Below are positions 1 through 64,000 of a stretch of DNA of 64,000 nt, one piece after another. Under the pieces are notes generated by a model. It saw only the letters and a program-made list of their open reading frames with translations, was not told where the DNA came from and made no database searches. Each line of letters starts with the position of its first letter. Positions within the stretch are counted from its first letter, which is position 1. Source of the stretch: Squalus acanthias (lineage: Eukaryota); the NCBI GenBank assembly GCA_030390025.1, contig CM059432.1:21268001-21332000 (forward strand), given 5' to 3'. The translations under genes were made by a program, and so were the position numbers.

Positions 1-244
1 TAAGCCTGTGCATAGGCAGTAAAAACTATTACAGCTAACAAAGAGAAAAGCTTGTCCTTGAAGGCTTTACCTGTTGATTAGATCTTATGCTCCTCTTTGT
101 GATAAGTGCCTAGGAACCACAATGGCCTATTCAGTTCATAGACTCTTCGATAAGAAAGCTATGGAACTCCAAAGTGTCCTTGATTATGTCTCTTACATTT
201 GGTCACTGCTATTGATTGAGTTTGCTAACACTAAATCCTGTGAG

Positions 245-1432
245 TGGTTGGACCACACTTAGAGTACTGACTATAGTTCTGGTCACCATATTATAAAAAG
301 GATATAGAGGCGCTGGAAGATTTACAAGGATGATACCAGAAATGCGAGGGTTTACATATCAGGAAAGGATGAACAGGCTGGGTCTCTTTTAACATAAGAA
401 CATAAGAAATAGGAGCAGGAGTAGGCCAATCGGCCCCTCGAGCCTGCTCCGCCATTCAATAAGATCATGGCTGATCTGATCCTAACCGCCAATCTACTAT
501 CTACTATCACAGAACCATCTCCTGCATCTAACAGAATTGCACACACGAAATAGGAGCAGAATCAGGCTACACGGTCCCTGGGCCCGCTCCACTACCCACA
601 GGGCCATGACCGATCCGAACCTAGACTCATGTCCAAATTCCTGCCCGCTCCCCGTAACCCTTAATGCCCTTTACTTCTAGGAAACTGTCTATTTCTGTTT
701 TAAATTTATTTAATGATGTAGCTTCTACAGCTTTTTGTGGCAGCATATTCCATGGACCTACCACCCTCTGAGTGAAGTAGTTCCTCCTCATCTCAGTTTT
801 GAAAGAGCAGCCCCTTATTCTAAGACTATGTCCCCTAGTTCTAGTCTCACCCGTCATCGGGAACATCCTCCCCGCATCCACCCGATCCAACCCCTTCACA
901 ATCTTATATGTTTCAATAAGATCGCCTCTCATTCTTCTGAACTCCAATGAGTAGAGTCCCAATCTACACAACCTCTCCTCATATGACCACCCCCTCATCC
1001 CCGGGATTAACCGAGTGAACCTTTTGAAAAAAGAAGGCTGAGGGGAGACCTAATAGAGATCTTAAAATTATGAATGGTTTTGATAGAGTGGATACAGAGA
1101 GAATATTTCCACTTGTGGGGAAGAGCATAACTAGAGGCAATCAATATAAGATAGTCACCAAGAAATCCAATATGGAATTCAGAAGAAACTTCTTTACCCA
1201 GAGAGTGGTGAGAATGTGGAACTCGCTACCACAGGGATTGGTTGAAGCAAATAGTATAGATGCATTTAAGGGGAGGCTAGACAAGCATATGAGGGAGAAG
1301 GGAATAGTGGGTTATGCTGATAGATTTAGATGAGGAAAGACGGGAGGAGGCTTGAGTGGAGCATAAACGCCGGCATGGACTGGTTGGGCTGAATGGCCTT
1401 TTTCTGTGCCGCATATCCTATGTAATCCTATG
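245..1432 (+). mobile_element. CR1 LINE 3' fragment, split by an antisense CR1 insertion (391-1020)
   Basis: CR1 ORF2 C-terminal coding on both sides of the insert (ORF 1070-1333, RRNFFTQRVVRMWNSLP); (ATCCTATGT)n tail near 1415-1432. Confidence 0.85.
391..1020 (-). mobile_element. CR1 LINE 3' end with duplicated 3' UTR module
   Basis: ORF 627-998(-) is the CR1 ORF2 C-terminus (LGLYSLEFRRMRGDLIETYKI); (TTCTTATG)n tail at about 391-408. Confidence 0.92.
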
Positions 1433-1436
1433 TATG

Positions 1437-1844
1437 TGTTGAAAGAAGATATGATTGTATTTGAAACCTTGAGACAAGAACGGAACATCATGTTGAGACT
1501 TGGTCAAAACCCTAATTGCCGAGACGGCTGGTATGGCATGACGCACCAAGAGTGGATGAACAGGAAAAACATCACGTAAAGGACAGATAGATATCAGCCG
1601 GTTATATGACTGACCCAGGGAATATAAAGGACAGTGAGACTAAGCAGCTGTACTGGAGCCGGGTGGGTTGATTTCCCACACAAAGATCTACAAGAGCTCA
1701 ACCGAACTAATCAATTGTTTGGACTTGTACCAAGGACGTGTATGTATTGTTTGCTTACTGTTGACTAATCAAGTAAAATAGTTGAACTAAGACTACCTGT
1801 TGTGTCTTTCCTAAGCTTCTCAGTTGAAGAAGCAGAATCCTACA
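1437..1844 (+). mobile_element. Probable solo LTR or LTR fragment
   Basis: AATATAAA at about 1621, AGTAAA at about 1772, GT-rich downstream tract, ends ...AGAATCCTACA like the LTR ending at 55697. The 5' end is obscured by a CR1 tail and no TSD was found. Confidence 0.45.
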
Positions 1845-2164
1845 GCGCATTTCGGGCGCAATTTCTTGATTGCGCTCAAATCGTAAACTCTACCCCTACG
1901 TTTAGCCACTGAGGCAAGCCCGCATCTCCTGAAAAATTTCTTGCCAACCATTTCATAAGTAGAGAAACTCAAGCGAAGGACCAGCGCCCACAATACAGGA
2001 CCGAACTAAGGTTGAAAGGAGGAGAAACAAGAAGATGATTCAAGATACTGTAATTAGTTGACTTCACATTAGTTGGACAGTTAAAATGTAGTTAAAAGAA
2101 ATTAACAAAAATAGTAAGTTAAAATAAAGCTACCGAGCGTTTAAAAAATAATGAAAATACTCCA

Positions 2165-2460
2165 GTCTAGAATTCTTCACCTAGAAGTACAAGGGCAGCC
2201 GATGCATCGGAACAACATTATCTCCAAGTACCCCTCTAAGTCAAGCACCATCCTGACTTGGGACATATATCGCCATTCCTTCATTGTCGCTGGGCCGAAA
2301 TCCTGGAACTCCCTTTCCAATAGTACTGTGGGCGCACCTTCACCACACAAACTGCAGTGGTTCAAGAAGAAGACCCACCGCCACTTTCTCAAGGGCAAAT
2401 AGGGATGGGCAATAAATGCCGGCCTTGCCACTGATGCTCACATCTTGAGAATGATTTTTT
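2165..2460 (+). mobile_element. 3' fragment of a CR1/L2-group LINE (same family as 45968-47530)
   Basis: SWNSL ORF2 C-terminus and GGGATGGGCAATAAATGCCGGCCTTGCCA end; reverse-complement copies at about 13915 and 52805. Confidence 0.75.
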
Positions 2461-3189
2461 TTAAATTCTACAGATTAACATATGCAATTGGTAATTAAAT
2501 TTGCAAGGAAGTAGTTAGCAATAAAGAGAATTATGGAGGGGAAATACATAGAAAATGTAACCTCACGTTGTGGCTCAGTTACATGTAGCAAGAAAAAGAC
2601 AAACGTGATTAAAGCCTCTGCAACTCTTTCCCTTTGTAAGTTGGAGACCCAGGTGTTCTGTGGCATGCTAATTACTTATATCCATGAATGGAAATTTGGT
2701 TATTAATATAGCAAAAAAGAAATGACTAAGTAAAGTGTTGTCACTAGGCCTGTTTTCAATTAGTCACCATACTTCTAACAATGAGACACATAATCTCAAT
2801 GATCCTAACATATGCTGTAAGGTAATTGCTTGAAATTAACCAGCTTGATTTCCGAGTAAATTCATATAATCAAATGTTCCATGGATTTTCTTTCATTCAC
2901 CTTAAATTAAAAGCTGCTAGCATGATGTGTTCATTGGGGATTCCTGTCACTATCGTCAATGGTGTAATGGGACATAAGGAAAATACAGATATTACATAGA
3001 CAAATTACATACACATGCTTTCTCATACTGTTAAGGTCATATGTTTCTTTAAGAGGGCTAATTAAGGAGTTATTCATTATTCAAAGGGATCGCGTTAATT
3101 TATTTCATAAGTAAACATTTGTACTTCCGTATATGAAAAGATATTTATACAGCATCTCATCACATCTTTCTGAAATGTCACAAACTGCT

Positions 3190-3690
3190 ACACTGTGGCT
3201 ACAAGAGCAGGTCAGAGGCTGGTATTCTGCGGCAAATGTCTCACCTCTTCACTCCCCAAAGCCTTTCCACCATCTACAAGGCACAAGTCAGGAGTGTGAT
3301 GGAATACTCTCCGCTTGCCTGGATGAGTGCAGCTCCAACAACACTCAAGAAGCTCAACATCATCCAGGACAAAGCAGCCGCTTGATTGGCACCTCATCCA
3401 CCACCTTAAACATTCACTCCCTCCACCATTGGCGCACCGTGGCTGCAGTGTGTACCATCTACAAGATGCACTGCAGCAACTCACCAAAGCTTCTTCGGCA
3501 GCACCTCCCAAACCCACGACCTCAACCACCTAGAAGGACAAGGGCCTTAAAACCTACCTCTTTGACCAAGCTTCTGGTCATCTGCCCTAATATCTCCTTA
3601 TGTGGCTTGGTGTCAAATTTTTTTAAATGACACTCTTGTGAAGAGCCTTGGTACGTTTTACGACGTTAAAGGCGCTATATAAATACAAGT
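3190..3690 (+). mobile_element. CR1/L2-group LINE fragment joined to an L2 3' tail
   Basis: 3190-3545 matches the 46000-46280 element (RLIGTSSTTLNIHSLHHWRTVAAVCTIYKMHC); 3546-3690 matches the L2 tails at about 15190 and 23970. Confidence 0.8.
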
Positions 3691-3691
3691 T

Positions 3692-5362
3692 AGAGTCATA
3701 GAGTTATACAACACAGAAAGAGGCCCTTCGGCCCATCGTGTCCGTGCCGGCCATCAAGCCCTGTCTATTCTAATCCCATTTCCCAGCACTTGGTCCATAG
3801 CCTTGTATGCTATGGCATTTCAAGTGCTCATCTAAATGCTTCTTGAATGTTGTGAGGGTTCCTGCCTCTACCACCCTTTCAGGCAGTGAGTTCTAGATTC
3901 CAACCACCCTCTGGGTGAACAAGTTTTTCCTCAAATCCCCTCTAAACCTCCTGCCCTTTACCTTGAAACTATGCCCCCTGGTTATTGACCCCCTCTACTA
4001 AGGGGAAAAGTTCCTTTCTATCTACCCTATCTATGCCCCTCATAATTTTGTACACCTCAATCAGGTCCCCCCTCAGCCTTCTCTGCTCTAAGGAAAACAA
4101 CCCCAGCCTGTCCAATCTCTCTTCATAGATGAAGCGCTCCAGCCCAGGTAACATCCTGGTGAATCTCCTCTGCACCCTCTCCAATGCAATCACATCCTTC
4201 CTATAGTGTGGCGACCAGAACTGCACACAGTATTACAGCTGTGGCCTAACTAGCGTTTTGTACAGCTCCATCATAACCTCCCTACTCTTATATTCTATGC
4301 CTCGGCTAATGAAGGCAAGTATCCCATATGCCTTTTTAACCACCTTATCTACCTGTCCTGCTGCCTTCAGAGATCTATGTACATGCACACCAAGTTCCCT
4401 CTGATTCTTTGTCCTTCCTAGGGTCCTACCATTCATTGTGTATTCCCTTGCCTTGTTAGTCCTCTCAAAATGCATCACCTCACACTTTTCAGGGTTAAAT
4501 TCCATTTGCCACTGTTCTGCCCATCTAACCATCCCGTCTATAACGTCCTGTAGCCTGAGGCTTTCCTCCTCGCTATTTACCACTCCACCAATTTTTGTGT
4601 CATCTAAATCATTAATGTACACTACAAACAGCAAAGGACCCAGCACCGATCCCTGCGGTACAGCACTGGACACAGGCTTCCAGTCACAAAAACAACCTTC
4701 GACTATCACCCTCTGCCTCCTGCCACTAAGCCAATTTTGGATCCAATGTGCCAAATTGCCCTGGGTCCCATGGGCTCTTACCTTCTTGACCAGTCTCCCA
4801 TGTGGGACTTTGTCAAAAGCCTTATTGAAGTCCATGTAGACTACATCAACTGCACTACCCTCATCCACACACCTAGTCACCCCCTCGAAAAAGTCAATCA
4901 AATTGGTCAGACATGATCTCCCCCTGACAAAGCCATGCTGACTATCCCTGATTAATCCCTGCCTCTCCAAGTGAAGACTAATTCTGTCTTCAGAGTTTTT
5001 TCCAATAATTTCCCTACCACTGATGTTAGGCTCACTGGCCTGTAATTCCCTGGTTTATCCCTACTACCCTTCTTGAACAATGGTACTATGTTAGCTGTTC
5101 TCCAGTCCTCTGGCACCTCCCCTGTGGCCAGAGAGGTTCTGAAAATTTGTGTCAGAGCCCCTGCAATCTCCTCCCTTGCCTCACACAGCAGCCTGGGATA
5201 CATCCCGTCAGGGCCTGGGGATTTATCCACTTTTAAGCCCGCTAAAACCGCTAGTACCTCCTCCCTCTCAATACTAATTCATTCAAGTATATCACAATCC
5301 TCCTGCCTGATTTCTATGCCTACATCACCCTTCTCCATAGTGAACACAGATGCAAAATATTC
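3692..5362 (-). mobile_element. CR1 LINE, 5'-truncated, frameshifted ORF2 (RT)
   Basis: Consecutive ORFs 4952-5230, 4233-4970 and 3969-4226 carry [41 protein letters not shown]. Confidence 0.95.
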
Positions 5363-6679
5363 ATTTTGTTGTTGTTATTCTTCTTCTTCAAATAATGCAC
5401 TGCGATTTTGAAGATCCAACTGAACCACCAGAACAAGCCTAGATATGACATCTTATTCAAAGGATGACTCTTCTTCCAATTCTGTCTTGCCTCAATCCTG
5501 CACTGAAGTGTCACATTACATTATAAGCTCAAGTCCTGGAGTGGGGTTTGAACCCTCAATTTTCAGACTCTAGGGGGGTCAATTTGACTTTGGTCGAGTG
5601 TAAAATGGGCGATGTCGGATCAGCTGCCTGTTATATATCTCTCCCCGATTTTCATTTACACTGCCTACCAATTGGGCCAAGTTGGAACTCAAATTATGAG
5701 GTTGCCACAGAAAAAAAAACAGATGCATTTTTTTCCCCTGTGGGAAGGCTAAGGGTGGGCTTACAGTTTGGGACCAGTGTGCTCCAGTTGTGCCTGTTAA
5801 TAAACGAAACAAGTTTCTAATGCATTTAGTGTAAAGTTTATGATCCCTAGTTATATGGATTTTCACTGGCACATATCAGAGAAAGCTCCCTGACTATTAT
5901 AATGGCCCTGATTTTGCGGTCGGTGGCATAATTAAGGATTACGCCGCCGGCATCCGAATTGAATGCGCACTTACCTGTTGCAAGGCCCCAAACGAAAAGT
6001 TTCTGTCAGACGCTGCAGAGTTGAGCGCAGCGTAGCGGCCCACGGAACCCAGGGGCGCACGGTGTGCAGAAGCGTACCTGGGATCACGTGGGCTGGTGCC
6101 CCAATCAGCAAACAGAAGGTCTCTCATTATTTATAACATAGGTGTTTATGCACATTAAAACCTGAAAGGCTCTAATAATGAGGGTTTTTTTTTTTTCCTT
6201 TCCTCCACTTTCTGTACGGATTTTTTTTAAGCTTATGAACGCCACATAGATGCAAAAAAATAAATAGAACCCTCAATATAGCAACTGCGCCTCCTCTGAA
6301 CACAATAATACTATTAGAGATTGTTAGTCCTTGCACTTCAGTACTTCGAAAGTAATTTAATTCGTGATTTGGGGGTCTGGGTGCGTGCAGTAAGTCATCT
6401 ACATTTTCATCTTTTCCCTCCCAGCAAAAACATTTTAAAAAGCCCCTTTCTTCAAAAATCTATTGGAAGACAGTTCTTTACTTTTCATGGACAAAATCCT
6501 GTGGGTCATGTGCAAATGCTTCCATTTTCGGCCCCATGTAGCTTTTAAAATTCCTTGGATTTGTCAGGAGGTATCCCCTTGTTGCACCAGCCGTAAAACT
6601 TTCATACGTAATTGCTGGGCAGTTGGTGGGCAATTAGACCCACTCTGCGCCAGCAATGAGGATTTCAATGCTGGAGCGG

Positions 6680-7942
6680 ATCATCTGTCAAGTCAGGACT
6701 TGGCAGATCGCAAGTTCGGGATTTAGTGCATGCGCTAGCGCATGCGGAGGTAAAGGCGTTGAAGCCAGCGCTAGGAACAGCCGCCCAGAGGCTTGTTGAA
6801 CAGCTGATTGCCACTTAAAATGCCTGCTAGCACTCATTAAAGAGACTGCACCGCATTTTGGTGGATAATGCTTCAAATAACACCCTCTCCTAACAGCAAC
6901 CTGCTGCTTGGGAGTCAACATGGTGACATGAATCTTGTCATTCATGTGGAAATGACTTATGAAATAATACTGGGCGGCCTGCTGATGGCGCTGTCCAGGG
7001 AGAGTATAAATACTCGGGCATGGGCCCAGCTTGCTCAGGACATTCTTTAACAGGAACTAGTAAAGGACACAACTAGATCTCCATGTTGTAAAACAGTTGA
7101 TTAAAGCCTTGTTTAATACTCAGACCAAGTGCCTAGTAGTTTTCTTACGTCACATGGCATTGATGTCAATGTCAAGCACTGCTTAAAGGGATACTCACCA
7201 CTTAAAGGGTTACTCACCATTTCATGGTCATTGCTGCTAGAGCTGTGAAGAGGACCTCGGAAACACATCAAGAGACTTTCTGGGACACTTTGTCAAGACT
7301 TCACCAACCCCCGAGCAAGATTTATTCTGGAAATTACCTGAGGAGTTTACCTAAAAAGTGTAAGTGCTCTGCTACTCCACCTTAATGGATACCTTATAGG
7401 AGTCACCAGGAGAAAGGGAGCGCTTAGTCATGGCATCTTGCTACGGGTGAGGCATCTGGATGAGGAATGGGAGGAGGACATGAGGCCAGGCAGAGCAGCA
7501 CCAGCTGCTGCAGAAGAGAGGGAAAGGAGGTCGAGGAGGGTGAGGTGGCGTCCTTCCCCCCAGCGGGTTCAGGACATCCCTCCTCCTCTGGACCTCCTCC
7601 ACCAGGATCTCCGGTGCCACATCCAGTGTGAACCTGCGGGCCCTCTCCCTCGGTCTCTGAGCCATCCTGTAACCTGCTGTTTTGTGCCAGCCAGCCCACT
7701 CCACACCTTCAGTGGAAGTGGGTGCATGGCGCCCACCTATATGGCTCCACGAAAATTGTGTCTAATCAGCACTTGAGTGCTAAACCTGCAGCTGTCTGTT
7801 TAGCACCTCCGGGGGAGTTCAAATTATGGTAATCAGCAATTAGGACCCAAATTGTGTGCTAAATCTGGACTTTTACACAGGCTAGTCTTATTAACATTGC
7901 ACCCATTTAGCGCCTGTTTTCAACCTTTGGCCAAAATAACCC
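6680..7942 (-). mobile_element. Decayed PIF/Harbinger derivative with Myb/SANT-like remnant
   Basis: Minus-strand RERARRF...EILVEEVQRRRDVLNPLGGR (about 7555-7660) is homologous to the Myb-like exon at 45070; TIR-like end near 7930-7942. Confidence 0.6.
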
Positions 7943-8303
7943 ACATTGCATGTCCCTCCTTTACTTGAATTTAAATATACCGATATCAACTCAATTGCCC
8001 AGCTGTATCTTTCTGAGCATTGTACCTTTAAAAAACACCGAAATATTTGGTTGCAAATATGTTAAAGACTCAATACAAAATGGTGAGCAGACTCTCTAAT
8101 CATGCCAAAAATTGCAAGTTTGCTATTTAGAGCTTTAGTTGGAACCATACAGAATCACTTTATAATGCAGTCGTCTAGGTGTTTGGACTTTAGCATACGC
8201 TCATTTGGAATATCTTGCACTGTATAATCTTCCTAGATCAATTACACTCAGCACACAGAAAATACAATACACAGCAAATATCCTGTGGTGTTACAAATGG
8301 TGA

Positions 8304-8430
8304 AAAAAATTGAGAGGTCGCACAACACCAGGTTATAGTCCAACAGTTTATAAACTGTTGGACTATAACCTGGTGTTGTGCGACCTCTCAATTTTGTCCA
8401 CCCCAGTCCAACACCGGCATCTCCACATCA
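8304..8430. mobile_element. Fold-back Penelope-like element terminal fragment
   Basis: Perfect 90-bp palindrome 8306-8395 plus tail TGTCCACCCCAGTCCAACACCGGCATCTCCACATCA; 13-bp TSD TTACAAATGGTGA (8291-8303, 8431-8443). Confidence 0.9.
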
Positions 8431-8469
8431 TTACAAATGGTGAGTCAGAGGTTTTATAAGAACAGGGGT

Positions 8470-8880
8470 GTTCTGCGAAGTAATATTTTCAGGGACACTG
8501 ATTTATCAGCATTGGAGATGACAGATTGATTGACAGATTAGGGAGGACCAGAGGACATGAGTTTAAACTATGGAAGAGAAGGAATCGACTGGTTGTTAGG
8601 CGGTTCTTCTTTCCCCAGAGTAGTGAGCCACGGGAATGTGTTACCTGCTGGTGCGGTGGCTGCCTTCAAGAGAGAGCTGGACTGGCTTTTGACTGGGGCA
8701 GAGACCGCATCATATATGAGGTAAGTGGCTTTGCAGATAACACACGGTCCATGTAATCTCTCGGACTGGTTTCGATTGTCTGAGGGGGTTGGAGAGGAAT
8801 CTTCCTGAGTGTTCTTTTCCCCTTATTGGCCCTGGGATTTTCTCTGGTTTTTTTTGTCTCTCCCAGGAGAGTAACATGAC
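8470..8880 (+). mobile_element. Old CR1 3' fragment
   Basis: RTRGHEFKL...VRRFFF..RVV-like CR1 ORF2 C-terminus. Confidence 0.6.
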
Positions 8881-9749
8881 TGCGAGGGGTTTTGGGATCA
8901 GGAAGCACAGGAATGCGATCTAAGGGTATTTATATGCTGAGCGGTTTATTTTCCTTTTTCTCACCATTTACAGAAACTGGCCTGCCTATCTCTTTTTGAA
9001 GGCTTCAGACAGACGTTATGATTTCAACAAGACAGGTTGATAAATACCTTTTATAAAAGTGATCAGGAGCAAGAAGATCTGAATAACTGTCTGTTTGTAA
9101 AAAAAAACTGCCGATTAAACACATATTTGAACACAAATTGAATTGAATTGCTTGGCCACTCCCCTGGACATCAGGTAATGGGCGAACCAACAATTGTATA
9201 TTTTAAACTGGAACATGATTTTTGTGAGGGAAGCTGGGTTTTCACCCCTTATGTATTGTGATATGAATTAAAGAAACCCACACAATGTTAAATCTTAGAT
9301 ACAAATGCTTCATCTTTGCTATGTGCATTGCATGCGGTATGTGGAGCCATTCTTACAAGTACCAATGACTATGACTCTTTCCTGTGCTGATTTCCTGTGG
9401 TGATCTTTATTTCAAAATGACTTATCTTTCCATGGAATAACAGCACATGAGTAGATGCCCACAGTTCCCCACACAGTAGGTTCCTACTCTCAGTTCTGTC
9501 ATCGGATGAGTTATCATCTGAACAGCAAGGGGGAAGATTATCTCTGCTGCTATTTAAAAAAAATACCATGAATGCGCTCTTTCTACACACAGTCACAATT
9601 TCACTAGAAATATTGAACAAAGGAAATCATTTTAAGTGTTCCTCTACAGGAAGGGGGGAAACTCTCATGTACAGTGCTTCACTACATACTTACAGAATTA
9701 CTTTCAGAGGTACACTCATTGTAGCCAACACAAACATCAAATCAGATGA

Positions 9750-10020
9750 GATGAATGACCAGTTAATCTATTTTTGGTGCTGTTGTTTGAGGGAGAAATG
9801 TTGGTCAGGGCACCAGGAGAACTCCTTGCTCTTCCATTTTTGCCATGGGATCTTTTTCCACCTAGCAGCCAGATAGGGGCTTTGGTTTATCCAAAAGACA
9901 GCCCCTCCCACAATGGCGCACTCCAATAAATCGTCAGCCTATAAAACGTGCTCAAGTCCTGGAGTGGGACTTGACCCCGTGTTTTTCTGGCTCAGAGGAA
10001 AGTGCTACCTACTGAACCAA
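9750..10020 (-). mobile_element. Degenerate Deu-domain tRNA SINE copy
   Basis: Resembles 28776-29228 (GTGCTCAAGTCCTGGAGTGGGACTTGA; CCATGGGATCTTTT). Another degenerate copy lies at about 5400-5575. Confidence 0.6.
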
Positions 10021-12394
10021 GTAGACAATTACTTACAAAATATTAATGGCAGGGCAGTTCGGACATCCCGCAACAAAATTAATTTCTACACTGGCAGCGT
10101 GTAGTCTGATTTGCGGCTTAAGTCCTGCAACTTTACATGAAAAGAGGCAGAGGCTGTAAAAATCAGCTTCTCTGCACATCTAAGTAACAAATGCCATTGT
10201 TGCCATAAAGAGAACCTGTCAACTAAAGCTGCTTATTTAACAAAAATAGGTTTATAAACATTTGAGCTTCGATTTTAACCATAACAGCTTCAGCGTGATC
10301 CCAGGCCATTTAAAATCCCGGGCTTCATAGAAACATAGAAGATAGGAACAGGAGTAGGTCATTCGGCCCCTCGAGCCTGTTCCGCCATTTAATGAGATCA
10401 TGGCTGATCATCCAAATTCAGTGCCCTGTCCCTGCTACAGAAACATAATGATACATAACATCAAAATGATCAAAGGCCGACTCGCACCCGAACCGAGCGA
10501 GAATGCCGATGAGGCCAGCAGGTGGGAGCGGGATTTCGAGGAGCAGGAGGCCGTGGCCGGGGAGCCGAGGGATCGGTGTCTGGCACAAGGTAAAATGTCA
10601 CGGGGGGGGGGGGTCCCGAGCTCATTGCGATCGGGGGATCGGGACGGAAGCCCATGGCAGGGGTGGCCCAAGTCTTCTTTCCAGCCCATAGGGAAACCTA
10701 CAAACCATTAAAAATTCTCACTTACCTGGGCCTCTTCTGGCCACGATCCTGCTTGCCGTCAGCTTTCACTGGCAGCTCTGGCACTGGGCATCACTGTCGT
10801 GTTCGGCAGTAAAAATCGCATTTGGTTCCGAATGATGTATTAAGACCCTAACACTTAAATATTAATGCAAAAAACCCGGGAGCTAAAATCACAGCGACCG
10901 CGAACGCATCAGGGCCACAGCGGATAGCAACTGACGGCCATTTTAACCTCCCGCCTGGCCTGTTCCCACCTGGTAGGCAGCATTAAAATGGTGTCTCTGA
11001 AGTCTTTGAGCCATCTATTTTCTTGCTTGCAGTGGATAATCTTGCAGAACTAAGCATTTAATATAGCCATCATGTAAAGGCTCTTTGCACAGTGCAGAAG
11101 AGGCATCTCACATGCAGGTAAACAAATTAAATAATTCCCTGAAGATGATATAATTCGAAGATATTGAAAACTCAGCAAAATTCAATAATCACACAAAAGG
11201 GGTTAGTTCAAATTCATCTGTAGGATAACAGTTTGCCTGATAAATGGCAACTAGGTCCAACATGAGTGGTGGGATTGTTTATTCTGGAAAAGAGAAGGTT
11301 CCAGGGGAGATATTATTCAAGAATGTGAGATTATTAAGGTAACAGACAAATTGAATCTTGATAATATGTTTGAGATTGCCACAAACTCTACAACCAGTGA
11401 ACATGGGCTAAAACGTAGAAGAGAAAAGGTACATGGACCATTCCAATTTCACTACTTTACATAGAGGATAGTGAATTTGTGGAACAAACTGCCCAGGGAA
11501 ATTGTGGTCTCAGATTGTGTAGAGGGGTATTAGATTTTGGAACTGACCAGATGGACTGCAGTATCCTATCAAGTACCGTATTTTCCTATGTTTCTGTGTA
11601 AAATAAATGGGAATGAAGATAAAGGATGAAAGAAACAAATAAGAGGGAATACATCACACCACATTCTCCCTCTTAAACATAAAAGAGCAGCAAATTACGT
11701 CTATAGAGTGCAATCATCCTTATCCATTATGCTATTTATGCAAAGTGTAACACTACACCACTCTACAGGCACTTTCAAAGGCTTTAGGAGAAGGCTTTAG
11801 CTTTTATGGAAATGTGCAACCCCTAACATTGCTGAAGTAACCCCTTTAGAATGCTTAGTGAGTGTGCAGTTGCAATTTTATTTCAAGTATATGGTGTTGA
11901 GTGGAGTTGCAACTGGTAACAAGTCTGTTGAGTATTGTTAAATCAGATGGTCTGGTACCGCTTGTGAATTATTAATGCTGTCTCACTTGTGCAGTGTAAC
12001 TGTATTCTACCTTGAGCAACCATCTATCTTTTCTATTTCTTAGAGTCTAATTAAGTTGGTTCAGTAGAGTTCAGCAGCATATACTAACATAAAGTAAACA
12101 GAATATTGTTCTAACTGTTAAATCTGCAGTTTTATTCAATTTAAAAGAGATGAAACAATGTGTGGAGCTAGCTCAACCGAGCAAATTGGTCTCCTGTGTT
12201 TGAATTTCTATTAAGGAAACCTGCAAATGGACCAATTGTATGTTCATCAATGGTGAGGAATCTCAACCCTCGGGAACTGCTTCCACTTTTTGTACCCATT
12301 GTGGCCATCAAATGTTGTATCTAACCTAACTTATATTCCCATGTCAGGTACAGCATCGATTAGATGTGCAGTGCAGCTATGCCTGCTCAACAAT

Positions 12395-12928
12395 ATTACC
12401 TAAGAAAGGATATACTTTCCATAGAGGGAGTGCAGCGAAGGTTCACCAGACTGATTCCTGGGATGGCAGGACTGTTGTATGAGGAGAGATTGGGTCGACT
12501 AGGCCTGTATTTACTAGAGTTTAGAAGAATGAGAGGGGATCTCATTGAAACGGATAAAATTCTGACAGGGCTCGACAGACTGGATGCAGGGAGGATGTTT
12601 TCCCTGGCTGGGGGGGTCTAGAACGAGGGGTCACAGTCTCAGGATACGGGGTAGGACATTTAGGACTGAGATGAGGAGAAATTTCTTCACTCAGAGGGTG
12701 GCGAACCTGTGGAATTCTCTACCACAGAAGGCTGTGGAGGCCGAGCCACTGAATATATTTAAGAAGGAGACAGATAGATTTCTAGACACAAAAGGCATCA
12801 AGGGGTATGGGGAGAGAGCGGGAATATGGTATTGAGATAGAGAATCAGCCATGATCATATTGAATGGCGGAGCAGGCTCGAAGGGCTGAATGGCCTACTC
12901 CTGCTCCTATTTTTCTATGTTTCTATGA
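12395..12928 (+). mobile_element. CR1 LINE 3' end
   Basis: YLRKDILSIEGVQRRFTRLIPG...RRNFFTQRVANLWNSLP; conserved 3' UTR and (TTTCTATG)n tail. Confidence 0.93.
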
Positions 12929-13030
12929 CTCAAGTGCAACATCAGAAGACACTCCCCTCGTACATAGCCACACTTCACAAGTGTGACAGCTCCATTTCCT
13001 GCAACTATACTTGTGCCTTAAGAAGATATT

Positions 13031-13188
13031 GGTCCTGAATTTCCTCAGAAATTCTGACATTGCACCACCATAAGTTGATCAGAGGTGTGGCACGCAATGC
13101 ACGTTTATGTGTGTAAGCAAAATTTCCGCTGCACTTACCATGTAGTTACAATGGCGTAGTGCCAAAAAATCTGAGGAAATTCAGGGCC
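13031..13188. mobile_element. 158-bp MITE (Harbinger/Tourist-like)
   Basis: TIRs GGTCCTGAATTTCCTCAGA / TCTGAGGAAATTCAGGGCC (18 of 19 match); flanked on both sides by ATT (3-bp TSD). Confidence 0.8.
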
Positions 13189-13914
13189 ATTGTTAGTTTA
13201 TTGCCTGTTTTAAGTAGGCTTTGTAAAAAGTTGCAAATGACTTTACCTGACTTACCTTCAACAAAGAGGAGATCCATCTCTCTGGATTGGATTTAAATAC
13301 CGGTGTAAGAAGTGGTAGGGCAATGTGTTGACTTGTTGCACTGCTCCTTCCCCAGTTGGCAGAGAAGGCAATATTGCGGCTTCTCCCTTACTCCCTGTTC
13401 AAAGGTGACTGACAGAAGTTCAATCTGATAGAGGCTAAACTAAAAAAGCTTCTGACTGTCAACATAGAGATAGTCCAAGGCAACAATTTCTATAGCTCTG
13501 AAGTCTACTAAATTAGGTGCGTGGTGTTAAATGGCCTTATCATGGAAGGGAGCTGGGGTTAAAAGTATAATAGAATCTATTTCAAAACGGTAGAATCTAA
13601 TGTTAATGATAGCGAGCAACATCTTTTTCTCTCAACTTGCGTATTGTGCAGTTAAATCCTGAAGATGATAGCTTGAGTTTATTGCCCTGACTGTTTGACA
13701 AGGTTCACTTCAGTTTGTGATAAATGTCACTTGCAGTGGGTGGAGGTCAACGTCGTTTATTAATTGAACAATAAATTATTATGTAGTCGGGGTAGCTGTC
13801 ATGGGACAGCACATTACTAGTGTTCTAAAATGAAAGAGGCTTCAGACCATGTAGGTTCCTCTACCATTCAGCATCCTGTGCCATCTAACAGACCCATACC
13901 AGGATTTAATTTTT

Positions 13915-14304
13915 TTTTGCAAGATGTGGGCAATATGGGTCAGGCCACATTTATTGCCCATCCATAGTAATCCTGAGAAGGTGGTGGTGGGCCTTTTGTT
14001 TGAACCAGCGCAATCCTGGTGTTCCCATAATGATATTAGGCAGGGAATTCCAGGATTTTGACCCAGCGGTGATGAAGGAATAGCGATATATGTCTGTCAT
14101 GAAGGTTTGTAGCTTGGAGGGGACATTGGAGGTGATAATGTTCCCATGACATTGTTGTTCATGACTTTGGCGGTAGAGATTGCAGGGCTGGGAGGTGCTG
14201 TTGAAGTAACCTTGATGCGTTCCATCACACTCTTGATTTGAGCCATATGTAAAGGCTTTGAGGAGTCAGGAGATGAACTACTAGTTGCAGAGTATCCAGC
14301 CTCT
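13915..14304 (-). mobile_element. CR1/L2-group LINE 3' fragment, continuing at about 15356-15570
   Basis: Similar to 52805-53160 and 46180-46530; interrupted by L2 sequence. Confidence 0.7.
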
Positions 14305-15355
14305 ACAACAACAACAACTTGCATTTATATAGTGCCTTTAATGTAGTACCAAGGTGCTACCCAGAGCGTAATCGAACAAAATTTGACACCTAGCCACATA
14401 AGGAGATATTAGGGAAGATGACAGGTGAGGTAGGTCTTAAGGAGCATCTTAAAGGAGGAGAGAGATGTGGATTGTCCAGTATTGGATGAGTAGAAATTTC
14501 CTCTAACAAAATATTGGGAAGACCAAAGCCATTGTCTTCAGTCCCCACCACAAACTCTGTTCCCTGGCTTCTGATTCTATTCCTCTCCCTGGCAACTGTC
14601 TGAAGCTGAACCAGACTGTTCGCAACCTTGGTGTTGTGTTTGACCCTGAGATGAGCTTCCGACCACATATCCACTCCGTCACCAAGGCCGCCTACTTCCA
14701 CCTTCATAACACCACCCAACTCCGCCCCTGCATCAGCTCATCTGCTGCTGAAACCCTCATCCATGCCTTTGTTACCTCCAGACTTGACTATTCCAATGCT
14801 CTCCTGGTTGGCCTCCCATCTTCCACCTTACCTAAGCTAGTGCTCGTCCAAAGCCCTGCTGCCCGTATCTTAACTCGCACCAAGTTCCGCTCACTCATCA
14901 CCTTGTGCTTACTGATCTACATTGACTCCCAGTCCAGCCTTAATTATAAACTTCTCATCCTTGTTTTCAAACCCCGCCATGGCCTCGCCCCTCCCTATCT
15001 CTGTAACCTCGTCCAGCCCTACAAGACTTAAGGGCTCTGCACTACTCCAATTCTGGCATCTTCTGCATCCCTGATTTTAATCGCTGCGCTATTGGCGGCC
15101 GTGCTTTCAGCTGCCGAGGCCCTAAGCTCTTAAATTCCCTCACTAAACCTCTCCATCTCTCTACTTCGCTCTCCTCCTTTAAGTTGCTCCTTAAAACCTA
15201 TCTCTGTGACCAAGCTTTTGGTCATCTGTCCTGATCTCCTTCTGTGGCTCGCTGTCAAATTTCTGATTGATACCGCTCTTGTGAAGTGCCTTGGGATGTT
15301 TTGCTATATTAAAGGTGCTATATAAATGCAAGTTGTTGTCATTGTTGTTGTTGTT
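14305..15355 (+). mobile_element. L2 LINE 3' part (14470-15355) preceded by an inverted L2 tail (14305-14465)
   Basis: ORF 14636-15031 has AETLIHAFVTSRLDYSNALL, an L2 ORF2 signature; (TTG)n tail at about 15330-15355 and (CAA)n at 14305-14320. Confidence 0.88.
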
Positions 15356-15619
15356 ATGGTTCTGGTCAGTGGTGACACCCAGGATGTTGTTGGTGGGGGA
15401 CTTGGCAATGGTAGCGCTGGTGAAGGATTGGAGGAAGTTTCTGGGCCTTTTCTTATTGCAGATGGTAATTGCTTGACATTTATGTGGCAGGAATGATATC
15501 TTCCATTTGTCAGCCCAATTCTAGATGCTATGCTGGTTCTGCATTGGCTGGCATGAGCTGCTTCATTATTTGTTGTGAAATATTTCATGTCTGGAGTGTA
15601 AAATGTGCATCAAACTGAC

Positions 15620-17075
15620 AAAGACAAATTTTGAATTGACTATGGCAAGAGAAGTGAAGGACAACAATAAAAAGTTTTTTTCAGTGATATGAAGAGAAAA
15701 AGATAAACGAGGGGCGAAGTGGGGCAACTGAATGTGCGATCAGGTGAGGACATGACAACTGATGCTGCACAGGCTACAATCACATTCTTGTTTCAGTTTT
15801 TACCAGTGACGAGACCAAACTTATTTGATTGGGATAGGATGTTGCAGAGGCAAGCTGTGACACTCTTCACATTACTACCAGCATGGTTACCGAACAGCTG
15901 TGCAAACTCAAGGTAAGTAAATCTCAGGGGCCGGATACGATGCATTCGAGGATCCTTAAGGAAATTGCAGAAGCTCTGGCACAAATCTTCCAGAAATGAC
16001 TGAATACTGGAGAGGTGCCCGGGGATTGGAGAAAGGCAGATGTTGCTCCTATTTTGAAAAAAAAATAGCAAAAGTGACCCAGGAAACTACAGACCAGTGA
16101 GTTTGATGTCCATTGTGATTAAAGCTATAGAAACCATTATTAAAGATAAGATCATGGAGCATCTGAATAGCAATAAAATCATAAAAGATAGCCAATATGG
16201 GTTCATGAAAGAGAGCCCTTGCCAATCTAACTTACTGGTTTTCTTTGAGAGTGTGACAAAGGAGCTTGATGGGGTAAGGCAGTGGATGTGGTGTAATTTG
16301 GCTTCAGTAAGACCTTTGATATAGATCCTCTGGAAAGACTGGTACTCAAAATGAAGAAAACCAGAATCTGGAAATAATTTACAACGGATAAGTAATTGGT
16401 TGACCAATAGAACCGGGAGGGTGGTGGTACAGGGAATGTCATCAGCCTGGGAGAATGTTACCAGTGGGGTTCCACAGGGGTTTGGTTCAGGACCTCTTTT
16501 ATTTAGTATCTTTATAAATGATTTGGAGGTAGGAGTCACAAGCAAAGTGATAAGATTTGTAGATGTTACAAAGCTAATGAAGGTCATAGACTCCAAAGTT
16601 GAACAGGATACACTACAGGAGGATTTGAATCTACTTGGGAATTGGGCAGACAGGTAGCAGATGAAATTTAATGGAGAGAAATGCAAAGTGCTTCACATGG
16701 GGACAAAAAATCCAGGAAGGGATTATTACTTAAATGGAAAGAAAATAATGTGCATGGAAAATTAAAGGGGTCCAATTGACAATAAATTGAAACTGTTGCA
16801 ACAATGCTCGGCAGCAGTGAGTAAAGCAAATCAGATTTTGGGATGTTTTAGAAGGTCAATATTGAGCTGAAAAAGTGAGGTAATCCTGCCACTTTATAAA
16901 TGATTGGTACAACTGCACTTGGAATACTGTGTACAGTTCTGGTCGCCACAGTACAAAAAGGATATTACAGCTATTGAAAGGATACAAAAGAGAGAAACCA
17001 GAATGATTGAGTAGATGGAGGGATTGAATTATGAGGAGCAATTATAGAAATTGGGATGTTCTCACTGGAAATAAG
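15620..17075 (+). mobile_element. Old CR1 ORF2 fragment
   Basis: [21 protein letters not shown] and FVDVTKL remnants with many stops. Confidence 0.85.
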
Positions 17076-17084
17076 AAGGTTGCG

Positions 17085-19712
17085 AGGTCATATTTCACCA
17101 GGTTTCCCGCCCGACAGCCAGCCTGATTGACAGACTGCTTGCCTGATAGGTGAAAAAGCTTGTGACACAAGGCTGCTGATGGGGAGCAGAGAGAAGGTCG
17201 GGCAGGAGGGAGAGATTGCGGGGAGGGGGGATCGTGGTCCGGGGGGTGGGGGCAGATGGTGGTGGGGGAGAGAGTTTGCAGCGGGGCAAGATCATGTTTG
17301 GGGGGCCTCGTGATCGGGTGGGGAGAGATCATGGTAGGGTGGGCAAATAGTGATCAGGGGGAAAATTGTGGTCGGGTGGAGCAGATCGCGGGGAGGGTGG
17401 AGAATGTAGTTGGGGAGGAGATAGCTTGGCCGGGGTGGGGGGGGGGGGAATGATCGTGGTTGGGGTGGAGAGATCGCGGGGCAAAAGATAGTGGTTGGGG
17501 TGAAAGATTGTGCTCGGGGTGAAGGGATAATTACAAGTCCTAGCCCTTTTTGGGCTATGCCAGATCAGGCGTATTCCCCAGACGTTCACCTTCAACTAAA
17601 GTTAGCGGTAGCCGAATCCTAGAGACGCTTAATTGGGTCTGAAGGTTCAGACTATCTCTCCCTAAAGGAAAGGAATGGCCTGAAGATGTTACCGTCCTCC
17701 GGATAGCACTTTTAACAAGTTTAACTAGACTGTAACCTTCTGGATATTATGAGGGTCCGGAAAACCCCCCAGAATTCTGCAACTCCTCACTGAAGAGTGT
17801 ACAGAAATTGAGTTCACGAGATTGATACAGAAATACTCTTTGAGACAATTTAAAAAATATATAGATTTATTAAAGAACCGACATCCAGTTAACAGCTGGT
17901 ATGGCAATCACAACTTTAACCGTTCAAAATACAAATAGCTTACATTTCTTATCAGAGATCCTTATTCTCAAATCTTAACTTAGTTACATTTCCACACTTC
18001 TACTTACTTCTTAATCTAGAATATCCACCAAAATCAAATACCTTGATTACCCGAGACTCAGAGTTAAAAACTTACAGAGCGTGCCTGTGCAGTTGAGAAA
18101 CGCTTGCCCTTCCAGCGACTTCTGACTCACTATCTGAAAAGCTCTATTTTTATACCTTTTTTTAGTGGTATTTTCTTTGAAGTTTTCTTTTGATGTAAGC
18201 TAATTGTCTCTAGTGATACTCTATTGAATTCTTTTCTATTCTTACTGTCATTTCAGCTGCCAACTTTTAGAATTCTGTCTCTACCTTTAGGTGTTTCAAA
18301 AACTATCATAAAATGGTTATTACAGATTTATCTTTTGATGCTATTCTTAGGAAGTCTTTCTATTGAATTCTTAATATCACTTAACTGCTTGTAAGCCAGA
18401 CGTCGTGACTCCATGGTGTTCCAAGTTTAACACATAAGCAATGTGATTGCTTGGTGTCATCTATTGATATTATATTTTCAAAGTCTCTCTGTAGGTATCT
18501 TTTACAATATGTAAATCAAAACCACTTCTCTTAGGGTGTTTACTTGTTTTCTTGCTATCTCAATTGGTTGCATATTTAATCGTGTTTCCTGTCTTATTTG
18601 ATGTTACTTTATGAAGGCATATGGTTGTTTAATGTTCTAAGTTTCTGTTTCCCTGAATGTTAGCTTACAACACTTTACTTGGGTCATTCCATTGTGTTTC
18701 TCCCAAACTCCAGACCTTCTGGAAGCACCAATGGTTTGCTTCAATAGGGGCATTGTTTTTGTGTTTACAACCATCTCCCATTTCAAAGCTTGTGGTGTTT
18801 TACAGCTTTTGTTAACACTTCACCTTACCTCAGAAGCCTGTATTGTGTTTGCAGCCTGTGTCGCCGAGGCTTTCCAGACTTTTAAACTCATGTCTTGTAT
18901 TGATAATATCAAAATCTGTTCATAGGATGATGTATTTCTTGGAATATGGCTTATTCTATTACAGGGTTGGGGGAGATCGTGGTCAGGGGAGAGATCATGG
19001 TCAGGGGGAAAGATCATGGTTGGGGGAGAGATCATTGTTGGGGGTCTCATGGTCTGGCAGGAGAGATTGTGGTAGGGGGAAAGATCGCGGGGAGGGCAGA
19101 GAGCATGGTCAGGAGAGGAGAGATCATGGGGGGAAAGATTGTGGTTGGGGGAGGAGAAATCGCAGGGGAGAAATTGTGGTTGGGGGCGGGAGATTGTGGG
19201 GGAGAGCTTGTGGTCGGGAGGGCTCGTGGTCGGGCCGGAGAGATCGTAGTCAGGGGGCAGATGGTGGTCAGGGGAGAGAGATCATGCGGGGTAGATCGCG
19301 GGGTCAGAGATCATGAGGTGGGGAGTCAGCCAATTGATGGGAGAGAAGCAGGTAAGATTGTTGGGCCTGGGGGAAACACTTCTGTTCCTCCTGGCCCACA
19401 AGCAGTGCTGCAAATACACTGTGTTATGGATCTGACCCTTCTCACCTCCTTTTGCCTGCCAGGTTTCCCGAGGCCCGGGAAACCCGGCCAAAATGGGTTA
19501 AAAATAAAAGGTCTGTAAAAATGGAGGCATGCAGCCTCCTTAAAAGCTTTCACCAACTGACCTGCCTCCTTAGAGTGGATTGGTCGCCCGCCCCCCATAT
19601 TGCCTTTGTTAAAAGCGGAAGTGGGAGGGTTGAGGTCGGATTTGAAATTTTTCAAATTATAACTTCTCACCTGACCCAAACTCACCTGTTCTTGGGGGTT
19701 AAAATTACCCCC
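17085..19712. mobile_element. Non-autonomous TIR element with G-rich GGGAGATC(G/A)TGG low-complexity core, split by a solo LTR
   Basis: G-rich array at 17200-17520 resumes at 18964-19320; ends GTTAAAATTACCCC at about 19699-19712. Related pieces at about 10560-10990, 19915-20600, 21040-21650, 25588-25760, 28390-28630, 50885-51320 and 62665-63000. Confidence 0.55.
17520..18963 (-). mobile_element. Probable solo LTR (about 1.44 kb, ERV-like)
   Basis: AT-rich insert in the G-rich array. On the minus strand it starts TGTAATAG and ends ...CCCTTCA, with TATAAAAA at about 18146-18153 followed by AATAAA at about 17866-17871. Flanks are GGGG/GGGT. Confidence 0.65.
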
Positions 19713-22449
19713 ATTATTTGAGTGAGTGAATGGTAAATCTACGGAATACGTTCCACATGGGGATGGAGGAAGCAGTTAGCATTGATTCATTCAAAAGCAT
19801 ATTAGATTTATTTCGGAAAATAATGTTTTGGGAAAAATTATAATAGTAATTTGAGACATGACATGTGGTAAGCGTAGCATGATTAGGAAGAATAGGTAAC
19901 TATGGACCTGTGGAGATCATTTTAGCCTCCAGAAACAGGTGGGTTGGGGTCGGGTGAGATGTTCACATTTTTTAAATCTCAAAGCTGACCCAAACCCACT
20001 TCAACCCGCCCACTTCCAGGTTTAACGGAGGCAGGACAAGGGGCAGGTCGGCCATTTAAATATTATAATGAGGCTGGGAGCCACACATTTAACCTGCTTT
20101 ACAGGTTTAACCCTTGCTCACCCAGTTTCCCAGGCCTCGGGAAACCCGGCAGCTCAAGGGAGGAAAAGGTAAGTGCTCTTACAGCATTGCTTGTGGGTCA
20201 GGAGGAGCAGGAGTGCTTCCCCTGTCCTCCCCAAGCTTACCTTCTTCCCTGGGATTGAACACCCCCCCCCATCCAAAGACCTCCTCACCCCCGAAAGGGG
20301 ATCAGACCCCCTGAGACAGGACCCCACCCCCCGAGATCGGTCTCCCAGGGGTTGGGGATCGAACAGCATCCCCCCCCCATCTGAGTTCTGGGATCGCACC
20401 CTCACCCTATGCTCCCAATAGCAGCTGCAGGCTCCCTACCTGTGGCTGCATGCTCTGGAGTGCTCCCCGCTGGACTGGGAGCCAAGCCTGTCAAATAGGT
20501 TGGCTTCCAGGCGGGGATCCTGTTTTTAAAAAAGTTGCACGCTGTGGTGTTAAAACTGCAGAGCATGCAGGGAAACCCGGACTTCCGAGTTTCCCAACCG
20601 AAACCCCTCCATCTATGCAACCTGCTCCGTTACTATCGGGCCATGGTTCCCATGGGAGTTTTCCTGCTCTGTTGTAGACTAATTGATAGAGAAAGATTGC
20701 CACAATTAGTCAAGAACTCCATTATCATTGTATCACACAACTACCAGGGTGGTAGAAGGCAAGATAGATGGACCTTGGTCTTTTTATGTCTAGCAGTTCC
20801 TATGTTCCTATGATTCATTCCTTTATGTACACCTCATTTTTGCACCTGCATTAAGGGCAATAAGGACAACATCATGAATGTAACATCATGAATGCACATA
20901 ATAATGCCAAAAGTAGCCATTTCGCAACATCATGTTCAAGGTGAAATGAAATGACGCTTAAAAAATGATCATTATGGATGTTTTTTAATAAGGTAAAGCA
21001 ATTTTTGTTTAATATAGGAACAATGGAGTTGATTTTTATTGGGTGGGTGTTCAGGGCAGGTGAGGGTGTATGGCGGGGGGGAAAACCCCAACGGGAGTTC
21101 AGCATGAGGCCCAGACCATTTTATCTCCTGGGCCTCATTTAAATAATGCAGGACAGTGTCTCACCTGAAGCCAGTAGGAGTGACGTCAAGGTCAGCAGGC
21201 GGGATCAACAATCTGGTCGGGTGTCCGGGGACACCACTGACCCAAGGGAACAGTCCCCAGCATAAAGTTAGTGCTGGGCAGGGGGTTTGGTAGCTGATGC
21301 TGGCGCTGGGAGGGACAGGCAAGGTTGGGGAGGCCCAAGGGCTCCTTGTGGGGCCTAGGGAAGCACTCCAGTTCCTCCTGGCCCGTAACGATTCCACAGG
21401 AAGTAATGTTTTAACCTTATCTTGGCCTCTTCTGGCCACTCCACGACTCCCGTTGTGGTTTAGTTGCTGAGGTTGATTCTGTGCAGGCCTCCTGAACCCA
21501 GAACTTAAAGTGCCATTGCGGCGCTGATAACGCCTGAATTAAGGTAAGTAAAGATGGTAGAGGAGACATGAACATGGCCCGACAACCCCCTCCCACCCCA
21601 CATCTTAACCCCCTGCCCGCTCCATTCCGTGGGGGTGGTCAAAATCAATCCCAATATTCCTATAGATTTATTAGCAGTGTAGTGATTTTACTGGTAGAGA
21701 ACCACTTGTTCAGAAGGACCAGTTATGTGGTCGCCTGGTTGCTACATCACCAAGCGTGTTACAGCCTCAAAAAGAAGCTGCTGGTTCGAACTCATTCATT
21801 GTTCTGCTTTCCCAGAAAGTGAGATTGGTGATCGCAGTCAAATCTAATGAGGTGTTAAAACTGGGGGTAAGGATGCACTTAAATTAAGTGGGCTTTGGTG
21901 ACTTAATTTCTTTATTTGTTCTTGGGATGTGAACATCTTTGCCAAGGCTGCATTTATTACCATTCCTAGTTGCCTTGAGAATGTAGTGGCGGGTCTGCTG
22001 GTGATTGTTTAACAATTGCTTAGCTTACTAGGCCACTGAGGCCATCATGAGTCAACCCCTTGGTGTGGGACTGGAGTTATGTGTAGGCCAGATTAGGTAG
22101 GATGGTAGATTCCCTTCCCTGAAAGACATTAGTGAAATAGTCAGGTTTTTATGATAGCCTGGTAGCTTTCATGGTTATTCTCTTCTGATGTTAGCCCACA
22201 AATTATCAGGTTTATTGAATTCAGTTTCACAATTTGCAATGATGGGATTTGAACTCATGTGTGGCATCCATGAAGATTGTCTCATGCTTGATTCAGATGG
22301 GTTACCTTGAAGGAATGGAGCTTCAGAGGAAAACAGAGACAAGTCAAAATAAACACCTGAGATTCCAAGGTTGTAGCACTGGTGTCCTGCCTTAACTTGG
22401 TGGGGAGCAGGCAGAAATTCAAGAGAAATGGCTGAAAACATCTGTTTAT

Positions 22450-24150
22450 CACATATTTCTCCAGTTTCTCTCCAATCTCCCCTCATGACCTCTCCACGCT
22501 CATCTTGTCCATGAGACCCACTTCCTTCATCCCCGACCCTATTCCCACCAAACTGTTGACCACCCAACTTCCTTTTCTGGCTCCCATGTTAGCTGACGTT
22601 GTTAACTGTTCTCTCTCCTCAGGTACTGTCCCCCTTCCCTCAAACCTGCCACCCTTGACTACTCCATCCTTGCAAACTACCGCCCCATCTCCAACCTCCC
22701 TTTCCTCTCCAAAGTGTTTGAAAATGTTGTCGCCTCCCAAATCCGTGCCTATCTTTCCCGCAACTCCATGTTTGAATCCCTCCAATCAGGTTTCCACCCC
22801 TGCCACAGTACCGAAACGGCTCTCATCAAAGTCATAAATGACATCCTTTGTGACTGTGACAAAGGTGAACTATCCCTCCTCGTCCTTCTTGACTTGTCTA
22901 CAGCCTTTGACATGGTTGACCACTCCATTCTTCTCCAAAGCCTCTCCACCATCGTCCAGCTGGGTGGGACTGCACTCGCCTGGTTCCATTCTTATCCATC
23001 TAATCGTAGCCAGAGAATCACCTGCAATGGCTTCTATTGCCACTGCCGCATCGTTACCTCTAGTGTGTCCCAAGGATCTATCCTTGGTCACCTCCTATTT
23101 CTCATCTACATGTTGCCCCTTGGCGACATCATCCGAAAACATAGCGTCAGTTTCCACATGTACGCTGACGACACCCAGCTCTACCTCACCACACTTCTCT
23201 CGACCCCTCCACAGTCTCTAAACTGTCAGACTGCTTGTCTGACATCTGGTTCTGGATGAGCAGAAATTTTCTCCAATTAAATATTGGGAAGACCAAAGCC
23301 ATTGTTTTCGGTCCCTGCCACAAACTCCGTTCCCGAGCCACTGACTCCATCCCTCTCTCTAACATCTGTCTGAGGCTGAACCACACTGTTCGCAAATATG
23401 GTGTCATATTTGACCCTGAAATGAGCTTCCGACCACATATCCGCGGCATAACTAAGACCACCTATTTCCACCTCCGTAACATCGCCCGTCTCCGCCCTTG
23501 CCTCAGTTCATCCACTGCTGAAACCCTCATCCATGCCTTTGTTACCTCTAGACTTGACTATTCCAACGCACTCCTGGCTGGCCTCCCACGTTCTACCCTA
23601 CGTAAACTTGAGGTCATCCAAAACTCAGCTGCCCCGTGTCCTAACTTGCACCAAGTCCCGTTCACCCATTACCCCTGTGCTCGCTGACCTATATTGGCTC
23701 CCGGTTAAGCAACGCCTTGATTTCAAAATTCACATCCTTGTTTTCAAATCCCTCCATGGCCTCGCCCCTCCCTATCTCTGTAATCTCCTTCAGCTCCACA
23801 ACCCCCGAGATATCTGCGCTCCTCTAATTCTGACCTCTTGAGCATCCCTGATTATAATCGCTCAACCATTGGTGGCCGTGCCTTCTGTTGCCTAGACCCT
23901 AAGCTCTGGAATTCCCTACCTAAACCTCTCCCCCTCTCTACTTCTCTTTCCTCCTTTAAGACGCTCCTTAAAACCTACCTCTTTGGCTAAGATCTGCCCT
24001 AATTTCTCCTTATGTGGCTCGGTGTCAAATTTTTTGTCTTATAATAACCCTGTGAAGCGTCTTGGGACGTTTTACTACGTTAAAGGCATTATATTAGTAT
24101 TATTAACTATTATTAACTAAGCACTAAAGGCACAAGTTGTTGTTGTTGTT
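22450..24150 (+). mobile_element. L2 LINE, 5'-truncated, frameshifted RT
   Basis: QSGFHPCHSTETAL, LLDLSTAFDMVDH, QGSILG, HMYADDTQLY, LIHAFVTSRLDYSN; (TTG)n tail. Confidence 0.95.
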
Positions 24151-24934
24151 TATGCTATTTCATTTCACCAGAATTATGTGTGAGACCGATGTTAGACCTG
24201 ATGTTAGAATTTCAGGGCCTCGATCTCTTCACTGGGTTTTGCTGAACTCTGTTTATTGTCAATCATCAATAAAAAAATTCTCTGCCAGCTGGTGTCACTG
24301 TAAAGCCATTGTCACTCTTCCATTAAGGTCTTCCCACACACAATCCCTCATCTCAGATCTGGACTTCCATATGATCCTTTCCAAGTTCGGAGCCATTCAA
24401 TCCCAATCAGCTATAATGCACACCTATCCTGGCCATCATTGTATTCTTCCTGTAACATGTTCCATCACTGCATGCAGGCCACTCCTCCACATTATTTCAG
24501 TGTAGTCACTCTATCCTCTCAGTTACTGTTCAACATCTTAAATGCAGGTTTTCAGCCTGCTCACATAGCAAGGAAGACTACAGCCATAGAAAATGATCGC
24601 GATAAATCACTGTCATGAAGCTGAATGCGTGACTGTCAAAAACATTAGTCACTTTCTGCTACAGTGCCCTATTACTGTTCAACAGTCATCAAGCCAGTGG
24701 ATACTACCAAAGCAAATGCTAATCTTAATGGAAGTTGTGTCACATTAGGGAAACCTATTAAGAGTTCTCACCCGTCCTTTGGCTGACCTTTTTCTTAACC
24801 CCAGGATGCACATGAACGACTCTCCATAATTTTTTCATCCGGGACTTAACTTCAACTTCAGTTTGTCAGCAGAGTGATAGTGAGCATAATGTTTTTTTCT
24901 TTTAAGTTTTAGAAGTGTTTTATTTCATGGTAAA

Positions 24935-25232
24935 ATGAGGTGCTGTTCCTCAAGCTTCCGTTGAACATTTCTTCTCGAAGAACAGCACCTCATCTTTCGA
25001 TTAGGCACTTTACAGCCTTCCGAACACAACAGTTTCAGATCGGAACCACTGCTCCTAATTTTTCGGACAGCAGGTGCTGTTCATTTGATCACTCCTGCCT
25101 TCCACCCTATCACAGTCCTTCCCTTTAGTTCTTTCCTCCCCTCCCCGCTTTCCCTGCACCTGTACTTGCTTAAAACCTGTTATATCTGTAACATTTTCCA
25201 GTTCTGACGAAAGGTCACTGACCTGAAACACA
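24935..25232 (+). mobile_element. Penelope-like element 3' fragment with short inverted 5' piece and truncated hammerhead
   Basis: EEQHLIFRLGTLQPS, the GIY-YIG ORF C-terminus, at about 24977-25021; 24935-24963 is an inverted copy of the same segment; CTGACGA-stem-GAAAC at 25204-25229 lacks the cleavage strand. Confidence 0.8.
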
Positions 25233-25305
25233 AATCTTTGAGGTTGGCAGGACAAGTTGATAAGGCTGTTAAAAAAGGCATGTGGGATCCTTGGCTTTCT
25301 AAATA

Positions 25306-25569
25306 GAGAGGTCGCACAACACCAGGTTATAGTCCAACAGTTTTATTTGAAATCACAAGCTTTCGGAGTTACTACTCCTTCGTCGGGTGAAGTAAAGAGA
25401 TACAGAATCGCCAAAGGCTTTGGCGATTCTGTATCTCTTTACTTCACCCGACGAAGGAGTAGTAACTCCGAAAGCTTGTGATTTCAAATAAAACTGTTGG
25501 ACTATAACCTGGTGTTGTGCGACCTCTCAATTTTGTCCACCCCAGTCCAACACCGGCATCTCCGCATCA
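25306..25569. mobile_element. Fold-back Penelope-like element terminal fragment with two hammerhead motifs
   Basis: 223-bp palindrome 25306-25528 (single unpaired centre base at 25417) plus the shared tail; 13-bp TSD TTTCTAAATAGAG (25296-25308, 25570-25582). Confidence 0.92.
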
Positions 25570-26174
25570 TTTCTAAATAGAGTCAGAGGCCCCGATATTT
25601 ACTCGGGGCTGTGAAGAGAGCCGAGGGTGGGGGAGGTTGGTGGCGGGGGAAGGATTTCAGACCTCCTGCAGAAATTAACAGCAGGACACCTTTTACATTT
25701 TTTCAGCAAGTCTCCGGCCCCGGAAGCCAGCCTGTCGGGCGGGAAAGCAGCCGAGGAAATACATATACTTAGGCAACTGAGAATGTTTACACTGGAGGAA
25801 AGTAGGTTTAGGAGAGACTTTATGAAAGTTTTAAAGATGGTTGATAAACTGAATCCAAATAAATTGTTCGACATAACAACAAGCTCTGAAATTCGGAAGG
25901 ACAAGACTTGAGCTCAATAAAGGAAAATGAACAGTCAGTTTAGATTTAACTACTTCGCACAGAGAGTGGTGAATGTGTGGAACACTTAACATGGGGTAAC
26001 AGTGAAGATGGATAATGTTGACAAATTCAGAAGGGAATTGGATCGGCACATTGCCAAATTTTAAGAGGACCAACTTTATGTGCTTGTGAATTCCTGTTGC
26101 AGTGGGCCTGGAAGGTTTGAATATGGCTAGGAGAGTGGAGGAACTATAGAGTTCCTTCAAGGAGGTGGTTCTGA

Positions 26175-27370
26175 ATGCAATGGACCAGGGTCAAGCAAGG
26201 CTGTATCATCACACCAACACTCTTCTCGATCTTCCTGGCTGCAATGCTTCATCTCACCCTCAGTAAGCTCCCCGCTGGAGTGGGGCTAATCTACAGAACA
26301 AACGGGAAACTGTTCAACCTCCGTCGCCTCCAGTCCAGATCCAACGTCGTCCCATCCTCTGTCATCGAATTACAGTAGGCAGACGATGCTTGCGTCTGCG
26401 CACACTCTGAGGCCGAGCTCCAAACCATCGTCAACACCTTCACCGATGCGTACGAGAGCATGGGCCTTACACTAAACATCAGTAAGGCAGAGGTCCTCTA
26501 CCAACCTGCCCCCGCCACACAGTACTGCTCCCTGATTATCAAAATCCATGACGAGGCCTTTGACAACGTGGAACACTTTCCATACCTCGGGAGCCTACTG
26601 TCAACAAGGGCAGACAGCGATGACGAAGTCCAACACCGCCTTCAGTGTGCCAGTGCAGCCTTCGGTCGCCTGAGGAAGAGAGTGTTTGAAGACCAGGACC
26701 TCAAACCCAGCACCAAGCTCATGGTCTACAGAGCAGTAGTGATACCCGCTCTCCTGTATGCTTCAGAGACATGGACCATGTACAGCAGGCACCTCAAAGC
26801 ACTGGAGAGGTACCACCAACGCTGCCTTCGCAAGATCCTGCAATTCCATTGGCAGGATAGGCGCACCAACGTCAGTGTTGTCGCTCAGGCCAACATCCCC
26901 AGCATCGAAGCTTTGACCACGCTCGATCAGCTCCGATAGACGGGTCACATCGTCCGCATGCCCGATACGAGACTCCCAAAACAAACGCTCTACTCGGAGC
27001 TCCGATACGGCAAGAGAGCCGCAGGTGGGCAGAGGAAACGCTTCAAGGACACCCTCAAAGCCTCCTTGAAAAAGTGCAACACCCCACCAACACCTGGGAA
27101 TCCCTGGCCCAAGATCGCACAAAGTGGAGGAGAAGCATCCGGGAAGGCGCCGAACACCTCGAGTCTCTTCGCCAGGAGCAAGCGGAAGCCAAGTGGAAAC
27201 AGCAGAAGGAGCGCACGTCAACCCAAGCACCCCACCCCTTCAACCACCGTCTGCCCCATCTGTGACAGAGACTGTAGGTCCCGCATTGGACTCATCAGTC
27301 ACCTGAGAACTCATTTTTAGTGTGGAAGCAAGTCATCCTCGGTTCCGAGGGACTGCCGAAGAAGAGAAGA
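26175..27370 (+). mobile_element. RTE-clade LINE 3' half
   Basis: VKQGCIITPTLF, Q*ADD, FPYLGSLLS, KLMVYRAVVIPALLYASETWT, RLPKQTLYSEL, C-terminal CPIC...SRIGLISHLRTH; GAA-rich tail. Confidence 0.93.
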
Positions 27371-27604
27371 GTGGTAGCAGTGAAATGCGGCTCGGTCATG
27401 AGAGGGATGATGGTGAAAGGGGACATGGAAATGGGGAATTCTCACCCACAGCCCACCCCTCAGTCAGTAGCCCACATGCTGCCGCATGTCCCGATGGCTG
27501 AATCTGGCCCTGCACAGGTGCAGGTGGAGCAGTCTTTGGTAGGGCCCTCCTGGGCTGCAAAACCCAGAGGACGTCGGCCAAGAGCATCTCAGCAGTCAGC
27601 GCAC

Positions 27605-28010
27605 CGAGTCCTAGTACCAACCCCTGGGGAACACCACTGTGTACCTTCCTCCAGTCCGATAAACAACCGTTCACCACTTCTCTCTGTTTCCTGTCACTTA
27701 GCCAATTCCGTATCCATGCTGCCACTGTCCCTTTTAATCCATGGGCTTGAACTTTGCTGGCAAGCCTATTATGTGGCACTTTATCAAACGCCTTTTGGAA
27801 GTCCATGTACACCACATCAACCGCATTGCCCTCATCAATCCTCTCTGTTAACCTCATCAAAAAACTCGATCAAGTTGGTTAAACACGATTTGCCTTTAAC
27901 AAATCCATGCTGGCTTTCCTTAATTAATCCACACTTGTCCAAGTAACTGTTAATTTTGTCCTGGATTATTGTTTCTAATAGCTTCCCTACTACCGAGATT
28001 AAACTGACTG
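27605..28010 (-). mobile_element. CR1 RT fragment
   Basis: [32 protein letters not shown]. Confidence 0.9.
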
Positions 28011-28775
28011 TCCTGTTGACACTGCTGTTCAGACATGTCAAGGAAACTCAACATCTGCCTGTAGACCCTATTTCACGGGTAGTGCCTCCTGCGAGCCACA
28101 CCCCTCTGCTGCTGCCCTCTCTCCTGTGCAGCTCCAGTTCTGTGACCAGCAGGGAGCTGGTGGTTCTGTTGCTGCTGATTATATTGCTCCTCATCTTAGG
28201 TCCAAACTAAGGTAGCCAAAGCACCACCCATCCTGATATGATAGAACAAACCTCCAAGTTGTAGAAAGTAAACTCTCAGCAAAAATACTGTGAACAAACT
28301 CTTTCCCACTAGCAGGTAAGAAAGCAGTTGTGAGTACTGTGTCTTTATTGCCAGGTTTCCATGAGATGGATTGACCCCCTCAATTGCCACGTGTACTCGC
28401 CTTGCTTTCACTGGTGACTCAGGAAGCCTGGGAAACCCATGAATCTGACGTTAAACTCAAAAGTCTGTGTAAATATCGCTCTAATTGAGCGATTAACGCG
28501 CTCGAGTGAAGTGCGGAGGTCGGTGGGTTGGAGCTGGCTTCCTGACGCAGTGTCATTTTCCCCAGTTTTAATCCCCACCCCCCCCACATGCACACAAAAC
28601 CATGCGCTCCTCCATGTTAAAATTCCCCCAATATTTCAGTGAGTGAGTGTTTAATCTTTTAAAATCTGAAACTAAGGAAAAACAAAATGACATTCGGCAT
28701 TTCAATAGACTAACTAGACCCAATTTTCTCAAAGACTCTATTAAGGGTTACTCTCCTTCTCCAACCAACACCCGG

Positions 28776-29228
28776 AAAGAAATGCATTGATATAGCACCT
28801 TTCACAACCTCAGGACGTCCCAAAGCACTTTATAGCCAATGAAGTACTTTTGAAGTGTAGTCACTGTTATAATGTAGGAAACACAGCAGCCAATTTGTAC
28901 ACAGCAAGCTCCCACAAACAGCAATGTGATAATGACCAGATAATCTGTTTTTGATATATTGATTGAGGGATAAATATTGGCCAGGAAACGCTCCTGCTCT
29001 TCTTCGAAATAGTGCCATGGGCTCTTTTATGTCCACTTGAGAGAGCAGACGGGGCCTCAGTTTAACATCTCATCTGAAAGACGGCACCTCTGACAGTGCA
29101 GCGCCCCCTCAGCACTGCACTGGAGTGTCAGCCTAGCTTTATGTGCTCAAGTCTCTGGAGTGGGACAATTGACCCACAACCTTCTGACTCAGAGGCGAGA
29201 GTGCTACCCACTGAGCCACAGCTGACAG
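28776..29228 (-). mobile_element. Full-length tRNA-derived Deu-domain SINE (SacSINE1-like) with L2-type tail
   Basis: Minus strand starts GTCAGCTGTGGCTCAGTGGGTAGCAC (A box), then a degenerate B box, Deu core GTGCCGTCTTTCAGATGAGATGTTAAAC...GTGGACATAAAAGA.CCCATGGCACTATTT, and L2-like end GGTGCTATATCAATGCA. Confidence 0.85.
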
Positions 29229-29664
29229 CCCTTGCGTCACCACACCTAGTTCGATCTGCTTTCCCATTCCAACCCTCCCAGTTGATGGTGGCACTCTTCT
29301 TCCTGCTCCTTCAGTTCCACTTGACAATCCTCCAACTTCCGCTTCCCGCTCCCCAAAGCCCACCCAGTTCAATCGGGCACCCTCCAAAAAACTCAGATTA
29401 AATTTTTACATTACTTTGTCCCAAAAGTTCAAGATAACATTTTTGTTCAGCCCCAAGTCATGCTCTGTCCTCAGTTAATTCATGAACTCTCCTCTTCCCT
29501 CCCCCTTAGTGATTGCCTGTATCTCCTTCCTTCCAATGCCAGCTCAGTTAATGTTGCCACTCTGCTTCCTCCTCTTTCCCTCATTTGATGCTGACCTTCT
29601 TCCTCTGTCAGCTTGGCATCTGCGAGTTAAAAGGTTGAGGGTTCCATTTCCCCTTCAGGACTTC

Positions 29665-30160
29665 AGCATATAAGCTAGGCTGATGCTTTAGTGTAGCACT
29701 GAGGCAGTGTTGCAGTGTCAGATGAAATGTTAAATTACCTGTCAGGTAAATCTACCTGTTCAGGGGGATGTAAAAGATACGAGTTGTGCCCCGGTTAATA
29801 TTTATCCCTTAACCAAGATCACCAAAACAAATGAACTAATCCAAAAGCAAAATACTGCAGATGCTGGAAATCTGAAATAAGAACAGAAAATGCTGGAAAT
29901 ACTCAGCAGGTCAGGCAGCATCCGTGGAGAGAGAAACAGAGTTGACGTTTCAGGTCAATGACCTTTCGACAGAAATGGCAGAGATTAACTAATCATTTGG
30001 CTCATTTTCTGTTTGTGGGACTTTGCTGTGAACAAATTGGCTGCTGCATTTGCTTACAATACAACAGTGACTACACTTCAAAAGTAGTTCATTGGCTGCA
30101 AAGTACTTTGGGACATCCTGACGTGATCAGGTGCTATGTAAATGCAACTTCTTTCTTTCC
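29665..30160 (+). mobile_element. Second Deu-domain SINE copy, interrupted by a minus-strand Penelope fragment (about 29840-29975)
   Basis: Same core and tail as 28776-29228; the insert is the reverse complement of the 30890-31022 Penelope end. Confidence 0.75.
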
Positions 30161-30184
30161 TCTTCCAGCTCTCAGTTATTGCTG

Positions 30185-30692
30185 AAGCTTCCCTTCGCTA
30201 AAGTGACGTCAAAACCAGGGAAGGAGCTGATTGGTAAGTAGGACCTGGTCGAGTGCTCCTCCTGTGCTATGTGGGAAGTCAGGGACACTTTCGGCATCCA
30301 GGGTGAACACGTGTGCAGGAAGTGTCTCCAGCTGCAGCTACTCAAAATCCGCATTTCGGAACTGGAGCAGTGGCTGGAGTCACTGTGGAGCATCCGCGAG
30401 GCTGAGATCTACGTGGACAGCACGTTTAACGAGGTGGTCACACTGTAGGTAAAGAGTGCATAGGCAGAAAGGGAATGGGTGACCGCCAGACAGAGTAAAA
30501 GAACTAGGAGGGTAGTGCAGGAGTCCCCTGGGTCCATCTCCCTTTCCAACAGATTTTCCATTTTGGATACTGCTGGGGGAGATGGTTTCTCAGGGGAATT
30601 CAGCAAGAGCCAAGTCCGTGGCAGTATGAGTGGCTCAGCTGCACAGGAGGGGAGGAAAAAGAGTGGGAGAGCAATAGTGATAGGGGATTCTA
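30185..30692 (+). mobile_element. CR1 5' region / ORF1 remnant (zinc finger, leucine zipper, start of SGNH esterase)
   Basis: VECSSCAMWE...HVCRKCLQLQLL..RISELE; RAIVIGDSII. Homologous to 63373-64000. Confidence 0.85.
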
Positions 30693-31025
30693 TCATAGCA
30701 GCTGTCCTTCATTCTGCCAGTGGATTTCACACTTCTTTCAGCCTTAATCTGTCACATTAACACCACCTCTAGCCTTGCATATCTCTTAATGTCTCTTAAT
30801 GTCTCTTCATCTCCCCCTTTGTTCTTTTATCCCCTCCCCCTTTTCCCAGCTTTACTCTGGCCTTAAATCTATTTGATTTCCGGCTCTTCACAGTTCTGAC
30901 GAAAGGTCATCGACCTGAAACGTTAACTCTCTTTCTCTCTCCACGGATGCTGCCTGGCCTGCTGAGTTTTTCCAGCGTTTTCTGTTGTCATTTCAGATTT
31001 CCAGCATCCGCAGTATTTTGCTATC
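30693..31025 (+). mobile_element. Penelope-like element terminal fragment
   Basis: Pyrimidine-rich tract, intact minimal hammerhead, then GATGCTGCCTGGCCTGCTGAG...CAGCATCCGCAGTATTTTGCT end. Confidence 0.8.
30892..30928 (+). ncRNA. Minimal type I hammerhead ribozyme (Penelope-type)
   Basis: Stem I AGUU/AACU; core CUGACGA (30896-30902); stem II AGGUC/GACCU; GAAA; palindromic stem III AACGUU; cleavage triplet GUU. Confidence 0.8.
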
Positions 31026-31029
31026 GTAG

Positions 31030-33370
31030 AGGGTGAGAAGGTTGGTTCTCAAACAAGCATACTAAGCTTGAATAAAGGAGACTATGATGGCATGAGAGCA
31101 GAATTGATTAAAGTGGACTGGGAAAATAGATTAAAGGGTAAGACGGTACATGAGCAGTGGTGTTCATTCAAGGAGTTATGTTACAACTTTCAAAATAAAT
31201 ATATTCCACTGAGGAAAAAAGGGTGTAAAGGAAATGACAGCCATCCATAGCTAAGTAAAGAAATTAAGGATAGTATCTAACTAAAAGCAAGGACATATAA
31301 GGTAGCCAAAGTTAGTGGGAGGATAGAAGATTGGGAAGTCTTCAAAAGACAACAAAAAGTAACTAAAGGATTGATTAAGAAAGGGAAAATAGACTATGAA
31401 AATAAATTAGCAAAAAATATAAAAACAGATAGCAAGTGTTTCTATAGTTATATAAAAAGAAAAAGGGTGGTTAAGGCAAACGTAGGTCCCTTAGAGGATG
31501 AGACCGGGAAATTAATGGTGGGAAACATGGAGATGGCAAAAATGCTGAACAAATATTTTGTTTCAGTCTTTACAGTAGAGGACACTAAGAATATCCCAAC
31601 ACTGGACAAACAGGGGGCTCTAGTGGGGGAGGAGCTAAATACGATTAAAATCACTAAGGAATTGGTACTCAGTAAAATAATGGGACTCAAGGCGGATAAA
31701 TCCCCTGGACCTGATGGCTTACATCCTAGGGTTTTGAGGGAAGTGGCAGTAGGAATTGTGGATGCTTTGGTAATAATTTTCCCAAACTCCCTGAACTCAG
31801 CAAAGGTCCTGGCAGATTGGAAAACTGCTAATGTAACACCCTTATTTAAAAAGGGTAGTAGGCAGAAGGCTGGAAATTATAGACCAGTTAGCCTAACATC
31901 TGTGGTGGGTAAAATTTTGGAGTCTATTATTAAGGAGACAGTAACGGAACATTTAGCTAAATATAATTTAATAGGACAAAGTCAGCATGGCTTTATGAAG
32001 GAGAAGTCATGTCTGACAAATTTGCTCGAGTTCTTTGAGGACATAACGTACAGGGTGGATAAAGGGGAACCAGTGGATGTAGTGTATTTAGAGTTCCAGA
32101 AGGCATTCGACAAGGTGCCACATAAAAGATTATTACTCAAGATAAAAGATCACTGGATTGGGGGTAATATTCTGGCATGGGTGGAGGATTGGTTATCTAA
32201 CAGGAAGCAGAGAGTTGGGATAAATGGTTCATTCTCGGACTGGCAACCAGTAGCCAGTGGTGTTCCGCAGGGGTCGGTGCTGGGTCCCCAACTCTTTACA
32301 ATCTATATTAACGATTTGGAGGAGGGGACCGAGTGTAACATATCAAAGTTTGCAGATGATACAAAGATGGGAGGGAAAGTAGAAAGTGAGGAGGACATAA
32401 AAAACCTACAAGGGGATATAGACAGGCTGGGTGAGTGGGCAGAGATTTGGCAGATGCAATACAATATTGGAAAATGTGAGGAAAAATCAGAGAGCAAGTT
32501 ATTATCTTAATGACGAGAAACTGGAAAGTACTGCAGTACAAAGGGATCTGGAGGTCTTGGTGCAAGAAAATCAAAAAGTTAGTATGCAGGTGCAGCAGGC
32601 GATCAAGAAAGCCAATGGAATGTTGACTTTTATTGCTGGGGGGATAGAATATAAAAACAGGAAGGTATTGCTGCAGTTGTATAGGGTATTGGTGAGACCG
32701 CACCTGGAGTACTGCATACAGTTTTGGTGTCCATACTTAAGAAAAGACATACTTGCTCTCGAGGCAGTACAAAGAAGGTTCACTCGGTTAATTCCGGGGA
32801 TGAGGGGGTGGACATACGAGGAGAGGTTGAGTAGATTGGGACTCTACTCATTGGAGTTCAGAAGAATTAGAGGCGATCTTATTGAAACATATAAGATTGT
32901 GAAGGGGCTTGATCGGGTGGACGCGGTGAGGATGTTCCCAATGATGGGTGAAACTAGAACTAGGGGACATAATCTTAGAATAAGGGGCTCCTCTTTCAAA
33001 ACTGAGATGAGGAGAAACTTTTTCACTCAGAGGGTAGTGGGTCTGTGGAATTTGCTACCCCAGGAAGCTGTGGAAGCTACTTCATTAAATAAATTTAAAA
33101 CAGAAATAGACCGTTTCCTAGAAGTAAAGGGAATCAGGAGTTACGGGGAGCGGGCTGGAAATTGGACATAAGTTTGAGTTTGGATCGGTCAAGGCCCTGT
33201 GGGTGGCGGAGCGGGCCCAGGGGCCGAGTGGCCTGGTCCTGCTCCTACTTCTTGTGTTCTTTAGAGTTGAGGTTGGATCAGATCAGCCATGATCTCATTG
33301 AATGGCGGAGCAGGCTCGAGGGGCCGATTGGTCTACTCCTGCTCCTATTTCTTATGTTCTTATGTTCTTA
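31030..33370 (+). mobile_element. CR1 LINE ORF2 (RT) and 3' UTR with duplicated terminal module
   Basis: ORFs 31371-32510 and 32431-33171 (FADDTK etc.); (TTCTTATG)n tail. Confidence 0.96.
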
Positions 33371-35164
33371 TAACATGGGAGCCAGGAGATTGGAGTTAAG
33401 GAATGGTGCTGATGGGTTGCCTTGTCCATGTTGATTATTAATTACGAACATATGGAAAAACAGTGACTGTCCGCATCTCTGAAGAGGGGAAACCAAGTGG
33501 AACATTTTACACAGAGAACATTAGACTTTTGCAATAAAGACAGAGATTAAGAAAAAATTACTTATGCAGAGAATGGTTGAGGCAGAGACCATTGCATCTT
33601 TTAAGGGAAGTGAAAATAAACATTTGAAGTAGAGGAACGTATATGAAGACAGTGGGATTACTTCTGGATTGTGCTAGCAAAGAGCTGGCGCTGAAAACAC
33701 TACTGGAACATTCACAGATGTCCCTAGCACCAATATACGGAAGGTTATAGCCCAGTGTCTTATGCAGTCCAAGTAGACCATCCCCCATTATTATCTATCT
33801 ATAGATGTCAACATCGATAGGATTCTGGAGTTTAGGCTCCGTTTGCTGTAGCACGTACAGACTCTGTTTAAATAGACTCTGTTTGCTGTGTGCTGTGTAA
33901 ATAAACTCTGCTGTAAAATAGACTGTTTGCTGTAAGTTCTGCCACAAGTCCCGCCCCATCTCCAAGACATTGGCTGACAGTGCAAATCATTGGCTGAAAC
34001 AGTAGTGTCAATACGCACTCCATTTTTAAAAATATACATATACAGGATAGTGATGGTAGGGAGAAAGGCTTCTAAAATTTGTTCCATGTTGCCACTGGCT
34101 AGAGTCTGCAACTACATTGTTACACGCAATTGTTACATAGAGGATTTCCATTCAAACTGTTTAAATAGAAGGTTCCAATGTTAAATGTTGACATAAAAGT
34201 GTGACCAAAAATCATGACCACAGGATGTGAATACGTGCTCCAAATTTTCACGTAGAGATGTGTGCAGTGTCATGGAGCATCCTGCAGTGAAATGAATGGG
34301 TGCTGAGTCCCATGATGAAATCAATGTATGGTTCTCCATGTGGGCTGCTGTTTGTAAAACATAAAGCAATAGACGGGGGAAAAAATGTCATATTTTAGCG
34401 CTCAGCTCAGTTTTCTCTCACAGGCATCCTGTCTGTCGGATCAGCAGAGATTTTTTATCAGTGCCAATCTGAAATCTTAACTATGATGAAATATGCAAAT
34501 ATGTCAACAGGGATCAATCTGAAGGTGAAAATTGGCATAAATATGGATATAATCATGGACAATTAAGGTGATTATATTTACGTAGGAAATAATGGGAGAA
34601 AATTGAAGTTTCATGTTCTAAGGTATGTCAGAGATAATGTAATAACATTAAAAGGGCCCTGACTGCAGGAAGCCTTATTGCATTTGTTTACAAGTACATG
34701 ATAATGTTTAATCACTTTGAAATAGATCATCACATCGCTTACACATGACACCATCATAACAGAAATGACGCACAATGTCTTTCTTCCCAAAGATAAGGTT
34801 TGGGAAATACTCAGTATATTTCCGTATTTCGGTATCTCATGGACCTTGCAACTTCATAGCAACCAGGGCCCCCTGCTGGAAAGACACTGCACCTTCATTT
34901 AAAAAAAATTAAATGATAAACAAATGTCCTGAGGCTTTGCAATCGCAGATCTTGAATCTGGCTGCCTCACATCAGAATTCAGAGATATTGACATATTTAT
35001 ATCTTTGACTGTCGTCTGACAGACCTGGTTATTTCGACTGCAGTTATACAACTGTACTAGTTTGAGACTGTAGAGTGCTCAGCAAGATCAGAGTTCGACT
35101 GCTGGCTGTGACTTTCCACCAGAAGGGAGCTCTGTGCATGCATGCTTACATGCATGCACAAAAT

Positions 35165-35640
35165 TTACATAGGAACAGGAGTAGGCCGTTCAGACTGTCG
35201 AGCCAGTTTTACCATTCAAATGAATCATAGCTGATCTGTACCTCAATTCCACTGAGCTGTCTTTGCTCCATATCCCTTGATATCGTTACCTAACAAAAAT
35301 CTATCGATCTCAGTCTTGAAAATTTTAATTGACCCAGCATCTACAGCCTATTGGGAGAGAGAGTTCCAGATTTCCACTACCCTTTGCATTCCTCCATCAG
35401 AGGAAATAGTTTCTCTGCAGCTATTCTCTCAAATCCTTTTAAAAATTTTAATTACCTCGATTAGATCACCCAACAACCGTATAAACTAAAGGGAAACAAC
35501 TCAAGTTTATGCAACCTGTCCTCATAATTTAATTCTTTAAGCCCTGGTATAATTCTTCTGAATCTGCGCTGTACCCCTTTCAAGGTCAGTATTTCTTTCC
35601 TGAGGTTTGGTGCCCAAAACTCCAGATGTGGTCTGATCAA
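35165..35640 (-). mobile_element. Old CR1 3' fragment
   Basis: Reverse complement of the CR1 3' UTR (ATAGGAACAGGAGTAGGCC) and ORF2 end. Confidence 0.75.
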
Positions 35641-37956
35641 AGAGAGAAAGAGAGATTTGCATTCAAGGTAATCAAATTACCACTAATGGTGTGGAGGACG
35701 AATTCTTGGAATGCATGCGAGATGGTTTCCTGGATCAGTATGTGGAGGAACCAACCAGGGAACAGGCTATTCTGGATCTGGTACTGTGTAATGAGAAAAG
35801 GCTAATCAATAATCTTGTGGTAAAGGGGCCTTTAGGGACAAGTGACCATAATATGATTGAATTTTACATTAAGTTTGAGAGTGATGTAGTCCAATCTGAA
35901 ACTAAGGTCTTCAATTTAAACAGAGGAAACTACAAGGGTATGAGGGACAAGTTGGCCATGGTAGATTGGGAGACTGCACTAAAAGGTATGAAGGTGGACA
36001 TACAATGGCTAACATTCAAGGAAATAATGCATAATTTGCAACAAACATATATTCCTCTAGGGCATAAAACCCCAAAAGGAAAAGTGATCCAACCATGGCT
36101 AACAAAAGAAATTAAAATTAGTATTAAGTCAAAGGAGGAAGCTTATAAAGTTGCCAGAAAAAGCAGTCAGACTGAGGATTGGGATCTTTTTAGAAATCAA
36201 CTAAGGGGGACCAAGAAATTGATAAAGAAAGGGAAAATGGAATATGAGCACAAACTAGCGAAAAATATAAAAACGGATTAAAAAACTTCTATAGGTATGT
36301 GAAAAGGAAAAGACTGGCAAAGGTAAATGTAGGTCCTTTACAGTCAGAGACGGGAGAATTTATAATGGGGAATGAGGAAATGGTGGAGAAATTAAATAAA
36401 TACTTTGTTTCTGTCTTCACGGAGGAAGACACAAAAAACCTCCTAGAAATACGAGAAAACCAAGGGTGTGGCGAGAATGAGGAACTTAAAGAAATTATTA
36501 GTAAAAAAACAGTACTAGCAAAATTAATGGGACTAAAAGTTGATAAATCCCAAGGACTGGATGACCTACATCCTAGGGTTTTGAAAGAGGTGGCCATTGG
36601 GATAGTGGACACATTGGTTGTCATCTTCCAAAATTCTATAGATTCTGGAAGGGTTCCTGCAGATTGGAGGATAGCAAATGTAACCCTGCTATTTAAGAAA
36701 GGAGGGAGAGAGAAAACAGGGAACTACAGACCTGTTAGCCTCACATCAGTAGTTGGGAAAATGCTGGAATCTATTATAAAGGATGCAATAACTGGGCACT
36801 TAGAAACTAATAGTAAGATTGGGCAGAGTCAACATGGATTTATGAAAGGGAAATCCTGTTTGACAAACCTATTGGAGTTCTTTGAGGATGTAACTAGTGG
36901 AATCGACAAAGGGAAACCGGTAGATGTGGTGTATCTGGATTTTCAGAAGGCCTTCGATAAGGTCCCACACAAGAGGTTGGTGAACAAAATTAGGGCACAT
37001 GGATTGAGAATTGGTTAACAGACAGAAAACAAAGAGTAGGGATAAACGGGTCTTTTTCAAGATGGCAGGCTGTGACTAGTGGGGTACCGCAAGGATCGGT
37101 GCTTGGGCCCCAGCTATTCACAATCTATATCAATGATTTGGATGATGGAACTAAATGTAACATTTCCAAATTTGCTGATGATACAAAGCTAGGTGGCAGT
37201 GTCAGTTGTGAAGAGAATGTGAAGAGGCTTCAGGGGGATCTCAACAGGCTCAGTGAGTGGGAGAGAACCTGGCAGATGAATATAATGTGGATAAATGTGA
37301 AGTTATCCACTTTGGGAGAAAAAACAGAAAGGCAGAGTATTTCCTAAATGGTAAAAGATTGGGGAATGCAGGTGCTCAAAGGGACCTGGGTGTCCTTGTA
37401 CCTGAATTACTGAAAGTAAATGTGCAGGTGCAGCAAGCCATTAGGAAGGCAAATGGTATGCTGGCCTTCCATGCCATGATCTCATTAAATGGAGGAGCAA
37501 GCTCGAGGGGCCGAATGGCCTACTCCTGCTCCTATCTTCTATGCTTCTATGCTTCATTACAAGAGGATTTGAGTACAGGAGTAAAGAAGTCTTACTCCAA
37601 TTGTATAGGGCCTTGGTGAGACCACTCCTGGAGTACGGTGTACAATTTTGGTCTCCTTACCTAAGGAAGGATATACTTGCCATAGAGGGAGTGCAACAAA
37701 GGTTCACGAGATTCATTCCTGGGATGGCGGGACTGTCGCATGAGAAGAGATTGAGTAAACTAGGCCTGTATTCTCTTGAATTCAGAAGAATGAGAGGGGA
37801 TCTCATTGAAGCATACAAAATTATTACAGGGCTTGATAGGGTGGATGCTGGGAGAATGTTTCCCTTGGCTGGGGAGTCTGGAACCAGGGGCCACAGCCTC
37901 AGCATAAAGGGTAGGCCATTCAGGACTGAGATGAGAAGAAATTTCTTCACACTGAG

Positions 37957-38139
37957 TGTGGTAACACTTTTCAGCTTCCTGTATGACATCACTTCCTGTA
38001 ATCAGTCCAGGATAAATACTGGACTGATCAGTTAGCTCTGGAAGAGGCATAGGGTAAGACCTCTTTTGTATGCAGCACCGTTTTAAGTTGATTAAAGCTT
38101 ACATTAAGTTTACCACGCGTAAGGCTCATTCTTACGACA
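37957..38139 (+). repeat. 5' LTR of the Gypsy element
   Basis: 183 bp. TATA-like GATAAATA (38011-38018) lies in the loop of a 10-bp inverted repeat; ATTAAA poly(A) signal at 38091-38096. Confidence 0.97.
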
Positions 38140-38218
38140 ATTTAATCAACTTTTGAAAAACTTCGCACTCAAACTTTTTGGACGAACTCGGAGCTAAGGA
38201 TCCAGGGAATCACCCATC

Positions 38219-41200
38219 ATGGAAAACATCCTTAAACCATCGCGTCTTGACTTGGACCCAAACACCCCAGCAGCCGGTAAGGTGTGGAAACACTGGTATC
38301 GCACGTTTGAGAATTTTCTTGAGTATTGCAAAGCTGATGATAACTCAAAGTTGCGGATACTCATCAACTGTGTCACCCCGAATGTATTTCAGTATGTGGA
38401 AGACTGGGACAGTTATGAGGAGGCAATTCAGACGCTTAAGAGACTATATACTAAGACACCGAATGAGGTCTATGCTAGACATCTACTAGCTACAGCCCAA
38501 CAAGGGCCGGAGGAATCCATTGATAAATTCCTCCAAGAGCTTCGCAGACTTAGTATGGACTGTAACTTTCGGGCAGCCTCAGCTGAGCTATACCGCGAAG
38601 AAATGATCCGTGATGCGTTCATCTGCGGGCTTGCCTCCCCATTTATACGCCAGCGTCTACTGGAAAGTAAGACACTTGAGCTGCAGAGAGCTTATGACCT
38701 GGCTTGCTCTCTAGATCTGGCAAAAAGAAATGCAGACCTTTTTACAGTGCCCAGACCTCGGTCTGCTGCCTTAACTACAGTCAGGCAATTTAAGAGGCCA
38801 CAGGTGAACTCTATTAGGGAGGACTTTATCCCTGACGATCGATCTGATGACTTCACTGATGAAGAGGATGATGACCCCACTGTGGCAGCCTCTTGGCAAT
38901 CTAAGAAATGCTTTTTTTGTGGTGATGAGTTTCACCCTCGGAGATTCTGCCCTGCTCGCAATGCGTTTTGCAGTCATTGCAACAAAAAGGGTCATTTTGT
39001 AAAGGTTTGCCTATCAAGAGCCTCTACGAGGGCTTATCAAGCTAAGTCCTACCGAACTGCCCCAGTAAGGGCCTATCAGGATGTTCCAACTAAAAACTAT
39101 CGTGCTTCCTCTCGGGTTTTTTCTCGAAGAAACACACCTAGAATTTCAGCCACTCTTTGTGCAACGACACCAATTACAGCTGCTTGTCCTCAGAATCTAT
39201 TCCATGCAGCTACAAAAGCATCAATTAATGGACATACTTTAGATGCCTTAATTGACTCAGGTAGCACTGATAGTTTCATTAGGGAACAGACTGTTGCACA
39301 GTTAAAGCTACATGTTTTTCCATCGGACCAGGCAGTTGCGATGGCTCAGTCATCACTTAATACCAGAATTTCTGGCTTCTGTGTAGTTGAAATAATGCTT
39401 AAAGGTCACAGGTATCCCTCCACCCGGCTTTCGGTGCTCAAGGACTTATGTAGTGATCTTATCTTAGGGCTGGATTTTCAAAAGCAGCATAAGAAGCTTA
39501 CCATTGAGTTCGGCGGATCCAAACCTGAACTCACTATTTCTAATATACGACCTCGATTACCGTTCTGTGCCTTGTCAGCAGCTTCACTGGATGAACCCTC
39601 ACTGTTTGCCAGTATCCCTCCTCGATGCAAACCGATTATAACAAAGTCACGCCGTTTCAGTCAGGAAGACCAGTCTTTTATTGCGGCTGAGATTTCTCGG
39701 CTTTTAGCAGAGGATATCATCGAGCCTTGTTCGTCGCCATGGCGCGCCCAGGTCGTTATTGTTAAGAACCCTCTACAACCTCACAAGAAACGGCTGTGCA
39801 TTGACTATTCACAGACCATCAATCAGTATACGGACTTGGACGCATACCCATTGCCGCGCATCGATGATATGGTTAATAAATTGGCTGAGTACACGGTGTT
39901 CTCGACTTATGATCTGAAAAGCGCCTATCATCAGGTACCCTTGAAGGTCTCAGACAAGCAGTATACAGCCTTTGAAGCCAATGGGCGGCTGTATCAATTT
40001 CGTCGCCTCCCCTTTGGGGTCACTAATGGAGTGGCTGTCTTCCAGCGAGCAATGGATGACCTGGTCAAACAGGAAGACTTGAAGGATACGTTTCCTTATC
40101 TGGACAATATTACTGTCGCAGGTCGCAATCAGCAGGAACATGACGCCAATCTCCAACGATTTTGGGATGCACTCCAGCACCGTAATTTGACATTGAATGC
40201 GGCTAAATCCATTGAGTCACAACCAACTATCAACATCCTTGGCTATTGTGTGGGCAATGGCATCATTAAACCTGACCCTGAAAGGCTTCGCCCACTCCAA
40301 GAACTCCCGCCACCTAAGAATCCGGCCTCCTTGCGCCGGGCCCTCGGCCTGTTTGCATACTATGCGAAATGGATTCCTAACTTCTCGGACCGAATCCAAC
40401 CTCTACTGAAGGCCAGCACATTCCCACTAGACACAACGGCTGTTGCAGCCTTTAACCTCCTGAAAAAGCAGTTGGAGAAAGCGGCTCTTCACTCCATCGA
40501 TGAGAGTCTTCCTTTCGTGGTTGAGTGTGATGCCTCGGAGGTGGCAATCTCAGCCACTCTGAATCAGGAAGGTCGTCCGGTGGCATTTTTGTCCAGGACT
40601 TTTCAAGGGGCTGAGCTACATTATCCTCCAGTCGAGAAAGAAGCTACAGCCATCATAGAGGCAGTACGGAAGTGGAGTCATCTCCTGGCTCGCCAGCACT
40701 TTACCTTAATCACGGACCAGCGATCGGTCGCCTTCATGCTCGATAATCGAAAACGGACCAAAATTAAAAATAATAAAATCCAGCTTTGGCGGCTGGAATT
40801 GGCCTCTTTTGGTTACACCATCCACTATCGACCTGGCAAGGAGAATGTGGCTCCGGATACCCTCACACGAGCATTCTGCTCCGCCATGGCACCCTCTACG
40901 CTCGTAGACATCCATGATGGGTTGTGTCATCCAGGCGTTACTCGCATGCTGCACTTCGTGCGGTCCCGAAATCTCCCATTCTCTACCGGGGATGTAAAGA
41001 AGATGTGCTCGGACTGCAGAGTCTGTGCGGAATTGAAACCTCGGTTTTTCCGCCCCTCGGGTGGTATACTCATACATGCGACCCAGCCAATGCAAAGGCT
41101 TAGCATCGATTTTAAGGGGCCGTTGCCCTCTTCGACTCGCAACACTTATCTATTAACAATGGTTGATGAGTATTCTCGTTTTCCGTTTGCCTTTCCCTGC

Positions 41201-42175
41201 CCCAATATGCTGACAACCACGGTTATCAGCTGCCTTGAACAGGTATTTGCTTTCTGTGGCATGGCATCCTATGTTCATTCAGATCGGGGCCCTTCTTTTA
41301 TGTCGGGAGAACTCAAGGCCTATCTCTCGGAACGGGGTATTGCTGCCAGCAAAACGACGCCTTATCATCCGGTTGGGAATGGGCAAGTCGAGCGTTTTAA
41401 CGCTATCATCTGGAATGCGGTACGTCTGGCTTTGAGATCTCGGGGCCTACCCAACCAGCATTGGGAAGCAGTACTTCCAGACGCATTACACTCCACACGG
41501 TCCCTCCTTTCGACCGCCACAAATACGATGCCTCATGAACGGTTCTTCCGATTTCAGCGTCGCTCATCCTATGGGACATCTCTCCCGTCGTGGCTGACTG
41601 CACCGGGACCAGTGCTACTCCGAAGATATGTCCGGGCGTCTAAGAATGACCCCCTGGTAGATGAGGTTGAGCTCACTGACGTCAACCCTACCTACGCCTA
41701 TATTCGGTATCCTGACGGTCGGGAATCTACCGTGTCATTGCGGGATCTGGCTCCCTGCCCGCCGAAACATAGAGGGACACCAGGGGATGATATTGTACCA
41801 GGCACATCTCTGGGCTTGCCAGGTGCCTCTCATCATGATCGGGATCTGACGCCGGCTGGTACCTCACTCCAGCGTGCCGACCTGGGGCAGACTGACTATG
41901 AGCCCGTCGGGGCTCGCACGCGCAGCCACGATCAACCCTGTACCGTACGCTCAGAAACGGATCTGCCACAGCCCTGCCCGACACCCATTCGGGTACCAGT
42001 ACACAGTCAGGATCGTTCTGACCCCTCACAGAGCGGGCTGGAGCACTCGGACTCTGGTCCATGGCCCGCAGCGGGTAAACGGGCTAGGGGCCCTCTACCG
42101 CTACGAGAACCCAAACGGGTGCGGCTCTCCCTCATCCAACGGCTACGAAATGGAGGGAGCATTCCGGCCTCCTAA
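38219..42175 (+). CDS. Gag-Pol polyprotein (Gag with zinc knuckles, aspartic protease, RT, RNase H, integrase), 1318 aa
   Basis: CFFCGDEFHPRRFC...CSHCNKKGHFVKVC knuckles; ALIDSGS protease; RT motifs RLCIDY, FSTYDLKSAYHQ, LPFG, YLDN; RNase H CDAS...EKEATA...LITDQ...VAPDTLTR; integrase H-H-C-C and D,D(35)E (SIDFKG, HSDRG, QVERFN). Domain order PR-RT-RH-IN is Gypsy. No chromodomain or env seen. Confidence 0.97.
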   Translation: MENILKPSRLDLDPNTPAAGKVWKHWYRTFENFLEYCKADDNSKLRILINCVTPNVFQYVEDWDSYEEAIQTLKRLYTKTPNEVYARHLLATAQQGPEESIDKFLQELRRLSMDCNFRAASAELYREEMIRDAFICGLASPFIRQRLLESKTLELQRAYDLACSLDLAKRNADLFTVPRPRSAALTTVRQFKRPQVNSIREDFIPDDRSDDFTDEEDDDPTVAASWQSKKCFFCGDEFHPRRFCPARNAFCSHCNKKGHFVKVCLSRASTRAYQAKSYRTAPVRAYQDVPTKNYRASSRVFSRRNTPRISATLCATTPITAACPQNLFHAATKASINGHTLDALIDSGSTDSFIREQTVAQLKLHVFPSDQAVAMAQSSLNTRISGFCVVEIMLKGHRYPSTRLSVLKDLCSDLILGLDFQKQHKKLTIEFGGSKPELTISNIRPRLPFCALSAASLDEPSLFASIPPRCKPIITKSRRFSQEDQSFIAAEISRLLAEDIIEPCSSPWRAQVVIVKNPLQPHKKRLCIDYSQTINQYTDLDAYPLPRIDDMVNKLAEYTVFSTYDLKSAYHQVPLKVSDKQYTAFEANGRLYQFRRLPFGVTNGVAVFQRAMDDLVKQEDLKDTFPYLDNITVAGRNQQEHDANLQRFWDALQHRNLTLNAAKSIESQPTINILGYCVGNGIIKPDPERLRPLQELPPPKNPASLRRALGLFAYYAKWIPNFSDRIQPLLKASTFPLDTTAVAAFNLLKKQLEKAALHSIDESLPFVVECDASEVAISATLNQEGRPVAFLSRTFQGAELHYPPVEKEATAIIEAVRKWSHLLARQHFTLITDQRSVAFMLDNRKRTKIKNNKIQLWRLELASFGYTIHYRPGKENVAPDTLTRAFCSAMAPSTLVDIHDGLCHPGVTRMLHFVRSRNLPFSTGDVKKMCSDCRVCAELKPRFFRPSGGILIHATQPMQRLSIDFKGPLPSSTRNTYLLTMVDEYSRFPFAFPCPNMLTTTVISCLEQVFAFCGMASYVHSDRGPSFMSGELKAYLSERGIAASKTTPYHPVGNGQVERFNAIIWNAVRLALRSRGLPNQHWEAVLPDALHSTRSLLSTATNTMPHERFFRFQRRSSYGTSLPSWLTAPGPVLLRRYVRASKNDPLVDEVELTDVNPTYAYIRYPDGRESTVSLRDLAPCPPKHRGTPGDDIVPGTSLGLPGASHHDRDLTPAGTSLQRADLGQTDYEPVGARTRSHDQPCTVRSETDLPQPCPTPIRVPVHSQDRSDPSQSGLEHSDSGPWPAAGKRARGPLPLREPKRVRLSLIQRLRNGGSIPAS

Positions 42176-42193
42176 TCTTTTGGGGGGGGAGAA

Positions 42194-42376
42194 TGTGGTA
42201 ACACTTTTCAGCTTCCTGTATGACATCACTTCCTGTAATCAGTCCAGGATAAATACTGGACTGATCAGTTAGCTCTGGAAGAGGCATAGGGTAAGACCTC
42301 TTTTGTATGCAGCACCGTTTTAAGTTGATTAAAGCTTACATTAAGTTTACCACGCGTAAGGCTCATTCTTACGACA
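42194..42376 (+). repeat. 3' LTR of the Gypsy element
   Basis: Identical to the 5' LTR; preceded by the polypurine tract. Confidence 0.97.
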
Positions 42377-45059
42377 CTGAGAGTGGTGAATCTTTGGAAT
42401 TCTCTACCCCAGAGGGCTTTGGAGGCTCAATCATTGGGTATATTCAAAACAGACGTCGATAGATTTCTGACTAGTAAGGGCATCAAGGGATATGGCGATA
42501 GGGCTAGTGAATGGAGTTGAGGCAGAAGATCAGCCATGATCTCATTGAATGGCGGAGCAGGCTCGAAGGGCCAAATGGCCTACTCCTGCTCCTATTTCTT
42601 ATGTTCTTATGTTCTTATAGCGCCTTTCATGACCTCAGAATGTCCCAAAGCACTTTACAGCAAATAAAATACTTTTGAAGTGTAGTCACCGTTGTAATGT
42701 AGAAAATCTGTACAACTGAAGCCTCTGTTATATGATGTCAGGCTAATTGATAGCCTATAACACTCCCTACCCCAATTCCTCAGTGGCCTATGCTGGCTCC
42801 CTGTCCCCGCAGTGCATCACATTCAAAATCCTTGTTCTGATCTACCAATCCCTCTGCGGTCTCAGCCCACTCTACTTCTTCAACCTCCTCCAGCCTTGCA
42901 TCTGCTCCTGTGCCATCCAGTCCTCTGCCTCTGTCATGCTTTGCATCCCTTCTCCCTCCACCCTACAATTGTTGGCAGAGCCTTCAGCCATTTTGTCGCT
43001 ACTCTCTGGACGTCCCTCCAGACAATGGGGAGCTGACCAATCATACTGCACTTGCATAACAAACGTTTAACACTCGTGAAACAGTTAACATGCCACATAA
43101 GTGGAAGTAACAGTAAAAAAAGGTCACCATTTCATTTGGTTATTGCAAAAATCTTATGGTGCCGCTCCTAGATTTATTCTCCATATTGTAGCAGTAGAAA
43201 GAGTGTAGGAAACAAAAATTAATGAAATTTCCTTTTTGACTTAATGGTGTTAATAATGCACGATAAGTTATTCATTATTAATGTAGTGAAACCTCAGTAT
43301 AATTGGCCTTATTGGTAGGCCTGTTAGGCGATCCCGCATATTAATATAACAAAAGCTTCTTGAGAGCATTCAAAGATGAAAAGATTTTATATTCTGATTC
43401 TGCCAGCCCCATTCATCAGTACGGGCTGATTCTTATTTACTTTCCCTTTCTCTATTCTGATTTATGTTGATGCTGGTAGGACATAATTTGTTACAGTTCC
43501 CTTTCAACCAACACCACTGCCAAGCACATAGGCATTTGTACTTTGTATCCCCTCTCTTAATATTACTCTCTATAATTCATAATATGACACTGTACTCGAT
43601 TTATTACATTACCTCCCTCCATCTATCGAACTAGTTTAACTGCAGAATAATAAGCACTGCAAAGCACCTCAAGAGCACGTCATTGTGTGAAGTACTGTGA
43701 GAAAATTCAATATGGTGAGGTACTGTATAAATGAAAATATTATACTAATTATTGGCATTGTCTAATTACTATTTATTGATTTACCTCATCTCTCCTACTC
43801 TTTTCCACTTTGCTATCCTAAAGTTTGGGCCTTGGCCTCTCTCGCCGGTTTCTCAAATTTTAATAAATTAGTCCTGATTTGCCTTATGATGTCATTTATT
43901 TCACATTAAACTTAACACTTTTACACAAGATTCAGAAAGACCAGTCTATTAGCGGCAACAATATTGAGCTTCCAGCTACTTAAAGTGATTTAACTATGTG
44001 CACTGGTAAATTATTTGAAACCGTGCACTGACGTCACTTGGAAGTTGGTTTGTTATTGTCACCCAGTTCCAGCAAAGGTATATTGATCCTTTATCATATA
44101 ATTAGCATTACAAGGCCATGCTGTGAAATAATGAGCATTCATTGCAGTGCAAGCTACCTAGGAGTGTACTACTGGGAAATGATTCTGTTCTGCAGCCAAT
44201 GGCCCTTGTACAGAGTCTACTTACTCTATCCTAAACCTCCTGTTCGTCAACTGGACCTCTTGATGTTGCATTATAGCACGACTGGTGCTCGATTACTCCA
44301 TGTCTTGGACATTCCTCTTAAATGATTAACTTTTTGTGCACTGCTTCCCAGCCCTGTCACTCTTGCTGGATTGCATTAAACATCTATTAGGGACAACATG
44401 TTCTTGGTTTTTTGACTGTTTTCTTACAAACCTTACTACTTCAGAAAGTTTTCTTTTCATATTTGTTTCTGCTTTTGCAGTTTATTGAATCTATACAACA
44501 TCATATTTGTATTTTATCCAGATGGACCCACAGTAATAAAATATAACTGTTCTTATGTCTATAATTTTGTTGGCAACCAAGATTGAAAACACCTTGAATA
44601 TTACATCGACATGGATTCAATTATATTTGCTTGCAGTACAACCCTATTTATTTATTTTTTCTGTTGAACTCTGGGTTCCCCAAAAGTTGAAAGACACCAT
44701 GCTGGATGTTGAGGTGGAGGAGAGCTTGGGCTAAAAATTGGCTAGCCCCCCAAAAATGGGTGTGGGGATTGCGATGCGCAATTAACCCGTGCTTGTTCAA
44801 TGTAATGCAGGCAGCATGCAAACTTCGTGCTGCCTGCTAATTATAATGATAGTGGTGTGTAGTCCAGTGCTAAATGTGCAGCTGAGTGGCTGCACACTCA
44901 GCAGGGGCCCAAGTTCGTGCAAGACTAGCACCAATTAAAGCTAGCCTGCAGTTCTTCAAGCCAGCCTGCACCTCTTAAAGGGGAGGTGCATTCTGGCTGC
45001 AGCAGGTACTGGAAGTCATTGTAGAGGAGTGTGTGACCTACAGGAAGAGTGAAGATAGA

Positions 45060-45965
45060 GCAATGTGGCAGAGAGAAGGCTCCCAGATTTTCAGATGCAG
45101 TACTCAAGGCCCTAGTGCAGGAGGTGGACAGGAGGAGAGATGTCTTATATCCACAGGGGGGCAGGTGGCCATCCAGACAGATGCTGAGAAGGGAACGGGA
45201 GCAGATATCTGTCGCTGTCAACGTAAGCAGTGTAGCCCCAAGGACTTAGATGCAGTGCAGGAAGAAATTTATTGACCTCACATGAGTGGTAAAGGTCAGT
45301 GAATTGGTCTTCAAATGCCATATCCCACAAGCTTCACCACCAACCTCACACACTGCTCAATTCACCACACCCCCATTACTCACCTACCAACAATCTCTAT
45401 CAATCATGACTCATACCTCACATTCATATGCTCTATCTCACCCTCACACACTTACCTATTCAACCATGACAGCCACATCAGTCAAACACTGTGAACCACA
45501 CTCACTGACACACTTCCCACTCTCATTGAGGACAAGGTGGTGCACAATCATAGGCAGCTGCAGCTAACTGGAAGGGGACAGGCATGCCTCTATATCTTGA
45601 CCCCACTTGAGAAAACAGTGCTCACCATAATTAGAGTGGCTGTGACTGAGGCCATGGTCAGCTGCGGCGCTGAAAGCATTGAAGATGATGGTATGCTCAT
45701 TGCTCATAGCTAATCCTCATTCTCACATCCCACTTCCACTTCATCCCACAATCTCTTCTGATTTACAAACTGCAGATGGTGTAAGCATGCACCTCTTGCT
45801 TATGCCCCTCTCCCTCACTACAACCCTACCCTTGTGCCTTTCTCATTATAGAGACCCAATAAATCCAAGCTAGCCAGGCAACGGTGCAAGAGGAAGAGGA
45901 AGAGGAGAATGATGATGACGAAGAAACACTGTCACTCGATCTGACACTGGCAGCCACCAGCTCAG
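45060..45965 (+). pseudogene. Harbinger Myb/SANT-like DNA-binding protein gene remnant (about 3 exons)
   Basis: REKAPRFSDAVLKALVQEVDRRRDVLYP...APRT*MQCRKKFIDL, then GTCAGT donor at about 45295; DKVVHNHRQLQLTG from about 45531; acidic exon at about 45852-45965. Confidence 0.75.
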
Positions 45966-45967
45966 AG

Positions 45968-47530
45968 GTTCCATGCTGCCGACGAAGCCTTGGCGAGTTG
46001 CTGCAGGGCATCTTGTAGATGGTGCACACTGCAGCCACGGTACGCCGGTGGTGGAGGGAGTGAATATTTAAGGTGGTGGATGGGGTGCCAATCAAGCGGG
46101 CTGCTTTGTCCTGGATGGTGTCGAGCTTCTTGAGTGTTGTTGGAGCTGTACTCATCCAGGCAAGTGGAGAGTATTCTTTCACACTCCTTACTTGTGCCTT
46201 GTAGATGGTGGAAAGGCTTTGGGGAGTCAGGAGGTGAGACACTCGCCGCAGAATACCCAGCCTCTGACCTGCTCTTGTTGCCACAGTATTTATGTGGCTG
46301 GTCCAGTTAAGTTTCTGGTTAATGGTGACCCCCAGGATATTGATAGTGGGGGATTAAGCGATGGTAATGCCATTGAATATCAAGGGGAGGTGGTTGGACT
46401 CTCGCTTGTTGGAGATAGTCATTGCCTGGCACTTCTGTGGCGCGAATGTTACCTGCCACTTATCAGCCCAAGCCTGAACATCGTCCAGGTCTTGCTGCAT
46501 GCGGGCATGGACTGCTTCATTATCTGTGGAGTTGTGAATGGCTCTCAACACTGTGCAGTCATCAGCGAACATCTGACCTTATGTTGGAGGGAAGGTCATT
46601 GATGAAACAGCTGAAGATGGTTGGGCCTAGGACACTGCCCTGAGGAACTCCTGCAGCAATGTCCCGGGGCTGTGATGATTGACCTTTAACCACCACAACC
46701 ATCTTCCTTTGTGCTAGGTATGACTCCAGCCAGTGGAGCGTTTTCCCCCTGATTCCCATTGACGTCAGTTTTACTAGGGCTCCTTGATGCCACACTCGGT
46801 CAAATGCTGCCTTGATGTCAAGGGCAGTCATTCTCACCTCACCTCTGGAATTCAGCTCTTTTGTCCATGTTTGGACCAAGGCTGTAATGAGGTCAGGAGC
46901 CAAGTGGTCTTGGCGAAACCCAAACTGGGCATCAGTGAGCAGGTTATTGGTGAGTAAGTGCCACTTGATAGTACTGTCGATGACACCTTCCATCACTTTT
47001 TGATGATTGAGAGTAGACGGATGGGGCGGTAATTGGTCGGGTTGGATTTGTCCTGCTTTTTGTGGACAGGACATACCTGGGCAGTTTTCCACATTGTCGG
47101 ATAGATGCCAGTGTTGTAGCTGTACTGGAACAGCTTGGCTAGAGGCGCGGCTAGTTCTGGAGCACAAGTCTTCAGCACGATAGCCGGGATATTGTCGGGG
47201 CCCATAGCCTTTGCTGTATCCAGTGCACTCAGACGTTTCTTGATATCACGTGGAGTGAATCGAATTGGCTGAAGACTGGCTTCTGTGATGGTGGGGACCT
47301 TGGGAGTAGGCCGATATGAATCATCCACTCGGCACTTCTGGCTGAAGTTGGTTGCAAACGCTTCAGCCTTGTCTTTTGCACTCACGTGCTGGGCTCCACA
47401 TCATTGAGGATGGGGATATTCTTGGAGCCTCCTTCTCCCGTTAGTTAGTTAATGGTCCGCCACCATTCACGACTGGATGTGGCAGGACTGCAGAGCTTTG
47501 ATCTGATCCGTTGATTGTGGGATCGCTTAG
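45968..47530 (-). mobile_element. CR1/L2-group LINE RT fragment (AGQRLGILRR family)
   Basis: KAMGPDNIP, NYRPIRLLS, DAQFGFR, ALDIKAAFDRVWH, GVPQGSVLGP, MFADDCT. Confidence 0.93.
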
Positions 47531-47708
47531 ATTTCAGAGGTGTGGGATGCCCTTGGTCAATTAGTGTTTTGGGACTGAAACCCACCTCTGCTGACATCAC
47601 TTTTCCAGCCTGATTTTATGGCTGCTTGCTGCCTTGGCTCATTCCACGGGATTTCTGCCTATGCTGCACCACCTGCAACATATTCTGAGAAACCACTGTG
47701 TCCAATTC

Positions 47709-47926
47709 CAAATGTGAGAAGTCGCACAACACCAGGTTATAGTCCAACAGGTTTATTTGAAATCACAAGCTTTCGGAGCGCTGCTCCTTCATCAGGTGAA
47801 GTCACCTGACGAAGGAGCAGCGCTCCGAAAGCTTGTGATTTCAAATAAACCTGTTGGACTATAACCTGGTGTTGTGCGACTTCTCACATTTGTCCACCCC
47901 AGTCCAACACCGGCATCTCCACATCA
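47709..47926. mobile_element. Fold-back Penelope-like element terminal fragment with two hammerheads
   Basis: 184-bp palindrome 47709-47892 (2-nt centre, one arm mismatch at 47791/47810) plus the shared tail; 11-bp TSD TCCAATTCCAA (47701-47711, 47927-47937). Confidence 0.92.
47802..47838 (+). ncRNA. Minimal type I hammerhead ribozyme; mirror copy on the minus strand at 47763-47799
   Basis: Stem I UCAC/GUGA; core CUGACGA (CUGAUGA in the mirror); stem II GGAGC/GCUCC; GAAA; palindromic AAGCUU; triplet CUU. Confidence 0.8.
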
Positions 47927-48350
47927 TCCAATTCCAAGGCAAGGGCATCCCTGAGGCTCTCAGATGAGGTGCTGCAAATGTTGTTTGAGGGGGTGACAGC
48001 TAGCAGGGAGGTGCTCTTCCACTCATCTGGGAGGAATAGGCCTCCCAAAGAAACCAAGGCTATGTGGGTACAGCTGGCAAGGGATATAACCTCCAGATCT
48101 GTGAGCAGATTGGGAGAATGTTTCTGTGTATTGATGAAATGCCATCCCTGTTGGAAAGCATTAAAATGATTTGATGGCAAAATGTTGGCATTATGGCATC
48201 TGTTCTTTCGCCTTAGGCAGCTCCACATTGCAGGCTCCGCCACACTTGCGTTGTCAGGTTGGTGGCCTAAGTGAAAGGAGGCCAGAGAGTCATGTCCATT
48301 GTCAATGATGTCTTAGGATGGAGCCAAGGACATGTGCCAACTTGGGCAAC

Positions 48351-49683
48351 CTATGCAAATCTGGCCAGGATAAGTTCATCCCTTGCATCCCGGGCAGCCA
48401 TGTGCTCAAGTGCTGCCGCTGCTGCTGGTCGATACACCGGTGCTCTGACCTCCTCCTGTTCCTCCTCCGCCTTCTCCTGCTCCACCTCCTCCTCCTGCTC
48501 CAACTCCTCCTCCTCCAGATCCTCCTCCTCCTCCAGATCCTCCTCCTCCTCAGCCTCCTCCTCCTCCTCATCCTCATCCTCATCTGAGGAGTGCTGGAAC
48601 TGAGCCACTTGCTCATCAGGAAGCTGCAAGGCACAACGCTGTGTGATGTTGTGCAGTGCACAGCAGACCACAACCATTCTAGAGACCCTGTATGGTGTAT
48701 ACTGCAGGGCTCCACCTGATCAGTCAAGGCAACGGAAGTGCATCTTCAACAACCCAATGGTTTGCTCGATGATGGACCTGGTCGAAGTGCGGCTGGCATT
48801 ATAGCGCTCTTCAGCCTCGTTAGCTGGCCTCCTGATCGGCGTCATTAGCCGCTTGTTCAGGGGGTAGCCTTTGTCACCAAGGAGCCATCCGTTAAGTTGG
48901 TTTGATGGATTGCAAAGCGGAGGGACACTAGAGTGCCGCAGGATCAAAGAGTCATGGCAACTACCACAGAACTTGGCGCAAACATGCAAGAACTCCTTCC
49001 TGTGGTTACACACCAGCTGTACGTTGAGGGAGTGGAAGCCCTTTCGGTTGACAAAGATAGCTGGGTTGTGATGGGGTGCCCTCAGGGCCACATGTGTGCA
49101 GTCTATGACGCCCTGCACCATTGGCATGCCTGCCATATTTGCAAAGCCAACCGAACAGGCGGTTATACTTGCTTAATCTCTTGAGAACTGGATGTAATTG
49201 TGGGCCTTTGCGTAAAGGGCATCGGTAACCTGTGTGATGCAACTGTGGGCGGCCGACTGGGAGATGCCGCTGATGTCTGCTGATGATCCCTGGAAGGAGC
49301 CTGAGGCAAAGAAGTTGAGTGGTGGTGACTTTGACGGCCACTGGTAAGGGGTGTCCACCCGTTCCTCTGGGCACCAGGTCTTGCTGCAGCATTCCGCAGA
49401 TCTCTCGGACAACCTCTCGCGAAAGTCTCAGCCTCCTTTGGCACTGCTGCTCACTCTTGTTGAGGTTGCTCATCCTCTGTCTGTAAACCCTCTGTTGGGG
49501 GTATCTCCTGTGGTGAGGTGCCTCGATACGCTGGCGCCTTCTGCCCTGTGCAGCATCAGGCGGCTGAGCAGGAGGTTGGGGCTCCTGCTGCTGTTGCTGC
49601 TGAGCTGCCTGGTTCTGCTGCTGCCATGGATACTCCTCATCCTCATCTGAGGTCCATGGTGACAGAAAACGAATGGTTCCCAT
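48351..49683 (-). pseudogene. PIF/Harbinger (HARBI1-like) DDE transposase pseudogene
   Basis: Read across four ORF pieces: RRLRLSRE..., [10 protein letters not shown]...[67 protein letters not shown], acidic tail. Disrupted by frameshift and stops. Its own element end AAAATCGCCCC is at about 50199-50209. Confidence 0.93.
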
Positions 49684-51322
49684 GCTGCTTGCAGATGCCT
49701 CCTTTGGGGAAGCGCTCATAGCAAAGGGGGAGAGGGTCTTTCAAGGAGGTCCCACAGTTGATGGATTCAAGCTGCAGCACTTCTGACTTCGGAAGGCCTT
49801 CTAAAAGTGCTCAAAGACCTTTTAAAGCATAGATCTGCCACCTGCAACTAATCCTTGATGAAATAAACGATTTAATGTTGAACCTGCAGCTGTGAGGAGG
49901 CCACCCACTTCTCAACCTGCCAGGTTGAGCTGGCGTGGTTTAGAATGGTCGTGGAATGCGCCAAAATGGTCGAAAAATCACGAGGGCCGCGCAAAATAGG
50001 CTTAGCGAGGCCTTTAACGAGCATTTAATCATCTTAACAAGCGCTATGGCCAGCTTAAGGCGGGACCGTTTCTTGCGCTGCAAAGCCGGCACCGGCAAAA
50101 TCCTGCGGAGGCAGGTTGGAGGTGGGTTCCAAACCCGCACTCATTGTTTCTGATTTTCCCGCCTTTCCCGCCTCCAAACCCGCCTCCTCGGACGTCAGAA
50201 AATCGCCCCCTGAGGTAGGAGACTTGCTCTTTGAAGACCCTGGGTGGATATGGCTTCCTGCTGAGAGCACTTCTCCCCCTTCTCCTCCTGCTTCTTCGAG
50301 CAGCTTGTCCTGCTCTGTGTCACCGCTAGTCATTCTCCCTGTCATGCTGCAGGCCAAGGGGGATGTAAACTACTGCACTCATGTCTGGGAGCAACTGGTC
50401 TGAGCAGGCCCCTTTGCAAGTCAGTACCAAGTGCCACGTGCCACACCACTCCTTGTAGACTTTAGGCAACTTTAAAGAAGTCTAGAAACCACCAAACACT
50501 TCTCTAAAATCAGCAACAGCTAGTAGAGATCAATCAACAACTAACCTGTAATCGGTGATGATCCATTTAAATAGCACTGGTATAGGGTCCTTCCTGCTGA
50601 GGGCGTTAGCTCCAGCATTGAAGTCACAAATGGCAGCGCTGGCGTCAAATCAGCATAATGCTGATTGACGTCACAAACTGCCTACTCTGCATGGTTACGG
50701 TGCACGCTTGCAGCGCCAACGCTAACACCCTCACCAAAATGGCGTCCGGCGCATCCCGCACCAGAAGTGTGCGCGCGCTGCTCAGACGCTATTTGCGAGC
50801 CAATTCGCACCCGTAGCGCCCAAACACGCAATCAAATTTTTAGCCCCAATCTGTCTAAGTTTAATTTTTTGTGAGCAAACATTGGGGCAGATTTTTTAAC
50901 TCAGTCTGCCTGGCAGAACTGGAGTGGTAGCAGAGTTAAAATGGCGGTGGTGAACTTATCGTCTCATTCCCGCTCTGCCGGAATTTTTCCCAGGGCTTTC
51001 TGCTGAGGCAGGAGCCTCATTAATCCGTGCAAATTTGAGGTCCGACGGTGTAGATAGGACCCCGATTAAATTCTAATGTCCTACTGGACTGAACGTGCAC
51101 CATGGACGCTTCTTTAAGTAAAACCTTGGGGTGCAGCCTGAAAAGGTAAGTGTTAAAATTATTTTTGTAGGACCAGGAGCAGCAAGAGTACTTCTACAGG
51201 CACCACAAGAATTATGCGGGCCGTTATTGTCCTGGGCCCGCCCACCTCTCCAACCCGCGATCACAGCCCCTTCCCTCTCGGACCTACCTTGTTGCTGGCT
51301 GGCCTGCTCTCTGGGGCGGACG

Positions 51323-51526
51323 AGAGCGGGTGAGCAGCAGCGGTGCCAGTCCAGAGTGGGTGAGTAGCAGCGGTGCCAGTCCAGAGTGGGTGAGCAGCAG
51401 CGGTGCCAGTCCAGAGTGGGTGAGCAGCAGCGGTGCCAGTCCAGAGTGGGTGAGCAGCAGCGGTGCCAGTCCAGAGCGGGTGAGTAGCAGCGGTGCCAGT
51501 CCAGAGCGGGCGAACAGCAGCGGTGC
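51323..51526. repeat. 30-bp minisatellite, about 6.8 copies
   Basis: Unit AGAG(T/C)GGGTGAG(C/T)AGCAGCGGTGCCAGTCC repeated head-to-tail. Confidence 0.97.
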
Positions 51527-51817
51527 GCCTATTTGGTGCCCTCGGCTTTCCGGCAGCATGGTAATGAGGTTGTGCTCCCGAAACGCACCGTGCATCCCAC
51601 TGGCACGATTGGTTGGTCACCCGGCGTGTTCTGCCTGTCGGCTGCCCAAAAGTCACAATCTACCCCAACAGATAGAGGTGGCAAACTGACCTTTCAGGTC
51701 AAGTCGAAAAGAAGTCAGGGGTCGTTGCTGTGCTTTATATTTTCTCCCCTTAATTTTTTTTCCCTTCCTCTCCTAAAGATTTTGACTCATTTTGGTATTT
51801 TGTTCCTCCTGTATGAA

Positions 51818-52460
51818 TGGGCCCGATTTTATGTTTGCAACGCAGTGGGAGCTGGGGGTTGGGGGGGGGGGGTGGAATGGGGTGGTGGCGGGAGGTCCGA
51901 TAGTGTGCGGGAAACTTGTAAGTAAGTTCAACGCATCTGTCAGTGGCTTTTTAACTCAGCCACCTCATTATCATTTTACTTCCGGGTTTCCAGTCCAATC
52001 AGCGGCAGCGGGCGTGATGTGGACCCGTATGACGCGATCTCAACTCCAGTATTTAAAGGGACAATCCAAAGATGCAAGTTGAAGGAGTTTGCAGTTGAGA
52101 AGAAGAGAGAAATAAGTGTCAGAATGGAGTCCAAATGGGCAAAGGCTGCTCCCCGTTTCACTGACGCCTCCCTGGATGTGCTGCAGTGGGCTGTGAGGAG
52201 TACTCTTCCCGAGCAACGGGAGGAAGAAACCTGCAACTGAGGAGACTAAGAAGGTGTGGTTGAAGGTTGTGGAGGAGGTCAGCTGCAAGAGCGTGGTGCC
52301 ACACTCCTGAATTCAGTGTAGGAAGCGATTTAATGACCTAAGCAGGTTAGGAAAGGTGAGTACAGTGGGGCATTCATCTACATCTTGCTGTGCGCATCCC
52401 CCCGCCCCCTCACTCTGCCTTCTCAAGCCTCCATCACATCACTCCTCACACCCACTCAAG
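51818..52460 (+). mobile_element. Harbinger left end with Myb/SANT exon remnant
   Basis: GGGCCCGATTTT TIR-like start; MESKWAKAAPRFTDASLDVL...KKVWLKV..EVS...QCRKRFNDL followed by GTGAGT donor at about 52356. Confidence 0.7.
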
Positions 52461-52461
52461 T

Positions 52462-54712
52462 TGCAGGAGAGGGTGACAAAAGGGAATATGAAGAGGATAT
52501 TCTTCTAAGGAAGAAGTGAAAAAAACAATTAAGAGGACAAAGGAATTACAAAAAGAAATTATCAAAGAAAAGAAAAGAAATAGTAAAGTATTCTACAGAC
52601 ACATAAATAACAAAAGGAAAATTAAGTTAGGGATAGGGCTACTAAGTTATACACAAGATAAACTCACAGGTAATGACAGTGAAATGGCAGAATTATTGAA
52701 TTGCCTCAGTTTTTACCAGGGAGACTAACAAAGTGGACATGACATTAGAAGAAGAGATCAAAAAGGATATCAAGACATTTAAGATAGAAAGGAGGGAAGT
52801 AATTTTTTTTTAATTATTCGTTTATGGGAGGTGGGCGTCGCTGGCAAGGCCAGCATTTATTGCCCATCCCTAATTGCCCTTGAGAAGGTGGTGGTGAGCC
52901 ATCTTCTTGAACCGCTGCAGCCTGTGTGGTGAAGGTACTCCCACAGTGCTGTTAGTTAGGGAGTTCCAGGATTTTGACCCAGCGACGATGAAGGATCGGC
53001 AATATACTTCTAAGTCAGGATGGTGTGTGACTTAAAGGGGAACTTGGAGGTGGTGGTGTTCCCATGCGCCTGCTGCCCTTGTCCTTTTAGGTGGAAAAGG
53101 TCGCGAGTTTGGGAGGTGCTGCCGAAGAAGCCTTGGCGAGTTGCTGCAGTGCATCTTGTAGATTGATAAACTAGTCAAATTTAGAGACAATAAACACCGG
53201 GTTTGGATGGATTACATTCACGCATACTCAAAGAAGCTAAGGAAGAGCTAGCAGAGGTACAAGTATATATATATAAATAAAATCAATAGAAGAGGGACTA
53301 GTGCCAGAGGACTGGCGGACAGCTAACGTTATTCCTACATTCAAAAAGGGAGATAGAACAAATAGATAGAATAAATCTGGGGCACTATAGACCAGTTAGC
53401 TTAACGCCAATGGTAGAAAGATATTGGAACCTTTACTCAAAGATGTAATAGAAAAACACCTAGAAAATGAAAATATAACAAAGAGTAGTCAGCGCAGATT
53501 TCAAAAGGGAAGGTCATGCTTGACCAACCTTATTGAATTCTTTGAAGAAATAGCAGAAAAAGTAGACAAAGGTAATGCAATGGATGTAATATACATGAAC
53601 TTTCAAAAGGTCTTTGGTAAGGTACCACATATTAGACTCATGACTAAGGTCAGAGCATGTGCAGTCAGGGGACAAATAGAATGGATAGCAAATTGGCTAC
53701 AAAATGAAAAATAGAGAGTAGGATTTATAGGTAGTTATTCAGACTGGTGAAAGGAGGGAAGTGGTGTTCCACAGGGATTGGTGCTGAGTCCATTGTTGTT
53801 CACCATTTACAGAAATGATTTGGAGTCAGGAATCAGAAGTATAAAACATGCAGAATGGGCGTGTGAATGGGAAATGAATTTCAATATAGATATGTGTGAG
53901 TTGTTGCATTTTGGGAGGAGGAATAAGGAGGCCACATACTCCTTGGAAAATAAGAGTCTAAATGGGGTAGAGACGCAAAGGGATCTAGGGGTATAGATTC
54001 ACAAATCATTAAAAGTAGCAACGTAGGTTAATAAAGCCATAAAAAGTTCATGTCTAGAGGAATGGAATTCAAAAGCAGAGAAGTTATGTTAAACTTATGT
54101 AGAACCTTATATATATTAAACTTAGATAGGCCTCCTTCTGTACTGTATTATTCTATAATTCTATTCTATTCTATAACTTTGGTTGGACCACACTTAGAGT
54201 ACTGTGCACAGTTCTGGTCTCCATATTACAAAAAGGATATAGAAGCACTGGAGAAAGTGCAAAAGAATTTTACAAGGATGATGGCAAAACTAAGAGTGTG
54301 CAACTATCAGGAAAGACTGAACAGGCTGGGCCCTTTTCTCTATAAAAGAGGTGATTGCGAGGTCTTCAAAATTATGCAGGGGTTTGATAGGGTAGATGTA
54401 AAGAGGATGTTTCCACTTGAGGGGGGAATCCAAAACTAGGGGCTATAAGTACAAGATAGTCACTAATAAATCCAATAAGGAATTCAGGAGAACAGTGGTG
54501 AGAATGAGGAACTCGCTACCATGAAGTGGTTGAGGCAAATAGCATAGATGCATTTAAGGGGAAGCTAGATAGGTACATGAGGGAGAAAGGAATAGAAGGA
54601 TATGCTGATAAGGGTGAGATAAAGTAAATTGGGAGGAGGCTCATGTGCAGCAAAAACACCGGCATTGACCTGTTAGGCCAAATGGCCTGTTTCTGTGCTG
54701 TCAAATTCTATG
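52462..54712 (+). mobile_element. Decayed CR1 ORF2 and 3' end, interrupted at about 52805-53160 by a minus-strand LINE 3' fragment
   Basis: GRSCLTNLIEFFEE, HLEYCAQFWSPYYKKDIEALE; same family as 245-1432. Confidence 0.88.
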
Positions 54713-55697
54713 TAATGATTGGTTCCTATCTTTGGGATCTAATTGGTTGAAGTTCTGGAATGTAATTCACAATCTAGTCAAGGAACTTGTAAGATTCTAT
54801 ACACGTAATAAAACCGCTGCTACCGTGTGGAGATCAAAATTGCCAACAAATTGTGAGATGATAACGGACGGACTCAAAATGGAGGAAGTCAGCATGTGTT
54901 CTTTGTCTGTGAGGATTCAAAATGGAGGAAGTCAGCAGGGGGTCCTTTATCTGTGAGGATTCAAAATGGAGGAAGTCAGCATATGGTCCTTTGTCTGTAA
55001 GGATTCAAAATGGAGGTGGTCAGCATATGGTCCTTTGTTTGCGAGACCACATGGACAGGAAAGAGAAACACCAGGTGAAGAGGAAGTCCTGCCCCTACAC
55101 ACACCACAGGAACATGAATGTGTCATGCAGAAGGAACTCCAATCAGGGAAGGTTGGGAGTGAAACTGACCTATCAGAGGGAGGCAGATGGAGAAATATGA
55201 GGGGGCCCATGCCGGAAGGCACTATAAAGGAGAGACACAGAAGCGGGAAAATTAGAAGGACAAAAGGGAGCTGTTGAAATGGCAGGCTACGTTTGCAGCC
55301 TACCACTTCTTCCGGATTGATCCCCTGTGGAGGGGTGTATGTATGCATGTATGAAAGTCAGACATGGAATATTTTTTTGCCAGGGTGATATAAATTGCGG
55401 GGATACTTTTATGTACAAAACTGTGGGCATATATATTGCCAGGGGGATCCTAAACTGTGGAGCATATGAATTCCTGGGAGTACTTCTATGTACAGACTTA
55501 TTAAACTGTGGGCATCTATATTGCGGGGCAAATTAATAAACTGTGGGCGTATGCATTGCCGAGGTTGCTTCTATGTAAGCTTGAATTTTTAAACTAGTGT
55601 GAATAAAGACCGCTTTTATTGATCACAAACGTATCTGTCATTGTTACGCTTATTTGTAATTCTCGAGGTTCGAACAGTAGTAGAAGAAAGTCCTACA
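54711..55697 (+). mobile_element. Probable solo LTR (ERV-like) with U3 tandem repeats
   Basis: TGTAAT... start overlapping the CR1 tail; four about 44-bp repeats at 54871-55045; TATAAA at about 55223; AATAAA at about 55602; ends GTCCTACA. No TSD found. Confidence 0.65.
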
Positions 55698-56225
55698 AAC
55701 TCCATAACATTACAGCACCAGCAATGATACAGACTCAGTTCTTTCAGTATTTGAATAAGTCATCATTTTAATATGTATAAATGTAACAATTCTAAGGGTC
55801 ACATAACTTTAACACAGCAAGCAAGCAACCCCTGATATATTTTGCATATACATTTAAAATTAGTATTTGCAGTATGAAAATGTCATGCATTATTAATAAC
55901 TTCACAGCATAAATACAATTACCTGACTGGAAAAGTAATGGGAGACAAAGCCATTTTTAACAAACAAAATGCAGCCTGCAGGCCATTAATTCCTAATCAT
56001 GTCATCGTATTCCTATCAATTTTTCTCTCCTATTTATTTCATACTGCCTCATTAGTCTCTTTTTGTCTGTTCATTAGAGTCTTTGTATTTTCCTTTCTGT
56101 ATCTCTCTGATTTCTGTCTTGTTGTGTCTACAGAGAGAGCAAAAAAAATACGGTGGTGAGAGGCTGATTGATGATTCAGTGAGAAATACACAGTGCAGTT
56201 TGGTACTGGGCCTTATAGACCCCTA

Positions 56226-57983
56226 GGGGGAAAAATTCGTTCTCACCTGGAAAGCAGTCGGTGTCCTTGCCAACTGCCGTTAACGGCTGCCCGAAATGGC
56301 TGCCACACTAAACGAGGTAAATTGGTGTAGGGGGCATGGTGGTATGTGGTGCAGCGCTAACCTTAGGTGCAACGCCGTCCTGGTGGTGTTGCACGAGGGA
56401 TCTATTTGTTGTGCTGATGCGGCGTTGCTGCTTCCCCGAGTGTCTGTGTGCGAGGCTGTGAAGCTCGCAATGCATTGTGGGCAGTGAGGATCTCTGAAAT
56501 TTAAAGGGCCATGCACATTGAAGCAAGGGAAAACAAAATGCACTGATTCAATATATTTTTCAGCCTTTCTGTCTTTTAACAAATAATCAATATTTAAAAG
56601 AAGTTCCAAATGTCAATAGTCACCATTTAAAGCTGAATTACCTTCCTAAACTCAACAAATGGGAAAACTGCCTCAGTACTACCACAAATGGCTCAGCAAG
56701 CCAGGGAAGGGGCACCCAAGGTCTCACACGCAGCACTCCAGCTTTGTGCAGGCGGTCAACACTGCAAGACTGGCCCTCTACCCACAGGGGCCAGGAGGCC
56801 CTCCAGAAAGAACAAAGTGGGGGTACATTACCAAGGCCCTCACTGCCAGCAGTGTCGCCACCCACCACTTGGCTCCAGTGCCCAAAGAAGCTTCATGATC
56901 TCAGACCACTGGTCAAAGTCAGTGAATGCATCTTCAAAAGACGTCACCTACCAACTGAACCACTAGCCTCACACACTGCTTAATGCAGGACCCCCAATCA
57001 CTCACCTACTAACAATCTGCACCAATGACAAGGCACATCTCCCATTCCTAGCATCACCTCACCCCCTTGGGAGAGATGGTGCTGGCCATTCTTGGCAGGG
57101 GCATGTCTAAGCCCTTGGCCAGTGGCGGGGCTGAAAGGATACAAGATGCGGATATCCTCGTACGTTATCCTCCTTCTGGCATGCAGCTCTAGGCTTCCCA
57201 CCCTCCCATCAGCACAACTCCACCCTTGTGCCTTCCTCTTTTCACACACCCAAGAAATGCATCCTGCCCAGCGAGTGGGACCGCATGCAGATGATTCCAT
57301 CCCAGATATCCCGGCCACAAAGAGGCTCTCTGGGATTCATCCTTCCATCTGATTCCTCCTCTTCAGCTGCCTCCTCTTCGACTTCCTCCTCTTCTGAGTC
57401 TTCCTCTTCCCTCTTCAAGTGGATGCTGTAAATGTGAAATGACAGCATAAAATGCTGCAATTACTCAGTTGGTCAGGCAGCATGTCGACCTGAGACATGA
57501 ATTCCACGGATGTTGCGTGACCTGCTGAGTATTCGCAGCATGTTCTGTCTTCTCAAAGGCCTTCATTTACTATCCGAGCCCTTGGAAGCATCCAGCAGCA
57601 CTCCCTACACATTAAAATACTTTTCGCATCTATTGCAGCAAGCCGCCACTTCAATAAAATAAAAAAAACCCAGCCGAAACCCTTCCATTCAAATTTACCT
57701 GATTGATGTGTGTGTCCCTTTAACAGCTGCAGATATCGGCCCTGGCAGTGTCGGTCAGCCTGCTTACGTGCCAAGTTAACCTGGCGTGCTTAGGATCCAG
57801 CGCTGACTAAATCGCTAGGGTCAAACTTTCCGTAGGTGACGTTACACGGCGCCATTTTACCGGCAGCGCAAAGGGTGGCCGCCGCCGGGACCACCTCCAG
57901 CTGGCGCAAGAGCGGTGGCTGCCATTTTTCCCCGCATCGCTGGCGCTACCATGTGGCGGTAAGGACATCAATTTCTCGCCCCT
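56226..57983. mobile_element. Internally deleted Harbinger element
   Basis: Imperfect TIRs GGGGGAAAAATT / AATTTCTCGCCCC; decayed Myb-like segment at about 56688-56920 (+); acidic nuclease C-terminus-like segment at about 57240-57420 (-); small inverted Penelope fragment at about 57440-57552. Confidence 0.6.
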
Positions 57984-58160
57984 TAGGTTTTATCTGTTTT
58001 TTTGCTTAACATAGGAACAAAGGAATTGCTCGACGAATTGCTAGAAAAAAGACCAAGATCCGTCATGTTCACCTTCTACCATCCTGGTCGCACATGACAC
58101 AGTGATAATGGAGATGTTGACTAATCATGGCAATCAATCTCCATCAATTAGTCTGCAACA

Positions 58161-60125
58161 GAGGATTGGGATCTTTTTAGAAATCAGCAAAGGGGGACCA
58201 AGAAATTGATAAAGAAAAGGAAAATGGAATATTAGCACAAACTAGCGAAAAATATAAAAACGGATTGTAAAAGCTTCTATAGGTATGTGAAAAGGAAAAG
58301 ACTGACAAAGGTAAATGTAGGTCCTTTACAGTCAGAGACGGGAGAATTTATAATGGGGAATGAGGAGATGGCATGAGAAATTAAATAAATACTTTGTTTC
58401 TGTCTTCACGGAGGAAGACACAAAAAACCTCCCAGAAATACGAGAAAACCAAGGGTGTGGCGAGAATGAGGAACTTAAAGAAATTATTATTAGTAAAAAA
58501 ACAGTACTAGCAAAATTAATGGGACTAAAAGTCAATAAATCTCAAGGACCGGATGACGTACATCCTAGGGTTTTGAAAGAGGTTGCCATTGGGATAATGG
58601 ACGCATTGATTGTCATCTTCCAAAATTCTATAGATTCAGGAACGGTTCCTGCAGATTGAAGGATAGCAAATGTAACCCTGCTATTTAAGAAAGGAGGGAG
58701 AGAGAAAATGGGGAACTACAGACCTGTTAGCGTCACATCAGTAGTTGGGAAAATGCTGGAATCTATTATAAAGGATGCAATAACTGGGCACTTAGAAACT
58801 AATAGTAAGATTGGGCAGATTCAACATGGATTTATGAAAGGGAAATCCTGTTTGACAAACCTATTGGAGTTCTTTGAGGATGTAACTAGTGGAATCGACA
58901 AAGGGGAACTGGTAGATGTGATGTATGTGGATTTTCAGAAGGCCTTCGATAAGGTCCCACACAAGAGGTTGGTGAACAAAATTAGGGCACATGGAATTGG
59001 GGGTAATATACTAGCATGGATTGAGAATTGGTTAACAGACAGAAAACACAGAGTAGGGATATATAGGTCTGTTTCAGGATGGCAGGCTGTGACTAGTGGG
59101 GTACCGCAAGGATTGGTGCTTGGGCCCCAGCTATTCACAATCTATATCAATGATTTGGATGAGGGGACTAAATGTAACATTTCCAAATTTGCTGATGATA
59201 CAAAGCTAGGTGGCAGTGTCAGTTGTGAAGAGGATGTGAAGAGGCTTCAGGGGGATCTCGACAGGCTCAGTAAGTGAGCGAGAACATGGCAGATGGAATA
59301 TAATGTGGATAAATGTGAAGTTATCCACTTTTGTAGAAAAAACAGAAAGGCAGAGTATTTCCTAAATGATGAAAGATTGGGGAATGCAGATGCTCAAAGG
59401 GACCTGGGTGTCCTTGTACATGAGTCACTAAAAGTGAATGTGCAGGTGCAGCAAGCCATTAGGAAGGCAAATGGTATGCTGGCCTTCATTACAAGAGGAT
59501 TTGAGTACAGGAGTAAAGAAGTCTTACTCCAATTATATAGGGCCTTGGTGAGACCAAATCTGGAGTACAGTGTAAAACTTTGGTCTCCTTACCTAAGGAA
59601 GGATACACTTGCCATAGAGGGAGTGAAACAAAGGTTCACGAGATTGATTCCTGGGATGGCGGGACTGTCGTATGAGAAGAGATTAAGTAAACTAGGCCTG
59701 TATTCTCTTGAATTCAGAAGAATGAGAGGGGATCTCATTGAAGCATACAAAATTATTACAGGGCTTGATAGGGTGATGCTGGGAGAATGTTTCCCTTGGC
59801 TGGGGAGTGTAGAACCAGGGGCCACAGCCTCAGGATAAAGGGTAGGCCATTCAGGACTGAGATGAGAAGAAATTTCTTCACACAGACGGTGGTGAATCTT
59901 TGGAATTCTCTCCCCCAGAGGGCTGTGGAGGCTCAGTCATTGGGTATATTCAAAACAGAAGTCGATAGATTTCTGACTAGTAAGGGCATCAAGGGATATG
60001 GTGATAGGGCCGGTGAATGGAGTTGAGGCAGAAGATCAGCCATAATCTCATTGAATGGCGGAGCAGGCTCGAAGGGCCGAATGGCCTACTCCTGCTCCTA
60101 TTTCTTATGTTCTTATGTTCTTACA
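58161..60125 (+). mobile_element. CR1 LINE, same subfamily as 35660-42620 but without the Gypsy insertion
   Basis: Near-identical to 36174-37956 plus 42377-42620; ORFs 58360-58659, 58708-59277, 59293-59838 and 59787-60026. Confidence 0.96.
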
Positions 60126-62819
60126 TGATGCGAGGAAAACTCCAGCGGTAGAGCGCTTTGGGAACCATAGGCCTATAGTCACCTATTTCCTCCCAAGCAT
60201 GGTACACTTACCACATGCCATGTCTCAAATTACTCATAAACAATCCCAAAACATTATTTTCTGAAAGAAATCTCTCTAATCGAAATTCATCTGAATTGCT
60301 GCTGTAATTTGTAGTGATGGTGGGAGCAGTATAATTGGCAGTGTGATGGGGAAGGGAAAATCAGCCAAGGTTTTGATTGCTACCCAATGACTGCTGATAG
60401 GAGGAGTGGTGTGTGGATGTCTGGTGAAGACAGGATGATTTGACCCCAGGGTCAAAATGTCTGCCGACACTCAGTATTTAAGCTCCGTCATGAAGAAAGG
60501 CCACTGGGAAGAGGTACCAGAGGGCTACTGCCACCGTCAAAACTGTACTACAGAAGAGGAGAAGAGGAAAGGAGACACAGTGCAAAAGTGCTATTCATTT
60601 GAAGGAGACAAGAAAGGAAGGAAAACAAGTATATGATTAAAAGGCATATGGCATTGCCTCACAGCAGTTGAAAGCTTTTAATAACTTTGCTTTTGCAGGC
60701 TTATCTGCAAAATATATGATCATGAGCTGTTTCGAACAGTATTTTATCCTTCATTTCAACACAGGGAGGAGGTTGCAGTTCTGCATTTAATCCCTTTATT
60801 GAATGTACATTTTGCTTTCCGCTCTCAGGAATAACATGGTTAGATGTAGAGTAAAGCTCCCTCTACCCCACCCCAAAAATGTACCTCAACCCCAAACTCA
60901 GAAAGATACACCCTACAACACCACTGTGACATTTTTCCATTTCCCACACTGGCCATCTTGAGTGAAGTTACCAATTAGTGTTGTATTTGCTGCAGTTTCT
61001 TGCTGTGAGCAAATCTCCACTAGGAATTGAGCTGAGATGACCTAAACTTATTTCATGCATAACCCTTATCTCTAGTAGACTTGCATCCCATTAGTCTGGG
61101 TTTGATTCAAGTTCAGGTCCCAGAGGTGGAAGATCAGTGTCTAACACACTTCAGCACTCAGTCCCCAGTTATTTCTTTAATAGCTCGTGAATTAGTGAAC
61201 AAATCGGAAAAGCTGCATCATCTTTTATAAATGTTTTTGGTGATTTTTTTTGCATTCAGCGATGTCAGTGTTGGTAAAAAGAATGTTATTTCACTTTGGA
61301 GATCCAGTGTCACCATCAGATAGTCATAGATTAGATAGAACACAATGTAAAGCTTCTCCTATTTTAACTCTTTAAAGTACTTTAATTTCATCCACCAAAC
61401 AGCACCTCCTATAGCAAACATGTACATTTTTCCATCTTTATGGGCTCTCTGAGGGAGACTGCTAATATAATGCCATATTGTACAAATTATTGGTACTTTT
61501 GCACTGTGGATTTCCAACCATGCAAACCTGAGTTATATAGGATCCTTACAGATGGCAAAAAGAAGATACTTTCATCCCACCAGCACAAGCTTTTATCAGT
61601 ATACTAAGAGTGTCTTAAATTCTCCCAATTTGCCCAGATTTGTTGGGGGTGAAATTCTACTTTGGTGGTTGTGCAAAATGGGCAATAGCCAATTGGAAAC
61701 CTGTTTTCCACCTTGTCCGATTTGCTTTTCCATGATGGGAGGTCACTGAACTGAAGTCATAATTATCACTTACAACCTACCTGTTTGTACAGTCAGGGCC
61801 ATTCCATCTATTACAGCATTGCCTTGTTGGGTTACTTGGCACCAGATGGAATAAACGTGCTCAAGTTCCATTCCTGAGCCATCATCAACAGTGCCCAACA
61901 GTGCTGTGGATCTGCCTGGCTCAGATATTGGATCGTTGAGTCTACCACAAAGGGTTGACTAGATTCTGAACTTCCATCAGCAGGCGTATCATACTGAAGC
62001 AAACTGGAGCTCCTCACAAACAGCATAACGAGCAGCAGAACTTTAGCTGTAGCTAGTTGGCTTTCTGCAACCCAATCATGGTAGACAGTGAGTCATGGAA
62101 ATATGAGTATGTGCTCTCATATCTGGCCTTGAGGTAATTCCTTTCAGCAACTGTCATCCCAAGTGGATGGGGGAAGCAAAAAGAGTCTGAAATACAACAT
62201 CCTGGTGGTGCTTGCACGTACAACATAAGGAAATAGTTCATGTGAATTAGAGATTCAGTAACTGAAGTTAATGGTTTGAGAATTATCTTCTTGGTCTATT
62301 TCACATAATAATTTATTTATGTAAATGTCTTGAGAGTGTCTGTTGCATTCCAGCCTTCAGTTGTCATACTTTGTTTTTCTCTTTCTCAAACAACTATCTG
62401 ATTCCCTTTTAACATTTACAACAAAGCATTCTTAAATAAAGTATACAAAAAGTGAGAGAAACCCAGTTATTTCCTGCTGTTTTTTTCTCATAGAACTACA
62501 TAGCAGTCACAACAGAGAAGCGGACCATTCGCCCCAACCAGTCTGTGTCTGTGCTTACCCTCCATGGGAGTAAATAGTCCGAATCACATTTACCCACTTG
62601 TTCCCATATCCCACTCGTCCCTTTTGATTTCATCCACCTATCCAAACTAATCTTGACCATTAACATGGGGGGAATTTTAACCTGGAGGAGCGTGTGGGTT
62701 TGGGTTCAGTTGGGTGGCTAAATCCGGCAAAAATGTGAGCACGTCGGGAAGCCGGCTCCAACACGCCAACTTCTGCATTTCACTTCAGCGCGTTAAGCTG
62801 TGTGCACGCAACCCCCCCG

Positions 62820-62853
62820 AGAGAGAGCGAGAGAGAGAGAGAGAGAGAGAGAG
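62820..62853. repeat. (GA)n microsatellite
   Basis: Direct reading. Confidence 0.9.
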
Positions 62854-62999
62854 GCGGGTTGTCAAATGACATAGGTTAATCGCTCAATTAGAAAGATATT
62901 GACATAGGTTATCACATTAACTTTGGGTCAACGAGTTTCCCGGGCTTCCTGGAACGCGTCAGTGAAAGCAAGGCGAGTACACAGCAGGCAATTGAGGGG

Positions 63000-64000
63000 A
63001 GCTGAGCGGGGATCAGGAGTGCGGCGAGAGCGGAACAACTCAACACAGGCAGAATTTGAAAGAGCGACATCAGAGTAAAAAACCTAAAGTGATGTCAGCA
63101 CGAGGGAAGGAGCTGATTGGTGAGTAGCTGGTGAGTTTTCTTTACGTTTATTCCTGTTAAGTTCTGCTAAAGAGCGCGGTCGGAGAGAGGCTCTTCAAGT
63201 TATGGGCCGGGGTTAAATAGCTGGTTAGGGATAAAGCAGCAGTCTGGAGATTAGTAACTGTTAATTCTACATTAAATTAGTAACTGTTAATATATTATAT
63301 TAATAACTTGAATTAGGTACATCTTAGTCTTAAGTTTCTGTAACGTTAGTTAATAGTCGAATAAATAAAGGCATGGCGGCTCAGTCCCGCGGAATGTGCA
63401 TCCTGTGCCATGTGGGAAATCCAGGACACTTCCCATGTCCTGGACAACCACGTGTGCAGGAAGTGTCGTCAGCTGGAGGTGCACGAGTTCCGGGTTTCGG
63501 AGCATGAGCAGCAGCTGGCGTCACTGCGGTGCATCCGCGAGGGTGAGAGCTACGTGGATAGCACATTTCAGGAGGTGGTCACCCCGCAGCTGAGGAGTGT
63601 GCAGGCAGAGAGGAAATGGGTGACCGCCAGACAGAAGAGGAGGACCAGGCAGGTTGTGCAGGAGTCCCCCGAGTGCATCTCGCTCTCCAACCAGTATTCT
63701 GTTCTGAGTACTGGTGAGGGCAATGGTTCCTCTGGGGAGTACAGCCAGAGCCAAGTCCACGGCACCATGGGTGTCTCAGCTGTACAGGGGGGGAGGAGGA
63801 AGATAGGGAAAGTAATAGTGATAGGGGATTCGATAGTTAGGGGAGCAGACAGGCGTTTCTGAGGCTGCAGTCATGACTCCAGGATGGTATGTTGCCTCCC
63901 TGGTGCCAGGGTTAAGGATGTTACCGAGTGGCTGCAGAACATTCTGAGGGGGGAGGGTGAAAAGCCAGAGGTCATGGTCCATATTAGTACCAACGACATA
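63000..64000 (+). mobile_element. CR1 LINE 5' UTR and ORF1 (zinc finger, leucine zipper, SGNH esterase), running off the window
   Basis: From about 63373: ECASCAMWEIQD...HVCRKCRQL..., VIVIGDSIVRGADRRF*...MVCCLPGARVKDV...VMVHISTND. Confidence 0.9.

Follow-up and report, generated by a model that had tools for sequence, protein, structure and literature searches.

To our knowledge, bench proof of self-primed reverse transcription exists only for the fission-yeast Tf1 group. In Tf1, as described, the RNA's initial 11 bases anneal to the element's primer binding site (PBS), and RNase H cleaves between bases 11 and 12 (PMC7175516), and Tj1 of S. japonicus has been read as self-primed in the same manner (PMC4600332). 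Self-priming has also been predicted from LTR-PBS complementarity for the vertebrate Tf1/sushi group (sushi-ichi and relatives; PMC4600332, citing Butler et al. 2001), and the Tcn1-clade chromoviruses as well as the TAR-lineage Copia elements of plants are presented as predicted self-primers (PMC6317226). Another set of described elements, those of the Mag lineage, is reported with tRNA primers: in Steamer and neighbouring branches a 12-nt site for the 3' end of tRNA-Leu lies directly past the LTR (PMC8905726), mosquito Mag-lineage elements are given sites for tRNA-Leu, tRNA-Ser or tRNA-Arg (PMC3286476), and a 'putative' tRNA-Asn site has been proposed for a mussel Steamer-like element (PMC11046912). 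We describe here a Gypsy element of Squalus acanthias and its relatives in which, judging from comparative evidence, reverse transcription is very probably primed by the element's own RNA.

An intact Ty3/Gypsy copy with identical 183-nt LTRs and an open gag-pol frame was found at 37957-42376 of the window, the 64-kb stretch of DNA that was analysed; all coordinates refer to this stretch and all features lie on its plus strand. The LTR bounds, 37957-38139 and 42194-42376, were obtained by comparing the LTRs with each other and from a 5-bp target-site duplication, CTGAG (37952-37956 and 42377-42381), that was read directly; both flanks belong to one interrupted older repeat. The 5' LTR (TGTGG...ACGACA) is the same as the 3' LTR. 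Both were located by repeat search (family D3) and refined by reading their ends, and the single mismatch reported by that search falls outside the true LTR. Pfam matches and the frame list gave a single open gag-pol frame of 1318 aa (38219-42175) with two CCHC knuckles, an aspartyl protease, RT, RNase H and integrase. Downstream, a polypurine tract, GGGGGGGGAGAA (42182-42193), adjoins the 3' LTR; relatives carry similar G-rich tracts ending GAGAA. The TG...CA LTR ends, the target duplication, the polypurine tract and the pol order PR-RT-RNase H-IN assign the element to Ty3/Gypsy (Metaviridae). No chromodomain was matched by Pfam in the 1318-aa gag-pol at E <= 0.001, and the element thus lacks the integrase C-terminal chromodomain that defines Tf1/sushi chromoviruses. 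The preliminary description, which had recognised a Gypsy element without chromodomain, was correct in this respect. The element is inserted into an older LINE-like repeat (31296-33372 and 36144-37559; families D1, D2, D4 and D5), a second copy of which, 71-76% alike, is located about 4.8 kb upstream, and an RT-tail-like frame (37541-38035) extends into the 5' LTR.

With Steamer, SURL and other C-clade (Mag-lineage) elements, as these have been described (PMC8905726, PMC3601003), the window element shares a single gag-pol close to 1300 aa long, LTRs near 180 nt that start with TGT and end with ACA, and an overall size of 4.4-5 kb. According to the same accounts, C-clade elements are widespread in marine invertebrates and fish (PMC8905726, PMC3601003), and the homologues found here come from the same host range: RT-IN sequences 57-77% identical to that of the window element were retrieved from shrimp, sea louse, tunicate, sea anemone, soft coral, mussel, whipworm and catshark. 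Such a distribution over phyla is reminiscent of the horizontal transfer that has been considered for Steamer-like elements (PMC8905726). By its architecture, by the length and ends of its LTRs, likened to the published description of Mag C (PMC3601003), and by the hosts of its homologues, the lineage looks Mag/C-clade-like. An atlas search with the element matched only generic Gypsy clusters. A PBS for tRNA-Leu or tRNA-Ser is usual, though not defining, in the Mag lineage and is lacking in the window element; the tRNA-Leu site that is reported directly past the LTR of Steamer and its neighbours (PMC8905726) is lacking both in this element and in the 22 related families presented below.

Direct reading confirmed that no TGG-initiated site follows the end of the window LTR at 38139, as the preliminary description had stated; the sequence there consists of a single A (38140), read directly, and then TTTAATCAACTT (38141-38152). 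Since the LTR end is fixed at 38139 by the LTR comparison together with the CTGAG duplication, A38140 is the only base preceding the PBS arm, and the earlier statement that the duplex begins 1 nt from the LTR edge holds. TTTAATCAACTT is the exact reverse complement of AAGTTGATTAAA at 38085-38096, the LTR arm that we propose as self-primer. The final six bases of this arm (38091-38096) are ATTAAA, a hexamer of the poly(A)-signal type, in line with the preliminary description, which had the arm end on this signal. The 12-nt complementarity, first noticed there, was likewise verified: the 12-mer was found three times in the window, in both LTR copies (that of the 3' LTR at 42322-42333) and inverted at the PBS, compared with a chance expectation of 0.01 occurrences per window, and none of 100 shuffles gave three. 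In folding calculations the duplex was part of both the minimum free energy (MFE) and the centroid structures of the 5' leader, with or without a 44-nt leader sequence. One predicted hairpin begins at the first base past the primer arm (38097-38109) and a second LTR hairpin, CGTAAGG...CTTACG (38118-38136), was present in both MFE and centroid structures. The 5' leader of the window element folds no better than its shuffles (z = -0.7 and -1.1), so that support for the pairing comes from covariation and not from stability. The duplex had also been described as extendable by GTTTT (38080-38084) and AAAAC (38157-38161) across a 4-nt bulge. This extension is indeed present in the window, but it is missing from the sister family described below and has no counterpart among the other families; we therefore rejected it as a functional part and take it as probably due to chance. 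At 38151, part of the copies in two sequencing runs showed a one-base length variant of the T run just past the PBS core, which shortens the 4-nt bulge and leaves the 12-nt duplex untouched.

In the 3.7-Gb host genome, 965 LTR-PBS junctions of the window family were counted within three mismatches, and over 304 nt each of the 40 copies scored agreed with the window at 100% of positions. It is an abundant and very young family. Sequencing runs under at least six organism codes, in addition to that with the best match, also contained words nearly identical to those of the element, and either the family is common to close relatives or it has moved between them. A search with the catshark homologue revealed a sister family, B, in the same genome, of which three short stretches were inspected (L141 on contig C18, L142 on contig C4 and L143 on contig C13). 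It has an LTR of 215 nt, a gag start with about 76% nucleotide identity to the window and a 13-nt primer/PBS pair; a 1315-aa open frame was found in 31 of the 51 genome matches scored with protein P0078. The sister copy L142 carries an insertion of about 430 nt in gag, the start of which is like a tRNA-derived SINE and the tail of which is that of the LINE-like repeat in the window.

Metagenome contigs were scanned with an alignment of 15 polyproteins, which yielded 80 loci of 43-69% protein identity; a scan of a viral contig collection yielded none. The gag start and enough upstream sequence were present in 28 of the 80 loci; grouped together with the window at 85% nucleotide identity, as measured across the initial 450 nt of gag, these gave 22 families. 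The family of L039, cut by a contig end, was left unjudged, and L053, on a circularly permuted contig, adds one family. The 23 judgeable families are thus that of the window, sister family B and 21 from metagenome contigs. Self-complementarity between PBS and LTR was present in all 23. In every one the LTR ends with CA and is separated by a one-base spacer (A in 21 families, T in L038 and G in L072) from a PBS arm that begins TTT(A/T), and in none does the PBS start with TGG. The complementary LTR segment is located 21-68 nt upstream of the PBS arm and ends in ...TAAA (TTAAAA in one family; three hexamers deviate, ATTGAA, ATGAAA and ATTAAC). The base that follows the primer arm is R, usually then CC (RCC). 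When the loop was folded alone, a stem started at this first base in 16 of 22 families, and the duplex was part of the MFE structure of the arm-to-arm segment in 21 of 22. Several families have a PBS arm that fills nearly the whole interval from the LTR to the gag ATG, with 0-5 nt left, which leaves no room for another primer site in those families. As far as the sequences allow us to judge, the primer arm ending in a poly(A)-type hexamer, the abutting hairpin, the one-base spacer and the PBS form a conserved and distinctive module. A TGG-type site in L039 sits in the loop, not at the LTR end, and was dismissed as a coincidence; the PBS motif of Steamer adjoins no LTR among the loci examined.

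Both arms are rich in A and T, and an inverted repeat might arise by chance in AT-rich sequence. As a control, inverted repeats with their right arm within the 133 nt before gag were compared with those of 243 equal-sized windows inside coding regions. Perfect inverted repeats of at least 11 nt were found in 23 of 29 loci and in none of the 243 control windows, the maximum of which was 10 nt, reached three times. Perfect repeats of 10-18 nt were present in 26 of the 29 loci. The three loci below 10 nt were L039, cut by the contig end, and L086 and L088, which are older copies with LTRs 94-95% alike and in whose arms 12 and 11 of the 13 leading positions are still paired. These controls, the expectation of only 0.01 occurrences of the 12-mer per window, and the recurrence of the repeat in 23 families with compensatory changes leave practically no weight on chance, which we regard as refuted. 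These results indicate that the PBS/LTR complementarity is functional and not accidental.

The compensatory changes were analysed in an anchored comparison of the first 13 positions in 21 families. The two arms of the same element formed a mean of 12.4 Watson-Crick pairs out of 13 (all 13 in 12 families; six families had 12 pairs, two had 11 and one had 10), compared with 9.1 for arms taken from different families. In 20000 reshuffles of the PBS arms among families, the observed sum of 260 was never reached, the best reshuffle giving 223; this test somewhat overstates independence, because the families are related and have in common the AAA with which the primer ends as well as a G that never varies at position 10. 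A:T pairs occupy positions 1-3 nearly everywhere, and G:C is found at position 10 from the primer 3' end in 21 of 21 families, whereas positions 4-9 and 11-13 each showed two to five types of Watson-Crick pair. Compensatory changes were also seen between close relatives: where the LTR arms of L048 and L051, members of one family (at least 85% nucleotide identity), differ by G/T, their PBS arms differ correspondingly by C/A, and a T/C change between L032 and both L033 and L036 is matched by A/G. Covariation between the PBS and the poly(A) region of the LTR, which the preliminary description had suggested looking for, was thus found as compensatory changes in all 23 judgeable families. Positions 9-13 of the primer arm resemble an initiator-type motif in many families; this resemblance, and it is a resemblance only, would fit a transcription start in or at the arm.

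The same data bear on a host primer. The PBS might bind a host tRNA, or a tRNA half or fragment, as in most elements of the Mag lineage, and the tRNA-Leu and tRNA-Ser sites of mosquito Mag elements (PMC3286476) and the tRNA-Leu site reported for Steamer and C-clade neighbours (PMC8905726) lend it precedent. However, besides the missing TGG start in 23 of 23 families, the 21 families compared carry 20 different 13-mers, each fitting its own LTR, and a conserved host RNA cannot follow changes of the PBS that accompany those of the LTR from family to family. Loci L035, L047, L048 and L051 come from contigs of one assembly series and have four different PBS sequences, each again matching its own LTR: these loci share one host tRNA pool, and one pool cannot explain four sequences. 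The window contains no tRNA genes. A tRNA search of the host genome (RF00005) returned tandem arrays, and the 6 tRNA genes obtained from 30 loci (Lys-UUU and Cys-GCA), a very small sample that makes the comparison weak, matched the PBS region over 5 nt at most. We consider a tRNA primer very improbable. Two features of the self-primed class are present in the element: a PBS complementary to its own LTR and kept so by compensatory change, and no PBS complementary to a tRNA 3' end, the latter as judged against the small tRNA sample.

All families have an AATAAA-type hexamer at the end of the LTR arm, and in 13 of 23 it is canonical (AATAAA or ATTAAA). At the end of the primer arm, ATTAAA was found in 8 families, AATAAA in 5 and GTTAAA in 5, while TTTAAA, TTAAAA, ATTGAA, ATGAAA and ATTAAC were each found in one. 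L033 and L034 have a canonical hexamer further down the loop (AATAAA and ATTAAA, respectively), and the arm is therefore not the best candidate in every family; by sequence it is the best poly(A)-signal candidate in most of them. This raises the question of whether the duplex is a regulatory RNA stem, which would hide the 5' poly(A) signal or serve in packaging or dimerisation while something else primes reverse transcription. The hexamer at the arm end in all families agrees with such a role, as does the fact that pairing only where a PBS follows would set the 5' copy of the LTR apart from the 3' copy; moreover, covariation is proof of pairing, not of priming. A regulatory stem, however, has no need to begin one base past the LTR end, and in 23 of 23 families the right arm occupies exactly the place of the PBS behind a constant 1-nt spacer; no alternative PBS was seen, and from the arm to the gag ATG several families have the mere 0-5 nt mentioned above. 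A stem that is regulatory with priming left to another molecule seems to us improbable; regulatory and priming roles are themselves not exclusive. Priming by the element's own RNA is supported by the position of the duplex, which starts one base past the terminal CA, where the 3' end of a minus-strand primer must sit.

The exact geometry, its conservation and the compensatory changes are demonstrated by these comparisons; from the analogy with Tf1 we infer that cleavage, primer extension and PBS rewriting proceed as follows. In the genomic RNA, a 12-13-nt LTR segment (38085-38096, ...AUUAAA) would pair back onto the PBS at 38141-38152, looping out the 44 nt between the arms, with the hairpin that abuts the duplex carried in the loop. 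The RNase H of the element would then cleave just past UAAA (38096), and the new 3'-OH would be extended over A38140 and the LTR end to give a strong-stop DNA of about 44 nt; the predicted primer RNA would end in ...AAGUUGAUUAAA and be joined to DNA that starts with the complement of A38140. This strong-stop DNA would be passed on to the segment that is repeated at the RNA 3' end and could anneal there to the sequence separating the hexamer from the poly(A) site. The plus strand would copy the primer, and the PBS would thus be rewritten from the primer at each cycle. Such rewriting would explain how the two arms change together, without selection of double mutants.

Where the RNA starts would decide which part of it acts as primer. 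The genomic RNA may start at the paired segment, as in Tf1, or 45-60 nt upstream, in which case the primer would be internal, and we hold the two to be about equally probable. TATA boxes lie 74 nt upstream of the arm in the window (GATAAATA, 38011-38018, with 7/8 matches to TATAWAWR and a putative function) and 90 nt upstream in the sister family (a perfect TATAAATA), and from them transcription would be expected to begin some 44 and 60 nt upstream of it. Most of the sequence from box to arm cannot be aligned between these two families, yet the TATA box is kept, which favours the internal-primer reading for these two. The preliminary description had placed the start about 45 nt upstream of the paired segment; the box at 38011 on which it relied is real and has its perfect counterpart in the sister family, but a TATA-like box with 7/8 matches is missing in 16 of 23 families, so that no common start site can be derived from it. 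Three points argue for a start at the arm. The complementarity stops sharply after 10-18 nt in each family, a limit that would be expected if the PBS were rewritten from a short run-off primer, and in some families the LTR starts only 93-105 nt upstream of the arm, which is hardly enough space for both a promoter and a long leader. Thirdly, a long 5' tail on the primer would produce a plus-strand end that differs from the sequence following the PBS. Among the sequencing runs listed with matches to the element, none was of RNA. Contigs assembled from four sequencing runs (X1, X2, X5 and X10) showed loose ends at the LTR edges, like genomic DNA, and no start or poly(A) site; a poly(A) run at the end was found in none of the 80 metagenome loci. 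We also put forward, tentatively and as slightly less than an even chance, that the primer is an internal piece of R that doubles as poly(A) signal: in the 5' LTR the duplex would hide the signal and then be cut after UAAA, while the 3' LTR, with no PBS downstream, would have its signal free and used. If true, this scheme would be distinct from that of Tf1 and would couple the choice of the poly(A) site to priming. It would also require some additional step to cope with a primer carrying a 5' tail of 45-60 nt, because the plus-strand copy of so long a tail would not match the sequence downstream of the PBS.

Taken together, the comparative evidence supports self-priming of the Tf1 kind in a metazoan lineage without chromodomain. 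As in Tf1 and Tf2 of Schizosaccharomyces pombe and in Tj1, as described, a site for tRNA is missing, the PBS beside the 5' LTR, roughly a dozen bases long, is complementary to RNA derived from the LTR of the element itself, and a structured loop lies between the arms (PMC7175516, PMC4600332). In Tf1 the primer is generated by an RNase H cut where the duplex ends (PMC7175516). Tf1, Tf2 and Tj1 are chromoviruses, whereas the present elements are devoid of a chromodomain and belong to metazoan hosts. The Tf1 primer consists of the first 11 nt of the RNA, while the start may here lie 45-60 nt upstream; and, unlike that of Tf1, the primer arm here ends with UAAA, as part of a hexamer of the poly(A) type, and an RCC hairpin comes next (16/22 families). 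The predicted self-primers of the sushi group, the Tcn1 clade and the TAR lineage also differ, being chromoviruses or Copia elements. A literature search, with subscription journals (Jule, SURL, Butler et al.) and Repbase notes outside its scope, returned no report of self-priming for Mag/C-clade elements. The lineage is new for this mechanism.

Among Gypsy elements without chromodomain, self-priming appears as the rule in a large and highly successful group from marine animals and one cartilaginous fish. For the neighbouring elements that have been studied well, namely Steamer and those of the mosquito Mag lineage, use of tRNA-Leu or tRNA-Ser has been reported. The group would offer a dated and comparable case of a switch in priming mode. 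The compact cis-element made of primer arm, hairpin, spacer base and PBS could be used by annotation tools, which now give 'no PBS' for such elements, and the finding provides a concrete hypothesis that ties the use of the poly(A) signal to priming. Finally, independence from a host primer may bear on the spread of close relatives, with 57-77% protein identity, over several animal phyla.
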